NCBI GenBank assembly: GCA_040902305.1
Contig: JBBDXN010000134.1
Span: 11,920-75,919, forward strand
Direction: 5' to 3'
From: Candidatus Rokuibacteriota bacterium
GTDB lineage: Bacteria; Methylomirabilota; Methylomirabilia; Rokubacteriales; CSP1-6
DNA length: 64,000 nucleotides
Positions 1 through 64,000 of the stretch are shown here, piece by piece (the first letter of the stretch is position 1; each line of letters begins with the position of its first letter). Below the pieces are notes generated by a model, which searched no databases, had not been told where the DNA came from, and saw nothing but the letters and a program-made list of their open reading frames with translations. A program made the translations under genes and the position numbers.

Positions 1-1
1 C

Positions 2-271
2 AGCAAGGCGCTCTACAAGAGCACCGCCCTACGCCGCCACGGCCAGATCGCGGACATGATGCGCGAGGCCGACGCGGAGATCTCGCGCGACAACGCGGAG
101 GGGCTCTTCGTCACGGTGCTGGCGGGCATCCTGGACGCGCGCACCGGCGAGCTGGAGTACTGCAGCGCGGGACACGAGCCCCCGCTGCTCCTGCCGCGCG
201 CCGGCCGGCCACTGCGGCGCCTCGGGGAGGGCGGGGGGCCGCCGCTCGGCGCGGTCGACGGCTTCCCCTAG
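2..271 (+). pseudogene. PP2C/SpoIIE-type serine phosphatase fragment (5' end outside window, ends prematurely)
   Basis: Frame 2 is open from the window edge. The translation ...NAEGLFVTVLAGILDARTGELEYCSAGHEPPLLL...GGGPPLGAVDGFP* looks like the middle of a SpoIIE/RsbU PP2C domain. It stops at TAG 269-271 just after the PLG block, so the following (L)YTDG metal-binding block is missing. Sequence composition changes immediately downstream. Confidence 0.5.
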
Positions 272-324
272 GTGCGATTCCACCAAGTTACGCCCACGGA
301 TGCTTTCGCGAAAGACGCAACCCC

Positions 325-1044
325 GTGATCTACGCCAAGGCGTTCTTTGATCTCCAGCTGCAGTTCGCGCACCGAGTCGCGGACTTATCGGGCCGGCCCC
401 TGGCCAGCGTTCTATTGGAGTACACCAATCTCTATGTCCGGTTCGGCCTGGGGCGTGACTTTGATCCCGGTCATCCAGTGTGGCAGGAGTACCTGGCCGG
501 CCTGCAGGCCACGAACGACGGTCGCGGGTGGACGTATCGGTTCTACCTGGCGCGACCGAAGGCCATGGCTGCGCCGGCGGTCGTGGCGACCTTTGGCTGC
601 TTCTCCTACGCGCGGGTGAGTGGTGACCGTATCCGCCTCCACTTCCAGAACGCGGAAGCGGATGGGCGCTCCCCACTGGGGATCGAGCGCGTCGGGCGGC
701 GATTGGCGGACCTGGCCGCCCTCTTCGAGCACGTCAAGCGAACTGCGGGCCAGCCTCTCCAGGTGGTTGGGGCGTCGTGGCTATATAATCTCGAGGCATA
801 TCGCCGTCTGTTTCCGGCCCCGTACGTGGCGACCGCTCACGCGATCGGCCATCGGTTTCAGCGTATGCCGCTATGGGGGCAGTTTCTGGATCGGCATGGA
901 GAGGTCAAGGAGAGCATGACGCGGCCGTTTCTGGAGCGCCTCGAGCGCCAGGCGAGCCTGGACGACCTGGGCCGGTGTTTCCCCTTTCAGGTGCTCTCAG
1001 CCGAGGCTTCGGTGCGGGAGTTCTATGACTTCCACGGGATCTGA
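325..1044 (+). CDS. hypothetical protein (no family recognised)
   Basis: 239-aa ORF with a GTG start and coding-like composition, tightly followed by the next gene. I recognise no motif. Confidence 0.55.
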   Translation: MIYAKAFFDLQLQFAHRVADLSGRPLASVLLEYTNLYVRFGLGRDFDPGHPVWQEYLAGLQATNDGRGWTYRFYLARPKAMAAPAVVATFGCFSYARVSGDRIRLHFQNAEADGRSPLGIERVGRRLADLAALFEHVKRTAGQPLQVVGASWLYNLEAYRRLFPAPYVATAHAIGHRFQRMPLWGQFLDRHGEVKESMTRPFLERLERQASLDDLGRCFPFQVLSAEASVREFYDFHGI

Positions 1045-1053
1045 GCGAGACCG

Positions 1054-1617
1054 ATGTACTCCGCCCCGCCTACCATTACCCTGCAGCCGTTCCAGCCGTC
1101 GCATCTGGCGCTCCTGGGGGTCTGGCTCGAGGAGCCTCACGTGGCTCGCTGGTACCCCCGGTCTGCGGATGACCTGGCGCGGGCGAAGAACCCACCCGTG
1201 GGCGGGTCCCACGCAATCATCGCCTGGGGAACGGCAGAGGTTGGGTATATTCGCTGGCAGCATGTGGACCGCCACGTACTGGACGCGCTCGGCCTGCACG
1301 AAGTTCCGGCGAACTCGGTGGATATCGACATTCTCCTTGGCCACGAAGGGGCCGTCGGCAAGGGGCTGGGCCCGGCCGCCCTCGCGGTCCTCGCCGCCGA
1401 GCTTCGCCAGGACGCCGACGTCCCGCTGCTCGGGCTCACCACCTCGGTCGAGAACACTCGCGCTCACCGAGCGTTCGAGAAGGCCGGGTTTCATATCGCT
1501 CGCCAGTACGACCCCACCGGACTCGGGCCGTGTCATCTCATGGTCCGGGACCTTCGGCGTGAACTGGGCGGCCTGCCTCGGCTAGGCGCGCCTGAGGGCA
1601 TGCGGGTGACGCGATGA
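1054..1617 (+). CDS. GNAT-family N-acetyltransferase (AAC(6')/IucB-like subgroup)
   Basis: 187 aa. Contains HVARWY, the GKGLG acetyl-CoA loop and NTRAHRAFEKAGF, typical of the GNAT Acetyltransf_8-like fold. The stop overlaps the next start (ATGA). Confidence 0.8.
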   Translation: MYSAPPTITLQPFQPSHLALLGVWLEEPHVARWYPRSADDLARAKNPPVGGSHAIIAWGTAEVGYIRWQHVDRHVLDALGLHEVPANSVDIDILLGHEGAVGKGLGPAALAVLAAELRQDADVPLLGLTTSVENTRAHRAFEKAGFHIARQYDPTGLGPCHLMVRDLRRELGGLPRLGAPEGMRVTR

Positions 1618-2198
1618 CGAACGAGCAGAAACCGCAGAAGTGGTGGCAGACCGTGCCGGGGATCTTGACGGCAATAGCCGCCACCATCACCGCGGTGACC
1701 GGCCTGATCGTAGCGCTACAGCAAGCCGGGGTGTTTCAATCTCAGACGAACCCAAGTGCGCCGGTGCGGGTGAGCAAGCCGCCTGCGGGGGCCGGCACTG
1801 TGCCGGGGGCCTCGACGGCCCCGGCCGGCGGGCAGTCCACCGAGTATCCCCGCGCTCTTGCGGCGGGCACCGAGGTGCGATTGGGTAGCGCGGCCTATCG
1901 GATCCTGGCGGCGCAGCTCGATCGGCGGAACGTGGAGGAGCTGACCCTGCGCTTCACGGTGCGTATGACCAACAGCGCGAAGTACCCGACCAACTTCTGG
2001 GATGAGACCTTCCGCCTGGTCGTGGATGGTGTGCCCAGGGCGCCGGTGGGTGGACTGAACAAGCTGGTCCAGGGCGATAGTGCCGCGGAGGGGGATGTCG
2101 AGTTCGCGGTTCCAGCCGCCACGCAGTCCGCGGTCCTGCAGATCCGGCATTCCGACGAATCGACCAGGATCCCCCTCGACCTCGCGGTCAAGCGGTGA
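1614..2198 (+). CDS. single-pass membrane protein with extracytoplasmic beta-rich domain (DUF4352-like guess)
   Basis: 194 aa. N-terminal TM helix (VPGILTAIAATITAVTGLIVAL), then a Pro/Ala-rich linker, then a globular C-terminal domain. Translationally coupled to both flanking genes. Confidence 0.6.
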   Translation: MTNEQKPQKWWQTVPGILTAIAATITAVTGLIVALQQAGVFQSQTNPSAPVRVSKPPAGAGTVPGASTAPAGGQSTEYPRALAAGTEVRLGSAAYRILAAQLDRRNVEELTLRFTVRMTNSAKYPTNFWDETFRLVVDGVPRAPVGGLNKLVQGDSAAEGDVEFAVPAATQSAVLQIRHSDESTRIPLDLAVKR

Positions 2199-2611
2199 GC
2201 GGCACCCGCCACCGCCGGACCTTTCCCGCCCGCCGCGACGCGCTCCCGCAGGTGGAGGCCTTCCTCGCCGAGGTGTGCGCGGGCGCGGGGCTCGCCCACG
2301 ACGTGTGCCTGCGCGTCACGCTCCTGGTGGAGGAGCTGTTCACCAACACGGTGGTGCACGGCCACGGCGCGGACAGCGAGGCGCCGGTGCAGCTCGACTG
2401 CGAGGTGGCCCCCGGCCGTATTGCGCTCGTCTACGAGGACACCGGCCCGCCGCGCGATCCCTTCGCCGCGGTGACGAGCCCCGATCCGGGCGCGGACGTG
2501 GAGGACCGGCCGGTGGGCGGGGGCGTGCTCCTCGTCTCGGCCATGGCCGGGCAGGTCGAGTACCGGCGGGACGGTGACCGCAACCGCATCGCGCTCGTGA
2601 TCGGCGCCTAG
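2195..2611 (+). CDS. anti-sigma regulatory factor / RsbW-SpoIIAB-like Ser protein kinase (HATPase_c_2)
   Basis: 138 aa. EELFTNTVVHG is the N-box-like motif of partner-switching kinases. GTG start overlaps the upstream stop (GTGA). Confidence 0.7.
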   Translation: MSGTRHRRTFPARRDALPQVEAFLAEVCAGAGLAHDVCLRVTLLVEELFTNTVVHGHGADSEAPVQLDCEVAPGRIALVYEDTGPPRDPFAAVTSPDPGADVEDRPVGGGVLLVSAMAGQVEYRRDGDRNRIALVIGA

Positions 2612-2655
2612 GCATCCCGCGCGCGCCCTGCTACCATCCCCGCGGAGGTCTCCTC

Positions 2656-4203
2656 ATGAGCTGGAAGTCCGAGATGGACGAGCTGAAGCGCCGCGAGGAG
2701 CTCGCGGAGGGCCTGGGCGGCCCGGAGCGGGTGAAGCGGCAGCACGACGGCGGGCGCTACACGATCCGCGAGCGCATCGACCGCCTGGTGGACGCGGCCA
2801 GCTTCCACGAGATCGGCAAGATCGCGGGGAAGGCCTCCTACGACGCCAACAACGACCTCAAGGACCTCACGCCCTCGAACTTCGTCTTCGGCCGCGCCCG
2901 CCTCGACGGCCGTCCGGTGGTGGTGGGCGGCGACGACTTCACGGTGCGCGGCGGCTCGGCCGACGCCACCATCAAGGGCAAGCACAACCAGTGCGAGCAG
3001 ATGGCGAACGAGCTCAGGCTACCCCTCATTCGTCTCGTGGAAGGCTCGGGCGGCGGCGGCTCGGTGAAGACCATCGAGACCACCGGCCGCGCCAACGTGC
3101 CCGGCGTCGCCGGGTGGGAGTGGGTCGTGAACAGCATCGGCACGGTGCCGCGGGTGGCGCTCGGCCTGGGCTCGGTGGCCGGCCTCGGCGCCGCGCACCT
3201 CGCGGCCGCGCACTTCTCGCTGATGATCAAGGACAAGTCGGCGCTCTTCGTGGCGGGCCCGCCGGTGGTGGAGCGGCTCGGCCAGAAGCTCACCAAGAAT
3301 CAGCTCGGCGGCTGGCAGATCCAGCTCAAGGCGGGCGCGGTGGACCAGGCGGTGGACACCGAGGAGGAGGCCTTCGCGGCGGCGCGGCGCTTCCTCTCCT
3401 ATCTGCCCTCGTCGGTCTACGAGCTGCCGCCGCGCGGGCCGCAGACCGACGATCCCGAGCGCCGCGAGGAGTGGCTCGCCGACGCGGTGCCGCGCGACAT
3501 CCGCAAGCCGTACAAGATGCGGGCGATCGTGGAGGCGGTGGTGGACCGCGGCTCCTTCTTCGAGATCCAGCCGCTCTACGGCCGCGCCATCATCACCGGG
3601 CTGGCCCGGGTCGACGGCTGGCCGGTGGCGGTCCTGGCCAGCGATCCGTACTTCTACGGCGGCGCGTGGACCGCCGACACCTGCCAGAAGGTGGAGCGCT
3701 TCGTCGATCTCGCCCAGACCTTCCACCTGCCGGTGATCTATCTCGTGGACTGCCCGGGCTTCCTGATCGGTCTCGAAGCCGAGCAGACCGGCACGATCAA
3801 GCAGGGGGTGCGCGCGATGGCCGCCATCTGGCAGTCCACGATGCCGTGGTGCGCGGTGATCATCCGCAACGTGTTCGGGGTGGCCGGCGCGGCCCACAAG
3901 CCGGGCGCGCGCTACGGGCCTCGCTACGCGTGGCCGTCGGGGCGCTGGGGCTCGCTGCCGCTCGAGGGCGGCATCGAGGCGGCCTACCGCGCCGATCTCG
4001 ACGCGGCCCCCGATCGCGCCGCCAAGATGATCGAGATCGAGGAGCGGCTGCAGAAGCTCCGCTCGCCGTTCCGATCCGCGGAGACGTTCTGGATCGAGGA
4101 GATCATCGACCCGCGCGCCACGCGCCCGCTGCTCTGCGAGTTCGCCGAGCTGGCCGCGCCGCTGCGCGAGGCGGGCCCGTCCACCCATCGCATGCGGCCC
4201 TGA
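2656..4203 (+). CDS. acyl-CoA carboxylase carboxyltransferase (beta) subunit, propionyl/methylmalonyl-CoA type
   Basis: 515 aa. Typical N-terminus (ELKRREE...GG...V.RQH..G) and both crotonase-like halves (GGSADA..., VYLVDCPGFLIG). Confidence 0.9.
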   Translation: MSWKSEMDELKRREELAEGLGGPERVKRQHDGGRYTIRERIDRLVDAASFHEIGKIAGKASYDANNDLKDLTPSNFVFGRARLDGRPVVVGGDDFTVRGGSADATIKGKHNQCEQMANELRLPLIRLVEGSGGGGSVKTIETTGRANVPGVAGWEWVVNSIGTVPRVALGLGSVAGLGAAHLAAAHFSLMIKDKSALFVAGPPVVERLGQKLTKNQLGGWQIQLKAGAVDQAVDTEEEAFAAARRFLSYLPSSVYELPPRGPQTDDPERREEWLADAVPRDIRKPYKMRAIVEAVVDRGSFFEIQPLYGRAIITGLARVDGWPVAVLASDPYFYGGAWTADTCQKVERFVDLAQTFHLPVIYLVDCPGFLIGLEAEQTGTIKQGVRAMAAIWQSTMPWCAVIIRNVFGVAGAAHKPGARYGPRYAWPSGRWGSLPLEGGIEAAYRADLDAAPDRAAKMIEIEERLQKLRSPFRSAETFWIEEIIDPRATRPLLCEFAELAAPLREAGPSTHRMRP

Positions 4204-4216
4204 GCTGGCTCGGTCA

Positions 4217-4304
4217 ACCCACCCCTCACGACTTCCACCCCTCACCACTCCCACCCCTCACCACTCCCACCCCTCACCCTGCCCTCTCCCCTGAGGGGAG
4301 AGGG
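4217..4304. repeat. REP/BIME-like nested-palindrome repeat, copy a (partial: tandem outer-arm motifs plus one hairpin)
   Basis: CCACCCCTCAC occurs 4 times at 16-17 nt spacing, followed by the hairpin CCCTCTCCCC-TGA-GGGGAGAGGG (4282-4304). The same core is seen at 5117-5207, 14899-14937, 55975-56101 and 63309-63412. Confidence 0.8.
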
Positions 4305-4312
4305 ATATAGGG

Positions 4313-5107
4313 ATGAAAGGCTCTTTAGACATGGCGTACCAGGCCTTCGATCTCACCGGCAAGACCGCGATCGTCACCGGGGGCAATAGCGGCATCGGTC
4401 TCGGCATGGCGGAGGCGATGGCGCGCGCCGGCGCCGCGGTCTGCGTCTGGGGCACCAACGAGGACAAGAACACGCACGCGCTCGCGCGTCTGCACGCGAT
4501 CGGGGCGAAGGCCCTGGCGCTCCGCTGCGACGTGAGCGACGAGGCGGCGGTGGAGCGCGCGTTCGCGGAGACCGTGTCGACCCTCGGCGGGGTGGACGCC
4601 TGCTTCGTCAACGCGGGGGTCTCGGGCCGCGGCGGCGCCGCGAGCTTCGCGGAGATGACCACCGAGGAATGGCACCGGGTGCTGAAGGTGAATCTCGATG
4701 GCGCCTTCTTCACCCAGCGGGCGGCCGCCCGCCACATGACCGCGCGCGGCGCGGGCGGCTCGCTCGCGGTCACCGCGAGCCAGGCCGCGCTCGAGGGCTC
4801 GCCGCTCAGCGCCCACTACGCGGCCAGCAAGGGCGCCATGCTCTCGGTCATGCGCGCGCTCTCGGTGGGCCTCGCGCGGCACAAGATCCGGGTCAACGCC
4901 ATCGTGCCGGGCTGGATCGACACGCCGATGACCGAGAAGGCGGTGCACGGCGAGGCCTTCAAGACGCGCGTGCTGCCGCGCGTGCCCGTCCGGCGCTGGG
5001 GCACCGGCGACGACTTCGGCGGCATCGCGGTCTACCTGGCCAGCGACGCCAGCAGCTACCACACCGGCGACACCTTCATCATCGACGGCGGCTACGCCAT
5101 CTTTTAG
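4313..5107 (+). CDS. SDR-family oxidoreductase
   Basis: 264 aa. TGGNSGIG Rossmann motif and YAASK catalytic Y-x-x-x-K. Confidence 0.9.
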   Translation: MKGSLDMAYQAFDLTGKTAIVTGGNSGIGLGMAEAMARAGAAVCVWGTNEDKNTHALARLHAIGAKALALRCDVSDEAAVERAFAETVSTLGGVDACFVNAGVSGRGGAASFAEMTTEEWHRVLKVNLDGAFFTQRAAARHMTARGAGGSLAVTASQAALEGSPLSAHYAASKGAMLSVMRALSVGLARHKIRVNAIVPGWIDTPMTEKAVHGEAFKTRVLPRVPVRRWGTGDDFGGIAVYLASDASSYHTGDTFIIDGGYAIF

Positions 5108-5116
5108 GTCTGAGCC

Positions 5117-5207
5117 CGCCCACCCTTACCCCAGCCCTCTCCCTGGAAGGGAGAGGGGGCCGAAATCTCCCTCTCCCCTCTGGGGAGAGGGCAGGGTGAG
5201 GGGGTGG
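5117..5207. repeat. REP/BIME-like nested-palindrome repeat, copy b (full: outer arms plus two inner hairpins)
   Basis: The left arm CCCACCCTTACCCCAG pairs with the right arm CAGGGTGAGGGGGTGG. Inner hairpins are CCCTCTCCC-TGGAA-GGGAGAGGG and CCCTCTCCCC-TCT-GGGGAGAGGG. Sits between convergent gene ends. Confidence 0.8.
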
Positions 5208-5209
5208 TC

Positions 5210-5749
5210 TCAGGGAACAACCTCCCGCCACTCCCCAGGTCGCAGCTCCCCGAGGGAGTACGGCCCCACCGCCGCCCGGATCAACCGTAGCGTGGGGTGC
5301 CCCACCGCCGCGGTCATTCGCCGCACCTGCCGGTTCCGCCCCTCGCGCAGCCCGATCTCGATCCACGCGGTCGGGATCGCCGCGCGGTAGCGGATCGGCG
5401 GCTCGCGCGGCCAGAGTCGCGGCGGCTCCGAGATGAGCGCCACCCGCGCCGGCCGCGTCCGCCCGTCCTTGAGCGCGATGCCCTGACGCAAGCGCTCGAG
5501 CGCCTCCGCGGCCGGCATGCCCTCCACCTGCGCCCAGTAGACTTTCTCGACCCCGTGGCGCGGCTCGGCCAGGCGCGACTGGAGCGCGCCGTCGTCGGTC
5601 AGCAGCACGAGCCCCTCGCTGTCGTGGTCGAGGCGCCCGGCCGGGTAGACGTCGCGTACCGGCACGTGGTCGGCCAGGGTCGGCCGTCCCGCCTGGTCGG
5701 TGAACTGGCAGAGCACGCCGAACGGCTTGTTGAGCAGGAGCAGCGTCAC
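5210..5749 (-). CDS. rluE: 23S rRNA pseudouridine synthase RluE (RsuA/RluE family)
   Basis: 179 aa. [32 protein letters not shown] (catalytic Asp) and [15 protein letters not shown] match RluE closely. Confidence 0.85.
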
Positions 5750-6825
5750 TCGGGCAGCAGCGGAGCCATCTGACGCGGGTCCAGCTCGAGCCAGACCTTC
5801 TCGTCCACCTCGAATACCTCGTGCGGACGGGCGGTGACCCGCAGGCTCAGCGCGCTCCCGGCGGGCCGCACCGTGTAGTCCCAGTGCTCGCCGAGATACG
5901 CGCGCTGCATCACCGCGCCGGGCACGACCGCGCCGCCCCGCTCGGCGGCGGCGGGCGGCTGGCGGTGCAGCACGATGGACTGCGGCCGCAGCGAGAAGCT
6001 CACCCGGCCCTGGGCCGCCGGCGGCTCCGCGAAGGCGCGCCGGGGGATCTCGAAGTGATCGAAGGCGATCGCCTCGCCCCGCGCCTCGCCGTCGAGGAAG
6101 TTGGTGCGGCCGATGAAGCCGGCCACGAATCGAGTACGTGGACGCGCATAGACCGCACGCGGGGCGTCCACCTGCTCGATGCGTCCCTGGTTCATGACCG
6201 CGATGCGGTCGGACGTCACCATCGCCTCCGCCTGGTCATGGGTGACGTAGACGGTCGTGATGTGGAACTCGTCGTGCAGGCGGCGGATCTCGTAGCGCAT
6301 CTCCTCACGCAGGTTCGCGTCGAGGTTGCTGAGCGGCTCGTCGAGCAGCAGGATGGTGGGCTGCACCACGATGGCGCGCGCGAGCGCCACCCGCTGCTGC
6401 TGCCCGCCCGACAGCTCCTGCGGATACCGCCCGCCCAGATGGCCCATCTGCACCACGCCCAGGATCTTGTCCACCCGCGCGCGGATCTCCACGCGCGGCA
6501 GGCGCCGGACTTCCAGGCCGAAGGCCACGTTCTCGGCCACCGTCATGTTCGGCCAGATCGCGTAGCTCTGGAAGATCATCGACATGTTGCGCTTCTCGGG
6601 CGGCAGGGTGGAGGACGGCGAGGAGATCGTGCGGCCGTCCATCGCGATGGTGCCCGCGCTCGGCTCGAGGAATCCCGCGATCATCCGGAGCGTCGTGGTC
6701 TTGCCGCAGCCGGAGGGGCCGAGCAGCGAGACGAACTCACCCTGGGCCAGGGAGAGGCTGAAGCGGTCCACCGCGGTCACGCTGCCGAAGCGGCGGCTCA
6801 CGTCGGTGAGGACGAGACGGCTCAC
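5746..6825 (-). CDS. ABC transporter ATP-binding protein (Fe3+/polyamine FbpC-PotA type)
   Basis: 359 aa. Walker [10 protein letters not shown], signature LSGGQQQR, Walker B LLLDEP, and a C-terminal TOBE-like region. Confidence 0.9.
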
Positions 6826-8504
6826 GAGGCGGTCCTCTTCAAGAGAAAATCGCGGCCGACGAGGCGGAAGCCCAGCAGCACCAGCGCCACCGTGCCCACG
6901 ACCAGGATGAGGCCCATCGAGGAGAGCACCTCGAAGTTGCCCTCGTCGCTCTTGTCGAAGAGCAGGACCGAGAGTACCTGGGTGCCGGTGGTGTAGAGGA
7001 AGATGGCGGAGGACAGCTCGCGGGTGGCCGGGATGAACACGAGGATGAAGGCGCCGGCCAGCCCGCGCTTGAGCAGCGGCGCCACCACGCGGCGCAGGGC
7101 CAGCAGCCGGCTCCCGCCCAGGATGCGGGCGGCGTCCTCAAGCTCCGGGTTGATGCTGCGCAGCGCCGCGTCGCTGTTCGTGTACGCGATCGGCAGGAAG
7201 CGGGTGGCGAAGGCCAGGATCAGGATCCACGCGGTGCCGTAGAGCACGAGCGGCTTCGTGGTGTACGCGGCGTAGAAGCCGATGGCGAGCACGATGCCCG
7301 GGATCACGAAGGGCGCCATCGCCACGTAGGTCAGCGCGCGGCCGAACGGCACCAGCCGCCGGGCCACGATGTAGGCGATGGCCAGAGCCAGGCCGAGCGC
7401 GATGATGGACGCGACCGCCGCGTAGACGAAGGTGTTGACGGTCGCCGCGCGGGTGGCGGTCTGGTCGAAGAGCACGAAGCGCAGGTTGTGCAAGGTGAGG
7501 TTGTCCCAGGAGAAGCCGCGGCCCCAGGCCTTCGCGAAGGCGGCCTGCAGCACCACCACCATCGGCACGAAGAAGGACAGCGAGGTCACGAAGAGGCAGT
7601 AGCCGAGCAGGGCCCAGCGCCAGCGGCCGAGCCGCACCATGCGCCGCTCACCGCCCTTGCCGGTGAGGGCCACGAAGCCCTTGCGCGCCATCAGGCGGTA
7701 CTGGAGCCAGAACAGGAACACGGTGATCAGCAGCAGCGGCATCGCGTAGGCGGCCGCCTCCTGCAGGCGCGGGGGGAACTCGAACATCTGCCACAGCATG
7801 GTGGTCATGACCTGGAAGCGGGCGGGGAGCGCGATGAGGGCGGGGGCGCCGAACAGGGCGATCGCCTCCAGGAACTCCACGATGAAGGCGCCCATGATCG
7901 CGGGCAGCGCGAGCGGCAGGGTCACCCGGAGGGTGGTGCGGAGCGTGGAGGCCCCGAGCGTGCTCGCCGCGTCCTCCATCTCGGAGGAGATCAGGTCGAG
8001 GGCGGAGCGGGTGAACACGAACATGTAGGGGAACGAATAGCAGGCGATGACCAGCACCAGCCCGGTCTTGCTGTAGATGTTGAAGGGGCCGGCGTCGGCG
8101 CCGGTCAGCCCGGTGTAGATGCGGTTGAGCCAGCCCGCGTTGGGGCCCGCCATGAGGATCCAGGCCACCGCGCCCAGGTAGTTGGGCATGATGAAGGTGC
8201 CGAGGACGGAGGCCCACACCAGCCCCTTGCCCGGCATGTCGGTGCGGGACACCGCCCACGCCATCGGCACCCCGAACACGATACAGAGCCCCGCTGCTGC
8301 GAGCCCGACGACCAGGGAATTGATCAGCGCTTCGATGTTGCGCCAGCGGCCGTAGGCGGCCGCGTAATTCTCGAGCGTGAAGGCGCCGGTCTGTGGATGC
8401 TCGAAGCTCGCCCACAGGAGACGGGCGAGCGGATTGACCACGAGCAGCAGCAGCAGCGCGATCAGCAGCAGCCAGACGACGAGCGACTTGTCTCTAGATA
8501 CCAA
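6822..8504 (-). CDS. ABC transporter permease, fused two-domain (FbpB-like)
   Basis: 560 aa, polytopic, with two EAA-type permease modules (EDAASTLGAS..., EDAARILGGS...). 4-nt overlap with the ATPase gene. Confidence 0.9.
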   Translation of the reverse strand: MVSRDKSLVVWLLLIALLLLLVVNPLARLLWASFEHPQTGAFTLENYAAAYGRWRNIEALINSLVVGLAAAGLCIVFGVPMAWAVSRTDMPGKGLVWASVLGTFIMPNYLGAVAWILMAGPNAGWLNRIYTGLTGADAGPFNIYSKTGLVLVIACYSFPYMFVFTRSALDLISSEMEDAASTLGASTLRTTLRVTLPLALPAIMGAFIVEFLEAIALFGAPALIALPARFQVMTTMLWQMFEFPPRLQEAAAYAMPLLLITVFLFWLQYRLMARKGFVALTGKGGERRMVRLGRWRWALLGYCLFVTSLSFFVPMVVVLQAAFAKAWGRGFSWDNLTLHNLRFVLFDQTATRAATVNTFVYAAVASIIALGLALAIAYIVARRLVPFGRALTYVAMAPFVIPGIVLAIGFYAAYTTKPLVLYGTAWILILAFATRFLPIAYTNSDAALRSINPELEDAARILGGSRLLALRRVVAPLLKRGLAGAFILVFIPATRELSSAIFLYTTGTQVLSVLLFDKSDEGNFEVLSSMGLILVVGTVALVLLGFRLVGRDFLLKRTAS

Positions 8505-9540
8505 AGGTCTCGCGGAACTGCTCCTTCACCTCCGGGATGCCCTTCTCGATCTCGGCGGCGGAGGGCCGGATCGTCTTGACCTCCGCGATGGACTTGCCGC
8601 CCGTCATCGGCTTCACGTGCTTGTTCACCGGGTCCTGGTGCTGCTTCACCATCACCTCGTTGCCCTCCCGGCTCAGCAGGTATTCCATGAAGAGCTTGGC
8701 CGCGTTGGGGGCGGGGGCGTTCTTGAGGATGCCGGAGGCCGAGACCATCAGCACCGCGCCGTCCTCCGGATAGACCACCGCGAGGGGATTGCCCTTGGCC
8801 TTGCTCTCCAGCGTGGTGGCCGACGGGCCCGCGGCCACGATGGACTCCTTGGCGTTCAGCATGGTCACGGTGTCGTTGATCGAGCGGCCGATGCGCGGCT
8901 TGTTCAGCTCGAGCTTCTTGAAGTAGTCCCAGCCGTGGAGCTTGCGCATCTGCACGACCCAGGTTCCCACGTAGCCGCTGAAGCCCGGATGGCCGATCGA
9001 GACCTTCCCCTTCCACTTGGGGTCGGTGAGGTCGGCCCACTTCTTTGGGGCCTCCGAGGCGGATACCACGCTCGTATTGTAGGTGATGAGGACGAGACCC
9101 GCCGCGGTGGCCACGAACTGGTCCTCCGGGTCGTTGAACGGCCGGAAGGCGTCCACCAGCTCGCCGAGAGTCTTCGGCTTGTAGGCCTGTAGCCAGCCGT
9201 CCTGCTTCATCCTGGTGTAGTGGCTCTGATCGGTGGAGCTGATCACCGAGGCCTGGGCGATGCCCGCCTTCTGGTCCTGGGCGAGCCGCTGGTAGGCGAC
9301 CTGGGCGGTGGTGCGGATGTAGTTGCACTTCACGCCCGGGTACTTCTTCTCGAAGCCCTGGCAGATGGCCGCCGCGGTCTCCGAGTTGTAGTGGGCGGTG
9401 TACCAGGTGAGCTCCTTCTCCTTCTTGGCCGCCTCGTGGAGCGGCTTCTCGCCGTCGAAGGCGACCGCGGGCGCGCTCCTCATGCCGACGACGGACAGGA
9501 CCGCGAGTACCGCGACGATGAACACTCGAATGGATGTCAT
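8494..9540 (-). CDS. ABC transporter periplasmic substrate-binding protein (Fe3+-type family 1)
   Basis: 348 aa with a signal peptide (MTSIRVFIVAVLAVLSVVGMRSAPA). First gene of the binding protein, permease, ATPase order. Confidence 0.85.
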   Translation of the reverse strand: MTSIRVFIVAVLAVLSVVGMRSAPAVAFDGEKPLHEAAKKEKELTWYTAHYNSETAAAICQGFEKKYPGVKCNYIRTTAQVAYQRLAQDQKAGIAQASVISSTDQSHYTRMKQDGWLQAYKPKTLGELVDAFRPFNDPEDQFVATAAGLVLITYNTSVVSASEAPKKWADLTDPKWKGKVSIGHPGFSGYVGTWVVQMRKLHGWDYFKKLELNKPRIGRSINDTVTMLNAKESIVAAGPSATTLESKAKGNPLAVVYPEDGAVLMVSASGILKNAPAPNAAKLFMEYLLSREGNEVMVKQHQDPVNKHVKPMTGGKSIAEVKTIRPSAAEIEKGIPEVKEQFRETFGI

Positions 9541-9554
9541 GGGCGGTTTCTCCT

Positions 9555-10394
9555 TTATCGTCCGGTGAAGCGGGGCGCGCGCTTCTCGACGAAGTGGGCC
9601 ACGCCTTCCTTGAAGTCTTCGGTGGTGAAGCTCCGGCGCATCTCGTCGTCGCCGACCGCCGTCGCCTCCGCCAGGCTCTGGAACTGCGCCTCCCAGAGCT
9701 GGCGCTTCATGACCCGGAGCGAGCGCGGCGACACCAGGTCCGCGAGCTCGCGCGCGTAGGCGCGCACGTCGTCCTGGAGGCTGGCCGCCGGCTTCACCTG
9801 CGCGACCAGGCCCATCGCGAGCGCCTCCGCCGCGGTGATCGTGCGCGCGGACAGCAGCAGGTCGAAGGCATGCTGCAGGCCCACCAGGCGCGGGAGCATC
9901 CAGCTCGCCCCGTGCTCGGCGATGAGCCCCCGCCGCGAGAACGCGGTGGTGAAGACCGCGGTGTCGGCGGCGATGCGCAGATCGCAGTAGAGCGAGACGA
10001 CCAGGCCGAGCCCGGCGGTGGCCCCGTTCAGCGCCGCGATGATCGGCTTGGGGACCATCGGGAAGTAGGCGTAGGGCCCGCGGAAGTCGGGGCGGACGTC
10101 TCCGCCGGCGCCGGCCGCGTCATCCGGCTCGCCGCGCTCCGAGGAGCCCGCCGGCTCCTGCCGGCCCGCGCCCGCGATGCCGGAGAGCATCTGCATGTCG
10201 GCGCCCGCGCAGAAGCCGCGCCCGGCCCCGGGCAGCACGATCACGCGCACCGCCTCGTCGCGCCCGGCCTCCTCCATCGCCTGCCGCACCTCGCGCCCCA
10301 TCACGCCGGTCCACGCATTCAGCTTCTCGGGCCGGTTCAGGGTGACCGTGGCGATCCGCTCTCGCACCTCGTACAGGATCTGCTCGTAGCCCAT
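9555..10394 (-). CDS. enoyl-CoA hydratase/isomerase (crotonase) family protein
   Basis: 279 aa. VTLNRPEKLNAW, the GAGRGFCAGAD oxyanion motif and AALNGATAGLG. Confidence 0.9.
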   Translation of the reverse strand: MGYEQILYEVRERIATVTLNRPEKLNAWTGVMGREVRQAMEEAGRDEAVRVIVLPGAGRGFCAGADMQMLSGIAGAGRQEPAGSSERGEPDDAAGAGGDVRPDFRGPYAYFPMVPKPIIAALNGATAGLGLVVSLYCDLRIAADTAVFTTAFSRRGLIAEHGASWMLPRLVGLQHAFDLLLSARTITAAEALAMGLVAQVKPAASLQDDVRAYARELADLVSPRSLRVMKRQLWEAQFQSLAEATAVGDDEMRRSFTTEDFKEGVAHFVEKRAPRFTGR

Positions 10395-10436
10395 GCGCGC
10401 GCCCCCCTCGCGTGCCGCATGATAGCGCGTCCGGAC

Positions 10437-10500
10437 GGGGTCAGGTCTTACATTCCGACATTTCGACGCGGTGCGATGTTGGAATGTAAGACCTGACCCC
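10437..10500. repeat. perfect 20-bp inverted repeat (hairpin element), family 2
   Basis: GGGGTCAGGTCTTACATTCC (10437-10456) and GGAATGTAAGACCTGACCCC (10481-10500) flank a 24-nt spacer. A 28-nt solo arm recurs at 49752-49779. Confidence 0.85.
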
Positions 10501-10502
10501 AG

Positions 10503-11753
10503 CTAGCGGCGGTGCGACTCGCGGTCGATGGCGGGGCCGGCGAGGAGGGAGACGGCGGTGACGAGGCCGGAAAGGGCGGCGAAGACGGCCCAGGCGACTG
10601 CGTAGGAGTCGAAGCCCTCCAGCAGGAGGCCGAAGACCGGGGGGCCGATGAGCAGGCCCAGCACGATGGACGCGAAGGCCACGCCGCTCAGCAGGCCTGC
10701 CTGCCGCGGCCCGCCCGCCTCCGCGCTGATCACGAAGAAGATGCCGACCCAGCCGTAGGCGCCCACGCCGGCCAGGAAGGCGAGCAGCCCCGCGGTGACG
10801 GGCGCGGTCGCGGGCCACACCGCGTAGAGGGCGAAGATGACCGCGGCCAGGGCGCCCGTGACCACGAGCCAGAGGGAGCGCCGGCCGGTGGCCCAGCGGT
10901 CGCTGGCCGCGCCCAGCACGAGGCGGGACACCGCGCCGCCTCCCTGCGAGGCGGCCACGAGGAACCCGGCGCCGATCTTGTCGAAGCCGAGCGCCTGGAT
11001 CGTGAAGAGCGGCAGATAGCTCAGCACCGCGCCCTGGACCATGCCGAGCACGAAGCCGGCCGCGAAGAAGAGGACCAGCGCGGGGCGCCGCGCCCACCAC
11101 CACGTCGAGCCCGCGTCCGGCCCGCCGGGCGTGACCGGCGTCGTGCCGCGCGCGCCCTCGCGGAACGCGGCGAGCGGCCGCCAGCCGAGCGCCACCGGCG
11201 CCGCCACGATCACCGAGCAGGCCCCGATGGCGTAGCGCCAGCCCAGCGTGGCCGCGATGGCGGGCAGGGCCAGCGCCGAGATCAGGCCGCCCACCGTGAG
11301 GCCCATCTGCTTGACGCCCATCGCGATGCCGCGCTCGCTCACCGGGAAGGCGTCCATGATGGCCTTGCCCAGCGCGGGGTTCACGACACTCCAGCCGCTG
11401 CCCGCGACGAAGAGGCAGAAGAGGAAGGAGAGGAAGCCTGGTGCCAGCGCCGCCGCGAGGAGCCCGATCGCGCCCACCGCGAGGCCGCCCAGGAAGGCGG
11501 GTCGCACGCCGAGCCGATCGGCGAGCCGCCCGCCCGGCAGCGAGAACAGGAGGCCGGCGAGATAGATGGACGGGATGAGAAAGGCGACCTGGAATCGGGT
11601 GAGCCCGAGCCCCTCCACCAGGCTCGGCGAGAGCGGGGAGATGCCGAGCATGCCGACGGCGCCGGCGCCGTAGGAGGCGGTGAGGACGGTGAGCAGGCGC
11701 CACCGCGCGGGCAGCGCGGACGCGGCGCTCGCGGCCGGCGCGGATTCGCTCAC
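10503..11753 (-). CDS. MFS transporter
   Basis: Only the C-terminal 416 aa of the 936-aa track ORF look real: about 12 TM segments and the GGRLADRLG MFS motif. GTG start at 11753 overlaps the stop of the upstream gene (GTGA). Confidence 0.8.
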   Translation of the reverse strand: MSESAPAASAASALPARWRLLTVLTASYGAGAVGMLGISPLSPSLVEGLGLTRFQVAFLIPSIYLAGLLFSLPGGRLADRLGVRPAFLGGLAVGAIGLLAAALAPGFLSFLFCLFVAGSGWSVVNPALGKAIMDAFPVSERGIAMGVKQMGLTVGGLISALALPAIAATLGWRYAIGACSVIVAAPVALGWRPLAAFREGARGTTPVTPGGPDAGSTWWWARRPALVLFFAAGFVLGMVQGAVLSYLPLFTIQALGFDKIGAGFLVAASQGGGAVSRLVLGAASDRWATGRRSLWLVVTGALAAVIFALYAVWPATAPVTAGLLAFLAGVGAYGWVGIFFVISAEAGGPRQAGLLSGVAFASIVLGLLIGPPVFGLLLEGFDSYAVAWAVFAALSGLVTAVSLLAGPAIDRESHRR

Positions 11754-14133
11754 TTGAGCCAGCGCCAGACCTGCTCGGGCGTGATCGGCAGCGAGCGGAC
11801 CACCACGCCGAACCGCGCGAGCGCGTCCTCGACCGCGTTGGCGACCGCGGCGGGCCCGGGGATCGCGCCGCCCTCGCCCACGCCCTTGGCCCCGAGCGGG
11901 GTGACCGGCGAGGGATGCTCGAGCCGGTCCACCTCGATGAGCGGCACGTCCACCGCGGTGGGCTTGAGGTAGTCCATGAAGGTCGAGGTGAGGAGCTGGC
12001 CCTGCTCGTCGTAGCGGAACTCCTCGAGCAGCGCGGCCCCGATGCCATGCGCGGTCGCGCCGTGCACCATGCCTTCCACGATGAGCGGATTCAGCTCGCG
12101 CCCGCAGTCGTGCACGACCACGTACTTCAGGACATGCACCAATCCGGTGCGCCGGTCCACCTCCACGAGGCAGCAGTGCGCCGCGTTGGAGAAGACGAGC
12201 TGGGAGCGGACCCGGCGCTCGGCGTCCATGGGCTGCGCGAGCGGGTTCTGGTGCGCGTGGCGCGACTCGAGCCCGGGCTCCTCGCCGGGCGGCAGGCCGA
12301 GCACGTCGGCGTAGGCGGTGCGCGCCAGCTCCGCGAAGGAGAGCCGCCGGTCGGGCGCGCCGCGCCCCGCGACCGCGCCCCCGCCGAGCTCCAGATCGGC
12401 GACGGAGGCCTCCAGCCGGTGCGCGGCCAGCCGCAGCAACTTCTCCCGCACCCGCGCGGCCGCGCCCACCACCGCGCCGACGTCGGTCACCGAGAACTTG
12501 TTGGAGTAGTTGCCCGAGAGGTAGAGCCACGGGGTGGTCATCGAGTCGAAGCCGCGGGCCACCGTGATCGCGTCCGGCGTGAGGCCGAGCTCGTCGGCCA
12601 CGATCTGGGCGATGACCGTCTCGTAGCCCTGGCCGCTCGGGGGATCGCCGAGCGACACCCGCACCTGGCCGTCGGGCTCCATGCGGACCATGGCCGCTTC
12701 CGCCGAGCCCGACGCGGCGCGCCTGCCGGTGATGATCTCGTAGGAGGCGAGGTTCGTGCCCGCCGGCTCCACCGACGTCGCGATCCCGATGCCGAGCAGC
12801 CGGTCCTCCTTCCGCGCCCGCGCCTGCTCGGCCCGCCGGGCCGGGTAGCCGAACCGCTCGAGAGCACGGTGTAGGGTCGCCGGGTAGTCGCCGCTGTCGT
12901 ACTGAGCGCCCGGGGGCGTGGTGTAGGGCATCTGGTCCGCGGTCACGTAGTTGCGCAGCCGCAGCTCGGCCGGATCCATCCCGAGACGGCGCGCCAGGAG
13001 GGCCATCGCCCGCTCGATCGCGAAGCACATGAACGGTTTGCCGATGCCGCGGTTGGCGCCGCTCGGGCACTTGTTGGTCAGGACCGACCAGGCCTCGTAG
13101 CGGATCGCGGGAATCCGGTAGCCGTTGGCGATATTGCCGAGCTTGATCAGGTTGTGCTGGGTCGGGGTGATGAGGTTCTTGCCCTCGTCGGCGATGTCGC
13201 GGACGGAGAGCGCCAGCAGGGTGCCGTCGGCCTGGTAGCCGAGCTCGAGGTCCATGATCCCGTTGCAGGCGTGCATCAGGGCGGTGAGGTTCTCGATGCG
13301 GTCCTCGATCCACTTCACGGGCCGTCCGGACTTGCGCGCGAGCAGCGCGCAGATCAGCAGGTAGGCGGGGCGGCGCTTGTTGCCGAAGGCGCCGCCGATG
13401 TCCGGGCAGGAGAGGCGCACGCGGGCTTGCGGGACGCCCAGCGAGGCCGCGAGCACCGAGATCGTGAGGCCGGGCCGCTGGTCGTTCGTCAAGAACTCGA
13501 AGACGTCGGTGCCCGGGTCGTACTCGGCGATGCCCCCGAACGTCTCGAGCGGGGTGGACGCGTAGCGCTGGATCGCGAAGCGCTCGCGGAGCACCCCGTC
13601 GGCCCGCGCCATCGCCTCGTCCACCGGGCCGTAGGTGAGCGTGTCGTGCCAGACGACGTTGCTGCCCAGCTCCGGGTAGAGAAGCGGCGCGTCGGGCCGG
13701 ATGGCGAGCTCCGGGTCCACCACCACCGGCAGCGGCGCGTACTCCACGCGGATCCGCTCGAGCGCGTCCTCGGCGGTGGCGCGATCGACCGCGGCCACCG
13801 CGGCCACCGGCTCGCCCACGTAGCGGACGCGGTCGACCGCGAGGCAGTAGTCGGGCACCCCCGCGGTGGTGGGGATGAGCGGGCGGATGGGCCCCGAGCG
13901 CGCCGCCGCCTCCGCGCCGGTGAGGACCGCGACGACGCCGGGGAGCGCCTCCGCCTCGCGGGTCTCGATGGCCACGATCCGCGCGTGGGCGTGCGGGCTC
14001 CGCAGCATCGCCGCGTGGAGCATGCGCGGGCGCCCGAGGTCATCGATGAAGCGGCCCCGGCCCGCCACCAGACGGGCGTCTTCCTTGAGCGGCAGCGGCC
14101 GGCCGACCCAGCCGCCCGGCGCGGTCCGGTGGC

Positions 14134-14137
<4 letters not shown>
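11750..14137 (-). CDS. xanthine dehydrogenase/CoxL-family molybdopterin-binding large subunit
   Basis: 795 aa from the GTG at 14137, which overlaps the small-subunit stop (GTGA). Has the aldehyde-oxidase a/b-hammerhead N-terminus (GRGRFIDD..., HAHARI) and GGAFGNK. The rest of the 1033-aa track ORF is out-of-frame read-through. Confidence 0.88.
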
Positions 14138-14630
<493 letters not shown>

Positions 14631-14631
<1 letters not shown>

Positions 14632-15551
14632 CAGCGGCTCCGCTCGAGCCGTGCGCGCGCCTGGAGCACGGCGCGCTCGGTGAGCACGGTGGCCAGGTGC
14701 CGGCGATAGTCGGCGGAGCCGTGCACGTCGCCGGGCGGATCGCAGTCCGGGCCGGCCGCCGCGCCGGCGCGCGCGGCGCTCTCGAGGTCGAGGGGCGCGC
14801 CGGTGAGCAGGCGCTCCGCGCCGCTGAGCCGCAGCGGGCGATCCCCGACACCGAAGCCCACCAAGCGTACCAACTCGGGCCGCCCCGCTTCAGACACTCC
14901 CTCTCCCCCGCGAGGGGGAGAGGGCAGGGTGAGGGGGTGCCGGACGCCCACCACCGCCGCGACGCCGGCCAGCGCGAAGTCGCCGGGACGCCGCGCGATC
15001 TCGGCGAAGCCCCAGCCCGGCGACTGGGCGGGGATCTCGATCGCAGTCAGGATCTCGTCGGGCGTGAGCGCAGTCGCGAGCAGGCCGCGGAAGAATTCCG
15101 CCGCGGCGATCACCCGCTCGCCGCGTGGGCCGGTAGCGCGGAACTGGGCGTCGAGGGCCATCAGCGCGGCGGGCAGCTCGGCCGCGGGATCCGCATGCGC
15201 GACGCTGCCGCCGAGCGTGCCCTGGTTCCGGATCGCCGCGTGCCCCACGTGCCGCGCCGCCTCGGCCAGGAGCGGAGCGCGCTCGCGCACCGCCGGCGAG
15301 GTGACCAGCTCGGCGTGGCGGGTCATGGCGCCGATCCGGAGCCCGCCGTGAGGCGTCGGCGCGATCCCGGCCAGCTCGCGAACCCCGTTCAGATCCACGA
15401 GGACCGCCGGCCGGACGAGCCGCATGTTGAGCATCGGCACGAGGCTCTGCCCGCCGGCCAGGATCTTGGTCTCGCCGAAGGCCGCCGCGAGCAGCGCGAT
15501 CGCCTCTCCCAGGCTGTCGGCGCGCGCATAGCGGAACGTCGCCGGCTTCAT
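14631..15551 (-). CDS. FAD-binding medium subunit (CoxM-like), carrying an in-frame repeat insertion
   Basis: 306 aa. Typical N-terminus (F.Y.RA.SL.EA..LL......K.LAGGQSL.PM). The residues ...RHPLTLPSPPRGGEGVSEAG... are encoded by the REP-like element at 14899-14937. Confidence 0.88.
14899..14937. repeat. REP/BIME-like repeat, copy c (one hairpin plus right outer arm), inside a coding sequence
   Basis: CCCTCTCCCCC-GCGA-GGGGGAGAGGG followed by CAGGGTGAGGGGG, the same core as the intergenic copies. Confidence 0.8.
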
Positions 15552-15601
15552 GTGCTACCTTCGGGGCCCGAGCCGTCATCCATCAAGCGTCGAGGAGAGC
15601 C

Positions 15602-15952
15602 ATGAAGATCCATCATCTCTACGTGGACAAGCAGGGCGAGTCGCACTTCGAGGACATGGAGATCCCGTACACCGAATCGGGCCGGGCCGGGAAGCTGTCG
15701 GCGCGGCTGCCCGCGACCGGGATCATATTCAGGGAAGTGTCGCCGGACTACGATCTCGACTGGCACCCGGCGCCGCGGCGGCAGTACATCATCAACCTCG
15801 ACGCGGGGGTGCAGATCACCGCGAGCGACGGGCAGTCGCGCAAGATCGGCGCCGGCGAGGTCATCCTCGTGGAGGACACCTGGGGCAAGGGTCACCTGTC
15901 CAAGGCCCTGGACGGCAAGCTGCGCCACTGCATCTTCGTCCCGATCGAATAG
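15602..15952 (+). CDS. cupin-domain protein
   Basis: 116 aa. Small beta-barrel-like sequence with the typical G.G....G.V.LVED pattern. Good spacing after the divergent coxM-like gene. Confidence 0.65.
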   Translation: MKIHHLYVDKQGESHFEDMEIPYTESGRAGKLSARLPATGIIFREVSPDYDLDWHPAPRRQYIINLDAGVQITASDGQSRKIGAGEVILVEDTWGKGHLSKALDGKLRHCIFVPIE

Positions 15953-16063
15953 CCGGTGGCCGAGAAAGGTCCAGCTGCGAGGCGGCGCCCGAAGGCCGCA
16001 CGCGAGGCGTACTCTCGGTACGTTGAGCGTGCGGTCGAGGGCGCCAACGAAGCAGATGGGCCT

Positions 16064-17230
16064 TTATCGGCCGCCGGCCAGGACGAGGGTGCCGGCGGCG
16101 GAGAGCATGCCGCCCATGCCGTTGACCAGCGAGCAGCTCACGCCCGGCACCTGGCGGGCGCCGCACTCGCCGCGGACCTGGCGGGTGGCCTCGATGATCG
16201 GGAAGATGCCGTACATGCCGGAGTGGGTGTAGGAGAGCCCGCCCCCGTTGGTGTTGATGGGCAGGCGGCCGCCCGGGGTGGAGCGCCCCTCCGCGAAGAA
16301 CTGCACGCCCTCGCCCGGCTTGGCGATGCCGAGCGACTCGAGCATGATCGGGGGCCCCGAGGTGAAGGCGTCGTAGAGCATCACGTGGTTGAAGTCCTTG
16401 GCGGAGACGCCGGCCATCGAGAAGGCGCGCTCGCCGGCCAGGCGGGTCGCCGCGCTCGAGGCCAGATCCTCCATCTGCGTCACCATCACGTGCTCGGTGG
16501 CCTCGCCGAAGCCGCGCACGTAGACCGGGGGCTTGGCGCAGTCCTTCGCCCGGTCGGCCCGGGTCAGCACCACCGCGCCGCCCGCGTCGGTGACGAGGCA
16601 GATGTTGAGCAGGTTGAACGGGTAGGAGACCGGGCGCGAGTTGAGCACGTCGGCCACCGTGATCGGGTCGCGGAAGCGCGCCTTCGGATTCAACGCGGCC
16701 CACTTCCGGGTGGACACCGCCACCTGGGCCCACTGCTCGAGCGTGGTGCCGTGCTCGTGCATGTGCCGGGTCGTGATCATGCCGAAGTAGCTGGTGGCCC
16801 CGCCGAAGCCGTAGGGGAACTCGAACTGCCCGCTGAGCGCGGTGTCTCGAGTCCGGGTGACCCCGGTGCCGGAGCGGCCGCTCTCGCCGTGGGAGACCAC
16901 CGCCACGTCGCAGAGGCCGTGGTGCAGGGCGGCGACGGCGTGGCCCACCATGATGATGAAGGAGCAGCCCCCCACGGTGGTGCCGTCCACGTAGCGCGGC
17001 TTGACGCCGAGGGCCTCGCCCAGCGTGGCGGGCGAGTGCTGGCCCGCGGTGAAGATACCGTCGACGTCCCTGACCTTGAGGCCCGCGTCACGAACGGCAT
17101 TGGATATCGCTTCAAGGTGCAGCGAAAGCTGGCTCGTGTTCGGCAGGGTGCCGATCTGGTCGCTCTCGTCCACGCCCACGATGCAGGCGGTGTTGCGCAA
17201 TTCCCGCTGCCGGTCGGAGACCGTGGCCAT
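16064..17230 (-). CDS. thiolase-like (SCP-x/lipid-transfer type) protein
   Basis: 388 aa from the ATG at 17230 (MATVSDRQ...). ACIVGVDESD, GGCSF (active-site Cys region), and C-terminal NTNGGGLS and GMGG motifs. The upstream part of the 495-aa track ORF overlaps the DUF35 gene out of frame. Confidence 0.85.
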   Translation of the reverse strand: MATVSDRQRELRNTACIVGVDESDQIGTLPNTSQLSLHLEAISNAVRDAGLKVRDVDGIFTAGQHSPATLGEALGVKPRYVDGTTVGGCSFIIMVGHAVAALHHGLCDVAVVSHGESGRSGTGVTRTRDTALSGQFEFPYGFGGATSYFGMITTRHMHEHGTTLEQWAQVAVSTRKWAALNPKARFRDPITVADVLNSRPVSYPFNLLNICLVTDAGGAVVLTRADRAKDCAKPPVYVRGFGEATEHVMVTQMEDLASSAATRLAGERAFSMAGVSAKDFNHVMLYDAFTSGPPIMLESLGIAKPGEGVQFFAEGRSTPGGRLPINTNGGGLSYTHSGMYGIFPIIEATRQVRGECGARQVPGVSCSLVNGMGGMLSAAGTLVLAGGR

Positions 17231-17235
17231 GGCGC

Positions 17236-17652
17236 TCACCGCCTCGGCTGGAACAGCGGCAGGGTCACCTCGTCGCTCACCTTGGTGAACACGACCTCGA
17301 CCGGCATGTCGCACTTGATCGCCTTCGGGGAGGCCTCCACGTTGATCAGGTTCGACATCAGGCGCGGGCCTTCCTCGAGCTGGACCATTGCCAGGACGTA
17401 GGGCGGCTTGATCTTCCACGCCTTCTGGAAGGCCTGGTGCGCGATCTCGAAGGAATGGAGCGTGCCGCGGCCGCTCGCCTGCATCCAGCCGACGCGGCGC
17501 GAGTGGCAGCGCGGGCACAGGATGCGCGGGTAGAAGAAGACGTGCGCGCACTCCTCGCAGCGGGGGAGCATCAGCTTCTCGGCTTTACAGCCGTCCCAGA
17601 ACGGCTTGGCCTCCGGGGTGATCGGACTGGGCAGCGGGCGGTCGACGTCCAT
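17236..17652 (-). CDS. Zn-ribbon/OB-fold protein (DUF35), thiolase partner
   Basis: 138 aa. FW.G......L...C..C......PR..CP.C zinc ribbon, then an OB fold. Sits 5 nt upstream of the thiolase gene. Confidence 0.85.
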   Translation of the reverse strand: MDVDRPLPSPITPEAKPFWDGCKAEKLMLPRCEECAHVFFYPRILCPRCHSRRVGWMQASGRGTLHSFEIAHQAFQKAWKIKPPYVLAMVQLEEGPRLMSNLINVEASPKAIKCDMPVEVVFTKVSDEVTLPLFQPRR

Positions 17653-17813
17653 GGGGCTCCTCTCTCGCGACGAGATAACGACGAGACCGCAGAGACTCTA
17701 CGCGGGGGCGCGGAAGGTGTCAACGAACGCGGGGGCGCGCCTCACGGCAGCGTGAAGGCCAGGACGTGGAGACGAGGGACAGCAGAAGGATCGCGGTCAC
17801 GACTCGCATGGTC

Positions 17814-18596
17814 TCAGACCGCGGGCTCACCCGCGGTGACCGAGATGCACTGGCCGGAGAGGTTCTTGGCCGCGTCGCTGCAGAGGTAGACGGCGAGCGT
17901 GGCGATGTCCTCCGCGGTGGTCATGCGCTTGAGCGGCGACCGCTCCACGAAGCTCCGGCGCATGTCGTCGACCGCCATCCCGCGCACTTCGGCCTGGCCC
18001 GCGATGACGCGATCGATGCGGTCGCCCTCGACCGCGCCGGGAGCGATCGCGTTGACCCGGATATTGTGCGGGGCCAGCTCGAGGGCGAGGCCGTAGGTCA
18101 TGCCGACCTGGCCGGCCTTCGCCGAGCAGTAGCCGATGCGGAAGGGGAGCCCGCGCCGGCCCGCGGTGGACGAGACGTTGACGATCACCCCGCCGCCCGC
18201 CCGGATCATCTCCGGCACCGCGAAGCGGGTGCACATGTAGGAGGTGGTGAGGCAGGAGTTGATCGTGTAGAACCAGTCGTCGGTGGTGTACTCCTGCACG
18301 CGCTTGGTCGGCCCGCCGTCCCCCGCGTTGTTCACGAGGACGTCGAGCTTGCCGAAGGCCTTCACGCCCGCCGCGATCATCTTCTGGACGTCGGCCTCCT
18401 GGGCCGCGTCGCCAGTCACCGCCAGCGCCCGCCCGCCGTCGCCCTTGATCAGGGCGGCCGTCTCCTCCACCAGGTCGCGGCTGCGGGCCGCGCAGACGAC
18501 GGCCGCGCCCTCCCGCGCGAACAGGCGGCTCATCACGCGACCGATGCCCTTGCTGGCGCCGGTGATGAGCGCCACCTTCCCGTCGAGTTGTCCCAT
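17814..18596 (-). CDS. SDR-family oxidoreductase
   Basis: 260 aa. TGASKGIG, NNAG and YCSAK motifs. Confidence 0.9.
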   Translation of the reverse strand: MGQLDGKVALITGASKGIGRVMSRLFAREGAAVVCAARSRDLVEETAALIKGDGGRALAVTGDAAQEADVQKMIAAGVKAFGKLDVLVNNAGDGGPTKRVQEYTTDDWFYTINSCLTTSYMCTRFAVPEMIRAGGGVIVNVSSTAGRRGLPFRIGYCSAKAGQVGMTYGLALELAPHNIRVNAIAPGAVEGDRIDRVIAGQAEVRGMAVDDMRRSFVERSPLKRMTTAEDIATLAVYLCSDAAKNLSGQCISVTAGEPAV

Positions 18597-18779
18597 GGAT
18601 TGCTCGCTCCGTTTTCTCGCTCTCGCTGCGGAGTAATTTTTACCTCGCGGGGAGTGTACCTTTTTCCGACTCGGGGTGAGTCACGAACGTCCCGAGCTCG
18701 ATTGATGAGTATTTGCGCGCGGCGTCGTGGCCCGACGCGCTGGCACGCGGGTTGCCAGTGGATGCGCAGGAGGTGAACC

Positions 18780-19001
18780 ATGACCACGAAGACGAAGAAC
18801 AGACTCGCATCCGCCGTGATCGGCCTGTCGCTGGTCACGCTTGCCACGACGGCATGTGGAACGCTGGGCGGCGCCGCGGTCGGCGCCGGTGCGGGAGCCG
18901 CGGTTGGCGCCGGAACCGGATACGGAGCCGGCAAGGGCGCGTTGATCGGCACCGGCGTGGGCGCCGCGGCCGGCGCCATCTACGATCTCACCAAGGACTA
19001 G
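18780..19001 (+). CDS. glycine-zipper lipoprotein (YMGG-like)
   Basis: 73 aa. Lipobox LATTAC followed by GxxxG repeats. AGGAGG Shine-Dalgarno sequence 6 nt upstream. Confidence 0.7.
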   Translation: MTTKTKNRLASAVIGLSLVTLATTACGTLGGAAVGAGAGAAVGAGTGYGAGKGALIGTGVGAAAGAIYDLTKD

Positions 19002-19015
19002 GTCTGGAGGAATTC

Positions 19016-19300
19016 ATGACGGCGTACAAGGCACTGGCGGTCGGTATCATCGTCGCGGTCCCGCTGTGGGCAGGGGCCGCGGCGGGGCAGAGCAAGCCCT
19101 CGTGTGATCAGGCGAAGGCCGCGGCGCCCCAGAAGGTCGAGGGCCGGGTGGTCCGGGTGGACACGGCGGGCGGCAAGGTCGCGGTCGCCGGGGCCGACGG
19201 CAAGACGCACGAGTTCCAGGCCTCGAAGGAGACCGTGCAAGATTTCAAGGTCGGCGACAAGATCAAGGCCAATCTCCGGTCGCTTCCGAACTGCAACTGA
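19016..19300 (+). CDS. small secreted protein
   Basis: 94 aa from the ATG at 19016 within the 18713-19300 frame. Signal peptide (ALAVGIIVAVPLWAGAAAG) and two Cys residues. No family recognised. Confidence 0.5.
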   Translation: MTAYKALAVGIIVAVPLWAGAAAGQSKPSCDQAKAAAPQKVEGRVVRVDTAGGKVAVAGADGKTHEFQASKETVQDFKVGDKIKANLRSLPNCN

Positions 19301-19403
19301 CGGGTCATCCGGCGGTGGGGGGGCCCCCCGGCCCCCCCCGCCGCCATTTCCTCCCCGTTTCGCGAGGGGTGCGCTACGATGCCGGCGGGAGGGCGAGCGC
19401 GCC

Positions 19404-20423
19404 ATGAACATCCTGAAGTCCCTGGCGGTGAAGAACGTCGAGGAAGCCACGCGGGACATCCCGGTGATCGACTTCGCGCCGGCATTCCGGGGCGACCCGG
19501 CCGGGCTGGAGGCCGTCGCGCGCCGGCTCGAGCACGCCTGCGAGACCGTCGGCTTCTTCTACCTGGCCGGCCACGGCGTCCCAGACGGAGTGGTCGATGC
19601 GGCCTTCGCCGCGTCGCGCGAGTTCCACGCGCTCTCGGAGGCCGAGAAGCTGGGCCTGACGCTCAACGAGAACAACATCGGTTACCTGCCGGTGAACCAG
19701 TCCATCCAGAAGGCCTCGACCGTCCACAAGGCCACCCGGCCGAACTACAACGAGAGCTTCTTCATCAGCCACGACCGCGCCGCCGATCATCCGGACGTGG
19801 TGGCCGGAACCCCGCTGCGCGGGCGCAACCGGTGGCCCGACGGTCACGCCGACATGCGGGCCGCGATGGTGCGCTACTTCAAGACCCTGGAGGCGCTCGG
19901 GGAGCGGATGCTCCCGGTCCTGGCGCGGGCGCTCGGCATGCCCGCCGACCACTTCGCCCCGTTCTTCGCGGACGAGGCGCACGTCAACCTGCGCTTCCTC
20001 CACTACCCGCCGCAGGACGTGAGCGACGACGAGCAGTTCGGCCAGGGCCCGCACACCGACAACTCGTTCATCACGATCCTGGCCCGGACCGAGGTGCCGG
20101 GGCTGGCGGTGCGGCTGCCCGGAGGCGAATGGCTGGCGCCGCCGCTGATCCCGGGCACCTTCCTGGTCAACCTGGGCAACATGATGAAGCGGTGGTCCAA
20201 CGACCGCTTCCTCTCCACGCCCCACGCGGTGCTGAACGAATCCGGGACCGACCGCTACTCGATCGCGTTCTTCTACAGCCCCAACGTATCGGCCCGGATC
20301 GAGTGCCTGCCGAGCTGTACCGGTCCCGACGATCCGCCGCGCTACCCACCCGCGGTCTACGGCGATCTGGTGCTCGAGTTCTACAACGCCAACTATTTCC
20401 ACCGGAAGGGCTACGCTGAATAG
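19404..20423 (+). CDS. 2-oxoglutarate/Fe(II)-dependent oxygenase (isopenicillin-N-synthase-like)
   Basis: 339 aa from the ATG at 19404. IPVIDF, GFFYL.GHGV, and H.D...H facial triad (GPHTDNSF...STPHAV) with R.S near the end. Confidence 0.85.
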   Translation: MNILKSLAVKNVEEATRDIPVIDFAPAFRGDPAGLEAVARRLEHACETVGFFYLAGHGVPDGVVDAAFAASREFHALSEAEKLGLTLNENNIGYLPVNQSIQKASTVHKATRPNYNESFFISHDRAADHPDVVAGTPLRGRNRWPDGHADMRAAMVRYFKTLEALGERMLPVLARALGMPADHFAPFFADEAHVNLRFLHYPPQDVSDDEQFGQGPHTDNSFITILARTEVPGLAVRLPGGEWLAPPLIPGTFLVNLGNMMKRWSNDRFLSTPHAVLNESGTDRYSIAFFYSPNVSARIECLPSCTGPDDPPRYPPAVYGDLVLEFYNANYFHRKGYAE

Positions 20424-20467
20424 ACCGGCGACTTCCCCGGTCAGACTTGAGCGGAATCGAGGCGGAC

Positions 20468-20905
20468 ATGACGAGTCGCGTGATCGGACGAGGGCTGGTG
20501 ACGGCCGGGCTGCTGGGGATCTTCCTCCTGGCCGTGGGTGGGGCCTGGGATGAGGCCGACGCGGGGGATCGGGGGCGCCGAGGGCGGCACCATCATCACG
20601 GCTTCCACGGCCGGCACTTCCACGGCTCCAGCATCTTCATCGGACCCCGGTTCTACGTGGGGCCTCGCGCCTATCCTTATTATCGCTATCCCTACGGGTA
20701 TCCCTACTACGGGGGCTACTACGGGTACGCGCCGCCGCCCGTGGTCGTGACCCCGCCTCCGGTCGTCGTCACTCCGCCGCCCACCTCATACGTGGAGCGT
20801 CCGGCCAGCGACTACTGGCACTACTGCGGGGAGCCGGCCGGATACTATCCGGAGGTTCAGCAGTGCCCGGGCGGCTGGACCCGGGTCGCGCCGCGATCGG
20901 AGTAG
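20468..20905 (+). CDS. secreted His/Tyr/Pro-rich low-complexity protein
   Basis: About 145 aa with a signal peptide, an HHHHGFHGRHFHG stretch, YPYYRYPYGYPYYGGYYGY, a PPPVVVT tandem repeat and a C-terminal YWHYC...YYPEVQQCPGGW motif. The start (20447 or 20468) is uncertain. Confidence 0.55.
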   Translation: MTSRVIGRGLVTAGLLGIFLLAVGGAWDEADAGDRGRRGRHHHHGFHGRHFHGSSIFIGPRFYVGPRAYPYYRYPYGYPYYGGYYGYAPPPVVVTPPPVVVTPPPTSYVERPASDYWHYCGEPAGYYPEVQQCPGGWTRVAPRSE

Positions 20906-20928
20906 CGGATCAGGCTGCGGAGCCGAGC

Positions 20929-21669
20929 TCAGGGGTCCTGCAGGATCATCCGGCGGTAGGACTCCGCGGCCTTCAGCTTGCGGCGCCGGCCCTGCTCGGC
21001 GGCCCACTGGGTGATCATCTCGGCCGGATCCCACCCGCCCATCTGGCTCTTGTGCGCGCGCAGCGCGGCCAGCTTCACGTCCAGCACCGAGGCGATGTCC
21101 ACGTAAGTATCCGGACGCTCCGCGCCGTGGATGAACACCTGGCGGACCTCGTGGGGCTCGAGGCCTTCCGCCAGCAGCTCGGGGAAGATGAGCCGGGTAC
21201 CCGCGGAGGGGAACACCGCGTCGAGCACCACGTCGGCGGCGGCCCGGTGATCCGGGTGGTTCAGGTAGGTGGTCCCGTAGAAGCGCACGGTGGGATCGCC
21301 GGTCAGCACCGCCTCGGGACGGTGGCGACGGATCAGGCGCGTCAGCTCGCGCCGGAGGGCGATCGACGGCTCCAGCATGCCGTCCTCGTGGTCGAGGAAG
21401 ATCGTCTCCTTCACGCCCAGGATCCGGCACGCCTCACGCTGCTCGTCTTCCCGGATCGACACGAGCGCCTCGCGCGTCATGTCGAGCGGGGTGTACTTGT
21501 TGGAGCCGGCGCCCCCCCGGGTGATGCAGACCGCGACGATCTCGCAGCCCGCCCGGGCCCACTTGGCCAGCGTCCCGCCGACCGTGAACTCCTGGTCGTC
21601 CGGATGCGCGTGGATGCTCATCGCCCGCGCCGGCGCGGGCGGCTCGCTCGGCTTGGTCCTGGCGGGCAC
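20929..21669 (-). CDS. PIG-L/LmbE-family deacetylase
   Basis: AHPDD.E motif (SIHAHPDDQE), HPDH, and a C-terminal ...AH.SQ block. Start is GTG 21669 or ATG 21621. The rest of the 344-aa track ORF overlaps the upstream gene. Confidence 0.8.
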   Translation of the reverse strand: MPARTKPSEPPAPARAMSIHAHPDDQEFTVGGTLAKWARAGCEIVAVCITRGGAGSNKYTPLDMTREALVSIREDEQREACRILGVKETIFLDHEDGMLEPSIALRRELTRLIRRHRPEAVLTGDPTVRFYGTTYLNHPDHRAAADVVLDAVFPSAGTRLIFPELLAEGLEPHEVRQVFIHGAERPDTYVDIASVLDVKLAALRAHKSQMGGWDPAEMITQWAAEQGRRRKLKAAESYRRMILQDP

Positions 21670-21683
21670 GCGGCGCGGCCGGG

Positions 21684-22523
21684 CTAGCGGGCGAGCGCGT
21701 CCCAGCAGACGCGCGCCATGCGGCCGATCACGCCGTTGGCCGCGGTGAAGCCGGGGGTGCCGTCGGGCAGGGCGGCGGGCACGCGGTCGGTGTAGGCGGT
21801 GAGGATGAAGAGCGGCCGATCGCCCTGGTAGACGATGCCCGCGTCCATGAAGCCGCGCGACCCGGTCCCGGTCTTGTGCGCGATCCGGGTGCCGAGCGGG
21901 AGCTGCGAGGGCAGGCGCGCCTTGAGCTTCTGCCAGGAGAGGATGTCGAGCGCCAGCCGGCACAGCGCGGAGGTGACGCCGAGGCGCGCGGCCGCCGTCG
22001 GATCCTCGGCGCCCTTGAGGATGAGCTCCAGCAGCAGCCCCTGGTCATTGGGCGTGGTGCTGGTGACCTGATCGAGCGCGTGGTCGGGACCGAGCCGCGG
22101 GGGAATGCCGAAGCGGTGGATGGTGCGCGTCATGCCGGCCGCTTCGCAGAGGCGCTGGATCTCGCCGAGGCCGACCAGGTCCACCACGAGCCCGGTGCAG
22201 GCGTTGTCGCTGACGATGATCATCATGACCAGCGCGTCGCGGAAGGTGATCGAGAAGCCGGGCGTCAGGTGCTGGAAGGTGCCCGAGTCGTTGTCCTGGT
22301 ACCTGGCCTCGATGGTGACCTTCTGGTCCAGCGCGAGCTTGCCGTCGTGGACGGCCTTGAGCGCGGCCATCAGGATCGAGATCTTGCGCGTGCTCGCCGA
22401 GGGCACCGGCACGTCGCCGAGGCGATCGGCGCGTTGCCCGCTCGTGAGGTCCTTGAGATACCAGCTCGTCTGGAACGGCAGCGTGTCGCAGAGGGTATTG
22501 AGACGACCGGCCAGCTCTTTCAT
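21684..22523 (-). CDS. class A beta-lactamase-related serine hydrolase, no signal peptide
   Basis: 279 aa. S-x-x-K (SASTRK), SDN and KTG (HKTGTG) motifs in the canonical order and spacing. The N-terminus (MKELAGRLNTL...) is not a secretion signal. Confidence 0.8.
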   Translation of the reverse strand: MKELAGRLNTLCDTLPFQTSWYLKDLTSGQRADRLGDVPVPSASTRKISILMAALKAVHDGKLALDQKVTIEARYQDNDSGTFQHLTPGFSITFRDALVMMIIVSDNACTGLVVDLVGLGEIQRLCEAAGMTRTIHRFGIPPRLGPDHALDQVTSTTPNDQGLLLELILKGAEDPTAAARLGVTSALCRLALDILSWQKLKARLPSQLPLGTRIAHKTGTGSRGFMDAGIVYQGDRPLFILTAYTDRVPAALPDGTPGFTAANGVIGRMARVCWDALAR

Positions 22524-22527
22524 GGTG

Positions 22528-23460
22528 TTACTCCCCCAGTCCCGGCATGGTGAAGGCGGCGCGCCCGAGCTCGGCCGCGAGCGCCGCGCGCTGCTCGGGC
22601 GTGAGCGCGATCAGGGGCGGACGCACCGTGACCCAGGCGCCATCGCCGCCGTAGCGGGCGATGACCGCCTTGAGCGCGGGGATCATCGGGTAGCGCTGCA
22701 TGATGCCGCGGATCTCGTCGAGGCGCGCCTGCTGGGCGTCGGCCTCGGGGGTCTGCCACTCGCGGTGGAGCTTCGCGATGGCCCCGGGGTTCACGTTGGC
22801 GGTGGCGCTGATGCAGCCGGCGCCGCCATTGCGCATGTTGGCGAGGAGAAAGGTCTCGCTCCCCGCGAACACGTCGAAGCCGGAGGCCGCGAAGGCGTCC
22901 AGCATGGCCTTGGTATTGTTCCAGTCGCCCGAGCTGTCCTTCACGCCGGCCACGATGCCCGGGTAGGCCTTGAGCAGCCGCTCGATGAGCCCCAGCGTGA
23001 TCGGCACCTGGGAGACCGGGGGGATGTGGTAGACGTACAGGCGCAGCCGCCGGTCGCCCACCCGCTCGATCACCTCCGCGAAGCTCTTGAAGAGGCCGTC
23101 GTCGGAGACGCCCTTATAGTAGAACGGCGGTAGCATCAGCACCCCGCCGGCCCCCAGCTTCATGGCGTGCGCGGTGAGCCGCACCGAGTCGGTGAGCGCG
23201 CAGCAGCCGGTGCCCGGCATGAGCCGCCCCGGATCGACGCCCCCCGCGACCACGCGGTCGAGCAGCTCGATCTTCTCCTCGGTCGAGAGCGAGTTGGCCT
23301 CCGAGTTCGTCCCGAACACCGCCAGCCCCACGTCCTGCGACAGGAGCCAGCGGCACTGGCGGACGAAGCGCTCCGGGTCGGGGGAGAGGTCGGCCTTGAA
23401 CGGGGTGACGACGGGGGAGAGGACGCCTCTGATTCGATCAGCACGGTCGGGTGTGCTCAC
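22528..23460 (-). CDS. dihydrodipicolinate synthase/N-acetylneuraminate lyase family (class I aldolase)
   Basis: 310 aa from the GTG at 23460, preceded by GGAGGAG. VVTPF, GTNSE and YYK...Y.IP motifs with the Schiff-base Lys region (GVKDSSGD). Confidence 0.85.
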   Translation of the reverse strand: MSTPDRADRIRGVLSPVVTPFKADLSPDPERFVRQCRWLLSQDVGLAVFGTNSEANSLSTEEKIELLDRVVAGGVDPGRLMPGTGCCALTDSVRLTAHAMKLGAGGVLMLPPFYYKGVSDDGLFKSFAEVIERVGDRRLRLYVYHIPPVSQVPITLGLIERLLKAYPGIVAGVKDSSGDWNNTKAMLDAFAASGFDVFAGSETFLLANMRNGGAGCISATANVNPGAIAKLHREWQTPEADAQQARLDEIRGIMQRYPMIPALKAVIARYGGDGAWVTVRPPLIALTPEQRAALAAELGRAAFTMPGLGE

Positions 23461-23667
23461 ATCGCTCCTCCATCCAACGATAGATGGCTTACGGCCAGCT
23501 ATGGTAGCACCCTTGCCGTCGGGCGGGGGGGGGTGCCCTGCGTGGTGTGGCTTACCCGGAAATGATGACAACCGGGGTGGGCGGGCGCGGGCATACCGGC
23601 TATTACCTCACAGGGAATTGACCGCCTCCCGAGGCCTCAGGGAGTATGCGGGGGAAAGGAGAACCCC

Positions 23668-24648
23668 ATGCTTCGAGTCGGGTTCGTGGGTGCTTTGTCG
23701 TCGAGCTTCGCCGATCGGGTGCGCGCGCATCTCACCATGCCCTGTGACTTCATTCACACCGACGAGAAGAACGCGAGGGACGTGCTCCCGGACGTCGACA
23801 TCCTCGTCACGCTCGTCTTCACGAGCGAGATGGGCGCGGTGGCCAAGCGGCTCCGGCTCATCCAGGTTCCCGGTGCCGGGTTGGACCGGATCGACCGCTC
23901 GGCGATGCCGCCCGGTTCGTCGCTCGCGACGGTGCACGGGCACGAGACCGGCATCGCCGAGTACGTGCTCGGCGCCATGATCGCGCTCAGCCGGGACTTC
24001 GATCGTGTGCACACGAGCCTTCGCGCGGGCCGCTGGGATAGCCAGTGGGCGCCGGGCGTGCCGCCGCCTCCCGTCTGGCCCGAGCTTGCCGGACGGACGC
24101 TCGGCATCCTCGGCTACGGCGGCATCGGCCAGGCGGTGGCCCGGCGCGCCCGCGCGTTCGACATGCGCGTGTGCGCGATCCGCCGCAACGTCGGGCAATC
24201 GGCGGAGGACGACCTCGCCTTCCTGGGCGATATGAAGAGCCTGCCGGATGTGCTCCGGGGCGCCGACTACCTCGCGATCACCCTGCCGCTCACGCCGGAA
24301 ACGCAGGGGTTGATCGGCGAGGAGCAGCTCGAGCTCATGAAACCGACGGCCATCCTCGTGAATGTGGCGCGCGCCCAGATCGTGGATGAGGACGCGCTCT
24401 ATGTGGCCCTCGCCGAGCGGAGGATCGCGGGCGCCGCGCTCGACGTCTGGTATCGCTACCCGTCGGCGCCCGGGTCGGTCCTCCCGGCTCGGCGCCCGTT
24501 TCACGAGCTGCCGAACGTCCTCATGACCCCGCACGTCTCCGGCTGGACCGACGGGATGCTGGAGGCCCAGGCCACACTCATTGCGGAGAACATCCGCCGG
24601 ACCGCGCGCGGGGAGCGTCCCGAGAACATGGTGCCGGTGGCGCCATAG
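23668..24648 (+). CDS. D-isomer-specific 2-hydroxyacid dehydrogenase
   Basis: 326 aa. GILGYGGIGQAVARRA NAD-binding motif, VNVARA and TPHVSG. Confidence 0.85.
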   Translation: MLRVGFVGALSSSFADRVRAHLTMPCDFIHTDEKNARDVLPDVDILVTLVFTSEMGAVAKRLRLIQVPGAGLDRIDRSAMPPGSSLATVHGHETGIAEYVLGAMIALSRDFDRVHTSLRAGRWDSQWAPGVPPPPVWPELAGRTLGILGYGGIGQAVARRARAFDMRVCAIRRNVGQSAEDDLAFLGDMKSLPDVLRGADYLAITLPLTPETQGLIGEEQLELMKPTAILVNVARAQIVDEDALYVALAERRIAGAALDVWYRYPSAPGSVLPARRPFHELPNVLMTPHVSGWTDGMLEAQATLIAENIRRTARGERPENMVPVAP

Positions 24649-24649
24649 A

Positions 24650-25516
24650 ATGGCGAGTATGAAACCCAGGCCCATCACCACGCCCATGGACGAGGCGACG
24701 GCCAGCTTCGGGTCGGGCTTGCGCTGGTGGCGCGAGCGCCGCGGCTTCTCGCAGCTCGACCTGGCCGGCGCCGCCGAGACCACCCAGCGTCACCTCAGCT
24801 TTCTGGAGTCTGGGCGGGCCGGCCCGAGCCCGGAGATGATCCTGCGGCTGGCCACGGTGCTGGACATCCCACTTCGCCAGCAGAACGCTCTGCTTCTCGC
24901 GGCCGGCTTCGCGCCGGCGTGGCGCGAGAGTGATCTCTCCGCACCGGAGCTCGCGCAGGTGAACGGCGCCCTCGACTACATGCTGGCGCAGCAGGAGCCG
25001 TACCCGGCGTTCGTCGTGGACCGGCGATGGAATCTCTTGCGCGCCAATGCCGGCGCGGGGCGATTCGTCGAGTTTCTCACGGAGCCCGCCCCGGCGACGG
25101 CGGCTGCTTCCGCGGAGCCAGTGAACTTCGCGGTCGCGTTGGTGTCCCCCGATGGGCTCCGCCCCTTCATCGTCAACTGGGAGGAGGTCGCCCTGTACTT
25201 TCTCCGCGGCGTGCAGGCCGACGCCATCGCGGATGGTACGCGGCAGACGGCCGAGCTCCTCACGCGGCTGCTCGCTTTCCCCGGCCTCCCCGCGCTCTCC
25301 CAGAACCCGCCGCCGGGAGAGACCCGGGCGCCGGTCCTGATCATTCACTTCAAGAGCAAGGAGACATCGCTCCGCCTGTTCACCACGATCGCGACCCTGG
25401 GTACTCCGCATGACGTGACCTTGCAGGAGATCCGCGTCGAGTGCTTTTTCCCCATGGATGACGCCACCGCCCAGATCTTTCGGGACTGGGGCCGCGGCGC
25501 GGGAGGGCCCCGCTGA
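24650..25516 (+). CDS. XRE-family HTH regulator with MmyB-like ligand-binding domain
   Basis: 288 aa from the ATG at 24650. LR..RERRGFSQL.LA......HLSFLE.GR..PS HTH, then P.PAFVVDRRWNLLRAN, typical of MmyB-like regulators. The stop overlaps the next start. Confidence 0.75.
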   Translation: MASMKPRPITTPMDEATASFGSGLRWWRERRGFSQLDLAGAAETTQRHLSFLESGRAGPSPEMILRLATVLDIPLRQQNALLLAAGFAPAWRESDLSAPELAQVNGALDYMLAQQEPYPAFVVDRRWNLLRANAGAGRFVEFLTEPAPATAAASAEPVNFAVALVSPDGLRPFIVNWEEVALYFLRGVQADAIADGTRQTAELLTRLLAFPGLPALSQNPPPGETRAPVLIIHFKSKETSLRLFTTIATLGTPHDVTLQEIRVECFFPMDDATAQIFRDWGRGAGGPR

Positions 25517-27597
25517 TGGACGGAGAATCTCGGGTCCTCGGAGCGTGCCCGATGGACTGTCCGGACACGTGTAGCTGGGTCGTCACCGTCAAGGATGGGC
25601 GCGCGGTTCGGCTGCAGGGCGATCCCACGCACCCCTTCACGCGCGGCGTCCTGTGCAACAAGCTCGACGACTACGTCGCGTACACGCAGTCCCCCGAGCG
25701 GCTCCTGTACCCGATGCGGCGCGTCGGCCCGAAGGGAGCCGGCGACTTCGAGCGGATCTCCTGGGACGGGGCGCTCGACGAGATCGCCGAGCGGCTGAGC
25801 CGTGTCATCCGCGAGTTCGGCGCGGAAGCCATATGGCCGTACCTGGGCTCGGGCAGCATGGGGCTTCTCCAGGGCTGCTATGGGGCGGGGCGCCGGTTCT
25901 GGAACGTCGTCGGGGCCTCCCGGCACCTCATGACGATCTGCACGATCGCGGGCGGGGTGGGCACCGGCTACACGCTCGGCGACAACCGCGTCGGCATGGA
26001 CCCCGAGACTCTCCGCTTCTCGAAGCTCATCATCCTCTGGGGCAGCAACACGCTGACCACCAACCATCACCTGTGGCGCTCCATCACGACGGCGCGTCGG
26101 AACGGCGCCCACCTCGTGGTGATCGACCCGACCCGGACGCGCACCGCCGATGCCGCGGACAGCCACCTCGCGCTCGTCCCCGGGACCGACGCCGCGCTGG
26201 CGCTCGGACTCCTGCACGTCGTGCTGAGCGAGGGCGCGGAGGATCGCGACTTCATCGACCGCCACACCCTCGGCTGGGACGCGTTCCGCCGGCGCATCCT
26301 GGACTACCCGCCGGCGCGCGTCGCCCTAGTCTGCGGCCTCCCGGTCGACGCGATCGTGGAGCTGGGGAAGCGGATCGCCCGCACGCGCCCCACGGGCATC
26401 CGGGTGACGATGGGGCTCCAGCGACACGGCGGGGGCGGGATGGCGGTGCGGACCATCACCTGCATCCCGGGCGTCACCGGCGACTGGCGATATCCCGGCG
26501 GCGGCGTCGGCTACGACACGCGGGGCTTCTTCGGCGTGAACTGGGCGGGGCTCTATCGGGATGATCTGCGGAAGACCCCCGCGCGCGCACTGAGCATGAC
26601 CCGTCTCGGCGAGGGCCTCCTCGAGGTAACGGACCCGCCGGTCAAGGCCTTGTTCGTCTACGCGAGCAACCCGGCCGCCAGCGTGCCGCACCAGACGAAG
26701 ATCCGGCGGGGGCTCGCGCGGCCCGACCTCTTCACGGTGGCGGTCGAGCACTTCCGGACGGACACCGTCGAGTACGCGGATATCGTGCTCCCCGCCACGA
26801 TGCAGCTCGAACACGCGGACGTCCAGATCTCGTACGGGCACCTCTACATCTCGTGGAACGAGCCCGCGGTGGCGCCGCCCGCGGAGTGCCTGCCCACCAC
26901 CGAGATCTTCCGGCGTCTGGCGCGGCGCCTGGGTCTGGACGTGCCCTGCCTCTACGACAGTGACGAGGATCTGGCGCGCCAGCTCCTCGACTCGGATCAC
27001 CCGTCGCTCCGCGGCATCACGTTCGACGCCCTGAGGACGCGGGGGTGGATGCGGCTCGCCGTCCCGGAGCCGTTCGTACCGTTCGCCGACGGCTTCCCCG
27101 CGCCGTCCGGGAAGCTCGAGTTCTACACCGCTCGCATGACCGAGGCGGGGCTCGACCCGCTCGCGGGCTACACGCCGCCCTACGAGGCGGCCCAGCGCGG
27201 CACGCCGCTGGCCGCCCGGTACCCGCTGGCTCTGATCGCGGGTGCCGACCACTACTTCCTGAACTCGGTGTTCGCGAACGTCCCCACCCAGACGCGGCGC
27301 TCCGGCCCGACGACCATCCGCGTCCACCCCGAGGACGCGACCCCCCGGCGGCTCGAGACCGGCTGCGAGGCCCGCGTCTTCAACGACCGCGGCGCGTTCG
27401 TCGCGCGGGTGGAGGTGACCCCGCGGGTCCGGCCGGGCGTGGTCGCCAGCACCAAGGGGCGCTGGCCACGGCTGTCGAAGGACGGCGCGACCGTCAACGC
27501 CACCGTGGACGAGCGAGACGCCGACATGGGTGGCGGAGCGGTCTTCCACGACAACCGCGTGGAGATTGAACGACTCTTTGTAGGCGAGAGCAGCTAG
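25516..27597 (+). CDS. molybdopterin-dependent oxidoreductase (MopB superfamily, single-subunit type)
   Basis: 693 aa. N-terminal CPMDCPDTCS Cys cluster, MopB body and a C-terminal beta-barrel molybdopterin-binding domain (V.IHP.DA..RG...G..V.V.N.RG). Confidence 0.88.
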   Translation: MDGESRVLGACPMDCPDTCSWVVTVKDGRAVRLQGDPTHPFTRGVLCNKLDDYVAYTQSPERLLYPMRRVGPKGAGDFERISWDGALDEIAERLSRVIREFGAEAIWPYLGSGSMGLLQGCYGAGRRFWNVVGASRHLMTICTIAGGVGTGYTLGDNRVGMDPETLRFSKLIILWGSNTLTTNHHLWRSITTARRNGAHLVVIDPTRTRTADAADSHLALVPGTDAALALGLLHVVLSEGAEDRDFIDRHTLGWDAFRRRILDYPPARVALVCGLPVDAIVELGKRIARTRPTGIRVTMGLQRHGGGGMAVRTITCIPGVTGDWRYPGGGVGYDTRGFFGVNWAGLYRDDLRKTPARALSMTRLGEGLLEVTDPPVKALFVYASNPAASVPHQTKIRRGLARPDLFTVAVEHFRTDTVEYADIVLPATMQLEHADVQISYGHLYISWNEPAVAPPAECLPTTEIFRRLARRLGLDVPCLYDSDEDLARQLLDSDHPSLRGITFDALRTRGWMRLAVPEPFVPFADGFPAPSGKLEFYTARMTEAGLDPLAGYTPPYEAAQRGTPLAARYPLALIAGADHYFLNSVFANVPTQTRRSGPTTIRVHPEDATPRRLETGCEARVFNDRGAFVARVEVTPRVRPGVVASTKGRWPRLSKDGATVNATVDERDADMGGGAVFHDNRVEIERLFVGESS

Positions 27598-28691
27598 CTC
27601 CGGACCAACTCGGCGACCGACTTCAACGGACTGCCGTCTTTCCTTGTGATCGGCCGCCGCGCCGGCCCGGTCTGGTCCCCGAACGTGGGCTGCCAGCAGG
27701 AGTGCTTGCCCGCGCCGCCGGTCACGATCACGGTCAGGTCGTCGGCGGAGCGTACCGCGGGCACCATGGTGTCGGGCGCGTCCTTGGCGCCGCGCTGGAT
27801 CAGGTGCGCGCGGTACTCGTCACCGAGCCGCGCCAGCGGGAAGCGGGCGTGCTCGAAGAGGAACTCCTTGACCTGCCGCTTGGTGAAGCCGTCGCGCGCG
27901 ATCGTGGCGGCGTGCTCGGGGCCGAGCGAGAGCAGGGGATGGCCGCCGGCCAGGAGATTGTTGCTGCCCGCCTGGCCCATGGCGCCCGCGATCACCTTCA
28001 AGATGCCGAGGCCGGTGTAACTGAAGTGGTCCTGGATATTGTGCGGGCCCTCGCACGCGATTGCGGTGACCAGGCTCGTGGCGGCCGGGAAGCCGTGTTC
28101 AATGTGTAGTGGCTCCCACGGGTTCGCTTCCTCGTTCTCGGCCACGCAGTAGGCGATCTTGGCCGGGCTGCCCTGGGTGGCGCGGTCGCCGGTGCCGGGC
28201 AGGCCGCCGCCCACGTTCATCAGGACGAGCCGGATCGCGCGCCCGATCGTGAGGTTGGCGCGGAAGCCCTGGCCGAAGGCGTTGTAGCCCGAGTTGATGC
28301 CGACCTCTTTTGCGATCGGCCCGTTGACGATGATCAGCGGGGCCACCGGGTGCGTGGTGGCCTGGATGGAGTCGAGATTGAACGCGGGATCGGCCAGCGC
28401 CTCGACCGCGGTGAGGATGACCGGCAGGTATTCCGGCCGGCAGCCCGCCATGATCGCGTTGATCGCGATGCGCTCCACCGTGGCCTCGCCTTGGCGCGGC
28501 GGCAGCACCGCCATGACTTCGCGCGGCTCCCGATCGGTGATGCGCAGGAACTCGCGCACGTCCTCTTCGGTTGGGGGCACGATCGGCAGCCCGTCGGTCC
28601 AGCCCTGCCCCTGATAGTGCCGGTTGATCTCCGAGTAGCCGCCCTTGAGGCGGAAGATCTTGGCCGCCGGGCCCGAGGCGGACACGCTCAT
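27594..28691 (-). CDS. conserved hypothetical protein (last gene of the UGSC operon)
   Basis: 365 aa with coding-like composition. The ATG overlaps the UGSC gene stop (ATGA). I cannot assign a family to the motif WTDGLPIVPPT. Confidence 0.7.
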   Translation of the reverse strand: MSVSASGPAAKIFRLKGGYSEINRHYQGQGWTDGLPIVPPTEEDVREFLRITDREPREVMAVLPPRQGEATVERIAINAIMAGCRPEYLPVILTAVEALADPAFNLDSIQATTHPVAPLIIVNGPIAKEVGINSGYNAFGQGFRANLTIGRAIRLVLMNVGGGLPGTGDRATQGSPAKIAYCVAENEEANPWEPLHIEHGFPAATSLVTAIACEGPHNIQDHFSYTGLGILKVIAGAMGQAGSNNLLAGGHPLLSLGPEHAATIARDGFTKRQVKEFLFEHARFPLARLGDEYRAHLIQRGAKDAPDTMVPAVRSADDLTVIVTGGAGKHSCWQPTFGDQTGPARRPITRKDGSPLKSVAELVRS

Positions 28692-29218
28692 CCCCGCGTG
28701 ACCGCCTTCCGCACGATCTCGACCGCGAGCTCCGCCTTCTTCACAACCTCGTCCTCGCGGATGCCGCCCAGCGGGTGGGGGATCAAGGCCAGGGGCAGAT
28801 CGGCGAGCCCGCGGTTCTTCGACTCGAGCCTCGCCAACTGCTCGAACTCATACGTCCCCATGACCACGGTGGGGATCCCCCGCTGCTCCAGTACGATGGC
28901 GCCGTGGATACTCCACGACGTGCACGACCCTCAGTCGGCGCTGCCGACCAGGACGAAGTCGCACGTCGTGAGCGCGGCCAGGATGTCGGGCGACGGCGCG
29001 CCCGCGATGCCCTTCTCGCGCTTGACGACGTCGCGGACCCCGTACTTCTCCTTGAGGCGCGCGACCACCGCCAGCATCAGGGTGCCCGCGTTGGCCTTGC
29101 TGTTGTCGAGGATGCCCGCGCGCTTGCCCTCGAGGCTGGCCAGGCGGGGCGCCAGGCCCGAGGCGAGAATCCGAGGCTCGGCGGTGGGGTCGTACAGGAC
29201 CTGCTCGTCCTGGCTCAT
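28688..29218 (-). CDS. UGSC-family selenoprotein (in-frame UGA = Sec at 28931-28933)
   Basis: The track ORF (95 aa) stops at a TGA, but the frame continues 81 codons to TGA 28688-28690. That second stop forms an ATGA overlap with the next gene. Read-through gives ...VLVGSAD-U-GSCTSWSIHGAIVLEQRGIPTVV..., the defining U-G-S-C motif. A hairpin follows 10 nt after the UGA. Confidence 0.8.
28900..28920 (-). other. putative bacterial SECIS hairpin of the UGSC gene
   Basis: The mRNA reads CGU-CGUGGA-GUA-UCCACG-GCG. This is a 6-bp perfect stem extendable to 9 bp including a G-U pair, with G and U in the apical loop, starting 10 nt after the UGA. Confidence 0.55.
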
Positions 29219-29730
29219 CGGCTGATCTCCTTCCGCCCTCGTAGTTTCCGATCATCCAGCAAGGTCAGCATCCGGTCCACGCCCAGCTCGAGGCACCGCT
29301 TGATCTCGTCCCGCGTCGCGCGGTAGCGGTCCTCGCCCTGGCCGAACGGGTCGTCGACGTCGCCGGCCTCGCCGGCCAGCTCGTGCAAGGTCAGGATCGG
29401 CCGGCCCTGGGCCTCCTCGTAGGCGCCGATCGTCTCCTTCTGCTGCCCGGTCATGGTGACGATGAGGTGCGCCTCCGCCACGATCTCGCGGTGACGGCGG
29501 AGGTCGGTGGAGGCGAACGCGTCCTCGGCCAGGTGGATGTCGTCCTCGCGCAGCACGATGCGCGCGTCGAGCGAGGGAATCATGCCGTCGCGGGCGTGGT
29601 TGGCGATGCCGCCCGAGCGCACCCGGACGTTGCCATTCACCCCGCGCGAATCGAGCATCTTCTCCAGGAGGACGTGGGCCATCACGCTGCGGCAGGTATT
29701 GGCGTGACAGACCAGGAGGACGTTGGTCAA
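29215..29730 (-). CDS. low-molecular-weight protein-tyrosine phosphatase / ArsC-like (C-X5-R-S)
   Basis: 171 aa. VLLVCHANTCRS P-loop near the N-terminus and the DVDDPFG general-acid motif. Only a TTG at 29730 (TTGA overlap with the upstream stop) places the P-loop correctly. The stop overlaps the UGSC start (ATGA). Confidence 0.78.
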   Translation of the reverse strand: MTNVLLVCHANTCRSVMAHVLLEKMLDSRGVNGNVRVRSGGIANHARDGMIPSLDARIVLREDDIHLAEDAFASTDLRRHREIVAEAHLIVTMTGQQKETIGAYEEAQGRPILTLHELAGEAGDVDDPFGQGEDRYRATRDEIKRCLELGVDRMLTLLDDRKLRGRKEISR

Positions 29731-30722
29731 CGCGCCTCCCAGGGAGATTGCCAGTACCGCACGCCCTTCCCCAGATCCTTCCACTCTTCCTTGGGCCGCT
29801 CGCTGAGGTTCTTGCCGAAGTTCGTGCCGGGCGGCTCGTGGAGGTTTTTGCCGAGCGTGTCCGGGAAGAGCTTGCCCAGCTCCTCGGGCTCGAGCCGGCG
29901 ATCGGCCTCGATGCGGCGGATCGGCTCGGGCAGCGCCATCAGGGTGTAGCCGTAGCCGAACGAGTGGAAGACCTGCCCGTTGACGTGGGCGGCGCCTTCG
30001 CTGGCCAGGAACACGACGAGGGGCGCCACGTTGTCCGGATCGCGCTCGGTCCCGATGGCCTGCTCGCTCGGCCACTTGCCGGTCTGCTCGAAGACCTGCC
30101 GACCGCGCGGCGTGGAATCGATCATGCGGGTCGCCCCGCTCGGCATGATCGCGTTCGACGTCACGTTGTACTTCGCCATGCCGTTGGCGGTGGACCAGGA
30201 GAGCCCGATGATGCCGGCCTTGGCCGCCCCGTAGTTGGGCTGCCCGGGCGAGCCAAGCGCGGAGACCGACGACATCGAGATGATGCGCCCGTACTTCTGC
30301 TCGCGCATGTGAGTGGAGGCGGCCCGGGTGCAGAAGTAGGTGCCGTCCAGATGCACGGCGAGGACCGCGTCCCATTCTTCCTTGGCCATGTTGAAGATCA
30401 TCCGGTCGCGCAGGATCCCGGCCACGTTGACCAGGATGTCGATGCGGCCGTAGGTCTTCACCACCTGCTCGACCATCTCGGTGGCCGCCTTGTGGTCGGC
30501 CACCGAGCCGTAGTTGGCCGACGCGGTGCCGCCGGCCTTGACGATCTCGTCCACCACCTGAGCCGCCGGCCCGGTGGCTATGCCCTCGCCGTCCAGGCTC
30601 GCGCCCAGGTCGTTCACCACCACCTTGGCGCCGGCCTTGGCCAGCGCGATCGCGATGCCGCGGCCGATGCCGCGGCCCGCGCCCGTCACGAGCGCGGCCC
30701 TGCCCTCGAGCAGCTTCGCCAT
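29727..30722 (-). CDS. SDR-family oxidoreductase, extended type (hydroxyacyl-CoA dehydrogenase-like)
   Basis: 331 aa from the ATG at 30722 (MAKLLEGRAALVTGAGRGIG...). YGAAK catalytic motif and a C-terminal extension of about 80 aa. Confidence 0.88.
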   Translation of the reverse strand: MAKLLEGRAALVTGAGRGIGRGIAIALAKAGAKVVVNDLGASLDGEGIATGPAAQVVDEIVKAGGTASANYGSVADHKAATEMVEQVVKTYGRIDILVNVAGILRDRMIFNMAKEEWDAVLAVHLDGTYFCTRAASTHMREQKYGRIISMSSVSALGSPGQPNYGAAKAGIIGLSWSTANGMAKYNVTSNAIMPSGATRMIDSTPRGRQVFEQTGKWPSEQAIGTERDPDNVAPLVVFLASEGAAHVNGQVFHSFGYGYTLMALPEPIRRIEADRRLEPEELGKLFPDTLGKNLHEPPGTNFGKNLSERPKEEWKDLGKGVRYWQSPWEAR

Positions 30723-30735
30723 GTCCGGCCTCCGA

Positions 30736-32451
30736 CTACGCGGTCGCCCGCGCGAGCGGGCCGCGCAGGAGCCGTCCGGGGTGCGCGCCGGTGTGCTTGC
30801 CGTCACGCAGCAGGATCTCGCCGTTGACCACGGTGGCCGCGATGCCGCGGGTGCGCTGGATCAGCCGCTTGGCCCCCGCGGGCAGGTCCCGCACCACCTC
30901 GGGCAGCTCGGCCGCGATGGTGTCGGGATCGAAGACCACGAAGTCGGCGGCCATGCCCTCACGGATCAGGCCGCGGTCGGTGAAGCCCCAGTAGCTGGCG
31001 GGCACGAACGACAGCATGCGCACCGCCTGCTCGAGCGTGAGCGCCTGCTTGGCGCGCACCCAGTGGCTCAAGAGATAGGTCTGGAGCGAGCTGTCCATGA
31101 GCTGGGAGACGTGGGCGCCCGAGTCGGAGAAGGTCACCACCGCCTGCGGGTGCTTGATCAGCTCGAGCGCCAGCTCCTGGTTCTCGTTGGCGATCGGGTG
31201 GAAGAAGAAGCGGTCCATGTCCTTCTCGAGCGCCAGATCGATCATGGCCTCGACCGGGTCGACGCCCCGCTCGCGGGCGATCTCGGCCACCGAGCGGTGC
31301 GGCGGATCCACCGAGTCCAGCACGAAGATCCAGTCGTACGCGGCCTGGCGGGCCTCGGTACCGAGGGCCTTGCGGCTGTCCCGCTCGCGCGAGGCCTCGA
31401 CCAGCTTCCGGCGCAGCTCGGGGTCGCGCAGCCGCGTCTGCTGCTCGCCGAGCGGCAGGGCGCGCAGCTCCTTCCACACCGGCAGGCGATCGAACGGCAT
31501 CTGGGTCTTGAACGAGAGCACGAGCGACAGCGCGCGGCTGTGGACCTGGGCGAACATCCGCCCGCCCGCCCGGTTGGTCTCCTCGATCAGCCGCACGTAG
31601 TGGCGCCACATGTCGGGCGCGTCCTTGCGGGTGAAGAGGCCGAAGGTGATCGGCCGGCCGGACTCGACGGCCAGCGCCTTGAGCCGCTTGTGGTAGTCGG
31701 GCAGGTCCGGGTGGTCCACCTTGCGGTCCACGCCCTCGCCCGCCAGCTCGAAGATGCCCGCGTTGAGCTCGCCCATCACGCCGACCAGGCGGCGCACCTC
31801 GTCCCAGCTCGCCATGCGGCTCGCCACCGGGCGGGAGTCGGGCGTCTCGTGGCTGGGCGACCGGGAGGTCGTGAAGCCGATCGCGCCGGCCATCAGCGCG
31901 TTGCGCAGCTCGCCCTCCATCGCGGCCAGGTCGTCCTCGCTCGCCGCTCCATCGAACGCGCGCTCGCCCATCACGTAGGTGCGCAGGGCGGAGTGGCCGA
32001 TGTAGCCCGAGTAGTTGATGCCCTTGGGCAGCGAGTCGAGCGTGTCGAGGAACTCGGGGAAGGTGGTCCAGCGCCAGTCGATGCCGGCTTCCATGGCCTC
32101 GGCCGCGATGTCCTCGGCGCGCTGCAGGTTGCGGATGACCAGGTGCCGGTCTTCCTTGGCGCAGGGGGCGAGGGTGAAGCCGCAGTTGCCCATGACGACG
32201 CTGGTGATCCCGTGCCAGCAGGAGGACGTCCCGAGCGGATCCCAGAAGATCTGGGCGTCCATGTGGGTGTGCCCGTCCACGAATCCCGGCGCGACGACCC
32301 GGCCCTCCGCGTCGATGACTTCTCGAGCGCTTTCGCGAAGGCGACCGATGGCAGAGATCCGGCCGTTGGTCACTCCAACATCCGCGCGAAATCGCGGCAG
32401 GCCGGATCCGTCCACCACCCATCCGTTCTTGATCAGCAGGTCATAGGCCAT
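30736..32451 (-). CDS. amidohydrolase, N-acyl-D-amino-acid deacylase (D-aminoacylase) family
   Basis: 571 aa. DLLIKNG.VVDG.G, PGF.D.HTH.D and GIT..V.GNCG motifs. Confidence 0.88.
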   Translation of the reverse strand: MAYDLLIKNGWVVDGSGLPRFRADVGVTNGRISAIGRLRESAREVIDAEGRVVAPGFVDGHTHMDAQIFWDPLGTSSCWHGITSVVMGNCGFTLAPCAKEDRHLVIRNLQRAEDIAAEAMEAGIDWRWTTFPEFLDTLDSLPKGINYSGYIGHSALRTYVMGERAFDGAASEDDLAAMEGELRNALMAGAIGFTTSRSPSHETPDSRPVASRMASWDEVRRLVGVMGELNAGIFELAGEGVDRKVDHPDLPDYHKRLKALAVESGRPITFGLFTRKDAPDMWRHYVRLIEETNRAGGRMFAQVHSRALSLVLSFKTQMPFDRLPVWKELRALPLGEQQTRLRDPELRRKLVEASRERDSRKALGTEARQAAYDWIFVLDSVDPPHRSVAEIARERGVDPVEAMIDLALEKDMDRFFFHPIANENQELALELIKHPQAVVTFSDSGAHVSQLMDSSLQTYLLSHWVRAKQALTLEQAVRMLSFVPASYWGFTDRGLIREGMAADFVVFDPDTIAAELPEVVRDLPAGAKRLIQRTRGIAATVVNGEILLRDGKHTGAHPGRLLRGPLARATA

Positions 32452-32526
32452 CGCGCTGGCTCCTCTCCGCCCCGCCGGGGGTCCTTCTGAGAAACGGCCC
32501 CATGGTACTCCACCAGTCCCCCCCGC

Positions 32527-32982
32527 TCAACGATCCAGGCGGGCGACCGAGACCCCGGCCGGGCCGCCTCCACCGTCCCGGTACAGCGCGTCGATGAGCG
32601 GACAGTGGGAGGCCTTGCCCGACGCGCAGCGCGCGACCGTGTCTCGGAGGACGCGCTCCATCTCTCTCAAGCTGGCGATCTTGGCCCGCACGTCCTCGAG
32701 ATGCGTCGCGGCAAGGCCGCGAGCCTCGGCGCAGGGGCGCTTGCGGTGGTCGGCCAGGGCCAGCAGGGCTCGTACCTCGTGGATGGAGAAACCCAGCGCC
32801 CGGGCTCGCCGGACGAAGGCGAGCCGTTTCAGGTGGTCTGTCCCGTAGAGACGGTAACCGCCGCCACTTCGCGCGGGTGTCGGCAGGAGCCCGGCCCGCT
32901 CGTAGTACCGGATCGTCTCGACGTTGCAGCCGGTGCGCTTGGAAAGGACCCCGATGGCGAAGCGGACTGCAATAGCCGGCAT
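32527..32982 (-). CDS. merR: MerR-family regulator with Hg(II)-type Cys triad
   Basis: 151 aa from the ATG at 32982, preceded by GGAGGAG. HTH GCNVETIRYYERAGLLP. Cys84, Cys119 and Cys127 (spacings 35 and 8, against 35 and 9 in Tn501 MerR) and the C-terminal HCPLI motif. Confidence 0.85.
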   Translation of the reverse strand: MPAIAVRFAIGVLSKRTGCNVETIRYYERAGLLPTPARSGGGYRLYGTDHLKRLAFVRRARALGFSIHEVRALLALADHRKRPCAEARGLAATHLEDVRAKIASLREMERVLRDTVARCASGKASHCPLIDALYRDGGGGPAGVSVARLDR

Positions 32983-33014
32983 GGCGGTCTCCTCCGGTCG
33001 GCTGAAAATATGTG

Positions 33015-33045
33015 TTGAGTCTGTAGCCGCTACAGACTTTATCAT
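33015..33045 (+). promoter_or_regulatory. MerR-type operator/promoter (19-bp spacer with perfect dyad)
   Basis: TTGAGT (33015-33020), a 19-nt spacer, then TATCAT (33040-33045). The dyad GTCTGTAGC-C-GCTACAGAC spans 33019-33037. The -10 ends 6 nt before the merB-like ATG. Confidence 0.75.
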
Positions 33046-33051
33046 CCCCCC

Positions 33052-33714
33052 ATGGCGACCCTGCACATCCTGACCGCCGACGAGCTCACCGCTCTCGACC
33101 TGGAAGGCCGGTGGAGGACGCGACGGGTCGCTCGGGAGCTCAGGATGTCTCGGCGGATTCTGCGGATGTTCCTGGATCGCGGCGGCCCGATCCCGGTTCA
33201 AGACATCGTCTCGGCCTCCGAGGATTCCGCTGGGTCCGTTCATCAGACGTTGACCGCGCTGGACGACGACGATCTGATCCTCATTCGTGATGGCCAGATA
33301 GACGTCGCGTACCCGTTCTCCGCTTCCCCGACGCCGTTCGTCGTCCGTCTGGCCGAGGGCCGGGAGCGGTACGCCTGCTGCGCGATGGACGCACTCGGCA
33401 TCGCGCCGATGGTCGGCCAGCGCATCGAGATCCGATCCCGCTGTCATCACTGCGGCGAGCCCCTGCAGTTCCCGGTCGATCCGCAGGGCCCGGGGCCCAG
33501 GGCGGAAGGCATCATGCTCTGGATCGGCAAGCAACCGGAAGAGAGATGCCGAGTCGCCGATACGTATTGAACGACCATCAATTTCTTCCGGTCGGAAGAA
33601 CATCTGAGGGCATGGCGGGAGGCGAACCCGACGGTCGAAGGAGCCGGGACCACGGTGGCAGAGGGCTTCAAGCTCGGTGACCGCATCTTCGGGGGGCTTC
33701 TCACAGGAGAGTAA
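33052..33714 (+). CDS. merB: organomercurial lyase MerB homolog with in-frame UGA (Sec) at the Cys159-equivalent position
   Basis: The track ORF stops at TGA 33568-33570, but the frame stays open to TAA 33712-33714. AYPFSA and [11 protein letters not shown] (Cys96-x-x-Asp99 equivalent) lie upstream. Read-through gives [20 protein letters not shown], compared with MerB SFCCHVHFFAS. A SECIS-like hairpin lies 12 nt downstream. Confidence 0.75.
33583..33600 (+). other. putative bacterial SECIS hairpin of the merB-like gene
   Basis: UUCUUCC-GGUC-GGAAGAA is a 7-bp perfect stem with a GGUC tetraloop, the same apical loop sequence as the E. coli fdhF SECIS. It starts 12 nt after the UGA. Confidence 0.6.
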
Positions 33715-33716
33715 GG

Positions 33717-33956
33717 ATGGCGGATCGTCGAATCACGGTCTACTGGTCCTCGACCTGACAGTCCTGCCACGCGGCGAAGGAGTTCCTTTCGTCTCGGGGA
33801 GTGCCGTTCACGGCGAAGAACGTGGCGGAGGACGCGACCGCCCGTGAGGAGCTGATCGGCAAGACCGGCCGGATGGCGGTGCCGGTGATCACGGTGGACG
33901 ATGTGGTGATCGTCGGGTTCGACCGGGGTCGGCTGCAGCGGCTCCTCGGGCCATGA
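33717..33956 (+). CDS. glutaredoxin-like (NrdH/Grx fold) selenoprotein, U-x-x-C active site
   Basis: Not in the ORF track. ATG 33717 (GGAGAG 8 nt upstream), TGA at 33756-33758, stop TGA 33954-33956 overlapping the next start (ATGA). Translation: MADRRITVYWSST-U-QSCHAAKEFLSSRGVPFTAKNV...GRMAVPVITVDDVVIVGFDRGRLQRLL. This has the Grx layout with UQSC where CxxC is expected, and the cis-Pro VP motif. Confidence 0.75.
33774..33792 (+). other. putative bacterial SECIS hairpin of the Grx-like gene
   Basis: GCGAAGG-AGUU-CCUU(U)CGU: a stem with one bulged U and a GU-containing tetraloop, starting 15 nt after the UGA. Confidence 0.45.
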
Positions 33957-34243
33957 CCGTCGCCGCGGTTCGCTGCCCCGACTGTGGCGCGCCGATCACC
34001 CTGGCCGCAGGCCTCGAGTCAGGCGCCTTGCTCGACTGCCCGAACTGCGCGGGGCATGCGGTTCGGGTTCGGGAAGAGGACGGCCGCTGGTCCGCCACCC
34101 TGGCTTACCGAGTGAGCTGCCCGACCTGCGATGAAGTCATGGCCCTTGCCGAGGATGCCAAGCCGGGGGATACGGTCTCGTGCTGTGGCCGCCGCTACCG
34201 ACTCACGTTCGAGTACGGCGCGTTCGCCGCCGAGGAAGCGTAG
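33953..34243 (+). CDS. Cys-rich double zinc-ribbon protein (LysW-like ribbons)
   Basis: 96 aa. CPDCG...CPNC and CPTC...CCG pairs. ATGA overlap with the Grx-like gene. Confidence 0.6.
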   Translation: MTVAAVRCPDCGAPITLAAGLESGALLDCPNCAGHAVRVREEDGRWSATLAYRVSCPTCDEVMALAEDAKPGDTVSCCGRRYRLTFEYGAFAAEEA

Positions 34244-34325
34244 GAGCGAGCTCCAACCAGCCTCGTGGACGCCAACCCGGCCTCCTGATACCCTACCTGC
34301 CGGCCACCAGACGGGGGGAGGGCAC

Positions 34326-35342
34326 ATGGATCTGGGTGTTTTCGACCATCTCGACCGCCGGGACATGCCGGTGACCGACTTCTACGAGCACCGGCTGCGG
34401 CTGCTCGAGAAGTACGACGCGGCGGGCTTCTACTCCTATCACCTGGCCGAGCACCACGCGACCCCGCTCGGGCTGGCCCCGGTGCCCGGGATCTTTCTGG
34501 CCGCGGCCACCCAGCGCACCCGCCGCATCCGCCTCGGGCCCTGCGTGTACTGCCTGCCGCTCTACAACCCACTCCGGCTGATCGAGGAAGTCTGCATGCT
34601 CGATCACCTCTCGCGGGGCCGCTTCGACTTCGGGGTGGGCCGCGGCATCGTGCCCTACGAGATGGCCTTCTTCGACCTGCATCACCTGGAGACCGAGGAG
34701 ATCTACCGGGAGACGCTCGAGGTCGTCCTGCAGGGGTTGACCAGCGACGTGCTCGACCACCGCGGGCCGAAGTACACCTTCCGGAAGGTCCCGATGATCC
34801 TGAAGCCGCTCCAGACGCCGCACCCGCCGCTCTGGTACGGGCTCGGGCACGCGGCCGGCGCGGAGTGGGCCGCCACCAACCGGGCCAACGTGATCACCAA
34901 CCTGGGGGCCGAGATGTCGGCGCCGCTCTTCGTGCGCTACCGCGAGGTGTGGCAGCGCAAGCACGGGGATGCGGCGACGCCGAAGCTCGGCATGGGCCGT
35001 CACGTGGTGGTGGCCCCCACCGAGGACGCGGCCCTGGCGCTCGGCCGCGCCAACTACGCCGTCTGGTACGGGAACCTCACCAAGCTCTGGCGTGACTTCG
35101 GCGCGATCCCGTTCCGGTTCGCGCCCGACTTCGACGAGGCGCGGCGCCGCGGGGTCGCCATCGCGGGCACGCCGGCCCAGGTGCGCGCGGAGTTCGAGCG
35201 GCAGGTGGCGGCGAGTGGCTGCAGCTACATGACCTGCCGGCTGATGTTCGGCGAGATGACCGAGGCGGAGGCGGCGGCCAACGTGGACCTGTTCGTCGCC
35301 CAGGTCATGCCGCACGTCACCGCGCTGACGGTGCCGGCGTGA
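34326..35342 (+). CDS. LLM-class (luciferase-like) flavin/F420-dependent oxidoreductase
   Basis: 338 aa from the ATG at 34326, preceded by GGGGGAGGG. AEHH..P.G, LSRGRFDFGVGRG. Confidence 0.85.
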   Translation: MDLGVFDHLDRRDMPVTDFYEHRLRLLEKYDAAGFYSYHLAEHHATPLGLAPVPGIFLAAATQRTRRIRLGPCVYCLPLYNPLRLIEEVCMLDHLSRGRFDFGVGRGIVPYEMAFFDLHHLETEEIYRETLEVVLQGLTSDVLDHRGPKYTFRKVPMILKPLQTPHPPLWYGLGHAAGAEWAATNRANVITNLGAEMSAPLFVRYREVWQRKHGDAATPKLGMGRHVVVAPTEDAALALGRANYAVWYGNLTKLWRDFGAIPFRFAPDFDEARRRGVAIAGTPAQVRAEFERQVAASGCSYMTCRLMFGEMTEAEAAANVDLFVAQVMPHVTALTVPA

Positions 35343-35346
35343 CGCC

Positions 35347-36114
35347 ATGAGACTCCAGGGGCGCACCGCGTTCGTCACCGGGGCCAGCCGCAATATCGGA
35401 CGCGCCATCGCCCTGGCCTTCGCGGCGGAGGGCGCGGATCTCATCCTGAACACCCGGGCCAACCGCGACGAGCTGGAAGCGGTGGCCGAGGAGTGCCGCA
35501 AGCGCGGGGTTCGGGTTGCGGCGGTGCTCGGAGACATCGGCGATCCCGACGCCGTCGAGGCCATGGTCAAGAACGGCCTCGCGGTGTTTGGGGTCATCGA
35601 CGTGCTCGTGTGCAACGCGGCGATCCGGCCGCACAAGCCGGTCACCGAGACGTCACTCGAGGACTGGCACCGGGTGTTCGCAGTGAATCTCCACTCCGCT
35701 TTCTACCTGGCCCGCGCGGTGGTGCCGGGCATGAAGGAGCGCGGGCGGGGGAGCATCATCGCGCTCGGCGGGCAGTCGAGCCTCACCGGACGGCCGGGCA
35801 CCGCCGCGGTCACCGCGGCCAAGACCGGCCTGCTCGGCCTCGTGCGGGCGCTGGCCGCCGAGCTGGGCCCCGCGGGCGTCCGGGTCAACATGGTGGTGCC
35901 GGGCATCATCGACACCGAGCGCCGCTACGCCGAGTGGTACCCTGAGTTCCGCCAGACGCCGCCGGGGGGGCCGGAGCAGCTCAAGCGCATCCCGCTCGGC
36001 CGGCTGGGCCGCCCGGAGGATATCGCCGAGGCGTGCCTGTTCCTGGCCTCCGACGCCTCCGCCTATGTCACCGGCGACACGATCCGGGTCATGGGCGGGA
36101 GCATCATTGGTTGA
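35347..36114 (+). CDS. SDR-family oxidoreductase
   Basis: 255 aa. TGASRNIG, NAA and the catalytic region, with a typical C-terminus (YVTGDTIRVMGG). Confidence 0.9.
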   Translation: MRLQGRTAFVTGASRNIGRAIALAFAAEGADLILNTRANRDELEAVAEECRKRGVRVAAVLGDIGDPDAVEAMVKNGLAVFGVIDVLVCNAAIRPHKPVTETSLEDWHRVFAVNLHSAFYLARAVVPGMKERGRGSIIALGGQSSLTGRPGTAAVTAAKTGLLGLVRALAAELGPAGVRVNMVVPGIIDTERRYAEWYPEFRQTPPGGPEQLKRIPLGRLGRPEDIAEACLFLASDASAYVTGDTIRVMGGSIIG

Positions 36115-36133
36115 ACCGAGAGAGGAGAACAAC

Positions 36134-36469
36134 GTGGCCGCACAGGCGATGGTGCTCGAGTTCGGGATGGGCGTCGACGTCCACGGAGAAGAAGGGACCA
36201 AGGCGGCCTGCCGGGCGGTGTCGGACGCGATCCGGCACTCGAGCTTGCCACTCTTCACCGAGGTCCGCGCCAAGGGTGGGCGCATGCTGGTGGACGTCAC
36301 GGTCGGCGTCCCCGATCCCGGCAAGGTAGACGTGGAGCGCGTGAAGAAGGAGCTGCCCCACGGCGAGGTGACGGTCCGTCCCGTCGCGGGCGGGCTGCGC
36401 GTGCCCGGCTTCGACACCATCATCGCGTGCGCGGCCATCACGGTCAGCGTGGAATACCCCGGGCGATGA
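36134..36469 (+). CDS. Lin0512-family small protein (tentative)
   Basis: About 111 aa. LEFGMGVDVHGEEGTKAACRAVSDAI resembles the Lin0512_fam N-terminus. GTG 36134 follows GAGAGGAGAA; ATG 36149 is an alternative start. Confidence 0.6.
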   Translation: MAAQAMVLEFGMGVDVHGEEGTKAACRAVSDAIRHSSLPLFTEVRAKGGRMLVDVTVGVPDPGKVDVERVKKELPHGEVTVRPVAGGLRVPGFDTIIACAAITVSVEYPGR

Positions 36470-36509
36470 GCGCCCGGGAACCGGGCGCATCCCCGCTGGA
36501 GGTCACGCC

Positions 36510-36995
36510 ATGAGCGGCATCGGGCTCAAGCGGCTGCAGCACCTCGTGCTCTGGGTGTCCGACGTGGACCGCAGCGTGCGCTTCTACTGCGACGTCCTCG
36601 GTTTCGAGGTGAAGTCGCGCTACCCGAACGCGGCGTTTCTCCGAATCGCGGGCAGCTCCGAGGACCATCACCTGGGGCTGTTCGCCCAGCCCGGTGTCCA
36701 CGGGCCCGACGAGGGCGCGGTGCGCATGTACCACTCGGCGTGGGAAGTGGGCGAGCTGACCGACCTGGTGCGCGCGCGGCGGCGCCTGATCGAGGCGCGC
36801 TCGCTGGTGGGCTCCTCGGACCACGGGGTGAGCCTGTCGCTCTACGCGAAGGATCCCGACGGCCTCGAGTTCGAGGTGTTCTGGACGGTGCCCGGCGGCC
36901 GCCCGGTGGGCACCCGCGCGCTCGACCTGGAAGGCGAGCTGGCCCGGCGCGGCATCCCGATGCCCCAGGAGATCGACGTCGCCCCGTCCACATGA
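36510..36995 (+). CDS. VOC/glyoxalase-family (extradiol dioxygenase-like) protein
   Basis: 161 aa. LQHLVLWVSDVDRSVRFY...LGF pattern and a second half with H...FE. Confidence 0.8.
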   Translation: MSGIGLKRLQHLVLWVSDVDRSVRFYCDVLGFEVKSRYPNAAFLRIAGSSEDHHLGLFAQPGVHGPDEGAVRMYHSAWEVGELTDLVRARRRLIEARSLVGSSDHGVSLSLYAKDPDGLEFEVFWTVPGGRPVGTRALDLEGELARRGIPMPQEIDVAPST

Positions 36996-37691
36996 CGTGT
37001 AGCGGTTGCGGCTTCGAGGCGCCCGCCGACTTCGCGTTCTGCCCCAGGTGCGGCGCGCGGCTCGCCGCCGCTCCGGCGCCGTCGCCTCCGCCCGCCCCGC
37101 CCGCCGCCCCCGAGGGCGATCGCCGGCCGGTCACCGTGCTCTTCGCGGACCTGGCCGGATTCACCGCGCTCAGTGAAGGGCTCGATCCCGAGGACGTGCG
37201 CGCGATCCAGAACGATCTCTTCCACGAGATGTCCGCGTCGATCGACCGCTACGGCCGGCCTCGACCTGGCCAAGAAGATCGGCGACCTCGGCTTCCAGTC
37301 GCGCCTTTACGCGAACCTCGCGGTCGCCTACTGCGCGCTGACCAACCGCTGCGACGAGCAGGGGGTCGGCGCGGCGCACGCCGCCATCGATCTCGACCGG
37401 CGCCTCGGGCAGCTCGATCACCTGGCGGTGCCGCTCATCGTGCTCGGCCAGATCTACCAGTGCCACGGCGATCCGACCCGGGCGATCGCGCACTACCAGG
37501 AAGCGCTCGCGCTCGCCGAGGAGGCCGACGAGCCCCAGCTCCTGTTCCCCTGCTACGATGGCCTCGCCACGGTTTACCTGGACCTGGGCGACGAGGGTCG
37601 CGCGGAGGAGTTCCTGCAGAAAGCCCAGGAGGTCTGCGAGCGGGCCGGGCTCGAGCCCGACGCCCTCGTGGTGCTGCCGTTCCTGGATTGA
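36992..37691 (+). pseudogene. remnant of a large zinc-ribbon/adenylate-guanylate cyclase/TPR regulator (internal deletion plus frame change)
   Basis: The N-terminal frame gives MTCSGCGFEAP..FCPRCG...RRPVTVLFADLAGFTALSE...IDRYG (start of a class III cyclase domain), then becomes nonsense at about 37255. A different frame (37173-37691) then reads a TPR C-terminus (...AIAHYQEALALAEE...). The two parts would normally be separated by many hundreds of residues. Confidence 0.6.
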
Positions 37692-37726
37692 CCTGGTCAC
37701 GACGCGAACAGAGAGGAATACGTCTC

Positions 37727-38395
37727 ATGACGCCCATGCCCCTTCGCTCCGGTGATCCCGCTCCCCACTTTGCGCTGCCCGCGGTCAATCGAGAGGGCCA
37801 GGTCTCACTCGACGACTATCGCGGGCGCAGTCCGGTCCTGGTCGGCCTGTTTCGCGGCCTGCACTGCCCCTTCTGCCGGCGCCAGGTCGTGCAGCTCGGC
37901 ACCACGCAGGAGAAGCTGAAGGCGATGGGCGTGGAGACGATGGCGGTGGTGAATACCCCGCTGACGCGCGCGCGGCTCTACTTCAACTACCGCCCCGCGC
38001 GCGTGCTCCTCGCGGCCGACCCGGAGGCGGCGACGCATCGAGCGTTCGGGGTGCCGGCCGGCGTGGTCGTCGAGGACGAGTCGAAGGCCTCGTGGTCGCA
38101 GGGGACAGTCACGATGGGCCAGCTTCAGGTCGCGCTGATCAATCCCACCGGAGAGCTCCCGGCACCGGAGAACGCCTTCGTGGCGATGGACGTCCTGAAC
38201 AAGAGGGACGGGTTCGAGCCGACCGAGGTCGACCAGCAGATCGTGGCCGTGCACGGCATGCAGCTGACGGGGCACTTTCTCATCGACCGGAGCGGGATCG
38301 TTAGGTGGCGGCAGATCGAGGCCGTGGAGCGGATCGAGGATCTCTCCAAGTTTCCGAGCGACGAGGAGATCCTGGCCGCGGCCCGCGCGCTCTAG
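37727..38395 (+). CDS. peroxiredoxin/redoxin-family protein (CPFC motif) with C-terminal extension
   Basis: 222 aa from the ATG at 37727 (GAGAGGA 10 nt upstream). GDPAPHFALP..., LVGLFRGLHCPFCR, thioredoxin fold. Confidence 0.8.
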   Translation: MTPMPLRSGDPAPHFALPAVNREGQVSLDDYRGRSPVLVGLFRGLHCPFCRRQVVQLGTTQEKLKAMGVETMAVVNTPLTRARLYFNYRPARVLLAADPEAATHRAFGVPAGVVVEDESKASWSQGTVTMGQLQVALINPTGELPAPENAFVAMDVLNKRDGFEPTEVDQQIVAVHGMQLTGHFLIDRSGIVRWRQIEAVERIEDLSKFPSDEEILAAARAL

Positions 38396-38430
38396 GTCGG
38401 CCCCCCTCCACAACTACAGGAGACGACGCC

Positions 38431-39096
38431 ATGGATATCGCCATCCCGCTCTTCGAGGGCATCACCGCGCTGGACGCCATCGGCCCCTACGAGGTCCTCT
38501 CGCGCCTGCCCGGCGCCCGGGTGCGCTTCGTCGCGGTGACGCCCGGCCCGTATCGCACCGACAACCGCCAGCTCACCCTGATGGCCGACGAGCCGCTTTC
38601 CGCGGTGCCGCACCCGGAGGTGGTCATGGTGCCGGGTGGCTTCGGCACCCGCGCGCTCGAGGCGCCGAATCCGCTGCTGGACTGGATCCGCGCGGCGCAC
38701 GAGACGAGCCAGTGGACCACGTCGGTCTGCACCGGCTCGATGCTGCTGGCCGCTGCGGGCATCCTGAAGGGGCTCGAGGCCACCACGCACTGGATGTCGC
38801 TCGACCGCCTGCCCGCCTACGGCGCGCGGCCGACGCTCAAGCGCGTGGTGGAGCAGGGCAAGATCATCACCGCGGCGGGGGTGTCTTCGGGCATCGACAT
38901 GGCGCTCACGCTCGCCGCCCGCATCGCGGGCGACGACGTGGCCCAGGCCATCCAGCTCGGGATCGAGTACGACCCGCAGCCTCCGTTTCGGGCCGGGTCG
39001 CCCACGACCGCGCCCGCGCACATCGTGGAGGGCCTGCGCGCCCGGATGCGGGCCCGCATGGAGCGGGACGAAGCCGCGCTGCACCGCCCCGCCTGA
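38431..39096 (+). CDS. DJ-1/PfpI-family protein
   Basis: 221 aa from the ATG at 38431. Nucleophile elbow SVCTGS and GVSSGIDMAL. Confidence 0.85.
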   Translation: MDIAIPLFEGITALDAIGPYEVLSRLPGARVRFVAVTPGPYRTDNRQLTLMADEPLSAVPHPEVVMVPGGFGTRALEAPNPLLDWIRAAHETSQWTTSVCTGSMLLAAAGILKGLEATTHWMSLDRLPAYGARPTLKRVVEQGKIITAAGVSSGIDMALTLAARIAGDDVAQAIQLGIEYDPQPPFRAGSPTTAPAHIVEGLRARMRARMERDEAALHRPA

Positions 39097-39127
39097 CGAC
39101 CGCGGGCGGCGAGGATATACTGGGCCG

Positions 39128-40021
39128 ATGGAGCGCCGCCGGCTGGGCCGGACCGACATGGAGGTGAGCGTGCTCGGCTTCGGCGGCTCGGAGATCGGCT
39201 ACGAGCGGGCGGGGGCGCGCACGGTGGCCCGTCTGCTCGGCACCGCGCTCGACGCGGGCCTCAACGTGATCGACACCGCCGAGTGCTACGAGGACAGCGA
39301 GACGCTGATCGGATCGGCGCTCGGGGCCCGACGGGACGAGATCTACCTGCTGACCAAGTGCGGCCATCCCCGCGGCTACGGCCGCGGCGACTGGCGCGCG
39401 GCCTCGCTGCTCTCGAGCATCGAGCGGAGCCTCAAGCGCCTCCGCACCGACCGTCTGGACCTGATCCAGCTCCACAGCTGCGAGCTGTCCGACCTCCGGA
39501 AGGGCGAGGCCATCACCGCGCTGGAGCGGGCGCGGGAGCGCGGCCTCACGCGCTACATCGGCTACAGCGGGGACGGGGAAGCGGCGCGCTTCGCGGTCGA
39601 GTGCGGGCGATTCGACACGCTGCAGACCTCGGTGAGTGTCGCGGACCAGGAGTGCTTCGAGCTGACGCTGCCGCCGGCCGTGGAGCGGGGAATGGGCGTG
39701 ATCGCCAAGCGGCCGATCGCGAACGCGGCGTGGCGGTACGCGCGCCGGCCCCCCGAGCCCTACTACCAGCCCTACTGGGAGCGACTGCGCGCGCTCGACT
39801 ACCCGTTCGCGCGTGACGCCGAGCGCGTCGCCTCGACCGCACTCCGCTTCACCCTGGCCGCGCCGGGTGTGCACACCGCGATCGTCGGGACCAAGCGGCC
39901 CGAGCGCTGGCCGGAGAACGCGCGCCTGCTGGAAGCGGGCCCGCTGCCCGCCGCCGACGTCGAACGGATCCGCGCGCGCTGGCGGCAGGTCGCTGAGCCC
40001 TCGTGGACCGGCGAGGTCTGA
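39128..40021 (+). CDS. aldo/keto reductase
   Basis: 297 aa. LG.T...VS.LGFGG, IDTAE.Y, D...LH and IGYS motifs. Confidence 0.9.
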   Translation: MERRRLGRTDMEVSVLGFGGSEIGYERAGARTVARLLGTALDAGLNVIDTAECYEDSETLIGSALGARRDEIYLLTKCGHPRGYGRGDWRAASLLSSIERSLKRLRTDRLDLIQLHSCELSDLRKGEAITALERARERGLTRYIGYSGDGEAARFAVECGRFDTLQTSVSVADQECFELTLPPAVERGMGVIAKRPIANAAWRYARRPPEPYYQPYWERLRALDYPFARDAERVASTALRFTLAAPGVHTAIVGTKRPERWPENARLLEAGPLPAADVERIRARWRQVAEPSWTGEV

Positions 40022-40197
40022 CGAATACCTGAAGCCGGGTGCCTCGTACCAGGAGCGAGGGATCCGGGTCGCCACGGCTGTTACACAGTCGAGGGACTCG
40101 GTAGCATCCGGCGCGTGCTCTGTGCCTCATGCTGTTGGCGTCTGGGTTTCGATACAGCTTCCCGAGCTTGTCGAGCCCCCGTCGGCCGATGTAGGCT

Positions 40198-42042
40198 TTG
40201 GGACTAAGAGCGACCATGACTGCCAGAACTCGCATTGTACGACGCTCAGAGTCTTGGAAGGTTATGGAGCAGTTCGCAACCTGGTCGCTTCGCACCTCGC
40301 CCTCAGAAGTCCTTCGGGCTGGCAAAGCCATTGTTGAGAAGCACGCGCAACGCTTCGGTGAGAAGCGCCGTGAGGCCTTTGCTATCGAGTTCACCAGACG
40401 CGTTGTTGCCCAGTACTGGAACGAGATCCAGTCGGACTATGATCATGTGTGGCCCCTGCCACACATTCTGGTTGACTCGGACGTAGTGCGGCTTACCCCT
40501 GAATTGGAATGGCTGGCTGACCGGCTTGGTCGCGCAGCGGCTCGCCTCGATCCCGTGTCGGCTGGGTACTTTGTTGGTACGACCTACGCTATCGCGCTTC
40601 CGCCCGAGATACGTGCACGCCTGGGGATCTACTACACGCCGCCTGCCCTTAGTTCTCGCTTGTTGGATCAGGTCACCGCAGCGGGGATTGATTGGGGCTC
40701 ATGTACCGTAGTCGATCCAGCGTGTGGAGGAGGCGCCTTTCTTGCCCCAGTAGCTCAGCGAATCATCAAGCATTTGTCCCATCTGGAGCCAGCAGCCCTT
40801 GTCGACGCTATGGCTGGGCGCGTTCACGGCGTTGAACTTGATCCTTTCGCAGCCTGGTTGTCCCAGGTGTTTGTCGAGTCAGTCATGTTGCCTACGTGCA
40901 GGGCCGGGGGGTCTCGACTTCCCCTGTTGGTTGATGTCCGAGATAGTCTGTCAATGCAGTCAACTTCCGAAACCTTTGATCTCGTCATCGGGAACCCTCC
41001 TTATCGGCGTGTGACGCTGTCCACGGTTCTAAGAGACCGGTATTCCAGTAGCCTCTACGGTCACGCGAATCTGTACGGAATCTTCACGGAGTTGGCTCTG
41101 GGTCTGGTAAAGGCTGGGGGCCTTGTTGCGTATGTAACCCCAACGAGTTTCCTGGCCGGTCAGTACTTCAAGAAGCTACGTGACCTTCTGGGCCACGAAG
41201 CTCCTCCGGTGGCTGTCGATTTCATTGCGCAGCGAAAAGGAGTGTTCGACGGTGTGTTGCAGGAGGCGGTCCTCGCCACCTACCGACGCAAGGGGAAGGC
41301 GGAGCCGGCGCCGGTCAGCCTTGTAACGCCGGTGGACGAAGGTACTGCCCGGGTTATAACGGTCGCAGACTTTCGCCTGCCGCACTCTGCCAACCAGCCG
41401 TGGCTGATTCCGAGAAGCGTCGAACAGGTATCTCTGGTTAAGCGGATGGAAGAGATGCCCCATCGTCTTTCGGATTGGGGCTACCGCGTGAGAACCGGGC
41501 CTCTCGTTTGGAATCGGCACCGGAGTCAATTGCGGCTAGAGGCCGGCCCAGGTTGTCTTCCGCTGATTTGGGCCGAGTCGATTACATCGGATGGGCGCTT
41601 CGTACTGAGAGCGCTCAAGCAGAACCACAAGCCGTTCTTCAAGCCATCTGGTAAAGAGGAGTGGCTCATCATCCGGCGTGGCTGTGTCCTCCTTCAAAGG
41701 ACGACTGCAAAGGAACAAGCTCGACGTCTCATCGCGGCAGTGCTTCCCATGCGTCTGTTTCGAAGGTACGGGGCTGTCGTGGTCGAGAATCACCTGAATA
41801 TGATTGTGCCAATGCGGTCGCGTGCCGCGGTCGGGTTGGAGGCCCTTGCTGCATTCCTCAACAGCTCTGTCGTCGATCGAGCATTTCGTTGTGTGAGCGG
41901 TAGCGTTGCAGTCTCGGCCTATGAGCTAGAGGCCCTTCCACTTCCGTCGCCGGAGGACATTCGGAGTGTGGAACAGGCGATCGGGCGCGGTGCGTCGCGA
42001 GACGAGATGGACAAACTCTGCGGTCAGCTATACGGCGTCTAG
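40198..42042 (+). CDS. type II N6-adenine DNA methyltransferase (gamma class, Eco57I/TaqI-like)
   Basis: Up to 614 aa. Motif I VVDPACGGGAFL precedes motif IV LVIGNPPY. TaqI_C-like target-recognition end (AFLNSSVVDR...YELEALPLP). The start is uncertain (40198, 40216 or 40264). Visibly lower G+C than the flanks. Confidence 0.8.
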   Translation: MGLRATMTARTRIVRRSESWKVMEQFATWSLRTSPSEVLRAGKAIVEKHAQRFGEKRREAFAIEFTRRVVAQYWNEIQSDYDHVWPLPHILVDSDVVRLTPELEWLADRLGRAAARLDPVSAGYFVGTTYAIALPPEIRARLGIYYTPPALSSRLLDQVTAAGIDWGSCTVVDPACGGGAFLAPVAQRIIKHLSHLEPAALVDAMAGRVHGVELDPFAAWLSQVFVESVMLPTCRAGGSRLPLLVDVRDSLSMQSTSETFDLVIGNPPYRRVTLSTVLRDRYSSSLYGHANLYGIFTELALGLVKAGGLVAYVTPTSFLAGQYFKKLRDLLGHEAPPVAVDFIAQRKGVFDGVLQEAVLATYRRKGKAEPAPVSLVTPVDEGTARVITVADFRLPHSANQPWLIPRSVEQVSLVKRMEEMPHRLSDWGYRVRTGPLVWNRHRSQLRLEAGPGCLPLIWAESITSDGRFVLRALKQNHKPFFKPSGKEEWLIIRRGCVLLQRTTAKEQARRLIAAVLPMRLFRRYGAVVVENHLNMIVPMRSRAAVGLEALAAFLNSSVVDRAFRCVSGSVAVSAYELEALPLPSPEDIRSVEQAIGRGASRDEMDKLCGQLYGV

Positions 42043-42099
42043 GAGTGGTGGCTCGTGTTTGTCGGTTGGTTCGAGGCTGTTCAAGCGCTGATCCGCTGT

Positions 42100-43203
42100 T
42101 CAGGATCGGAGCTTCGCGGCCACGGATGAAAGACTTGTGGGCCAAAGCCCTCCATCGTGAAAGGCAAGCAGATGTTGAGGCTCGGCGGCAAACCAGACGA
42201 ACGAGTTCCAGGCGACCTCTGTGATGGTTTTCTTGAAGGCTGAGTCCGATCGGTCGCGGAAGGCGGTGACGAAGGCAATCCGGTTCGCCGGGAAGCCCGC
42301 ATCAGTAGCCAATTTGAGAAGGGCCGATTGCCGTTGCGTCGTGATAGCGCCGTCTGTCACGACGACCTCGATAAAGGCAATGAGGACGTTGCCGTCGGTC
42401 CTGCCGTCTTCGAGATCGACGAGGATGATGTCGGGCAGGTTGCGATCTGGGGCGATTTGAAGTCGAAGAGCGGCGGCCAGTTGGTCATCTCTTGCGACCA
42501 CCTTCTCCTTGCTCTCGCTGACCCACAGAACAACGGGCTGCTTCATGAATCGCGGCGCGAAGACTTCCACGACGGATTTTGTCAGCTCAGAGCTCGGGCC
42601 GTGAGACATAAGGCGAGTTTCCCGGTTGGGGAAAGTGACCAGAAGGCGTTCGTCCGTCGAAGCTGCGCCACGACGTAACAGCTGGGTATGCGCCAACGCG
42701 CCGGCTGAGAGGTGTCTACTGCGCCAATCGGCAGCCGCCTTCTCGAGGGAAGCCTCGCTAAGTGTAGGACTGAAGAGAGCAGCGAATTCGGCGCGTAGTG
42801 CATAGCGGGGTTTCGCCGAGGTCGTCGATAGTCCGCGACGCTCAGTAACAGCGTTGTTGCCTATCAGCCCCTGCCGGATTGTTTCATCTCGGATTTGTTC
42901 GCGGCTGTTTTCTGAGTACCAGGGCTTCCCCGCCGGACGGAATCCGGGCTTCAGTGACCTGGTCGCATACGATTCGCGCGCAAGGGCATCACGTTTTGAG
43001 GCTTGCGCGTTAGTCATCCGGACAACCTGCTTGGGAGCTAGCCAGACGTCCGCGCCCTCTATGGCGCCTACATAGAGCAGCGTAAAGACAGCGGAAGCGG
43101 CAGCCTCTCGAACGCAATAGGCGCGGTGCGGTGTACCTTCAGGGAAGATGATCGGCAGCCGAGCATGTATGTCTGCGCGCCCGACGTATGGAGGAAGGTT
43201 CAC
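42100..43203 (-). CDS. BsuBI/PstI-family type II restriction endonuclease
   Basis: 367 aa from the GTG at 43203. LPIIFPEGTPHRAYCVREAAASAVFTLLYVGAIEG is the N-terminal domain. The C-terminal block PDIILVD...LIAFIEVVVTDGAIT..R...L..........AFVTAF.DR..F.K...E.AW...VW.A.EP.HL..F is characteristic of the family. The rest of the 776-aa track ORF is antisense to the next gene. Confidence 0.8.
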   Translation of the reverse strand: MNLPPYVGRADIHARLPIIFPEGTPHRAYCVREAAASAVFTLLYVGAIEGADVWLAPKQVVRMTNAQASKRDALARESYATRSLKPGFRPAGKPWYSENSREQIRDETIRQGLIGNNAVTERRGLSTTSAKPRYALRAEFAALFSPTLSEASLEKAAADWRSRHLSAGALAHTQLLRRGAASTDERLLVTFPNRETRLMSHGPSSELTKSVVEVFAPRFMKQPVVLWVSESKEKVVARDDQLAAALRLQIAPDRNLPDIILVDLEDGRTDGNVLIAFIEVVVTDGAITTQRQSALLKLATDAGFPANRIAFVTAFRDRSDSAFKKTITEVAWNSFVWFAAEPQHLLAFHDGGLWPTSLSSVAAKLRS

Positions 43204-43241
43204 GCTACGATTGTCCCTCGCGTCGCCCAGTCGCCACCATG

Positions 43242-44330
43242 TCACCCGACCTGGAAGCGCTTGATCGCCGCCTGGTCGAAGGCCAGGCCGAGCCCGGGCT
43301 TGTCGGGCACCACGAGCTGGCCGCCCTCGATCTTCGGGGTCTCCTCGTAGAGCTGGAGCGTCCACGGCATGTACTCGACGGTGAGCCCGTTGGGGATGGC
43401 CGCGATCAGGTGCACGTGGATCTCCGGGATCAGGTGGCTCACCACCGGCAGGTTGAAGGCCTCGGCCATGCCCGCCACCTTCATCCACTGGGTGATGCCG
43501 CCCACCCGCAGCAGGTCGATCATCACGATGTCGATCGAGCGGGCCTCCAGCAGGTGGCGGAACGGCACGATGCCGTAGTGGTACTCGCCCGCCGCGATCG
43601 GGGTGTTGAGCGCGTCGGCGACGCGCGCCAGGCCCGGGTAGTCGTCGTGCGCGGTGGGGTCTTCGAGCCAGTAGAGATGATAGGGCTCGATGCGCTGGCC
43701 CACGTCGATGGCGTGGTGCACGCTCCAGAGCTGGTTGATGTCGCACATGAGGTCCACGTCGGCGCCGATGGACTCGCGCATCACCCGCACCCGTTCGACC
43801 GAGGCGGCGATGGTCGGCTCGCTCCCGCACTGCATCTTCATCTGGCGGAAGCCCATGTCGCGCAGGCGCGGGCCCGCCTTGGCCAGGTAGTCCACCGGGT
43901 GCTGGCGCATCAGCGCGCCGCTCGCGTACGTGGGCGCGCGGTCGCGCAGGCCGCCCAGCAGCGCGCAGACCGACCGGCCCGCCGCCTTGCCCATGAGGTC
44001 CCAGCAGGCCATGTCCACCGCGGAGAGTGCGAGCGAGAAGATGCCACCCGGGCCCGAGCCGCCCGCCATGCGCCGGCACTTGGCCGCGATCGCCTCGACC
44101 TGGCTCGGGTCCATGCCGATGGTCAGGCGCGCGAGGCCCTCCACCGCCGCCCGCAGCGCGGGGGTCAGCGCGCCGCCGAAGAAGGTGAGGCCGATGCCGA
44201 CCAGCCCCTGGTCGGTCCCGAGCTCGAGCAGCACGAACTCCCGGGTATCGGTGGGCGCGGGCAGCCCAACCACCAGCGGGTTGTCGGCGGGCGTGGAGAG
44301 GACGCGGGTGGTGACGTGGCTGATCTTCAT
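43242..44330 (-). CDS. mandelate racemase/muconate lactonizing enzyme (enolase superfamily)
   Basis: 362 aa from the ATG at 44330 (MKISHVTTRV...). FKMK-like FRQMKMQCG, metal ligands (DLMCDIN, WLEDP) and DIVMID. Confidence 0.88.
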   Translation of the reverse strand: MKISHVTTRVLSTPADNPLVVGLPAPTDTREFVLLELGTDQGLVGIGLTFFGGALTPALRAAVEGLARLTIGMDPSQVEAIAAKCRRMAGGSGPGGIFSLALSAVDMACWDLMGKAAGRSVCALLGGLRDRAPTYASGALMRQHPVDYLAKAGPRLRDMGFRQMKMQCGSEPTIAASVERVRVMRESIGADVDLMCDINQLWSVHHAIDVGQRIEPYHLYWLEDPTAHDDYPGLARVADALNTPIAAGEYHYGIVPFRHLLEARSIDIVMIDLLRVGGITQWMKVAGMAEAFNLPVVSHLIPEIHVHLIAAIPNGLTVEYMPWTLQLYEETPKIEGGQLVVPDKPGLGLAFDQAAIKRFQVG

Positions 44331-45253
44331 TTCTTGTGCTTGCCGGTGAGCTGGGGCGTGGTGCCTTCCTGTCCCTTTTCCTGTCGGTCGAGCCGCGTCT
44401 CGCGCGACCACGTGCGCTTGAGATCGTCACGGATATTGAACCGGAGCTGCCCGAGGCCCTCGGTCTCGAGCTCGATGCGGTCGCCGTCCTGGAAGCCGGA
44501 GAGCCCGCGGTGGTTGGTGCCGGTGGCGAGGATGTCGCCCGGCTCGAGGGTGTGAATGCTCGTCACCCACTCGATGCAGCGCGGGATCTTGTGCGCCATG
44601 TCGCTCGTGTTGAACGACTGCTTGACCGTCCCGTTTACCGAGAGCCGGATCGCCAGCTTGTGTGGGTCCGCGATCTCGTCCGCGGTCACCAGGTACGGGC
44701 CGATCGGCGCGAAGGTGTCGCGCGACTTCATCTGGTAGAACGTGTTGCCGGTGGGGAGCAGGCCGCGCGCGGAGCCGTCGATGAAGTTGCAGTAGCCGAA
44801 GACGTACTCCATTGCGCGCGCGGCCGGCACCGCGGTGGCGCGCTTGCCGATGATCAGGGCCATCTCGGCCTCGCCCTCGAAGATGGTGGCGGGCACGTCG
44901 GGCAGCACCATGGTTTCGGCGGGGCCGATGATCGCGCCCGGTGACTTCATGAACGCGTTGATCGGCGCCGGCTCGGTGCGCGTGCCGTCCTCCATGTAGT
45001 TCACCGCCATGCACACGATGTTGGTCGGCTTGGGGAGCGGCGGCCGGATCCGCACGCCGGCCAGGGGCTGGGGCTTGCCGCGGCCCGCCGCCTCCTCGAT
45101 CTTCTTGCGGTAGTCGGCGAAGCGGGGGATCAGTCCGCTCATGAGATCGCCGGGCCCCGTGTGGCGGATGTCCTTCACGGTGTCGGAGACGTCCACGACC
45201 GCGTCGCCACGGAGCACGCCGAGCTGGTAGTCGTCGAAGAGCAGTAGTTTCAC
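44327..45253 (-). CDS. fumarylacetoacetate hydrolase (FAH) family protein
   Basis: 308 aa from the GTG at 45253 (AAGGAGG 5 nt upstream). N.VCMAVNY, GEAEMALIIGK, GDI.ATGT. The stop overlaps the enolase-family gene start. Confidence 0.88.
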   Translation of the reverse strand: MKLLLFDDYQLGVLRGDAVVDVSDTVKDIRHTGPGDLMSGLIPRFADYRKKIEEAAGRGKPQPLAGVRIRPPLPKPTNIVCMAVNYMEDGTRTEPAPINAFMKSPGAIIGPAETMVLPDVPATIFEGEAEMALIIGKRATAVPAARAMEYVFGYCNFIDGSARGLLPTGNTFYQMKSRDTFAPIGPYLVTADEIADPHKLAIRLSVNGTVKQSFNTSDMAHKIPRCIEWVTSIHTLEPGDILATGTNHRGLSGFQDGDRIELETEGLGQLRFNIRDDLKRTWSRETRLDRQEKGQEGTTPQLTGKHKK

Positions 45254-45380
45254 GATGACCTCCTTGTCGTTCGGGGAGCCGCCTCGCGAGCCGCCCCATC
45301 CTACTCGCGGGCCCGGGTGTTGACAACGGGGCGTACGAGCGGCGACCCTCTCGCTGAATCCATTCCAGGGAGGAGCCCCA

Positions 45381-46502
45381 ATGAAGGGACGGGTGGCGGG
45401 TCTCAAGGCCTACGGTGGCGAGTTCGAGCTGCGCGAGTACCCGGTGCCCGATTTGGAGCCCGGCGCGATCCTGATCAAGCTGACGCGGGCGGGGGTGTGC
45501 GGCTCCGATCTGCACATCTGGCGGGGCGAGATGAAGGAGACGTACGGCGCGCTGCCCAAGGACCTCACCTTCGGCCACGAGATGTGCGGCAAGGTGGAGC
45601 GGCTCGGGGCCGGGGTCACCACCGACTCGATGGGGCGGCCTTTGCGCAAGGGCGACCGGGTGACCTACTGCTACTTCTTCCCGTGCGGCCGCTGCCCGGT
45701 GTGCCTGCACGACGAGATGGGGAGCTGCCCGCAAAAGGGACGCCCGAACCGGGTGGCCGGCACCGCGCCCTACTTCAACAACGCCTACGGCGACTACTAC
45801 TACCTCCGGCCGGGCCACTTCATCTTCAAGGTGCCCGACGAGATCCCGGAGGACGTGGCCACCCCGATCAACTGCGCGCTCTCCCAGGTGCTCTACGGCC
45901 TGCGCAAGGCGGGCTTCCGGGCCGGCCAGTCGCTGGTGGTGCAGGGAGCGGGCGGGCTCGGCCTCAACGCGGTGGCGGTGGCGCGCGATATGGGCGCCGA
46001 TACCATCATCGTGATCGACCGGCTCGCCGAGCGGCTGGCCCTTGCCCGATCGTTCGGGGCCGACCACACCGTGAACGCGACCGAGATCGCCTCCGCGGAC
46101 AAGCGCGTCGACGCGGTAAAGGCGCTGACCGACGGCTTCGGGGCCAGCGTGGTGGCCGACTTCGTGGGCTACCCCGACGTGATCCCCGAGGGCCTGCGGA
46201 TGCTCCGGGGCGGCGGCTGCTATCTCGAGGTGGGCAGCATCTCGCCCGGCAACGTGTTTTCCTACGACGCCACCGCGCTGGTGCGGGCCAACGCGCGGCT
46301 TGTGGCCACGTCGAACTACTCGCCGTGGGCGCTCGAGCAGTCGCTCTCGTTCATGAAGCGCAACTTGAAGCGCTTCCCCTTCGAGAAGGTGATCTCGCAC
46401 GTGTTCCCGCTCGAGCGCATCTCGGAGGCCTTCGCCCAGGGCGACTGGGCCCAGCGCGGCGGCGACCCCGCGGGCGTCTCCCGCGCCGCGATCTCCATGT
46501 AG
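45381..46502 (+). CDS. Zn-dependent alcohol dehydrogenase (MDR family)
   Basis: 373 aa. GVCGSDLH, GHE..G and the structural Zn Cys cluster (C..C..C......C), with GAGGLG NAD-binding motif. Paralog of 51407-52519. Confidence 0.88.
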   Translation: MKGRVAGLKAYGGEFELREYPVPDLEPGAILIKLTRAGVCGSDLHIWRGEMKETYGALPKDLTFGHEMCGKVERLGAGVTTDSMGRPLRKGDRVTYCYFFPCGRCPVCLHDEMGSCPQKGRPNRVAGTAPYFNNAYGDYYYLRPGHFIFKVPDEIPEDVATPINCALSQVLYGLRKAGFRAGQSLVVQGAGGLGLNAVAVARDMGADTIIVIDRLAERLALARSFGADHTVNATEIASADKRVDAVKALTDGFGASVVADFVGYPDVIPEGLRMLRGGGCYLEVGSISPGNVFSYDATALVRANARLVATSNYSPWALEQSLSFMKRNLKRFPFEKVISHVFPLERISEAFAQGDWAQRGGDPAGVSRAAISM

Positions 46503-46921
46503 CACGCCGCCGACAATTCCTTCGGAATAGACATCGCGGTCACTGCCCTTTTGCGGGCCGAATGGATTCGGGCCGCGCGCTTGTGAGGCGCGCACGACGT
46601 GACTCGCCAGTCTTACCGCTTGACACGCGACGTAGAGCGAGTGATCTGCCAGAAGATGTCCTTACTGTGTATTGCCTCAAACACCGCGTGTCTTTGGGAT
46701 CTGTACCTGCGCTGAAGCCCAGTCTTCCAGAGAGTCAATCACCGTTTCTGTGTTCGGATCTTTCTTGACGTGGTGCGATTTCTCCGTGACTATCGGCGGC
46801 GCTTGTGTTCCTTGACGGGCTTACTAGATGAAATGAGTCCGAGTTGATCTGGCCCAATACGTTGTCGGAGGCGCTAACCGGCTTGTCTGTATCTGAAGAT
46901 GAGCCAGGCAAGACGCCGGTG

Positions 46922-47662
46922 ATGAAGAACCATAACTGCGCAGCCGGAGCGTTTCCGTCTGCACCTTCACTCTGGGCCGCCCACAGTTCGGACGCTACTT
47001 GGACCGTGTTCTGGGATAGGCCTGTACGTGTTGCGCTCGGCCGAATCTGGCCTGTCTGTGGGAAGAGGATTCTGGTCGTCGGTTGTGGCGATAGTCCTGT
47101 CTCGGCACATCTGGTGCGTGGCGGGGCACAGGTCCTAGCGCTCGATTTGTCGTTTCCTGCGCTTGCGGCAGCCGCGCGGAATGGCCCGGGACCCGCATAC
47201 CTCCAGGCGGACGCATCGAGGCTTCCAGTCCTGAATGCGACGTTTGATGTCACCCTGTCGGTCAGCACCCTGCAATACATGGCGATCAATGAAGTCGTGG
47301 GGAATTGCCGTCGAGTCTTGCGGCCCGGCGGCGTGTCCATGTTCATCGAGAATCTTGCGGGTAACCCCGCGGCGAAGCTGGATCGGTTCCGACGCCGCGT
47401 CCTCCGGGTACCAGAACCGCCGACAATGCGCATTCGGCGGCACCTGGAGCTGGCGGATCTCGCCATGTTCGGGCAGATGTTCACCAGGGTCACTGCCGAA
47501 GTCTGGTACGACTGGAGTACGGTCCTGCTGCCCCTCCTTTCCGCGCCTCCCATGGTCCGCCGACTAGTCATCGCGGCAGTTCTTCGGAGCGGGCGCGCGA
47601 CACCGCTATCGGCCTGGAGGTCCCGATTCGGATGGATCCTCTCCGTAGAGGCGCGGGTCTAA
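46922..47662 (+). CDS. class I SAM-dependent methyltransferase
   Basis: ILVVGCGDSP motif I, LDLS, and RVLRPGG post-II region. Start is ATG 46922 or the upstream TTG 46844. Low-G+C islet. Confidence 0.7.
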   Translation: MKNHNCAAGAFPSAPSLWAAHSSDATWTVFWDRPVRVALGRIWPVCGKRILVVGCGDSPVSAHLVRGGAQVLALDLSFPALAAAARNGPGPAYLQADASRLPVLNATFDVTLSVSTLQYMAINEVVGNCRRVLRPGGVSMFIENLAGNPAAKLDRFRRRVLRVPEPPTMRIRRHLELADLAMFGQMFTRVTAEVWYDWSTVLLPLLSAPPMVRRLVIAAVLRSGRATPLSAWRSRFGWILSVEARV

Positions 47663-47667
47663 CTCAG

Positions 47668-48588
47668 ATGGGGTCGATCCCCTTGCTGGCCACCCTGGAC
47701 GTGCATGACCACCCAAGGCTGGAAGCTGTCGTCGAAAAGTCGGCAGAGTTTTTTGCGCGTTCGAATGAACGGGTTACCTACTTTATCCCGTCGGCGATCG
47801 TGCTGCGCCACACCGGCATCCGACACATTCTTCGTGAGATCCGAAGGGTAGGGCACAGCGTCGGATGTCACGGTCTCACGCACGATGCGTCCGAGGATCT
47901 GGGTAGTCTGTCGCCCCGGGCGGAGTATCTTGTTCTGAGGCAGGCGACGGAGATCCTGGAGGACACGCTCGGCGCGCCGGTCCGGAGCTTTCGAGCGCCC
48001 GGCTTCCGGATCAGCCGCCGGACGCAGGAGATCCTGACGGAGCTGGGATACAAGGCGGACTTGTCAGTCACGCCACAGCGCTTGTGCGTGTTGAGTTCGA
48101 GTCCAGTTGAGGTCGGGTGGATGTGGGCGCCGCGTACACCGTACGCACCGAGAGCGGGAAATCCGTTCCGGCGCGGAGAGTTGGACTTACTGGAGATACC
48201 GACGAGCACCCTGGGTCTCCCGCTCACTCACGGGACCATAGCGAATGTTCCCGACTGGTTGACGCAGGCGCTGCTGGCTGGTCTGTCGCTTGAAGCCATG
48301 TACTTTCCCCGCGTGCTCGTCCCGATGTTCCATCCGGAAGCGATCGTTGGAGAGGTGGAACCATGGCGGCCGCAGTTCCGCTGGCGTGATCTCTTTCCCT
48401 CGCGAGTTGGCGGGGTCCGAGCCCGGTTCTATTTCTTCCTCGAACGCGACGCAAGAACAATCCACCGCCGCACGATGGCGACCATCAGGCAGTTGAGAGA
48501 TGTTGCAGGGCTGGAGAGTCTATCGGTTGACGACTATCTGCGCAGGTACGTCACTGAGGACGGTACGGTCAGTTCGGAGTTCGCGTAG
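47668..48588 (+). CDS. polysaccharide deacetylase (NodB-homology) family protein
   Basis: LATLDVHD, GCHGLTHD and FRAPGF motifs. Start is ATG 47668, or 47632 overlapping the previous gene. Confidence 0.7.
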   Translation: MGSIPLLATLDVHDHPRLEAVVEKSAEFFARSNERVTYFIPSAIVLRHTGIRHILREIRRVGHSVGCHGLTHDASEDLGSLSPRAEYLVLRQATEILEDTLGAPVRSFRAPGFRISRRTQEILTELGYKADLSVTPQRLCVLSSSPVEVGWMWAPRTPYAPRAGNPFRRGELDLLEIPTSTLGLPLTHGTIANVPDWLTQALLAGLSLEAMYFPRVLVPMFHPEAIVGEVEPWRPQFRWRDLFPSRVGGVRARFYFFLERDARTIHRRTMATIRQLRDVAGLESLSVDDYLRRYVTEDGTVSSEFA

Positions 48589-48615
48589 GACTGTCTTCGA
48601 CAGTGGGGCCGATCC

Positions 48616-49740
48616 TTAAGCCGATCCTTGAGTAGTCCGGTAGCGACGGATCAGGGCTTCGTCGAGGACGAGGCCGAAGCCGGGGTTGTCGGGGACCTCG
48701 AACATCCCGTCCTTGACGGGCGGACGGTTCGCCCAGAGCGCTTGCCAGGCGGGGTCGCGCTCCGGGTCGGCGAAGCATTCGACGTAGGTGCCGTGCGGCA
48801 CCGCGGCCAGCAGGTGGCCGGCGATCTGCGGCTCCTCGTGGTGCGCCATCTTCACGCCGGCGGCCTCGCAGAGCGCGGCGGCCCGGCGCCACTCGGTCAC
48901 GCCGCCGCCCTCGGAGGCGTCGAAGTTCACCATGTCCACCGCGCCCGCGTCCAGCAGGCGCCGCACCGCGTGGCTCGTGATCTCGGACTGGCCGGCGGTG
49001 ACCGGGATACGCGTCGCCCGCCGTACTTCCGCCATCATGCGGGCGTCGTCGTGCCAGTGACACGGCTCCTCGAACCAGCGGATCTCGAGCGGCTCGACCA
49101 GGCGCGCGAACCGCACCGCGTCCTCGACCGGCCAGCCCCGATTGGCGTCCACCGCGAGGACGAAGTCCGGGCCGGCGGCGAGGCGGGCCGCCGCGACCCG
49201 CTCGGCGTCGGCTTCCGGGGTGAGGCCGCCCACCTTGAACTTGCACCCCGCCATGCCGGCCTCGCGGCAGTTCTCCATCTCGCGGCCGATGTCAGCGAGG
49301 GTCTTGCCCTCGCGGTAGTAGCCGCCGATCGAGATGATAGGCAGCCGCCGGGACGGCGGGCCGCCGAGCAGCACGCAGACGCTCTGGCCGCGCGCCTTGC
49401 CGACCAGGTCCCAGATCGCGCAGTCCACACAGGCGATCGCTTCCATCAGGGTCTTGCGGTCGCGGCTGCTGTGGGTCAGCGCGAACAGGCGAGCCCAGAT
49501 CCGCTCGCCCTCGAAGAGATCCTGGCCGCGGAGGAGTGGGGCCAGCTCTTCGTGGATCAGACGGACGATCTCGGGGCCGTGCTCGCGGTTGTCGCCGTTG
49601 TAGACCTCGCTGACGAGCCCCTCGTCGGTCCGGAGGCGGGTGACCACGGTGGAGCGCTTGAGGACCGCGTAGGTGCTCCCGCCGAAGTTCCGCGTGAGCG
49701 GGATATCGACCGCGATCGCCTCGACGCTATGGAGACGCAT
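48616..49740 (-). CDS. mandelate racemase/muconate lactonizing enzyme (enolase superfamily), second copy
   Basis: 374 aa. CKFKVGG, LAVDANRGW, WFEEP and DMVNFD metal and acid-base motifs. Confidence 0.88.
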   Translation of the reverse strand: MRLHSVEAIAVDIPLTRNFGGSTYAVLKRSTVVTRLRTDEGLVSEVYNGDNREHGPEIVRLIHEELAPLLRGQDLFEGERIWARLFALTHSSRDRKTLMEAIACVDCAIWDLVGKARGQSVCVLLGGPPSRRLPIISIGGYYREGKTLADIGREMENCREAGMAGCKFKVGGLTPEADAERVAAARLAAGPDFVLAVDANRGWPVEDAVRFARLVEPLEIRWFEEPCHWHDDARMMAEVRRATRIPVTAGQSEITSHAVRRLLDAGAVDMVNFDASEGGGVTEWRRAAALCEAAGVKMAHHEEPQIAGHLLAAVPHGTYVECFADPERDPAWQALWANRPPVKDGMFEVPDNPGFGLVLDEALIRRYRTTQGSA

Positions 49741-49751
49741 CCCCGCTCCGG

Positions 49752-49779
49752 GAAATGTCGGAATGTAAGACCTGACCCC
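49752..49779. repeat. solo arm of the family-2 inverted repeat
   Basis: GAAATGTCGGAATGTAAGACCTGACCCC is the exact reverse complement of 10437-10464. Confidence 0.8.
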
Positions 49780-49783
49780 GCCC

Positions 49784-50275
49784 TCAGGCGCCGATGGCCT
49801 GCTCGACGGCCTGTTTGACCTCGGGCGCGGTGGGCGCGGTCTTGGGCTCGAAGCGCGCGGCGACCTGGCCGGTCTTGTCTACCAGAAACTTGGCGAAGTT
49901 CCACTTGATGTCGCCCGAGCCGTCGGGCTTCGTGGCCTGGCCGGTCAGCCAGGTGTAGAGCGGGGCGCGGCCGCCGCCGTTGACCTCGATCTTGGAGAAC
50001 ATCGGGAACGTGACGCCGTAGGTGGTCGAGCAGAACGTCTTGACGTCGGGGTCGCTGCCCGGCTCCTGCCCCGCGAACTGGTTGCAGGGGAACCCAAGCA
50101 CCGCGAAGCCCCGCGGGCCGTACTCGGCCTGCAGCGCCTGGAGCGCCTCGTACTGCGGCGTGAGCCCGCACTTCGACGCCACGTTGACCACCAGCAGGGC
50201 CTTGCCGCGATAGTCACCGAGCGACTGCTCCTTGCCGTCGATGGTCTTCACCGTGAAGTCGTAGATCCCGGCCAT
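49784..50275 (-). CDS. glutathione peroxidase (Cys type)
   Basis: 163 aa. NVASKCGLT (TGC codon, not TGA), FPCNQF and WNF motifs. Confidence 0.9.
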   Translation of the reverse strand: MAGIYDFTVKTIDGKEQSLGDYRGKALLVVNVASKCGLTPQYEALQALQAEYGPRGFAVLGFPCNQFAGQEPGSDPDVKTFCSTTYGVTFPMFSKIEVNGGGRAPLYTWLTGQATKPDGSGDIKWNFAKFLVDKTGQVAARFEPKTAPTAPEVKQAVEQAIGA

Positions 50276-50291
50276 GTCGTGCTCCTTGTGG

Positions 50292-50870
50292 TCAGACGGC
50301 GGGAAGCGCCGCGAGAGCTTTGCGGAAGCGGGAGGCCTGGCCGATCAAGTCCTGGTCGAAGGGAGCGGTGGAAGGACCCTTGTCGATCTTCACCACCACG
50401 ATGAAGGGGCCGTCTTCCTTCAGGATGCGGTCCACCGCGCGCTCGAGCTCCTCCTGGGTGCGCACCTCGATGCCCTTCTCGACGCCGGCGCCGCGCGCGA
50501 TGCCGACGAGGCTCGCCTTCCGGGCGGTCGCGGTGGCCTGGCCGCCGGTGGTCTGGTGCACCTCGTTGTCCCAGACCATCAAGACATAGTTCCTCGGCGC
50601 CTCCGCCGCGATGGTGCAGAGCGAGCCCAGGTTCATCAGCAGGGAGCCGTCGCCGTCCAGGCAGATCACGCGGACGTCGGGGCGGCCGATCGCGATGCCG
50701 AGGCCGATCGAGGAGCACTGGCCCATCGCCCCGAAGGTGTAGCAGTTGAGGGGGCGGTCGGCGATGGCGAGCAGATCGAGCGAGGCCTGGCCGAGGTTGG
50801 AGACCAGGACCTCGTTCTTCACGCGGGAGGCGAGGTACTTGGTGGCGCCGGCGCGGGTGAGCGGGCTCAT
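50292..50870 (-). CDS. TPP-dependent decarboxylase beta subunit (sulfopyruvate/phosphonopyruvate decarboxylase ComE-like)
   Basis: 192 aa from the ATG at 50870. TPP-binding motif GDGS...N (LDGDGSLLMNLGSL). ATGA overlap with the alpha subunit gene. Confidence 0.78.
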   Translation of the reverse strand: MSPLTRAGATKYLASRVKNEVLVSNLGQASLDLLAIADRPLNCYTFGAMGQCSSIGLGIAIGRPDVRVICLDGDGSLLMNLGSLCTIAAEAPRNYVLMVWDNEVHQTTGGQATATARKASLVGIARGAGVEKGIEVRTQEELERAVDRILKEDGPFIVVVKIDKGPSTAPFDQDLIGQASRFRKALAALPAV

Positions 50871-51382
50871 CCTCTCTTGCCTCCGGTGAGCTCGGAGGGT
50901 AGCACGATGGCCACCGGCTGCGAGCTCACGTAGCAGAGCTTGACCAGCCCGTCGGTCTGGTGCTCCAGCTCCGCGATCGACATCGGCCGGATCCAACGGA
51001 TGCCGAGCGCGTCCAGGATGTGGGTGACCGCCCGGCCCATCGGCACCTGCGCCGGGTTGAACTCGCCCAGGTCGCCGCGATGGCTCATCACCAGGACCAT
51101 CGGGATCATGCTCGCCATGTTCAGCGAGGCGAGCGCGTTGGTGCAGTTGCCGAGGCCGCTGTTCTGCATCAGCAGCGCGCCGCGGTGCCCGGCGAGCCAG
51201 GCGCCGGAGAGCAGCCCCACCGCTTCCTCTTCTCTGGTCGTCGTGACCACGCGGCACTCGGGGTCGGCCCACAGCTCGTCCAGCACGTGGCTCACGATGT
51301 AGTCGGGGACGGTCGCGTACAGCCGGATGCCGTTGCGGCGCAGCACGTCCGCGACGTGCTTGGCCCAGCTCTGTTCGGCCAT
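50867..51382 (-). CDS. TPP-dependent decarboxylase alpha subunit (ComD-like, pyrimidine-binding domain)
   Basis: 171 aa. VPD......L, REEEAVG and LMQNSGLGN, typical of the N-terminal TPP domain of split decarboxylases. Confidence 0.78.
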   Translation of the reverse strand: MAEQSWAKHVADVLRRNGIRLYATVPDYIVSHVLDELWADPECRVVTTTREEEAVGLLSGAWLAGHRGALLMQNSGLGNCTNALASLNMASMIPMVLVMSHRGDLGEFNPAQVPMGRAVTHILDALGIRWIRPMSIAELEHQTDGLVKLCYVSSQPVAIVLPSELTGGKRG

Positions 51383-51406
51383 TGCGGGCTCTCTCCTGGT
51401 CGGGGT

Positions 51407-52519
51407 CTAGCTCGGAACGATCGCGGCGCGGGTGACGTGGCCCTTGTCCTGCTGGACGAAGGCCTCCTCGATCGCCTCGAGCGGGAACTTGTGCGAGATG
51501 ATCTTGTTCCACGGATAGCGGGCGCGGGTACGCGTCATCATGTCGAGCGCCCCCCGCAGGTGCTCGGCCTCGTAGTGGGAGAGGCCGATGATGCGGCGGT
51601 TGCCGAAGATGATCCAGGCCGGATCGAACTCGGCCTTCCAGCCCACGTTGATGTTGCCGATCTCGAGATAGGTGCCTTCGGGCGCGGTCATGCGCAGCCC
51701 CTCGTCGACCACATTGGGATTGCCCACCAGCTCCATGACCACGTCGCCGCCCCAGTCGTCGGTGAGCTTCTTCACCGCCTTGATGCGATCGTCCGGCGTC
51801 TTGTGCTCGCGCATGTCCACCACGTCGGTGGCCCCGAAGGAGCGCGCCAGGGCCAGGCGCTCCTCGACCCCGTCGATGACGACGACGCGCGCCGCCCCCA
51901 TCTCCTTCGCCACCGCGCACGCGTAGACCCCGAGGCCGCCCGCGCCCTGGATGACCACGGTCTGCCCCGCCCGCACCGCCGCGATGTCGAGGCCCGCGTA
52001 GACCTGGGAGAAGGCGCAGTTGACGCCCGCGGCCATGTCGTCGGTGATGTCGTCGGCCAGCTTGAAGACCGCGTGATTCGGCCGCAGGTAGAAGTACTCG
52101 CCGAAGCCGCCCTGGAAGTGCGGCCACACCTCGCAGGAGACGAGGAAGTTGGCCTGGCGCACCGGGCAGGACTTGGTCTTGCCCTTGAGGCACATGCGGC
52201 AGCGCCCGCACGGGAAGAAGAAGCGGTAGGCCACCCGGTCGCCCACCGCGAGCGCCCGGCCCGCCGAGTCGGTCGTGACGCCGGGGCCGAGCTTGGCCAC
52301 GCGGCCCACGTGCTCGTGCCCGGTGTTGAGCGGCAGCGGCCGGCCCATCTTCACGTAGTCGAGCTCGCCCCGCCAGTAGTGCAGGTCCGAGCCGCACACG
52401 TTGGCCATCGCCACCTTGACCAGGATCGCGCCGGGCTCGGGGTCCGGCACCGGATACTCGCGGATCTCGAACGGTTTGCCCGCGCCGTGGAACACCGCCA
52501 TCCTCGCCGTCTCGGCCAT
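51407..52519 (-). CDS. Zn-dependent alcohol dehydrogenase (MDR family), second copy
   Basis: 370 aa from the ATG at 52519 (GAGGAGG upstream). NVCGSDLHYW, GHEHVG, the CGRCRMC cluster and GAGGLG. The N-terminal 285 aa of the 655-aa track ORF are spurious. Confidence 0.88.
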   Translation of the reverse strand: MAETARMAVFHGAGKPFEIREYPVPDPEPGAILVKVAMANVCGSDLHYWRGELDYVKMGRPLPLNTGHEHVGRVAKLGPGVTTDSAGRALAVGDRVAYRFFFPCGRCRMCLKGKTKSCPVRQANFLVSCEVWPHFQGGFGEYFYLRPNHAVFKLADDITDDMAAGVNCAFSQVYAGLDIAAVRAGQTVVIQGAGGLGVYACAVAKEMGAARVVVIDGVEERLALARSFGATDVVDMREHKTPDDRIKAVKKLTDDWGGDVVMELVGNPNVVDEGLRMTAPEGTYLEIGNINVGWKAEFDPAWIIFGNRRIIGLSHYEAEHLRGALDMMTRTRARYPWNKIISHKFPLEAIEEAFVQQDKGHVTRAAIVPS

Positions 52520-52594
52520 GAGCCCCTCCTCAGATGATGGACGACGGGCGGAGTTTAGCATGGTAGGCATCGGCCCGTTGTCGGTGACGCACGC

Positions 52595-53353
52595 TTGCCC
52601 GCGCGCACCGGGCACTATGCAAAACTCCTGTGGAGCGCGCGGCACCAGCATGGCGGGCCGCCCGCCGCGCTCCTCGCCCGCGCGTTCGCGCGCCACGCCG
52701 ACCCCGAGGTGCAGATCGCGCGCCTGACCTTCGACTTCCTGCGCCCCGTGCCGCTGACGCCGCTGACGATCGCAACCCGTGTGGTCCGCGCGGGCGCCAA
52801 GGTCCAGCGCCTCGCCGGCACGGTCCTCGCCGAGGGCGGCGCCGCCGTGATCGAGGCCACGTGCCTCGTGATGCGCGTGACGCCGGACCGCGTCGCCGTC
52901 CCACTGGAGACGCTCGCGCGGCCGGCGCTGCCCGCCGAGAGCGTGGCGTTCGAGCTGCCGTTCATGTCCGGCGACGAGGGATACCACCGCGCCGTCGAGT
53001 GGCGGCTCGCGAATGGAACGTGGGGTCGTGGGCCGGTGGCGGCGTGGCTCCGGCTCCGCGTGCCGCTCGTCGCCGGCGAGACGCCGACGCCCCCGCTCGA
53101 GTGCCTCGTCGTCGCCGCCGATTCCGCGAGCGGCGTGGCCGTCGCGGTCGACCCGGCGCGCGCGACGTTCGTGAACGGAGACCTGACCATCGCCCTGCAT
53201 CGCGCGCCGGCCGGCGAATGGATGTGCCTCGACGCGGCCACCACCGGCGAGGCGCACGGCATCGGCGTGGCGCGCGCACGGCTGTGGGACACGGCCGGCC
53301 TGGTGGGACGCTCGCTCCAGACGCTGCTGATCGAGCCCCGCGCCGGCGGTTAA
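52595..53353 (+). CDS. acyl-CoA thioesterase-like double hot-dog protein (TesB/4HBT_3-like), possibly N-terminally shortened
   Basis: 252 aa. HGGPPAALLARA and ...LTIALHRAP.GEW... blocks. The only in-frame start after the upstream TAG (52556) is a TTG, and homologs as I recall them have a longer N-terminus. Confidence 0.6.
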   Translation: MPARTGHYAKLLWSARHQHGGPPAALLARAFARHADPEVQIARLTFDFLRPVPLTPLTIATRVVRAGAKVQRLAGTVLAEGGAAVIEATCLVMRVTPDRVAVPLETLARPALPAESVAFELPFMSGDEGYHRAVEWRLANGTWGRGPVAAWLRLRVPLVAGETPTPPLECLVVAADSASGVAVAVDPARATFVNGDLTIALHRAPAGEWMCLDAATTGEAHGIGVARARLWDTAGLVGRSLQTLLIEPRAGG

Positions 53354-53425
53354 AGGGCCGTGCAGCGGAACCACGCCGACCGGACGCCCTATGGTAGGCT
53401 ACGGGGCGCCCGGGAGGGCCAAGCC

Positions 53426-54412
53426 ATGAAGATAGCGATCCTCGACGACTACCAGGACACGATCCGCACGCTCAACGCCTTCAAGAAGGTGGCGGGCCAG
53501 GACGTCACGATCTGGAAGGATCACACCAAGGACGTCGATACGCTGGCCGCGCGATTGAAGGATACCGAGGTGCTCGTGCTGCTGCGCGAGCGCACCCCGA
53601 TCCGCGGCCCGGTGCTCGATCGCCTCGACCGGCTGCGCATGATCACCCAGGTCGGCGTGGTCCCGCACATCGACATCCCCGCGTGCACCAAGCGCGGCGT
53701 CATCGTCTCCTCGAGCCAGATGCCGGGCCGGCCCTCCTACGCCACCGCGGAGCTGACGTGGGGCCTCGCCATCGCGGCGGTGCGGCGCATTCCCCAGGAG
53801 ATGATCGCGATGCGCGCGGGTAAGTGGCAGGCCTACCCGATCGGCACCGGCCTCCGCGGCAAGACCCTGGGCATCCTCGGCTACGGCAAGATCGGCGCGG
53901 TGGTGGTGGGCTACGGGCGCGCCTTCGGCATGAACGTGCTCGTGTGGGGTCGCGAGAGCACGCTGGAGAAGGCCAAGGCCGACGGCTACACGCCCGCCGC
54001 GAGCCGCGAGGCCTTCTTCGCGGATTCGGACGTGGTCTCGATCCACGTGCGGCTGATCGACGCGACCCGCGGCATGGTGACCGCCGAGGACCTCGGGCGC
54101 ATGAAGCCCTCCGCGGTGTTCGTCAACACGAGCCGCGCCGGGCTCGTGGCGCCGGGCGCGCTCGAGGCCGCGCTCGCCAAGGGCCGGCCCGGCATGGCCG
54201 CGGTGGACGTCTACGAGGACGAGCCGGTGCTGGGCGCCAAGCACCCGCTGCTCGCCATGGACAACGCGATCTGCGTGCCGCACCTGGGCTACGTGGAGCT
54301 CGACGGGCTCGAGCACATGTACGGCACGATCTTCGACCAGGTGCTGGCCTACGGCGCCGGCAAGCCGATCAACGTGCTGAACCCGGAGGCTCTGGCGGCC
54401 GTCAGGTCATGA
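53426..54412 (+). CDS. D-isomer-specific 2-hydroxyacid dehydrogenase, second copy
   Basis: 328 aa from the ATG at 53426 (GGGAGGG upstream). GILGYGKIGAVV, VNTSRA and PHLGY. Confidence 0.88.
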   Translation: MKIAILDDYQDTIRTLNAFKKVAGQDVTIWKDHTKDVDTLAARLKDTEVLVLLRERTPIRGPVLDRLDRLRMITQVGVVPHIDIPACTKRGVIVSSSQMPGRPSYATAELTWGLAIAAVRRIPQEMIAMRAGKWQAYPIGTGLRGKTLGILGYGKIGAVVVGYGRAFGMNVLVWGRESTLEKAKADGYTPAASREAFFADSDVVSIHVRLIDATRGMVTAEDLGRMKPSAVFVNTSRAGLVAPGALEAALAKGRPGMAAVDVYEDEPVLGAKHPLLAMDNAICVPHLGYVELDGLEHMYGTIFDQVLAYGAGKPINVLNPEALAAVRS

Positions 54413-55578
54413 GCATCCGCGACCGCGCGTACATCGTCGGCGTCTTCGAGCATCCGACCCGCAAGGCGGACAACATTTCGCTCGCGCAGCTCCACGCGGA
54501 GGTGGCGAACGGCGCGCTGGCGGACGCGGGGCTCACCAAGGACGACGTGGACGGCTACTTCTGCGCGGGCGACGCGCCCGGCCTGGGCGGCCTCTCCATG
54601 GCCGACTACATGGGCCTGCGCCTGCGCCACATCGACACCACCGAGACCGGCGGCTCGTCGTACGTGGTCCACGTGGCCCACGCCGCGGAGGCGATCGCGG
54701 CGGGGCGCTGCGACGTGGCCCTGATCACGCTGGCCGGGCGGCCGCGCGCAGAGGGCATGGCCACCGGCACCGCGCCCCGCAACTACGGCGCGGCCGCGCC
54801 GGACGTGGCCTTCGAGGCGCCGTTCTCCCCGACGGTGGTGAACCAGTACGCGATGGCCGCGATGCGCCACATGCACGAGTTCAAGACCACCAGCGAGCAG
54901 CTCGCGTGGATCAAGGTCGCGGCCTCCCAGCACGCCCAGCACAATCCCCACGCGATGCTGCGCGAGGTCGTCACGGTGGCCGACGTGGTCGGCTCGCCCA
55001 TGATCTCGGATCCGCTGCATCGCCTGGACTGCTGCGTGATCAGCGACGGCGGCGGGGCGGTGATCGTGGCCCGGCCCGAGGTGGCGAAGCGGCTCAAGCG
55101 CCCGCCGGTCACGGTGCGCGGAGCGGGCGAAGCGGTGAAGCACCAGATGGGCGGGCAGGTGGATCTCACCTACTCCGGCGCGCGCTGGTCGGGCCCGGCC
55201 GCGTTCGAGAGCGCGGGCGTGACCCCGGCCGACATCAAGTACGCCTCGATCTACGACAGCTTCACGATCACGGTGCTGATCACGCTGGAGGACCTGGGCT
55301 TCTGCCCCAAGGGGCAGGGCGGGCGCTTCGTCTCCGACGGTAACCTGATCGCAGGAGTCGGCAAGCTACCCTTCAATACCGACGGCGGCGGCCTCTGCAA
55401 CAACCACCCGGCCAACCGCGGCGGCATGACCAAGGTCATCGAAGCGGTGCGCCAGCTCCGCGGCGAGGCGCATCCGAAGGTGCAGGTGAAGAACTGCGCC
55501 CTGGCCCTGGCCCACGGCACCGGCGGCTCCCTCGCCACGCGGCACGCCAGCGCGACCGTCATCCTGGAGGCGAAGTAG
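54409..55578 (+). CDS. thiolase-like (SCP-x type) protein, second copy
   Basis: 389 aa from the ATG at 54409 (ATGA overlap). AYIVGV, GGSSY, and C-terminal NTDGGGL and HGTGG. Confidence 0.85.
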   Translation: MSIRDRAYIVGVFEHPTRKADNISLAQLHAEVANGALADAGLTKDDVDGYFCAGDAPGLGGLSMADYMGLRLRHIDTTETGGSSYVVHVAHAAEAIAAGRCDVALITLAGRPRAEGMATGTAPRNYGAAAPDVAFEAPFSPTVVNQYAMAAMRHMHEFKTTSEQLAWIKVAASQHAQHNPHAMLREVVTVADVVGSPMISDPLHRLDCCVISDGGGAVIVARPEVAKRLKRPPVTVRGAGEAVKHQMGGQVDLTYSGARWSGPAAFESAGVTPADIKYASIYDSFTITVLITLEDLGFCPKGQGGRFVSDGNLIAGVGKLPFNTDGGGLCNNHPANRGGMTKVIEAVRQLRGEAHPKVQVKNCALALAHGTGGSLATRHASATVILEAK

Positions 55579-55580
55579 CC

Positions 55581-55973
55581 ATGGCCGAGACCGCGCGGAA
55601 GATCCTGGCTCCGACCCCGTCACCCGAGACCGCGCCCTTCTGGGAGGCGGCGGCCAAGGGGAAGCTACTCGTGAAGACCTGCACCGCCTGCGCGCGCGCG
55701 CATCACTATCCGCGGCCGATGTGCCCGTTCTGCGGCAGCGACCGCACCGAGTGGAAGGACTCCACGGGCCGCGGCGTCATCTACTCCTACAGCGTGATGC
55801 GGCGCGCGACCCCGCCCTACGTCATCGCCTACGTGACGCTCGACGAGGGCCCCACGATGATGACCAACCTGGTGGACTGCGACTTCGACGCCCTCCGCAT
55901 CGGCCAGCCGGTCCGCGTGGTGTGGACGCCCACCGACGGCGGCCCGCCCGTTCCCATGTTCACCCCGCGGTAG
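55581..55973 (+). CDS. Zn-ribbon/OB-fold protein (DUF35), second copy
   Basis: 130 aa. PFWEAAAKGKLL...C..C...H.PRPMCP.CGS, then an OB fold. Confidence 0.85.
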   Translation: MAETARKILAPTPSPETAPFWEAAAKGKLLVKTCTACARAHHYPRPMCPFCGSDRTEWKDSTGRGVIYSYSVMRRATPPYVIAYVTLDEGPTMMTNLVDCDFDALRIGQPVRVVWTPTDGGPPVPMFTPR

Positions 55974-55974
55974 A

Positions 55975-56101
55975 CCACCCCTCACCCCGCCCCTCTCCCC
56001 TGCGGGGAGTGGGGGGGCGGCAGTTCGTTCTCCCCATTCTGGAGAGAGGGGGGCCGGGGAGTTGTCCCTCTCCCTTCTGGGGAGAGGGCAGGGTGAGGGG
56101 C
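55975..56101. repeat. REP/BIME-like nested-palindrome repeat, copy d (full, three inner hairpins, partly degenerate)
   Basis: CCACCCCTCACCCCG...CCCCTCTCCCC-TGC-GGGGAGTGGGG...CTCCCCATTCTGGAGAG...CCCTCTCCC-TTCT-GGGGAGAGGG-CAGGGTGAGGGG. Confidence 0.8.
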
Positions 56102-56249
56102 CCGCCATCGCTTCCGCGAAATCCTCGATCACGCGTACTGCCGGTTCGAAGTGCCAAGCCTCCCCGGAGCCTCCGTTTGACCCGCCCCTGGCAATCTGGC
56201 AGGATCACCGCGCTGACGTGAGAGGCGAACCGATCAAAGGAGAGACAGA

Positions 56250-57233
56250 ATGAGAGTGTTGCTCGCGGTCATGCTCGTCGTGGCGGTCGGGGTGTCGGCG
56301 GTGGCGGCCCAGGCGCCGGCGCCGGTGAATCTCGCCTTCGCCACCCTGGACACCGGCAGCGCCTGGTACGTCTACGGCGCCACCATATCCGAGCTGTTGC
56401 GCAAGACCCTGCCGCCCGGCTCGAACATCGACGTCAAGCCACGCGCCGGCGGCGTCGGCAACCCGCGCCTGGTGGCCAGGAACGAGACGCCGCTCGGCCT
56501 GGCCTTCACGGTGACCAACCGCTGGGCCTTCGAGGGCAAGGAGGCCTACACCGAGAAGCTCGAGAACATCCGCGCCCTCGTCGGCGGCTTCGACACCTAC
56601 TATCTCGTCGCGATGGCGACGAAGAAGCTCGGGATCACCTCGGTGCGCGAGATCCGCGACAAGAAGCTGCCGATCCGCGTCTACACCCAGCCGGTCGGCT
56701 CGCTCGGCGAGTTCGCCGGGCGCCAGCTGCTACGGGCGACCGGCCTCGGCTACAACGAGATCAAGGGTTTCGGCGGGTCCACACAGCACGTCGGCTACAA
56801 CGTCATCATCGACGCCTTCAAGGACGGCCGCGCCGACATCCTGTTCGCGGTGGTGACCCCCAAGCACCCGTCGGTGAGCGAGATCGTGTCATCGGTGGAC
56901 GTGGAGTTCCTCGGTCTCGACCCCGACATCGCCAAGGCGCTGCTGCCGCTGGGTTACACCGCCGCCACCATGCCGGCCGACACCTTCAAGAACCAGTCGA
57001 AGCCGGTGAGCACGGTCGGGTTCCCGACGGTGCTGATCACCAACAAGGACCTGCCGGAGCCGATCGCCTACACGGTGACGAAGACGGTCGTGGAGAACAA
57101 GGACGCGCTCGTGCGCGGCCACGGCGGCCTGGCCGCCTTCGACCCACGGACGGCGTGGCAGCCCGACAAGGTCGGCATCCCCCTGCATCCGGGCGCCGAG
57201 CGGGCGTACCGCGAGAAGGGGTGGATGAAATAG
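56250..57233 (+). CDS. TAXI-family TRAP transporter solute-binding protein
   Basis: 327 aa. Signal peptide, G..GS..Y..G..I, and the C-terminal PLHPGA..YY.E.G-like motif (IPLHPGAERAYREKGW). Confidence 0.85.
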   Translation: MRVLLAVMLVVAVGVSAVAAQAPAPVNLAFATLDTGSAWYVYGATISELLRKTLPPGSNIDVKPRAGGVGNPRLVARNETPLGLAFTVTNRWAFEGKEAYTEKLENIRALVGGFDTYYLVAMATKKLGITSVREIRDKKLPIRVYTQPVGSLGEFAGRQLLRATGLGYNEIKGFGGSTQHVGYNVIIDAFKDGRADILFAVVTPKHPSVSEIVSSVDVEFLGLDPDIAKALLPLGYTAATMPADTFKNQSKPVSTVGFPTVLITNKDLPEPIAYTVTKTVVENKDALVRGHGGLAAFDPRTAWQPDKVGIPLHPGAERAYREKGWMK

Positions 57234-58888
57234 CCGACGATCTCGTCCTCGTCAATGGGCGCATCCTGACCCTCGACCCGCGGCGCCCGGTCGTCGCCGC
57301 GCTCGCCGTCGCCGGCGGGCGAATCGCGGCGACGGGCGCGCGCGGGCAGGTCGAGCGCCGGCGCGACCGCCACACGCGGGTGATCGACCTGCGCGGGGCG
57401 ACCGTGATCCCCGGGCTCGTCGACGCCCACGCCCACCTCGACCGCGAGGGGCTCAAGCTCGTCTACCCCTCGCTCGCGCGGTGCCGCTCGATCGCCGATA
57501 TTCAACGGCTCATCCGGGCGCACGCGGCCCGCAGGAAACCGGGCGAGTGGATCGTCACGATGCCGGTCGGCGCCCCGCCGTTCTATCAGGGCGCGCCCGA
57601 TTGCCTGGCCGAGCGACGCTGGCCGACGCGCGCGGACCTCGACGCCGCCGCGCCCGACCACCCCGTCTACCTCCGCGGCATCTGGGGCTACTGGAACCGC
57701 CCGCCGGTCTACTCGGTCGCGAACAGTCGGGCTCTCGCGCTCGCCGGAATCACCCGTGAAACGTCGCCGCCGCCGGGCGTGGAGATCGTGAAGGACGCCG
57801 CCGGCCAGCCCACCGGGCTGTTCGTCGAGCACAACCTCATCCAGGTGCTCGAGTTCACCCTGATGCGCGCGGCGCCACGCTTCACGCCCGACGACCGCCT
57901 GCGCGCGCTCCGCGTCTCGCAGCGCCGCTACGCGGCCCGCGGGGTCACCGCGGTGTACGAGGGCCACGGGATCGCGCCCGAGGTGCTGGCCGTCTACCGG
58001 GAGAGCCACGCGCGGCGCGAGCTCCGGCTGCGCTGCACGCTGGCGGTCAGCCCCACGTGGGAAGCCGCCGAGGCCGCGCGCGCCATCCCCGAGCTGGCGG
58101 CGTGGGCCGGCGGGCGCGGGCTCGGCGACGATCGCCTGCGGGTGGGCGGCATCTGCCTGCACTACGGCGGCGCCGCCCGCGTCGCCCGCGTCCTGCACGC
58201 GTCCCAGCCCTACACCGGATGGGCGGGGTTCGTGGAGAGCGCCAACGATCCCGCGGCCTATCTCGAGCAGGCGGAGCTGGCCGCGCGCCACGGGCTGCGC
58301 GTCAACACCCTGGTCACGCGCTGCCTGCCGGAGGTCCTCGACGCGTGGGAGGCGGTGGCGCGGCGCCATCCCATCCGCGGCCGGCGCTGGGTCCTCGTCC
58401 ATCTCAACGCGGCCACTCCCGAGCAGCTGGCGCGCATCCGCCGGCTCGGCGCGGTCGCCACGACCAACCCCATCTCCTATCTCTACCGCTCGGCCGGCGA
58501 GGAGGCGGCCAAGCTCGACGGGGCCGCCGACCAGCTCCTGCCCCACCGGAGCCTGGTCCGCCACCGCATCCCGTTCGGGATCGCCACCGACAACAAGCCG
58601 GCCGACCCCTGGGTCGCCTTCGCGGCGGTGGTAGCCCGCCGCGACATGCGCACGGGCATGGTCGTGGGCGAGCGCGAGCGGCTCACGCGCGGCCAGGCGC
58701 TCGCCGCCCTCACGGAGGGCGGCGCCCGGGTGACGTTCGCGGAGCGCGAGCGCGGCCGGCTGGCCCCGGGCTGGGCGGCCGACCTCGCGGTGCTCGAGCA
58801 CGACCCGCTGACCGCGCCGCTCGAGGCGCTGGTCGGGCAGACCGCGCGGCTCACCCTGGTCGGCGGCGAGGTCGTCCACGATGCCTGA
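57221..58888 (+). CDS. amidohydrolase (Amidohydro_3 family)
   Basis: About 555 aa. LVNGRILTLD, PGLVDAHAHLD, and the C-terminal ADL.VL..DPL motif. The GTG start at 57221 is uncertain and overlaps the TAXI gene end. Confidence 0.8.
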   Translation: MDEIADDLVLVNGRILTLDPRRPVVAALAVAGGRIAATGARGQVERRRDRHTRVIDLRGATVIPGLVDAHAHLDREGLKLVYPSLARCRSIADIQRLIRAHAARRKPGEWIVTMPVGAPPFYQGAPDCLAERRWPTRADLDAAAPDHPVYLRGIWGYWNRPPVYSVANSRALALAGITRETSPPPGVEIVKDAAGQPTGLFVEHNLIQVLEFTLMRAAPRFTPDDRLRALRVSQRRYAARGVTAVYEGHGIAPEVLAVYRESHARRELRLRCTLAVSPTWEAAEAARAIPELAAWAGGRGLGDDRLRVGGICLHYGGAARVARVLHASQPYTGWAGFVESANDPAAYLEQAELAARHGLRVNTLVTRCLPEVLDAWEAVARRHPIRGRRWVLVHLNAATPEQLARIRRLGAVATTNPISYLYRSAGEEAAKLDGAADQLLPHRSLVRHRIPFGIATDNKPADPWVAFAAVVARRDMRTGMVVGERERLTRGQALAALTEGGARVTFAERERGRLAPGWAADLAVLEHDPLTAPLEALVGQTARLTLVGGEVVHDA

Positions 58889-60767
58889 GCTGCGCTCGCC
58901 GCGGGTGTGGCTGGCGATGACCTGGTCGGCCTTCCAGCTCTACACCGCCTACGCCGGGCTCTACGACCTGCTGATCCAGCTCCCGGTGCACGTGGCCTTC
59001 GCGGTCGCGCTCGGATTCTTGACCGAGCCGACCCCCGACTCGCCCGAGGCGGCGGCCCGGCTGGCCGCGCGGCGGCCCCGGCGCTGGCTCGGCGGCGCCC
59101 TCGCCCTGCTGGCCTTGCTCTGCGCCGCGCACTTCGTCTGGCACAACGAGCGGCTGGCGAGCCGGATGGCCATGGTGGACGAACCCGGGCTCGTGGACGT
59201 CGTCGTCGGCGTGCTCTTCACCGCGCTGCTGCTCGAGGCTTCGCGGCGCCACATTGGCCCCGCCCTGGTCATCCTGGCCCTGGCCTTCGTGGCCTACGCG
59301 TTCGTCGGCCCCTGGCTGCCCGGCTTCGTCGGCCACGGCGGAGAAACGTTCCTCTTACTGATAGACCAGCAGACGATGACGACGCAGGGGATCTTCGGGA
59401 TCCCCACGCTGGTCTCGGCGACGTTCATCTTCCTGTTCGTCGTCTTCGGCAGCGCGATGTCCCACGGCGGCCTGCTGCGCTTCTTCACCGACGCCGCCCT
59501 CGCGGTGGCCGGGGGCACCCGAGGCGGAGCGGGGAAGGTCGCGGTGATCTCGAGTGGGCTGTTCGGGACGGTGAACGGCAGCGCGATCGCCAACGCGGTC
59601 ACCACGGGAGCCTTCACCATTCCGCTGATGAAGCGCGCGGGCTACCGGCCGGAGTTCGCCGCGGGCGTCGAGGCATGCGCGTCGATGGGCGGCCAGCTCA
59701 TCCCGCCCGTCATGGGCGCGGCCGCCTTCATCATGGCCGAGACGCTGCAGGTGTCGTACGCCTCGATCGCGGTGGCCGCGGCGATCCCCGGCGTCCTCTA
59801 CTTCGTGGCGGTGGGAGTCATGGTCCACTTCGAGGCCGCCCGCCGGGGTCTGCCGGTGCTCCCGCGCAGCGCACTGCCGCGCCTGGGCGCCGTCCTGCGA
59901 CGCGACTTCTACCTGCTCGGCGGTCCGGCGGTCCTCGTCTGGCTCCTCGTGGAGGGCCGCTCGCCCCTGTTCGCGGGCTTCTGGGGTCTCGTGGTGGCGT
60001 TCGTGCTGTCCTGGGTGCGGCGCGACACGCGGATCGGCGCCGCGCGCGTGCTGGCCATACTGTCCGACAGTGCGCAGGCGGCGATGCCGGTGGCGCTGGC
60101 CTGCGCGACCGTCGGCATCGTGGTCGGGGTCGTCAGCACCACCGGGCTCGGGCTCAAGCTGGCGACGGGGATCGTGAGCCTCGCCCAAGGCAGTCTGCTG
60201 CTGACCTTGATTCTCACGATGGTCGCCGCGCTCGTCCTCGGCACCGGGCTGCCGACCTCCGCGACCTACATCATCACCTCGATCATGGCCGCCCCGGCGC
60301 TGGTCGAGCTCGGCGTCCCGGTGCTGGTCGCCCACATGTTCGTGTTCTACTTCGGGATCCTGGCCGACCTCACCCCGCCGACCGCGATCTCGACCTACGC
60401 GACCTCGTCGATCGCCGGGTCCGACGTGTGGAAGACTCAATGGGTGGGCATGATGCTGGCGCTCTCGGGATTCATCATCCCGTTCTCCTTCGTCTACGAC
60501 CCGGCGCTGCTGCTGATCAACGCCTCCGTGCCCCACATCATCCTGCGCACGCTGGCGGTCACGCTGGGGATCGTCATGCTGGGGGCCGGGCTCATCGGAT
60601 ACTTCCGGGCGCCGACGCGCTGGTGGCAGCGCGCGCTGTTGCTGGTCGGCGCCCTGCTGCTGATCTTCCCCGGCGTCTGGAGCGACACCGCCGGGCTCCT
60701 CTGCTTCGTCGCGGTGGTCATCTCACAGCGCGCCGCGCGTCCGGCCGGCGCCACGGAGGCGGCGTGA
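58881..60767 (+). CDS. TRAP transporter fused DctQ-DctM permease (TAXI type)
   Basis: 628 aa, polytopic. FQLYTA...... N-terminus typical of TAXI-associated fused permeases. Confidence 0.88.
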   Translation: MPELRSPRVWLAMTWSAFQLYTAYAGLYDLLIQLPVHVAFAVALGFLTEPTPDSPEAAARLAARRPRRWLGGALALLALLCAAHFVWHNERLASRMAMVDEPGLVDVVVGVLFTALLLEASRRHIGPALVILALAFVAYAFVGPWLPGFVGHGGETFLLLIDQQTMTTQGIFGIPTLVSATFIFLFVVFGSAMSHGGLLRFFTDAALAVAGGTRGGAGKVAVISSGLFGTVNGSAIANAVTTGAFTIPLMKRAGYRPEFAAGVEACASMGGQLIPPVMGAAAFIMAETLQVSYASIAVAAAIPGVLYFVAVGVMVHFEAARRGLPVLPRSALPRLGAVLRRDFYLLGGPAVLVWLLVEGRSPLFAGFWGLVVAFVLSWVRRDTRIGAARVLAILSDSAQAAMPVALACATVGIVVGVVSTTGLGLKLATGIVSLAQGSLLLTLILTMVAALVLGTGLPTSATYIITSIMAAPALVELGVPVLVAHMFVFYFGILADLTPPTAISTYATSSIAGSDVWKTQWVGMMLALSGFIIPFSFVYDPALLLINASVPHIILRTLAVTLGIVMLGAGLIGYFRAPTRWWQRALLLVGALLLIFPGVWSDTAGLLCFVAVVISQRAARPAGATEAA

Positions 60768-62137
60768 TGGCACAGGGCATCCGGGACTTCGTGGCCGGCT
60801 ACGAGCGCGCCTTCCCCGGCGAGGTCGTGCGGGTTTCCGAGCCGGTGACGACCGACTTCGACGTCATGGCGCTCGTGCTCGAGTACGAGCGGCGCCGCCG
60901 CTGGCCCATTCTCCTGTTCGAGAAGGTCGCGGGCGCCGACATGCCGATCATCGCCAACGTGGTGGCCAGCCGGAAAGCGCTCGCCTGGGCGCTCGGGGTG
61001 CCCGAGACGCGCCTGGCGCGCGAATACGCGCGGCGCATCAAGGACACGATCAAGCCCAAGGTCGTCGGGGATGCCTCCTTCCGCGAGCGCGTGCTGACCG
61101 GGGCCGATCTCGACCTCGGCCGGCTGCCGATCCCGACCTACTTCCCCGGCGACGCCGGCAAATATTTGACGGCCGGCATGCTGGTCGCACGCGATCCCGA
61201 GACGGGCGTGGAGACGGAAGGCTACCACCGCTTCCAGGTGAAGGGCCGCGACCGCATGGGCGTGAGCCTCCACTCGCGGCGCCGCATGTTCGAGTACCAG
61301 CGCCGCGCCGAGGCCCGCGGCCAGGCGCTGCCGTGCGCGGTCGCGCTCGGCCTCCACCCGCTGGTGTCGATGGGCTCGCTCGCCTACCCGCCCGCCGAGG
61401 TCGGCAAGTTCGAGGTGGTGGGCGGGCTCTTCGGCGAGCCGCTCGAGGTCGGACCATGTACCTCGATAGACCTGACGGTTCCGGCCGCGGCCGAGATCGT
61501 GATCGAGGGAGAGATCCTCCCCGGGGTGCGCGAGCCCGAGGGCCCGTTCGGCGAGTTCACCGGCTACTTCTCGCGCCGCTCGACCGAGCACGTCTTCCAG
61601 GCAAAGGCGATCTCGATGCGGGCCGCCCCGTGGTTCCAGTCGATCGGCTCCGGCCGCGCCGGCGATCACATCACGACGCTGGCCCTCGTGCGCGAGGCGG
61701 AGATCTGGAACGCGCTCCAGCGGGTGATCCCCAACGTGACCGGCGTCCACGTGCCGCTGTCCGGCACGTCGTCCTTCAGCGCCTACATCGCCATCAAGCA
61801 GGGCCGCCCGGGCGAGGCCAAGCACGTGATCCCGATCGTGCTCGGCGTGGACCACTACCTGAAGCTCGTGGTCGTGGTGGACGACGACATCGACGTGTTC
61901 GACGAGTCCGACGTGATGTGGGCGGTGGCCACGCGGATGCAGGCCGACCGCGACCTGGTCACCATCGGCGGGAGCCTCGGCGCGCTGCTCGACCCGAGCG
62001 CCGACGAGCGCGGAGTCACCGCCAAGCTCGGCATCGACGCCACGCGCCCGTTCGGCGAGCCCTTCGCGGCCAAGCTGGTGATGGATCCCGCGAAGATGGC
62101 GTGGGCGCGCGCGCTGGTCGACCGCCTCGGCGGCTGA
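60767..62137 (+). CDS. UbiD-family (prFMN-dependent) decarboxylase
   Basis: 456 aa from the ATG at 60767 (TGATG overlap). EGPFGEFTGYF, YHRFQV, VVVDDDIDV. No UbiX-like gene in the window. Confidence 0.9.
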   Translation: MAQGIRDFVAGYERAFPGEVVRVSEPVTTDFDVMALVLEYERRRRWPILLFEKVAGADMPIIANVVASRKALAWALGVPETRLAREYARRIKDTIKPKVVGDASFRERVLTGADLDLGRLPIPTYFPGDAGKYLTAGMLVARDPETGVETEGYHRFQVKGRDRMGVSLHSRRRMFEYQRRAEARGQALPCAVALGLHPLVSMGSLAYPPAEVGKFEVVGGLFGEPLEVGPCTSIDLTVPAAAEIVIEGEILPGVREPEGPFGEFTGYFSRRSTEHVFQAKAISMRAAPWFQSIGSGRAGDHITTLALVREAEIWNALQRVIPNVTGVHVPLSGTSSFSAYIAIKQGRPGEAKHVIPIVLGVDHYLKLVVVVDDDIDVFDESDVMWAVATRMQADRDLVTIGGSLGALLDPSADERGVTAKLGIDATRPFGEPFAAKLVMDPAKMAWARALVDRLGG

Positions 62138-62147
62138 GGAGCTCCGC

Positions 62148-63236
62148 GTGACCGACCACCCGAGCACTCACGGGGAGGCCAGGTCCTCGCCGCTGAAATC
62201 GCTCATGAAGTGGGTCGGAATCGTGGCGGCGGTGCTGTCGCTCATCGCGGGGGTGCGTCAGGTTCTCACGCTGACCGGCGAGTCCGCGGAGCGCGAGCGG
62301 CGCATCGGCGAATTGCTGGCGACCGGCGCGGCACAGCAGTCGGCCAAGGACTATCCGCAGGCGTGGATGAGCTTCGAGACGGCGTTGACGCAGGCAGAGC
62401 AGGGCAATCTCCTCGCCAAGCTGACACGTCGTCTGGGCGAGCGGCGGCGACAGGTGAGAGTGGCTCAAGAGGATCTGGCGATGCAATGGCTGGAGAGCAT
62501 CGCGGTGCCTCCGGGGCAGACATTCGCGAGCATCGTCGACAAGGTTCTGCCCGTGCTGCATCGGGGCGTTCTTGAAGGCTCCGGCGCGCGAGCCGGCGAC
62601 CTGTATGCGCACGTGGGCTGGGGATACTTCTTGAAGCGGCGCGATGGACCGTCGTCGCTGGACCCCGCTCCGTGGTACGTCAAGGCGCTCGAGGCCGATT
62701 CCGCCAATCCCTATGCGCATGCCTTCTCGGGTCACTGGAAGATGTGGAACCACGAGCCGCTCGACGCCGCGATGGGCGAGTTCGCCGCGGCCATCGCGAG
62801 CAATCGTGAACGCGCGTTCGTGCGCGGCTTGCAGGTCGCGGCGTTGGTGAATCGGGGCAGCGCCGACGCGCGCCTGGAGCTCGTCAAGGCGGCCAACGAC
62901 GTGCGCAAGAACGACGAACCCATGGACGGGCGAATGCGGCGCGAGCTGCGGGTGATCTACCATCTCGCCCTGAACGACAAGCCCTTCACGCAACGTCTGA
63001 TCACGGCGCTACCGGTGACCGAGCAGCTGGCGACCATCGAGATGGTCACAGCCGGTCCCTCCTCCGCGGCGGGGTCGGACGATTCGTTGAGCGTCGCGAC
63101 CGCGCTCCTGGAAGAGGCCGGAGGCGAGCCGGCACGCGCGGTGAAGACCTGGCGTGCGGTGCGCGCGAATCAATCGGAGTCGGACAGTCCCCTGGCCCGG
63201 CGAGCGGACGCGGCGATCAAGCGCCTGGCGAGATGA
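62148..63236 (+). CDS. membrane-anchored hypothetical protein (helical-repeat-like ectodomain)
   Basis: 362 aa with a GTG start and one TM helix (WVGIVAAVLSLIAGV). The remainder is alpha-helical and TPR-like by eye. No family recognised. Confidence 0.5.
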   Translation: MTDHPSTHGEARSSPLKSLMKWVGIVAAVLSLIAGVRQVLTLTGESAERERRIGELLATGAAQQSAKDYPQAWMSFETALTQAEQGNLLAKLTRRLGERRRQVRVAQEDLAMQWLESIAVPPGQTFASIVDKVLPVLHRGVLEGSGARAGDLYAHVGWGYFLKRRDGPSSLDPAPWYVKALEADSANPYAHAFSGHWKMWNHEPLDAAMGEFAAAIASNRERAFVRGLQVAALVNRGSADARLELVKAANDVRKNDEPMDGRMRRELRVIYHLALNDKPFTQRLITALPVTEQLATIEMVTAGPSSAAGSDDSLSVATALLEEAGGEPARAVKTWRAVRANQSESDSPLARRADAAIKRLAR

Positions 63237-63308
63237 GCGCCTACGGCGCGCCCGGGCCGGAACCCTAGCCCGCGCTATTCACGAATGCGTGTCCCGCGTC
63301 CGGCCCGC

Positions 63309-63412
63309 CCCCTCCACCAGCCCCCTCACCCGGCCCCTCTCCCCCTCCGGGGGCGAGGGGATCGAAACGGCTCCCTCTCCCTCGGCGAGGGAGCGGGTCG
63401 GGGTGAGGGTGG
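63309..63412. repeat. REP/BIME-like nested-palindrome repeat, copy e (diverged)
   Basis: CCCCCTCACCCGG-CCCCTCTCCCCC-TCC-GGGGGCGAGGGG ... CTCCCTCTCCCTC-GGC-GAGGGAGCGGG-TCGGGGTGAGGGTGG. Same architecture, between convergent genes. Confidence 0.7.
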
Positions 63413-63437
63413 CGCCCGTGTTCACGCATGGTCCGGG

Positions 63438-64000
63438 CTAGAGCCTCGCCATCACCCGATCCGCGAAGTCCTCGATCACGCGGTACTGCCGGTTCAGCGG
63501 CGGGTAGAGCATGATCTGGCTCAGCCCCTGGCTCTCCAGCTCCTTCAATCGCTCCACCACGCGTTCGGGCACCCCGGTCAGGCACGTCGCCTCGATCAGC
63601 GCCGGCGTGAGGAAGCGCGCCTCCTCCGGGTCCACGAAGCTGTAGTGGCTGCCGTGCAGGCGCTGGTGCCGGACCTCGGCCGGCGCCTCGTTCAGCCAGT
63701 CGAGATAGCCCTTCCAGACCGGCCGCGCGTAGGCGGGCGGCTCCGCGCCGGTCTCCAGATGGTGCGCGACCAGGTAGTGGAGCCCCGAGATCACCGCGGC
63801 GCCGCACTCCGCGATGATCCGCTCGGAGTTGGCGGCCTCGCCCGGCTGGCGCAGCGCCACGTTGACCATCGCGGCGGTGTGGAAGCCCGCGGGTAGGGCG
63901 CGTCCGGTTTTCTCGGAGCCGCGGCGCGCGTTGGCGAGCATCTCCGGCACGGTGCCGCCGCGGGGCATGCCGGAGATGAGCCCATCGCCCAGCTCGCCGG
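63438..64000 (-). CDS. LLM-class F420/flavin-dependent oxidoreductase (5' end outside window)
   Basis: The frame is open to the window edge (...GELGDGLISGMPRGG...). The C-terminal part matches luciferase-like monooxygenases (LGDG.I, ...TGVPERVVERLKELESQG). Confidence 0.75.
   Translation of the reverse strand, partial: GELGDGLISGMPRGGTVPEMLANARRGSEKTGRALPAGFHTAAMVNVALRQPGEAANSERIIAECGAAVISGLHYLVAHHLETGAEPPAYARPVWKGYLDWLNEAPAEVRHQRLHGSHYSFVDPEEARFLTPALIEATCLTGVPERVVERLKELESQGLSQIMLYPPLNRQYRVIEDFADRVMARL

Follow-up and report, generated by a model that had tools for sequence, protein, structure and literature searches.

The analysed DNA, a window of 64 kb, carries on its forward strand a MerB-family gene that is interrupted in frame by a UGA codon (merB-U, 33052..33714). 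An ATG at 33052 opens 172 codons that end at a TGA (33568-33570), and the same frame continues for 47 more codons (33571..33711, closing with FGGLLTGE) until a TAA at 33712-33714. With the UGA counted as codon 173, the gene has 220 codons and its read-through product has 220 residues. An earlier note, made from the letters of this DNA, had proposed a candidate selenocysteine MerB, and the frame coordinates, the 172-codon ORF, the 47-codon extension and the 220-residue length that it gave are those that we read from the sequence. A hairpin of the SECIS type follows the UGA, a regulator gene diverges from merB-U on its upstream side, and two small genes follow it; a further gene with an in-frame TGA lies upstream on the reverse strand.

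The read-through protein matches the alkylmercury lyase family MerB (PF03243) over the complete profile, with positions 1-126 of 126 aligned to residues 89-214 (E = 1.8e-31 and 109.2 bits, where the gathering score is 27). The match spans the TGA, and coverage of the whole domain requires that the UGA be read through. An alignment to this family had been named in the earlier note as a check on its proposal, and it runs from end to end across the TGA.

When the protein was compared with the PDB by phmmer, the only matches were MerB2 (5c17, E = 4.6e-11) and the R831b MerB (3f2g, which is the C160S form, 1s6l and others, with E of about 1e-10). In the 3f2g alignment, Cys159 stands opposite the TGA position (query ...dtyCttinff, chain ...qsfCshvhff), while the upstream motif YACCAMDAL pairs with YAWCALDTL, which holds Cys96 and Asp99 of the R831b enzyme; MerB2 (5c17) aligns in the same register. 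By these alignments C110 of merB-U is the Cys96 equivalent and D113 is the Asp99 equivalent, and both positions are invariant in the clade alignment and kept in nearly all cluster representatives. The placement of the UGA on Cys159 and of the other two catalytic residues upstream, both claimed beforehand, agrees with the alignments to 3f2g and 5c17, neither of which moves the UGA away from Cys159. At the Hg-ligating position 159, merB-U has no Cys codon and the aligned codon is UGA. The role of Cys159 would be filled in merB-U only by decoding of this UGA as selenocysteine (Sec), the selenium analogue of cysteine, a decoding that is strongly suggested by the data below.

Both equivalog models for canonical MerB score the protein below their cut-offs (81.8 bits versus 193 for NF009710 and 60.1 versus 200 for NF033555), and none of the models in NCBIfam release 20 captures the clade. 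The three-dimensional fold was predicted on P0017, an ortholog with cysteine at the UGA position, using AF2 and an alignment of 33 sequences (pLDDT 86.6, pTM 0.86). Confidence is low only in the loop that bears the Cys/Sec position (residues 162-174). A Foldseek comparison of this model with the PDB returned eleven significant matches, all of them MerB or MerB2 (TM 0.63-0.74, 21-24% identity), and the clade is accordingly predicted to have the MerB fold.

Conservation of the UGA codon and the downstream frame

A search over 5.8 billion proteins returned more than 1000 relatives. Among the best 120, which we inspected, almost every protein has a length of 170-173 residues, a coverage of 76-78% of the query and the same endpoint, down to 62% identity; more than 100 clusters at 90% identity stop at residue 170-173. 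The full-length exceptions, P0017 and P0039, place a Cys at the TGA position of the window and then continue into the same extension (...SFCTTLNFFRSGEHLRGW...). Together with P0121, these Cys forms read ...S[FL]CTT.NFFRS... around the site. When P0017 was used for an exhaustive search, 1126 relatives emerged from 1.84 billion representatives. About 30 of the clusters formed at 50% identity stop at position 172 with Cys96 and Asp99 retained, and more distant relatives (at most 43% identity) reach full length and have Cys at the site. Among the database entries inspected, those of the clade are truncated before the Cys159 position.

We tallied the codon itself in a scan of one genome per species, which gave 29 loci. 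The codon is TGA in 28 of these and in the window, and TGC in a single locus (L029), so that 29 of 30 DNA copies have TGA; the earlier note had suggested such a tally of TGA and TGC. Proteins as far apart as 44% identity still keep the TGA. In all 29 loci the frame beyond it is conserved as T-T-[IL]-N-F-F-R-S-E-[ED]-H-L-R-A-W...G-A-G...F-K-.-G...F-G-G-L-L, with synonymous variation among the copies. The median dN/dS of the extension, taken over the 34 codons beyond the hairpin, is 0.18, compared to 0.16 in the catalytic core. Because the extension evolves like the catalytic core, it is therefore translated, and its translation depends on the UGA being decoded. Loss of conservation or a frameshift in these codons, which would have pointed to a decayed gene, is not seen in any of the 28 loci with TGA, and the extension is present as well in the one natural TGC ortholog and in two further Cys-type clusters.

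A neighbor-joining tree of the shared core, built on about 100 columns without bootstrap, unites all 23 Sec-type representatives in a single clade, within which the three Cys-type clusters branch at separate places. Its sister groups are all Cys-type, and so are MerB/MerB2. The simplest reading of this tree is a single switch from Cys to Sec that was followed by a few reversions. The signature FFRSE is retained by the putative revertants and is absent from the outgroups, which have FFCS or FFAS. FFRSE is imposed by the hairpin, and its retention in the revertants fits the direction Cys to Sec to Cys. By taxon label, 22 of the 29 loci belong to Rokubacteria, Rokuibacteriota or Methylomirabilota, and the remainder to Acidobacteria, Myxococcales, Actinomycetota, Gemmatimonadales, Vicinamibacterales or unclassified lineages; the clade comes chiefly from soil and groundwater MAGs of Rokubacteria/Methylomirabilota.

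The hairpin 3′ of the UGA codon

Twelve nucleotides past the UGA, a hairpin (33583..33600, forward strand) overlaps the FFRSE codons. It consists of UUCUUCC (33583-33589), an apical GGUC loop (33590-33593) and GGAAGAA (33594-33600), forming a perfect 7-bp stem at the coordinates where the earlier note had put it. The element CUUCUUCC-GGUC-GGAAGA is nucleotide-invariant in all 29 Sec-type copies. Its core codons (TTC TTC CGG TCG GAA) have zero codon entropy across the 29 sequences, while the other Arg and Ser codons of the gene have an entropy of 1 to 2.3 bits. Synonymous divergence (pS) falls about fourfold across the hairpin, to 0.14 versus about 0.6 elsewhere. The codons that flank the UGA are also constrained: the Leu codon before it is CTC in 25 of 25 cases, and the codon after it is ACG in 27 of 29. 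This constraint acts at the RNA level.

The Cys-type copies provide a comparison. In L043 (P0039), a CGG to CGC change turns the loop from GGUC to GCUC; in L029 (P0017), a GAA to GGA change falls in the stem; and in L045 (P0121) the element is unchanged. The hairpin is thus altered in two of three Cys-type revertants, versus none of 29 Sec-type copies (hypergeometric estimate 3/496 = 0.006). Such changes are expected of an element that is required only as long as the codon remains UGA.

By chance alone, perfect 7-bp hairpins with loops of 3-6 nt number 122 in 128 kb (both strands), so that one would begin within a 13-nt span after a given codon with a probability of about 1.2% in sequence of 69.5% GC. 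The predicted folding energy of the 81-nt hairpin region, at 69.5% GC, is not distinctive when compared to shuffled sequences (z = -0.49), nor does the 81-nt region after the UGA of the neighboring glutaredoxin-like gene fold better than its shuffles. The weight of the hairpin evidence is comparative and not thermodynamic. Since the stem is invariant, covariation cannot support it and only the invariance itself can. Rfam models gave no match in the whole window at gathering thresholds, and nothing relevant between 33500 and 33900 at E <= 10.

The closest comparison is the fdhF SECIS of E. coli K-12, where the UGA is codon 140. Both are in-frame hairpins just 3′ of the UGA and have the identical GGUC loop at a nearly equal distance, which is nt +22..+25 in fdhF and +23..+26 in merB-U. 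That the two loops are the same had been stated in the earlier note, and the E. coli sequence bears it out, with an offset of 1 nt. The elements differ in that the upper stem of the fdhF SECIS has a bulged U, whereas the merB-U stem is a plain, perfect helix of 6-8 bp. With its stem-loop shortly 3′ of the UGA and a G/U in the apical loop, the merB-U hairpin has the features of a candidate SECIS element.

Gene neighborhood and putative selenocysteine decoding

merB-U is the first structural gene of a cassette ordered merR / merB-U / grx-U / zinc-ribbon. The divergent regulator gene (32527..32982, reverse strand) encodes a metal-sensing protein of the MerR family (PF00376, PF13411, PF09278), whose best NCBIfam match is the Hg-type MerR (TIGR02051, 135 bits versus a cut-off of 150.85), and it has the same position in most orthologous loci. 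Downstream, a glutaredoxin-like gene, grx-U (33717..33956, forward strand; PF00462, 59 bits), has its own in-frame UGA (33756-33758) within a U-x-x-C motif (S-T-U-Q-S-C) and its own hairpin (33773-33793). Its score against TIGR02196 is 82 bits, under the cut-off. Of the grx-U copies that adjoin merB, 19 of 19 have the TGA, together with a conserved hairpin (GGCGAAAGA-GUU-UCUUUCGUC), and gene callers miss or fragment the gene. In most loci the next gene encodes a Cys-rich, LysW-like double zinc-ribbon protein (33953..34243, forward strand; PF21344, 37.9 bits), which is a conserved member of the cassette.

In orthologous loci, the cassette goes on with MerF (54 bits versus 24.3), a membrane protein of 118 residues that belongs to no Pfam family and bears a CC motif at its N-terminus, and an HMA (MerP-like) protein; it is frequently accompanied by genes for P-type ATPases and cation efflux. 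The Cys-type members adjoin MerE and a weak MerC match. Some clade members are solitary among metabolic genes, and the window's copy of the cassette has no transporter genes. A MerA-type redox motif (class-I disulfide-oxidoreductase) is found neither in the window nor in the related loci L001-L034, and the annotated neighborhoods of orthologous loci contain no Pyr_redox family member. As judged from gene content, the clade lies in a mer-operon context, with an adjacent MerR and, in the orthologous loci, Hg transport genes.

A third gene with an in-frame TGA (28688-29218, reverse strand; TGA at 28931-28933, ...GSAD-U-GSC...) aligns, when read through, with the whole profile of the 'UGSC family (seleno)protein' (NF041046, 120.5 bits with a cut-off of 125), and a 9-bp hairpin with a GUA loop lies 13 nt past its TGA. 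Within 5 kb of merB-U there are therefore two other genes with an in-frame TGA, both from known selenoprotein families and each with a hairpin that has G-U in its loop. The GC3 of the UGSC gene (0.94) is native to the region, while the four cassette genes have lower values (0.79-0.85). The mer module consequently looks horizontally acquired, and the host appears to use Sec independently of it. A crude GC3 screen for additional in-frame TGAs returned mostly antisense artefacts; it missed merB and grx and found the UGSC gene.

Reassignment of UGA throughout the genome is ruled out, because TGA is the commonest ordinary stop in the window and ends 14 of 24 confident long ORFs. We searched the available DNA for the decoding machinery. 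ARAGORN found no tRNA in the 64-kb window and no tRNA-Sec in 30 related loci, and tblastn with E. coli SelA, SelB and SelD gave no match at E <= 1e-3 in the window and L001-L034; in total, neither selA, selB, selD nor tRNA-Sec turned up in the window or in the related loci, which amount to about 380 kb. According to a 2026 review, 63 selenoprotein genes are predicted in one Methylomirabilota MAG (PMC13188914), and Sec-type hydrogenases have been reported from Methylomirabilota (PMC13582414). The neighboring in-frame-TGA genes, together with these reports from the phylum, favor a host that decodes Sec.

Interpretation and relation to known MerB-fold proteins

We consider that merB-U probably encodes a 220-residue enzyme of the MerB family, in which the UGA at 33568-33570 would be decoded as Sec at the Cys159 position by means of the SECIS hairpin, within a MerR-controlled cassette and with a MerB-like mechanism (probability about 0.85). 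The comparative evidence from the conserved UGA, the Cys homologs, the extension and the hairpin is strong and supports the selenocysteine MerB that had been proposed from this stretch alone. Organomercurial protonolysis (EC 4.99.1.2) by merB-U is an extrapolation from characterized MerB enzymes, because its scores fall under the MerB cut-offs and its clade has only 21-24% identity to the solved MerBs.

By analogy with the R831b MerB, and with the in-frame SECIS hairpin directing UGA decoding, the organomercurial would be bound by Cys110 and Sec173, the equivalents of Cys96 and Cys159, and Asp113, the Asp99 equivalent, would protonate the departing carbon. The Hg(II) product would then be held as a Cys-S/Sec-Se chelate until it is passed on. 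At neutral pH a selenolate is in its ionized form, and its hold on Hg is tighter than that of a thiolate. These properties should favor both the capture of organomercurials at low concentration and the activation of the Hg-C bond, and the selenolate could also slow the release of product. The constant pairing of merB-U with a UxxC glutaredoxin-like selenoprotein suggests, as a hypothesis only, a matched acceptor. We tentatively envisage a two-selenoprotein mercury relay without a dedicated MerA, which we hold to be rather less probable than not by a wide measure: MerB-U would cleave the Hg-C bond, the glutaredoxin-like UxxC protein would take the Hg(II) by selenol-to-selenol exchange, and the metal would move on to the zinc-ribbon or HMA protein for efflux or sequestration (for example, as Hg-Se species).

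Several other readings would account for part of these observations. A genuine MerB-fold selenoprotein could have a substrate other than an organomercurial, such as another organometallic or a metal-thiolate, in line with the proposal made for SaoL, or could act chiefly in binding or transferring Hg(II) or other metals. The scores below the MerB equivalog cut-offs, the lack of a nearby MerA, the members that stand alone among metabolic genes and the transporter-free cassette of the window would all suit such a protein, and Haft and Gwadz have argued that the range of substrates may be altered by a Sec at the metal site (bioRxiv 10.1101/2022.07.06.499078). However, the triad of Cys96, Asp99 and position 159 is intact, the MerR-type regulator has an Hg-type best match, MerF, HMA, MerE and a weak MerC match are among the clade's neighbors, and HMM score and coverage set the protein nearer to canonical MerB than to SaoL, so that we judge a different substrate to be unlikely.

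We give still less credence to a UGA that is recoded to a residue other than Sec, whether to Cys by a selC*-type tRNA (tRNA-ReC) with SelB, or by near-cognate read-through that the hairpin stimulates. Systems of the tRNA-ReC type that employ SelB and a SECIS are known in the literature, and were searched for in a 2026 hydrogenase study (PMC13582414). If Cys were inserted, TGC would serve without any machinery, yet 29 of 30 DNA copies keep TGA along with a costly, invariant SECIS; moreover, the window has three different gene families that rely on this device, and near-cognate read-through would leave an essential catalytic position with Trp or Arg. The gene callers' own answer, which everywhere consists of a 172-173-residue product and a 46-residue fragment, corresponds to a nonsense pseudogene or to a truncated 172-residue MerB without Cys159, where the downstream frame is either untranslated or a separate small ORF. 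A pseudogene is contradicted by the conservation of the TGA to 44% identity, the nucleotide-invariant hairpin and the extension's dN/dS of 0.18, and truncation is equally hard to reconcile with an extension that completes the Pfam profile. The first 14 extension codons in the window contain no in-frame ATG, GTG or TTG, which speaks against a separate small ORF. We regard this whole group of readings as having almost no likelihood.

Selenocysteine in a MerB fold has a precedent, and the question of whether a Sec-containing MerB had already been catalogued, which the earlier note left standing, has a divided answer: SaoL is known, but merB-U belongs to a different clade with a different genetic context. 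SaoL was described in 2022/2023 as a MerB-like selenoprotein with Sec at the Cys159 equivalent, and lies in the nine-gene SAO locus (saoTECXLBPAD) of strict anaerobes, where a role in energy metabolism was proposed (Haft & Gwadz, bioRxiv 10.1101/2022.07.06.499078; J Bacteriol 2023). It is the only entry for the MerB fold in the family table of a 2026 review (PMC13188914). The two proteins share the MerB fold (PF03243), the equivalents of Cys96 and Asp99, and an in-frame UGA at Cys159, about 50 residues from the C-terminus; both are routinely truncated in databases and have rare Cys-type members. In contrast, SaoL has a CU dipeptide where the merB-U clade has L/Y-U-T-T (Tyr in the window, and Leu encoded by CTC in 25 orthologs), and the SaoL model NF040728 gives merB-U only 69.2 bits versus a cut-off of 140, with residues 31-142 alone aligned. 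SaoL has less than 15% identity to the R831b MerB (bioRxiv 10.1101/2022.07.06.499078), compared to 21-24% for the merB-U clade (phmmer E of 1e-10 to 1e-11). While the neighborhood of SaoL consists of SAO genes, the annotated neighborhoods of the merB-U clade contain MerR, grx-U, zinc-ribbon, MerF, HMA and metal efflux or metabolic genes. The NF040728 score, the missing CU motif and the different neighborhood rule out that merB-U is a SaoL. In the HMM comparisons, merB-U lies nearer to canonical MerB than to SaoL, and from its sequence and context it is best described as a putative Sec variant of a mer-operon MerB-like lyase.

Canonical MerB (R831b, PDB 3F0O/3F0P) and the MerB2 of Bacillus megaterium (5C17) share with merB-U the predicted fold (TM 0.63-0.74), the same three catalytic positions and the mer-operon context with a divergent MerR. 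They differ from it at position 159, where they have a Cys codon and merB-U has UGA, and merB-U also lacks Cys160. It has no adjacent merA, and its partner gene, for a Sec-glutaredoxin-like protein, does not belong to the classical mer genes. Other Hg-handling Sec proteins likewise use Sec in place of a metal-ligating Cys, but they have other folds and roles in methylation, transport or metal binding, and none is a demethylating lyase of a MerR-controlled cassette. MerB goes unmentioned in the main text of the BSepDB, deep-Sep and GOS papers, a body of literature that excludes Haft & Tolstoy 2025 (mSystems), where a prior mention of the clade is possible.

Although Sec in a MerB fold is not unprecedented, as SaoL illustrates, the merB-U clade is unannotated, monophyletic, large and distinct from SaoL. 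Its predicted selenolate occupies the catalytic Hg-binding position of an enzyme that resembles the studied MerB far more closely than SaoL does and that lies in a MerR-controlled cassette. The value of the clade lies in its natural Sec/Cys pairs, in its Sec-glutaredoxin partner and in its likely systematic omission from merB surveys. With the pairs provided by P0017, P0039 and P0121, the effect of selenium on Hg-C protonolysis and on product release is directly testable; among small-molecule mimics of MerB, selones have been reported to cleave Hg-C bonds faster than thiones (PMC11639659). Published merB surveys screen for Cys96, Asp99 and Cys159 (PMC12484752). Because such surveys require Cys159 and the clade's entries are truncated before it, the methylmercury-degrading potential of Rokubacteria/Methylomirabilota and of other soil and groundwater lineages has probably been under-counted. 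If the proposed relay is true, it would constitute a demethylation route that depends on selenium, is widespread among the Rokubacteria of soil and groundwater, and escapes the merB surveys now in use.

Codon context and Cys-type copies of merB

We compared the codons that flank the in-frame UGA (predicted selenocysteine, Sec) of the MerB-family gene merB-U in the window (positions 33565-33573) and in its orthologs with TGA at this site (loci L001-L028). Wherever leucine precedes the UGA, it is encoded by CTC (25/25), while the following codon, for threonine, is ACG in 27 of 29 sequences. These fixed nucleotides hint that Sec insertion may have a codon-context requirement, additional to the hairpin.

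Within the genome collection, the sole copy with TGC (Cys) at the merB site is found in locus L029 (6333-6964), where it is frameshifted upstream, past ...DALGIA, and the grx adjoining this copy still contains its TGA. An intact protein of the same type, P0017, is on record from 12 metagenome contigs.

Additional candidate selenoprotein genes

Immediately 3′ of merB-U lies grx-U (window 33717-33956, plus strand), a glutaredoxin-like gene that gene callers overlook or split up. It contains an in-frame TGA (33756-33758) within a U-x-x-C motif and a hairpin, GGCGAAAGA-GUU-UCUUUCGUC (33773-33793), and both the TGA and the hairpin are retained in 19 of 19 copies. In profile comparisons, its score fell below the cut-offs of both TIGR02196 (YruB-like) and NF041212.

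A third candidate, the UGSC gene, is located on the minus strand (window 28688-29218), with a TGA at 28931-28933 and, 13 nt 3′ of it, a hairpin with a 9-bp stem and a GUA loop (28900-28920). When the TGA is read through, the product has 176 residues and aligns to the whole NF041046 profile ('UGSC family (seleno)protein') with 120.5 bits (cut-off 125). The gene's GC3 of 0.94 indicates a native codon composition. The translation of the adjoining ORF (29215-29730, minus strand) contains VCHANTCRS, which at the motif level resembles the CX5R(S/T) of low-molecular-weight phosphatase / ArsC-type arsenate reductases.

The window also encodes a glutathione peroxidase homolog (49784-50275, minus strand; 209.6 bits to NF007900, below its cut-off of 270), which is of the Cys type (…VASKCGLTP…). 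Therefore, Sec is not used by every candidate Sec family in the source organism.

Composition and origin of the cassette

Unlike the orthologous cassettes, the window's cassette lacks the genes for MerF, a membrane protein and HMA. The conserved membrane protein, encoded after MerF, has 118 residues (L030 7935-8291; orthologs include L002 11322-11645), matches no Pfam family and carries an N-terminal SLCCLLP motif similar to the CC pair in the Mer transporters MerT, MerF and MerC. One Rokubacteria contig (L011) has two cassettes about 4 kb apart, the first with MerR, Zn-ribbon, membrane protein and HMA but without merB (5600-6883), and the second with MerR, merB-U, a degraded grx and Zn-ribbon (9523-11146).

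The window's four cassette genes (merR, merB-U, grx-U and Zn-ribbon; 32527-34243) have a GC3 of 0.79-0.85, compared to 0.92-0.96 in the flanking genes, which suggests that this module was gained by horizontal transfer.

Follow-up and report, generated by a model that had tools for sequence, protein, structure and literature searches.

A 64,000-nucleotide stretch of DNA from a Candidatus Rokuibacteriota bacterium (hereafter the window) contains, directly downstream of a merB-like gene, a reading frame that opens with an ATG at 33717-33719 on the + strand and is broken at codon 14 by an in-frame TGA (33756-33758). The question raised by this locus is whether the frame is a gene and, if so, how its internal UGA is read and what the product does beside a MerB-like lyase. 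A sequence-only reading had taken it for a glutaredoxin-like gene (grx) with selenocysteine (Sec, U) encoded by the UGA, and its description of the frame proved accurate when the sequence was read again. The start codon lies 2 nt beyond the merB-like TAA (33712-33714) and 5 nt after a Shine-Dalgarno-like GGAGAG (33706-33711, +; read from the sequence) that falls within the 3′ end of merB, codon 14 is TGA, and the frame closes with a TGA at 33954-33956 that shares the tetranucleotide ATGA with the start codon of the next gene (33953-33955). Read through the UGA, the gene (33717-33956, +) would specify a 79-aa product, MADRRITVYWSST-U-QSCHAAKEFL...VGFDRGRLQRLLGP, in which Sec at residue 14 and a resolving Cys at residue 17 (33765-33767) form the motif U-Q-S-C. 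The ORF list holds nothing that crosses the TGA, as had been stated; its sole entry here is a 51-aa fragment starting at a GTG (33801-33956).

The small Grx/NrdH layout that had been recognized by eye, and with it the thioredoxin fold, was recovered when the 79-aa product, with U written as C, was compared with profile libraries. Residues 6-65 match the Pfam Glutaredoxin profile (PF00462) over its whole length (positions 1-60 of 60) with E=4.4e-16 and 59.3 bits, where the cutoff is 22.9. Among solved structures the nearest is the glutaredoxin 7C10, to which the product is 53% identical over its full length (40/75 identical residues, E=1.1e-20). In this alignment U-Q-S-C stands opposite CPHC, placing U where the first Cys of CxxC belongs, as had been proposed, and the segments MAVPVI, with the cis-Pro, and VGFDR are common to both proteins. 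Among the curated NCBIfam families the best match is YruB (TIGR02196; 82.0 bits, below its cutoff of 88.55, positions 1-73 of 74), with NrdH models scoring far lower (47 and 37 bits) and the Uxx-star models all below cutoff (NF041212, 52.5 against 66; NF041114, 32.7 against 72; NF041211, 26.9 against 100; NF047338, 29 against 97). The same scan gave no match to SaoT (NF040730) at E<=0.01. The predicted protein is thus a glutaredoxin of the YruB/Clostridium oremlandii Grx1 type.

A Sec-glutaredoxin as such belongs to an already known type of protein. Grx1 of Clostridium (Alkaliphilus) oremlandii (7C10/7C12; Kim et al., 2011), the nearest characterized relative, is a native selenoprotein with the motif U-P-H-C that was crystallized as its Cys form, and its proposed role is to reduce a second selenoprotein, MsrA (PMC7642778); Sec-Grx (PF00462, UxxC) is counted among the experimentally supported prokaryotic selenoproteins. 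The remark, made from the sequence alone, that Sec-containing glutaredoxin-like proteins are known in bacteria is therefore borne out by its closest relative. The two proteins share a fold and Sec as the first residue of CxxC, and are of similar length (79 aa in the window, 84 aa in Grx1). They differ in motif (U-Q-S-C as against U-P-H-C), in host (a high-GC soil or groundwater bacterium of Rokubacteria type rather than an anaerobic Firmicute) and in company, since Grx1 is partnered with MsrA whereas the window grx lies beside genes for a MerB-like lyase and a zinc-ribbon protein. Members of the YruB family are likewise small CxxC redoxins, but they are described with Cys rather than Sec, no reductant is assigned to YruB, and the window protein scores under the family cutoff.

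If the UGA is read as Sec, homologues should be informative at that codon. A scan of one genome per species yielded 80 related loci, mostly from Rokubacteria/Methylomirabilota and also from NC10, Deltaproteobacteria, Binatia, Tectomicrobia, Nitrospinota, Dehalococcoidia and further groups. The codon aligned with the first Cys of CxxC is TGA in the window and in 72 genes of these loci, and TGC or TGT in seven; TAA and TAG do not occur, even though TGA accounts for no more than 14 of the 23 ordinary stops in the window. Conservation of the peptide extends to both flanks of the TGA, with ITVYWSST ahead of it and QSCHAAKEFLSS... behind, and more than 70 loci, drawn from several phyla, preserve the 13 upstream codons as protein; the sequence-only reading had named lack of conservation downstream of the UGA in related genomes as an argument against itself, and conservation was found on both sides. 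The comparison with Cys-containing orthologues that it had suggested is provided by the seven TGC/TGT genes and by one further close orthologue (L082), which carries TGC at exactly the Sec codon. A protein search returned 450 relatives, most of them 50-65 aa long and beginning just past the UGA position, because gene callers stop at the in-frame TGA. One relative (P0003) has Leu at the Sec position, encoded by TTA on a 731-bp contig, and was treated as a one-off variant or error.

The second line of evidence is an RNA element. A SECIS-like hairpin occupies 33773-33793 (+), with an 8-bp stem (33773-33780 paired with 33786-33793) and the loop AGUUC (33781-33785); a weaker lower helix, beginning 15 nt from the U of the UGA, reaches 33764-33801. 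The hairpin lies 15 nt beyond the UGA triplet (18-38 nt from the U of the UGA) and its G/U apical loop 22-27 nt downstream. The stem-loop had thus been described from the sequence in roughly correct terms: the loop has five nucleotides and is not a tetraloop, and what had been noted as a bulged U is a 1x1 internal loop (C17/U39). A stem-loop at a constant distance from the UGA is present in every Sec-form gene (consensus GCGAAAGAGUUUCUUUCGY, loop AGUUY), a conservation that is partly confounded with that of the encoded peptide A-K-E-F-L-S. Nevertheless, two observations bear on selection at the RNA level. First, in an ungapped alignment of 73 sequences 90.8% of paired cells are complementary, as compared with at most 71% when the partners are slid by one to three columns, and pair 20-36 covaries (C-G 46, A-U 14, U-A 8; 0/500 shuffles equalled the observed covariation). 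Column 36, a synonymous third position within a Ser codon, changes together with the second position of a codon for Ala, Glu or Val, so that protein selection cannot account for this covariation. Second, the hairpin is composed of codons that the 70%-GC genome avoids elsewhere: in 46 high-GC loci AAA is used in 43/46, TTT in 38/46 and CTT in 46/46, as against 2.1% of Lys, 2.3% of Phe and 0.9% of Leu codons, respectively, in the confident genes of the window.

Taken singly, the window hairpin folds no better than shuffled sequences (z = -0.78 and -1.27), and none of the hairpins at the three UGAs of the window is significant by single-sequence folding against shuffles. Rfam returned no SECIS or other relevant family, either at gathering thresholds over the whole window or in a permissive scan of 33450-34050. 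Four Cys-form genes (L043, L071, L077 and L082) retain a similar hairpin, and we read these as recent switches from Sec to Cys.

Evidence that the host decodes Sec is good but indirect, and comes from two other UGA-recoded genes in the window that belong to catalogued selenoprotein families. One is the MerB-like lyase gene; the other is a UGSC-family gene (28688-29218, - strand, TGA at 28931-28933) that matches NF041046 over its full length with 120.5 bits against a cutoff of 125. Downstream of each of the three UGAs in the window there is a hairpin, with its G/U-containing loop at a distance of 20-27 nt. A Methylomirabilota metagenome-assembled genome (MAG) with 63 predicted selenoprotein genes is cited in a 2026 review (PMC13188914). 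ARAGORN detected tRNA-Sec neither in the window nor in 60 related loci, neither the 64 kb of the window nor the flanking sequences of 80 relatives yielded selA, selB or selD, and Pfam assigned 20 large window ORFs to ordinary metabolism, with no SelA, SelB or SelD among them. sel genes, whose absence the sequence-only reading had also named as an argument against itself, are normally unlinked to their selenoprotein clients, and their absence locally is thus uninformative. A tblastn search with Escherichia coli SelA, SelB and SelD sequences returned only a SelD C-terminal fragment (L029), situated in a Methylomirabilota MAG at 4.4 kb from its Sec-grx, and a HypE-like fragment (L074). When the L029 fragment was used as bait, mostly gene fragments on ~1-kb contigs were recovered, together with one 197-kb contig carrying selA, selB and selD; neither the fragments nor this contig are counted as evidence, because nothing ties them to the genome of the window.

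That the frame is a pseudogene whose product ends at codon 14, with no more than a C-terminal fragment of 51-62 aa translated from an internal start, could draw on the lack of local sel genes, the annotation of only the fragment by gene callers and the non-significant folding of single sequences, but it is extremely improbable given a stop that in every case is TGA and occupies the Cys position, preceded by codons conserved as protein across phyla and followed by a hairpin with covariation at the RNA level and codon usage against the genomic bias, and given that the fragment would lack both the beta1 strand and the active site.

Almost as improbable is that the UGA is read as a standard residue, whether because an alternative code assigns it Trp or Gly or because near-cognate suppression inserts Cys or Trp. 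This reading has in its favour that a few full-length database entries show W or G at the Sec residue (P0001, P0002, P0004, P0005 and P0037), which is how TGA is translated with codes 4 and 25, and that Sec machinery was seen neither in the 64-kb window nor in the flanks of its relatives. TGA is, however, the commonest ordinary stop in the window (14/23 confident genes) and terminates grx itself, from which it follows that the code is not reassigned. The site moreover aligns only with Cys in homologues, never with Trp or Gly, the SECIS-like hairpin stands at the canonical distance, and the nearest characterized relative is a true selenoprotein. We conclude that this unannotated gene encodes a small redox protein, a glutaredoxin in which the key Cys is replaced by Sec through a recoded UGA; UGA 33756 would be decoded as Sec by means of the hairpin at 33773-33793, through which SelB loaded with Sec-tRNA(Sec) would be brought to the ribosome. 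Very probably, then, the locus is a Sec-glutaredoxin gene whose UGA is read as Sec and which forms the middle gene of a MerR-type merB-like(U)-grx(U)-ribbon operon.

The organization of that operon begins with a divergent gene for a MerR-family metal-sensing regulator of 151 aa (32527-32982, - strand; Pfam MerR, MerR_1 and MerR-DNA-bind), which scores 135.1 with the NCBIfam model TIGR02051, below the cutoff of 150.85; a gene was called at the same coordinates in locus L001, and a divergent MerR gene accompanies 24 of the 72 Sec-grx loci. Between it and the merB-like gene lies a putative MerR-type promoter/operator (33015-33045, +) made up of TTGAGT (33015-33020) and TATCAT (33040-33045) separated by a 19-nt spacer, within which falls a perfect 10+10 palindrome (33018-33038; inverted repeat 100% complementary). 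A dyad operator within a 19-nt spacer is the known architecture of MerR-family promoters, and it is on this resemblance that our reading of the element is based. The element, cTTGAGTCTGkAGTTACTACAGACTyTAyC, is kept in 14 related loci; a consensus scan for promoters and terminators, which allows just 16-18-nt spacers, found nothing. The -10 element ends 6 nt short of the merB-like ATG (33052) and no Shine-Dalgarno sequence is present, so that the merB-like mRNA may be leaderless.

The MerB-like lyase gene (33052-33714, +; 220 aa) has an in-frame UGA of its own at 33568-33570, followed by the hairpin UUCUUCC-GGUC-GGAAGAA (33583-33600). Pfam MerB matches residues 89-214, across the UGA, with E=1.8e-31, and the UGA falls opposite a Cys of the solved MerB2 structure 5C17; the protein scores below the NCBIfam cutoffs for MerB (81.8 against 193) and for SaoL (69.2 against 140, N-terminal part only). 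Among 25 homologues the codon at this site is TGA in 23 and Cys in two. A merB-like gene lies upstream of Sec-grx in 26 of 72 loci, mostly at an intergenic distance of -8 to +18 nt. The adjoining MerB homologue with a UGA, to which the sequence-only reading had drawn attention, is therefore real and conserved, and the close spacing suggests that translation of merB-like and grx is coupled. The tightly packed genes would be transcribed together from the MerR-type promoter, probably upon induction by Hg(II) or another thiophilic metal.

The more constant partner of grx is the gene downstream, which encodes a tandem LysW-like zinc-ribbon protein of 96 aa (33953-34243, +; Pfam Zn_ribbon_LysW) and whose start overlaps the grx stop in the ATGA noted above. 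A ribbon gene follows directly in 53 of the 72 Sec-grx genes and in none of the seven Cys-grx genes, mostly at -4 to +10 nt, with an identical 4-nt overlap in 12 loci. The window ribbon protein has Cys at positions 8, 11, 29, 32, 56, 59, 77 and 78, and represents the all-Cys form of a Cys/Sec family: in 26 of 56 homologues TGA replaces Cys ligand codons, one to three of the four in the first ribbon (Cys11 in 9 loci, Cys29 in 2 and Cys32 in 25). Because Cys and Sec interchange among these ligands, the site probably does more than hold zinc for structural purposes, and the ribbon protein could plausibly act as an acceptor or client of the Grx. The sequence-only reading had overlooked both this partner and the selenoprotein status of Grx1.

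Where merB is absent, the grx-ribbon pair adjoins genes for MerF (E=1.7e-16), a MerT-like protein or a flavoprotein resembling glutathione reductase (GR) and MerA, and further neighbours include ArsR and CsoR-type repressors, an ArsC-type phosphatase and P-type ATPases. Neighbour clusters were used only after re-annotation with Pfam or NCBIfam, cluster 0 having mixed MerR with antisense ORFs. The flavoprotein found near some of the pairs is under the cutoffs for both MerA and glutathione reductase and could be assigned to neither. In the window operon and the 20 large window ORFs scanned, MerA, MerT and MerP are absent.

The rival that survives best accepts the Sec-Grx and denies its setting any metal-related meaning: the protein would be a housekeeping reductant of methionine sulfoxide reductase, peroxiredoxins or ribonucleotide reductase, and its adjacency to merB and ribbon genes would be incidental. 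The characterized Grx1 is indeed linked to MsrA, about one-quarter of Sec-grx loci lack the ribbon gene and most lack merB, and the genes further downstream in the window have no relation to metals (luciferase-like monooxygenase, SDR and glyoxalase), with a Redoxin/AhpC gene 3.8 kb away. We nonetheless regard this reading as rather unlikely. The tight grx-ribbon arrangement recurs across phyla, the neighbours enumerated above (MerR, MerB-like, MerF, MerT-like, ArsR, CsoR-type and P-type ATPase) are recurrent, a MerR-type operator is conserved upstream, and the partner proteins themselves exchange Cys for Sec at ligand positions.

For the function of the Sec-Grx within its operon we offer a tentative proposal, with chances that we judge a little short of even, namely that its selenol/thiol pair serves both of the neighbouring Cys/Sec proteins. 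MerB-type lyases hold Hg(II) on two active-site ligands until a dithiol removes the metal; given such retention, and a Sec in the active site of the MerB-like protein, a U-x-x-C acceptor is plausible as the unloading partner. In this scheme, Hg(II) bound at the lyase's Cys/Sec active site would be taken off by the Grx and handed to the zinc-ribbon protein, at its Cys4 (or Cys/Sec) sites. Alternatively, by analogy with Grx1 and MsrA, it might reduce selenenyl-sulfide or disulfide bonds that form in the MerB-like and ribbon proteins. We favour the selenol/thiol relay over redox repair, although the data fit both alike.

The nearest described analogue of this module is the SAO locus of anaerobes, which encodes a MerB-like selenoprotein, SaoL, together with a thioredoxin-like protein, SaoT; the Sec of SaoL sits at the position of the Hg-binding Cys159 of MerB, and a direct interaction with a heavy metal has been proposed (Haft & Gwadz, bioRxiv 10.1101/2022.07.06.499078). 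In both systems a Sec-containing MerB-family protein is accompanied by a small UxxC selenoprotein of thioredoxin fold and by further proteins rich in Cys/Sec, but the two differ in families, gene content and hosts. SaoL has C-U where the window MerB-like protein, which scores under the SaoL cutoff, has L/Y-U-T; the window operon comprises three genes under MerR control, without an ABC transporter, SaoC/D/E or double-cubane genes; and the hosts of window-type loci are not the anaerobic fermenters in which SAO was surveyed.

Comparison with the canonical mer operon is also instructive. There, the N-terminal domain of MerA, or thiols, take Hg(II) off MerB. The window operon shares with it a divergent MerR-type regulator, a dyad operator in a 19-nt spacer, a MerB-family lyase and the need for a dithiol-type partner in Hg(II) unloading. 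In contrast, it lacks MerA, MerT and MerP, Cys159 is replaced by Sec, and a Sec-Grx and a Cys8 zinc-ribbon protein stand in place of the usual partners. A survey of mer genes demanded Cys159 in MerB (PMC8261052), and would therefore leave Sec forms of MerB uncounted. Searches of open-access papers and preprints turned up no account of a MerR-merB(U)-grx(U)-ribbon(C/U) arrangement.

The core assignment of a Sec-glutaredoxin is solid, yet will not surprise a specialist; the unusual part is the Sec-rich three-gene module, with a ribbon protein that can itself bear Sec. The gene adds a widely distributed clade of Sec-glutaredoxins from high-GC soil and groundwater bacteria, and a recent review has it that aerobic bacteria rarely keep selenoproteins. 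Hundreds of database entries of the grx family are either cut off at the UGA or show a mistranslated W or G in its place, and the same is true of the merB-like and ribbon genes; surveys that require Cys159 in MerB, or that count selenoproteins, will miss such genes. According to Haft & Gwadz (bioRxiv 10.1101/2022.07.06.499078), Sec is unknown in characterized protein families of mercury resistance. Were the relay to operate as proposed, the operon would offer a tractable three-protein system in which to study the handling of mercury-like metals by selenols, and a second example, after Grx1, which works in tandem with another selenoprotein, of selenoproteins acting together.

A broader interpretation is possible but doubtful, and we put it forward as speculation: that the MerR-controlled Sec trio constitutes a selenium-dependent relay for organomercurials or soft metals that dispenses with MerA and is widespread in Rokubacteria/Methylomirabilota and neighbouring phyla of soil and groundwater, with the ribbon proteins forming an unrecognized selenoprotein family that is the dedicated client or acceptor of the Grx. 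The ribbon family comprises at least 537 database clusters, none with a meaningful name. No solved structure was found to match the whole ribbon protein. Its AlphaFold model is all-beta (pLDDT 87.6), and one half of it superposes on LysW (3VPB_E) with an rmsd of 1.1 Å over 45 columns, at a Foldseek E of only 0.018.

The MerB-like gene immediately upstream of the selenocysteine glutaredoxin gene (Sec-grx) occupies positions 33052-33714 (+) and is itself interrupted by an in-frame TGA at 33568-33570, which aligns with a Cys of solved MerB2. This TGA is kept in 23 of the 25 MerB-like homologs, in a motif of 16 residues, and it is followed at 33583-33600 by a hairpin with a 7 bp stem and a GGUC loop. 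The MerB-like protein scores below the curated cutoffs of both MerB and SaoL, and on these model scores we place it in a separate branch of MerB. Between the divergent merR and merB lies a promoter with a 19-nt spacer (33015-33045), within which we found a perfect 21-bp palindrome that is kept in 14 loci. The merB ATG lies 6 nt downstream of the end of the -10 element, and no Shine-Dalgarno sequence is present; the merB mRNA may therefore be leaderless.

Recoding extends to relatives of the gene on the 3' side of Sec-grx, which encodes a tandem LysW-like zinc-ribbon protein (33953-34243, +) that none of the curated family models fits. UGA recoding was seen in 26 of 56 zinc-ribbon homologs, and the TGA sites correspond to ligand Cys11, Cys29 or Cys32. 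The loci with these homologs are L012, L013, L017, L033, L037, L038, L040-L042, L044, L045, L047, L049, L050, L055, L056, L058, L059, L061, L066, L069, L076, L078 and L079. A single four-ligand site can hold up to three selenocysteines, as in L058 and L078. Forms with U11 also carry an altered second ribbon, in which C59 is replaced by G and C78 by H; the exception is L040, a U11 form that has H77 in place of the C78 to H change. In two loci, the pair formed by Sec-grx and the selenocysteine zinc-ribbon gene is present in two copies less than 3 kb apart (L033, at 2161 and 4940; L055, at 82 and 1793).

The third UGA-interrupted gene of the window, at 28688-29218 (-), belongs to the UGSC family and is split into two separate ORFs in the ORF list. 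Its TGA (28931-28933) lies in the context ...CDFVLVGSAD-U-GSCTSWSIHG..., and a hairpin with a GUA loop is found 3' of the UGA. With U replaced by C, the product scores 120.5 bits in a full-length match to NF041046, the model for UGSC family (seleno)proteins, which is below the cutoff of 125.

Public pipelines have read the selenocysteine codon of glutaredoxin relatives as W or G in five protein database entries (P0001, P0002, P0004, P0005 and P0037), apparently because genes were called with codes 4 or 25. Of the remaining entries, the majority are truncated and begin after the UGA. In a close ortholog (L082, 1653-1886), TGC replaces TGA while the hairpin is retained, and the merB upstream of this Cys-form gene still has its TGA; this looks like a recent switch from selenocysteine to Cys. 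Another ortholog, on a contig of 731 bp (L083, 383-622), has TTA at the selenocysteine codon.

Chloroflexi/Dehalococcoidia relatives have a C-terminal extension beyond the Grx domain (L043, L051, L052, L054, L057, L060, L062, L064, L067, L070 and L081). These extended proteins include both selenocysteine and Cys forms, and their genes have no zinc-ribbon neighbour. Among them, Pfam confirmed a C-terminal PDZ domain in L043 only.

In a Methylomirabilota MAG (L029), an ORF at 4732-5280 (-), 4.4 kb from a Sec-grx, matches the SelD C-terminus over its final ∼100 residues, and the N-terminal part of SelD is absent from this locus. Possible readings of this ORF are a remnant, an artefact of assembly and a domain that stands alone.

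Two stretches of the window, 40000-43000 and 46500-48500, have a markedly reduced G+C content of 0.58-0.60 and 0.56-0.63, respectively, as compared with about 0.70 elsewhere. Neither contains a high-GC3 ORF, and both may be foreign or non-coding DNA.
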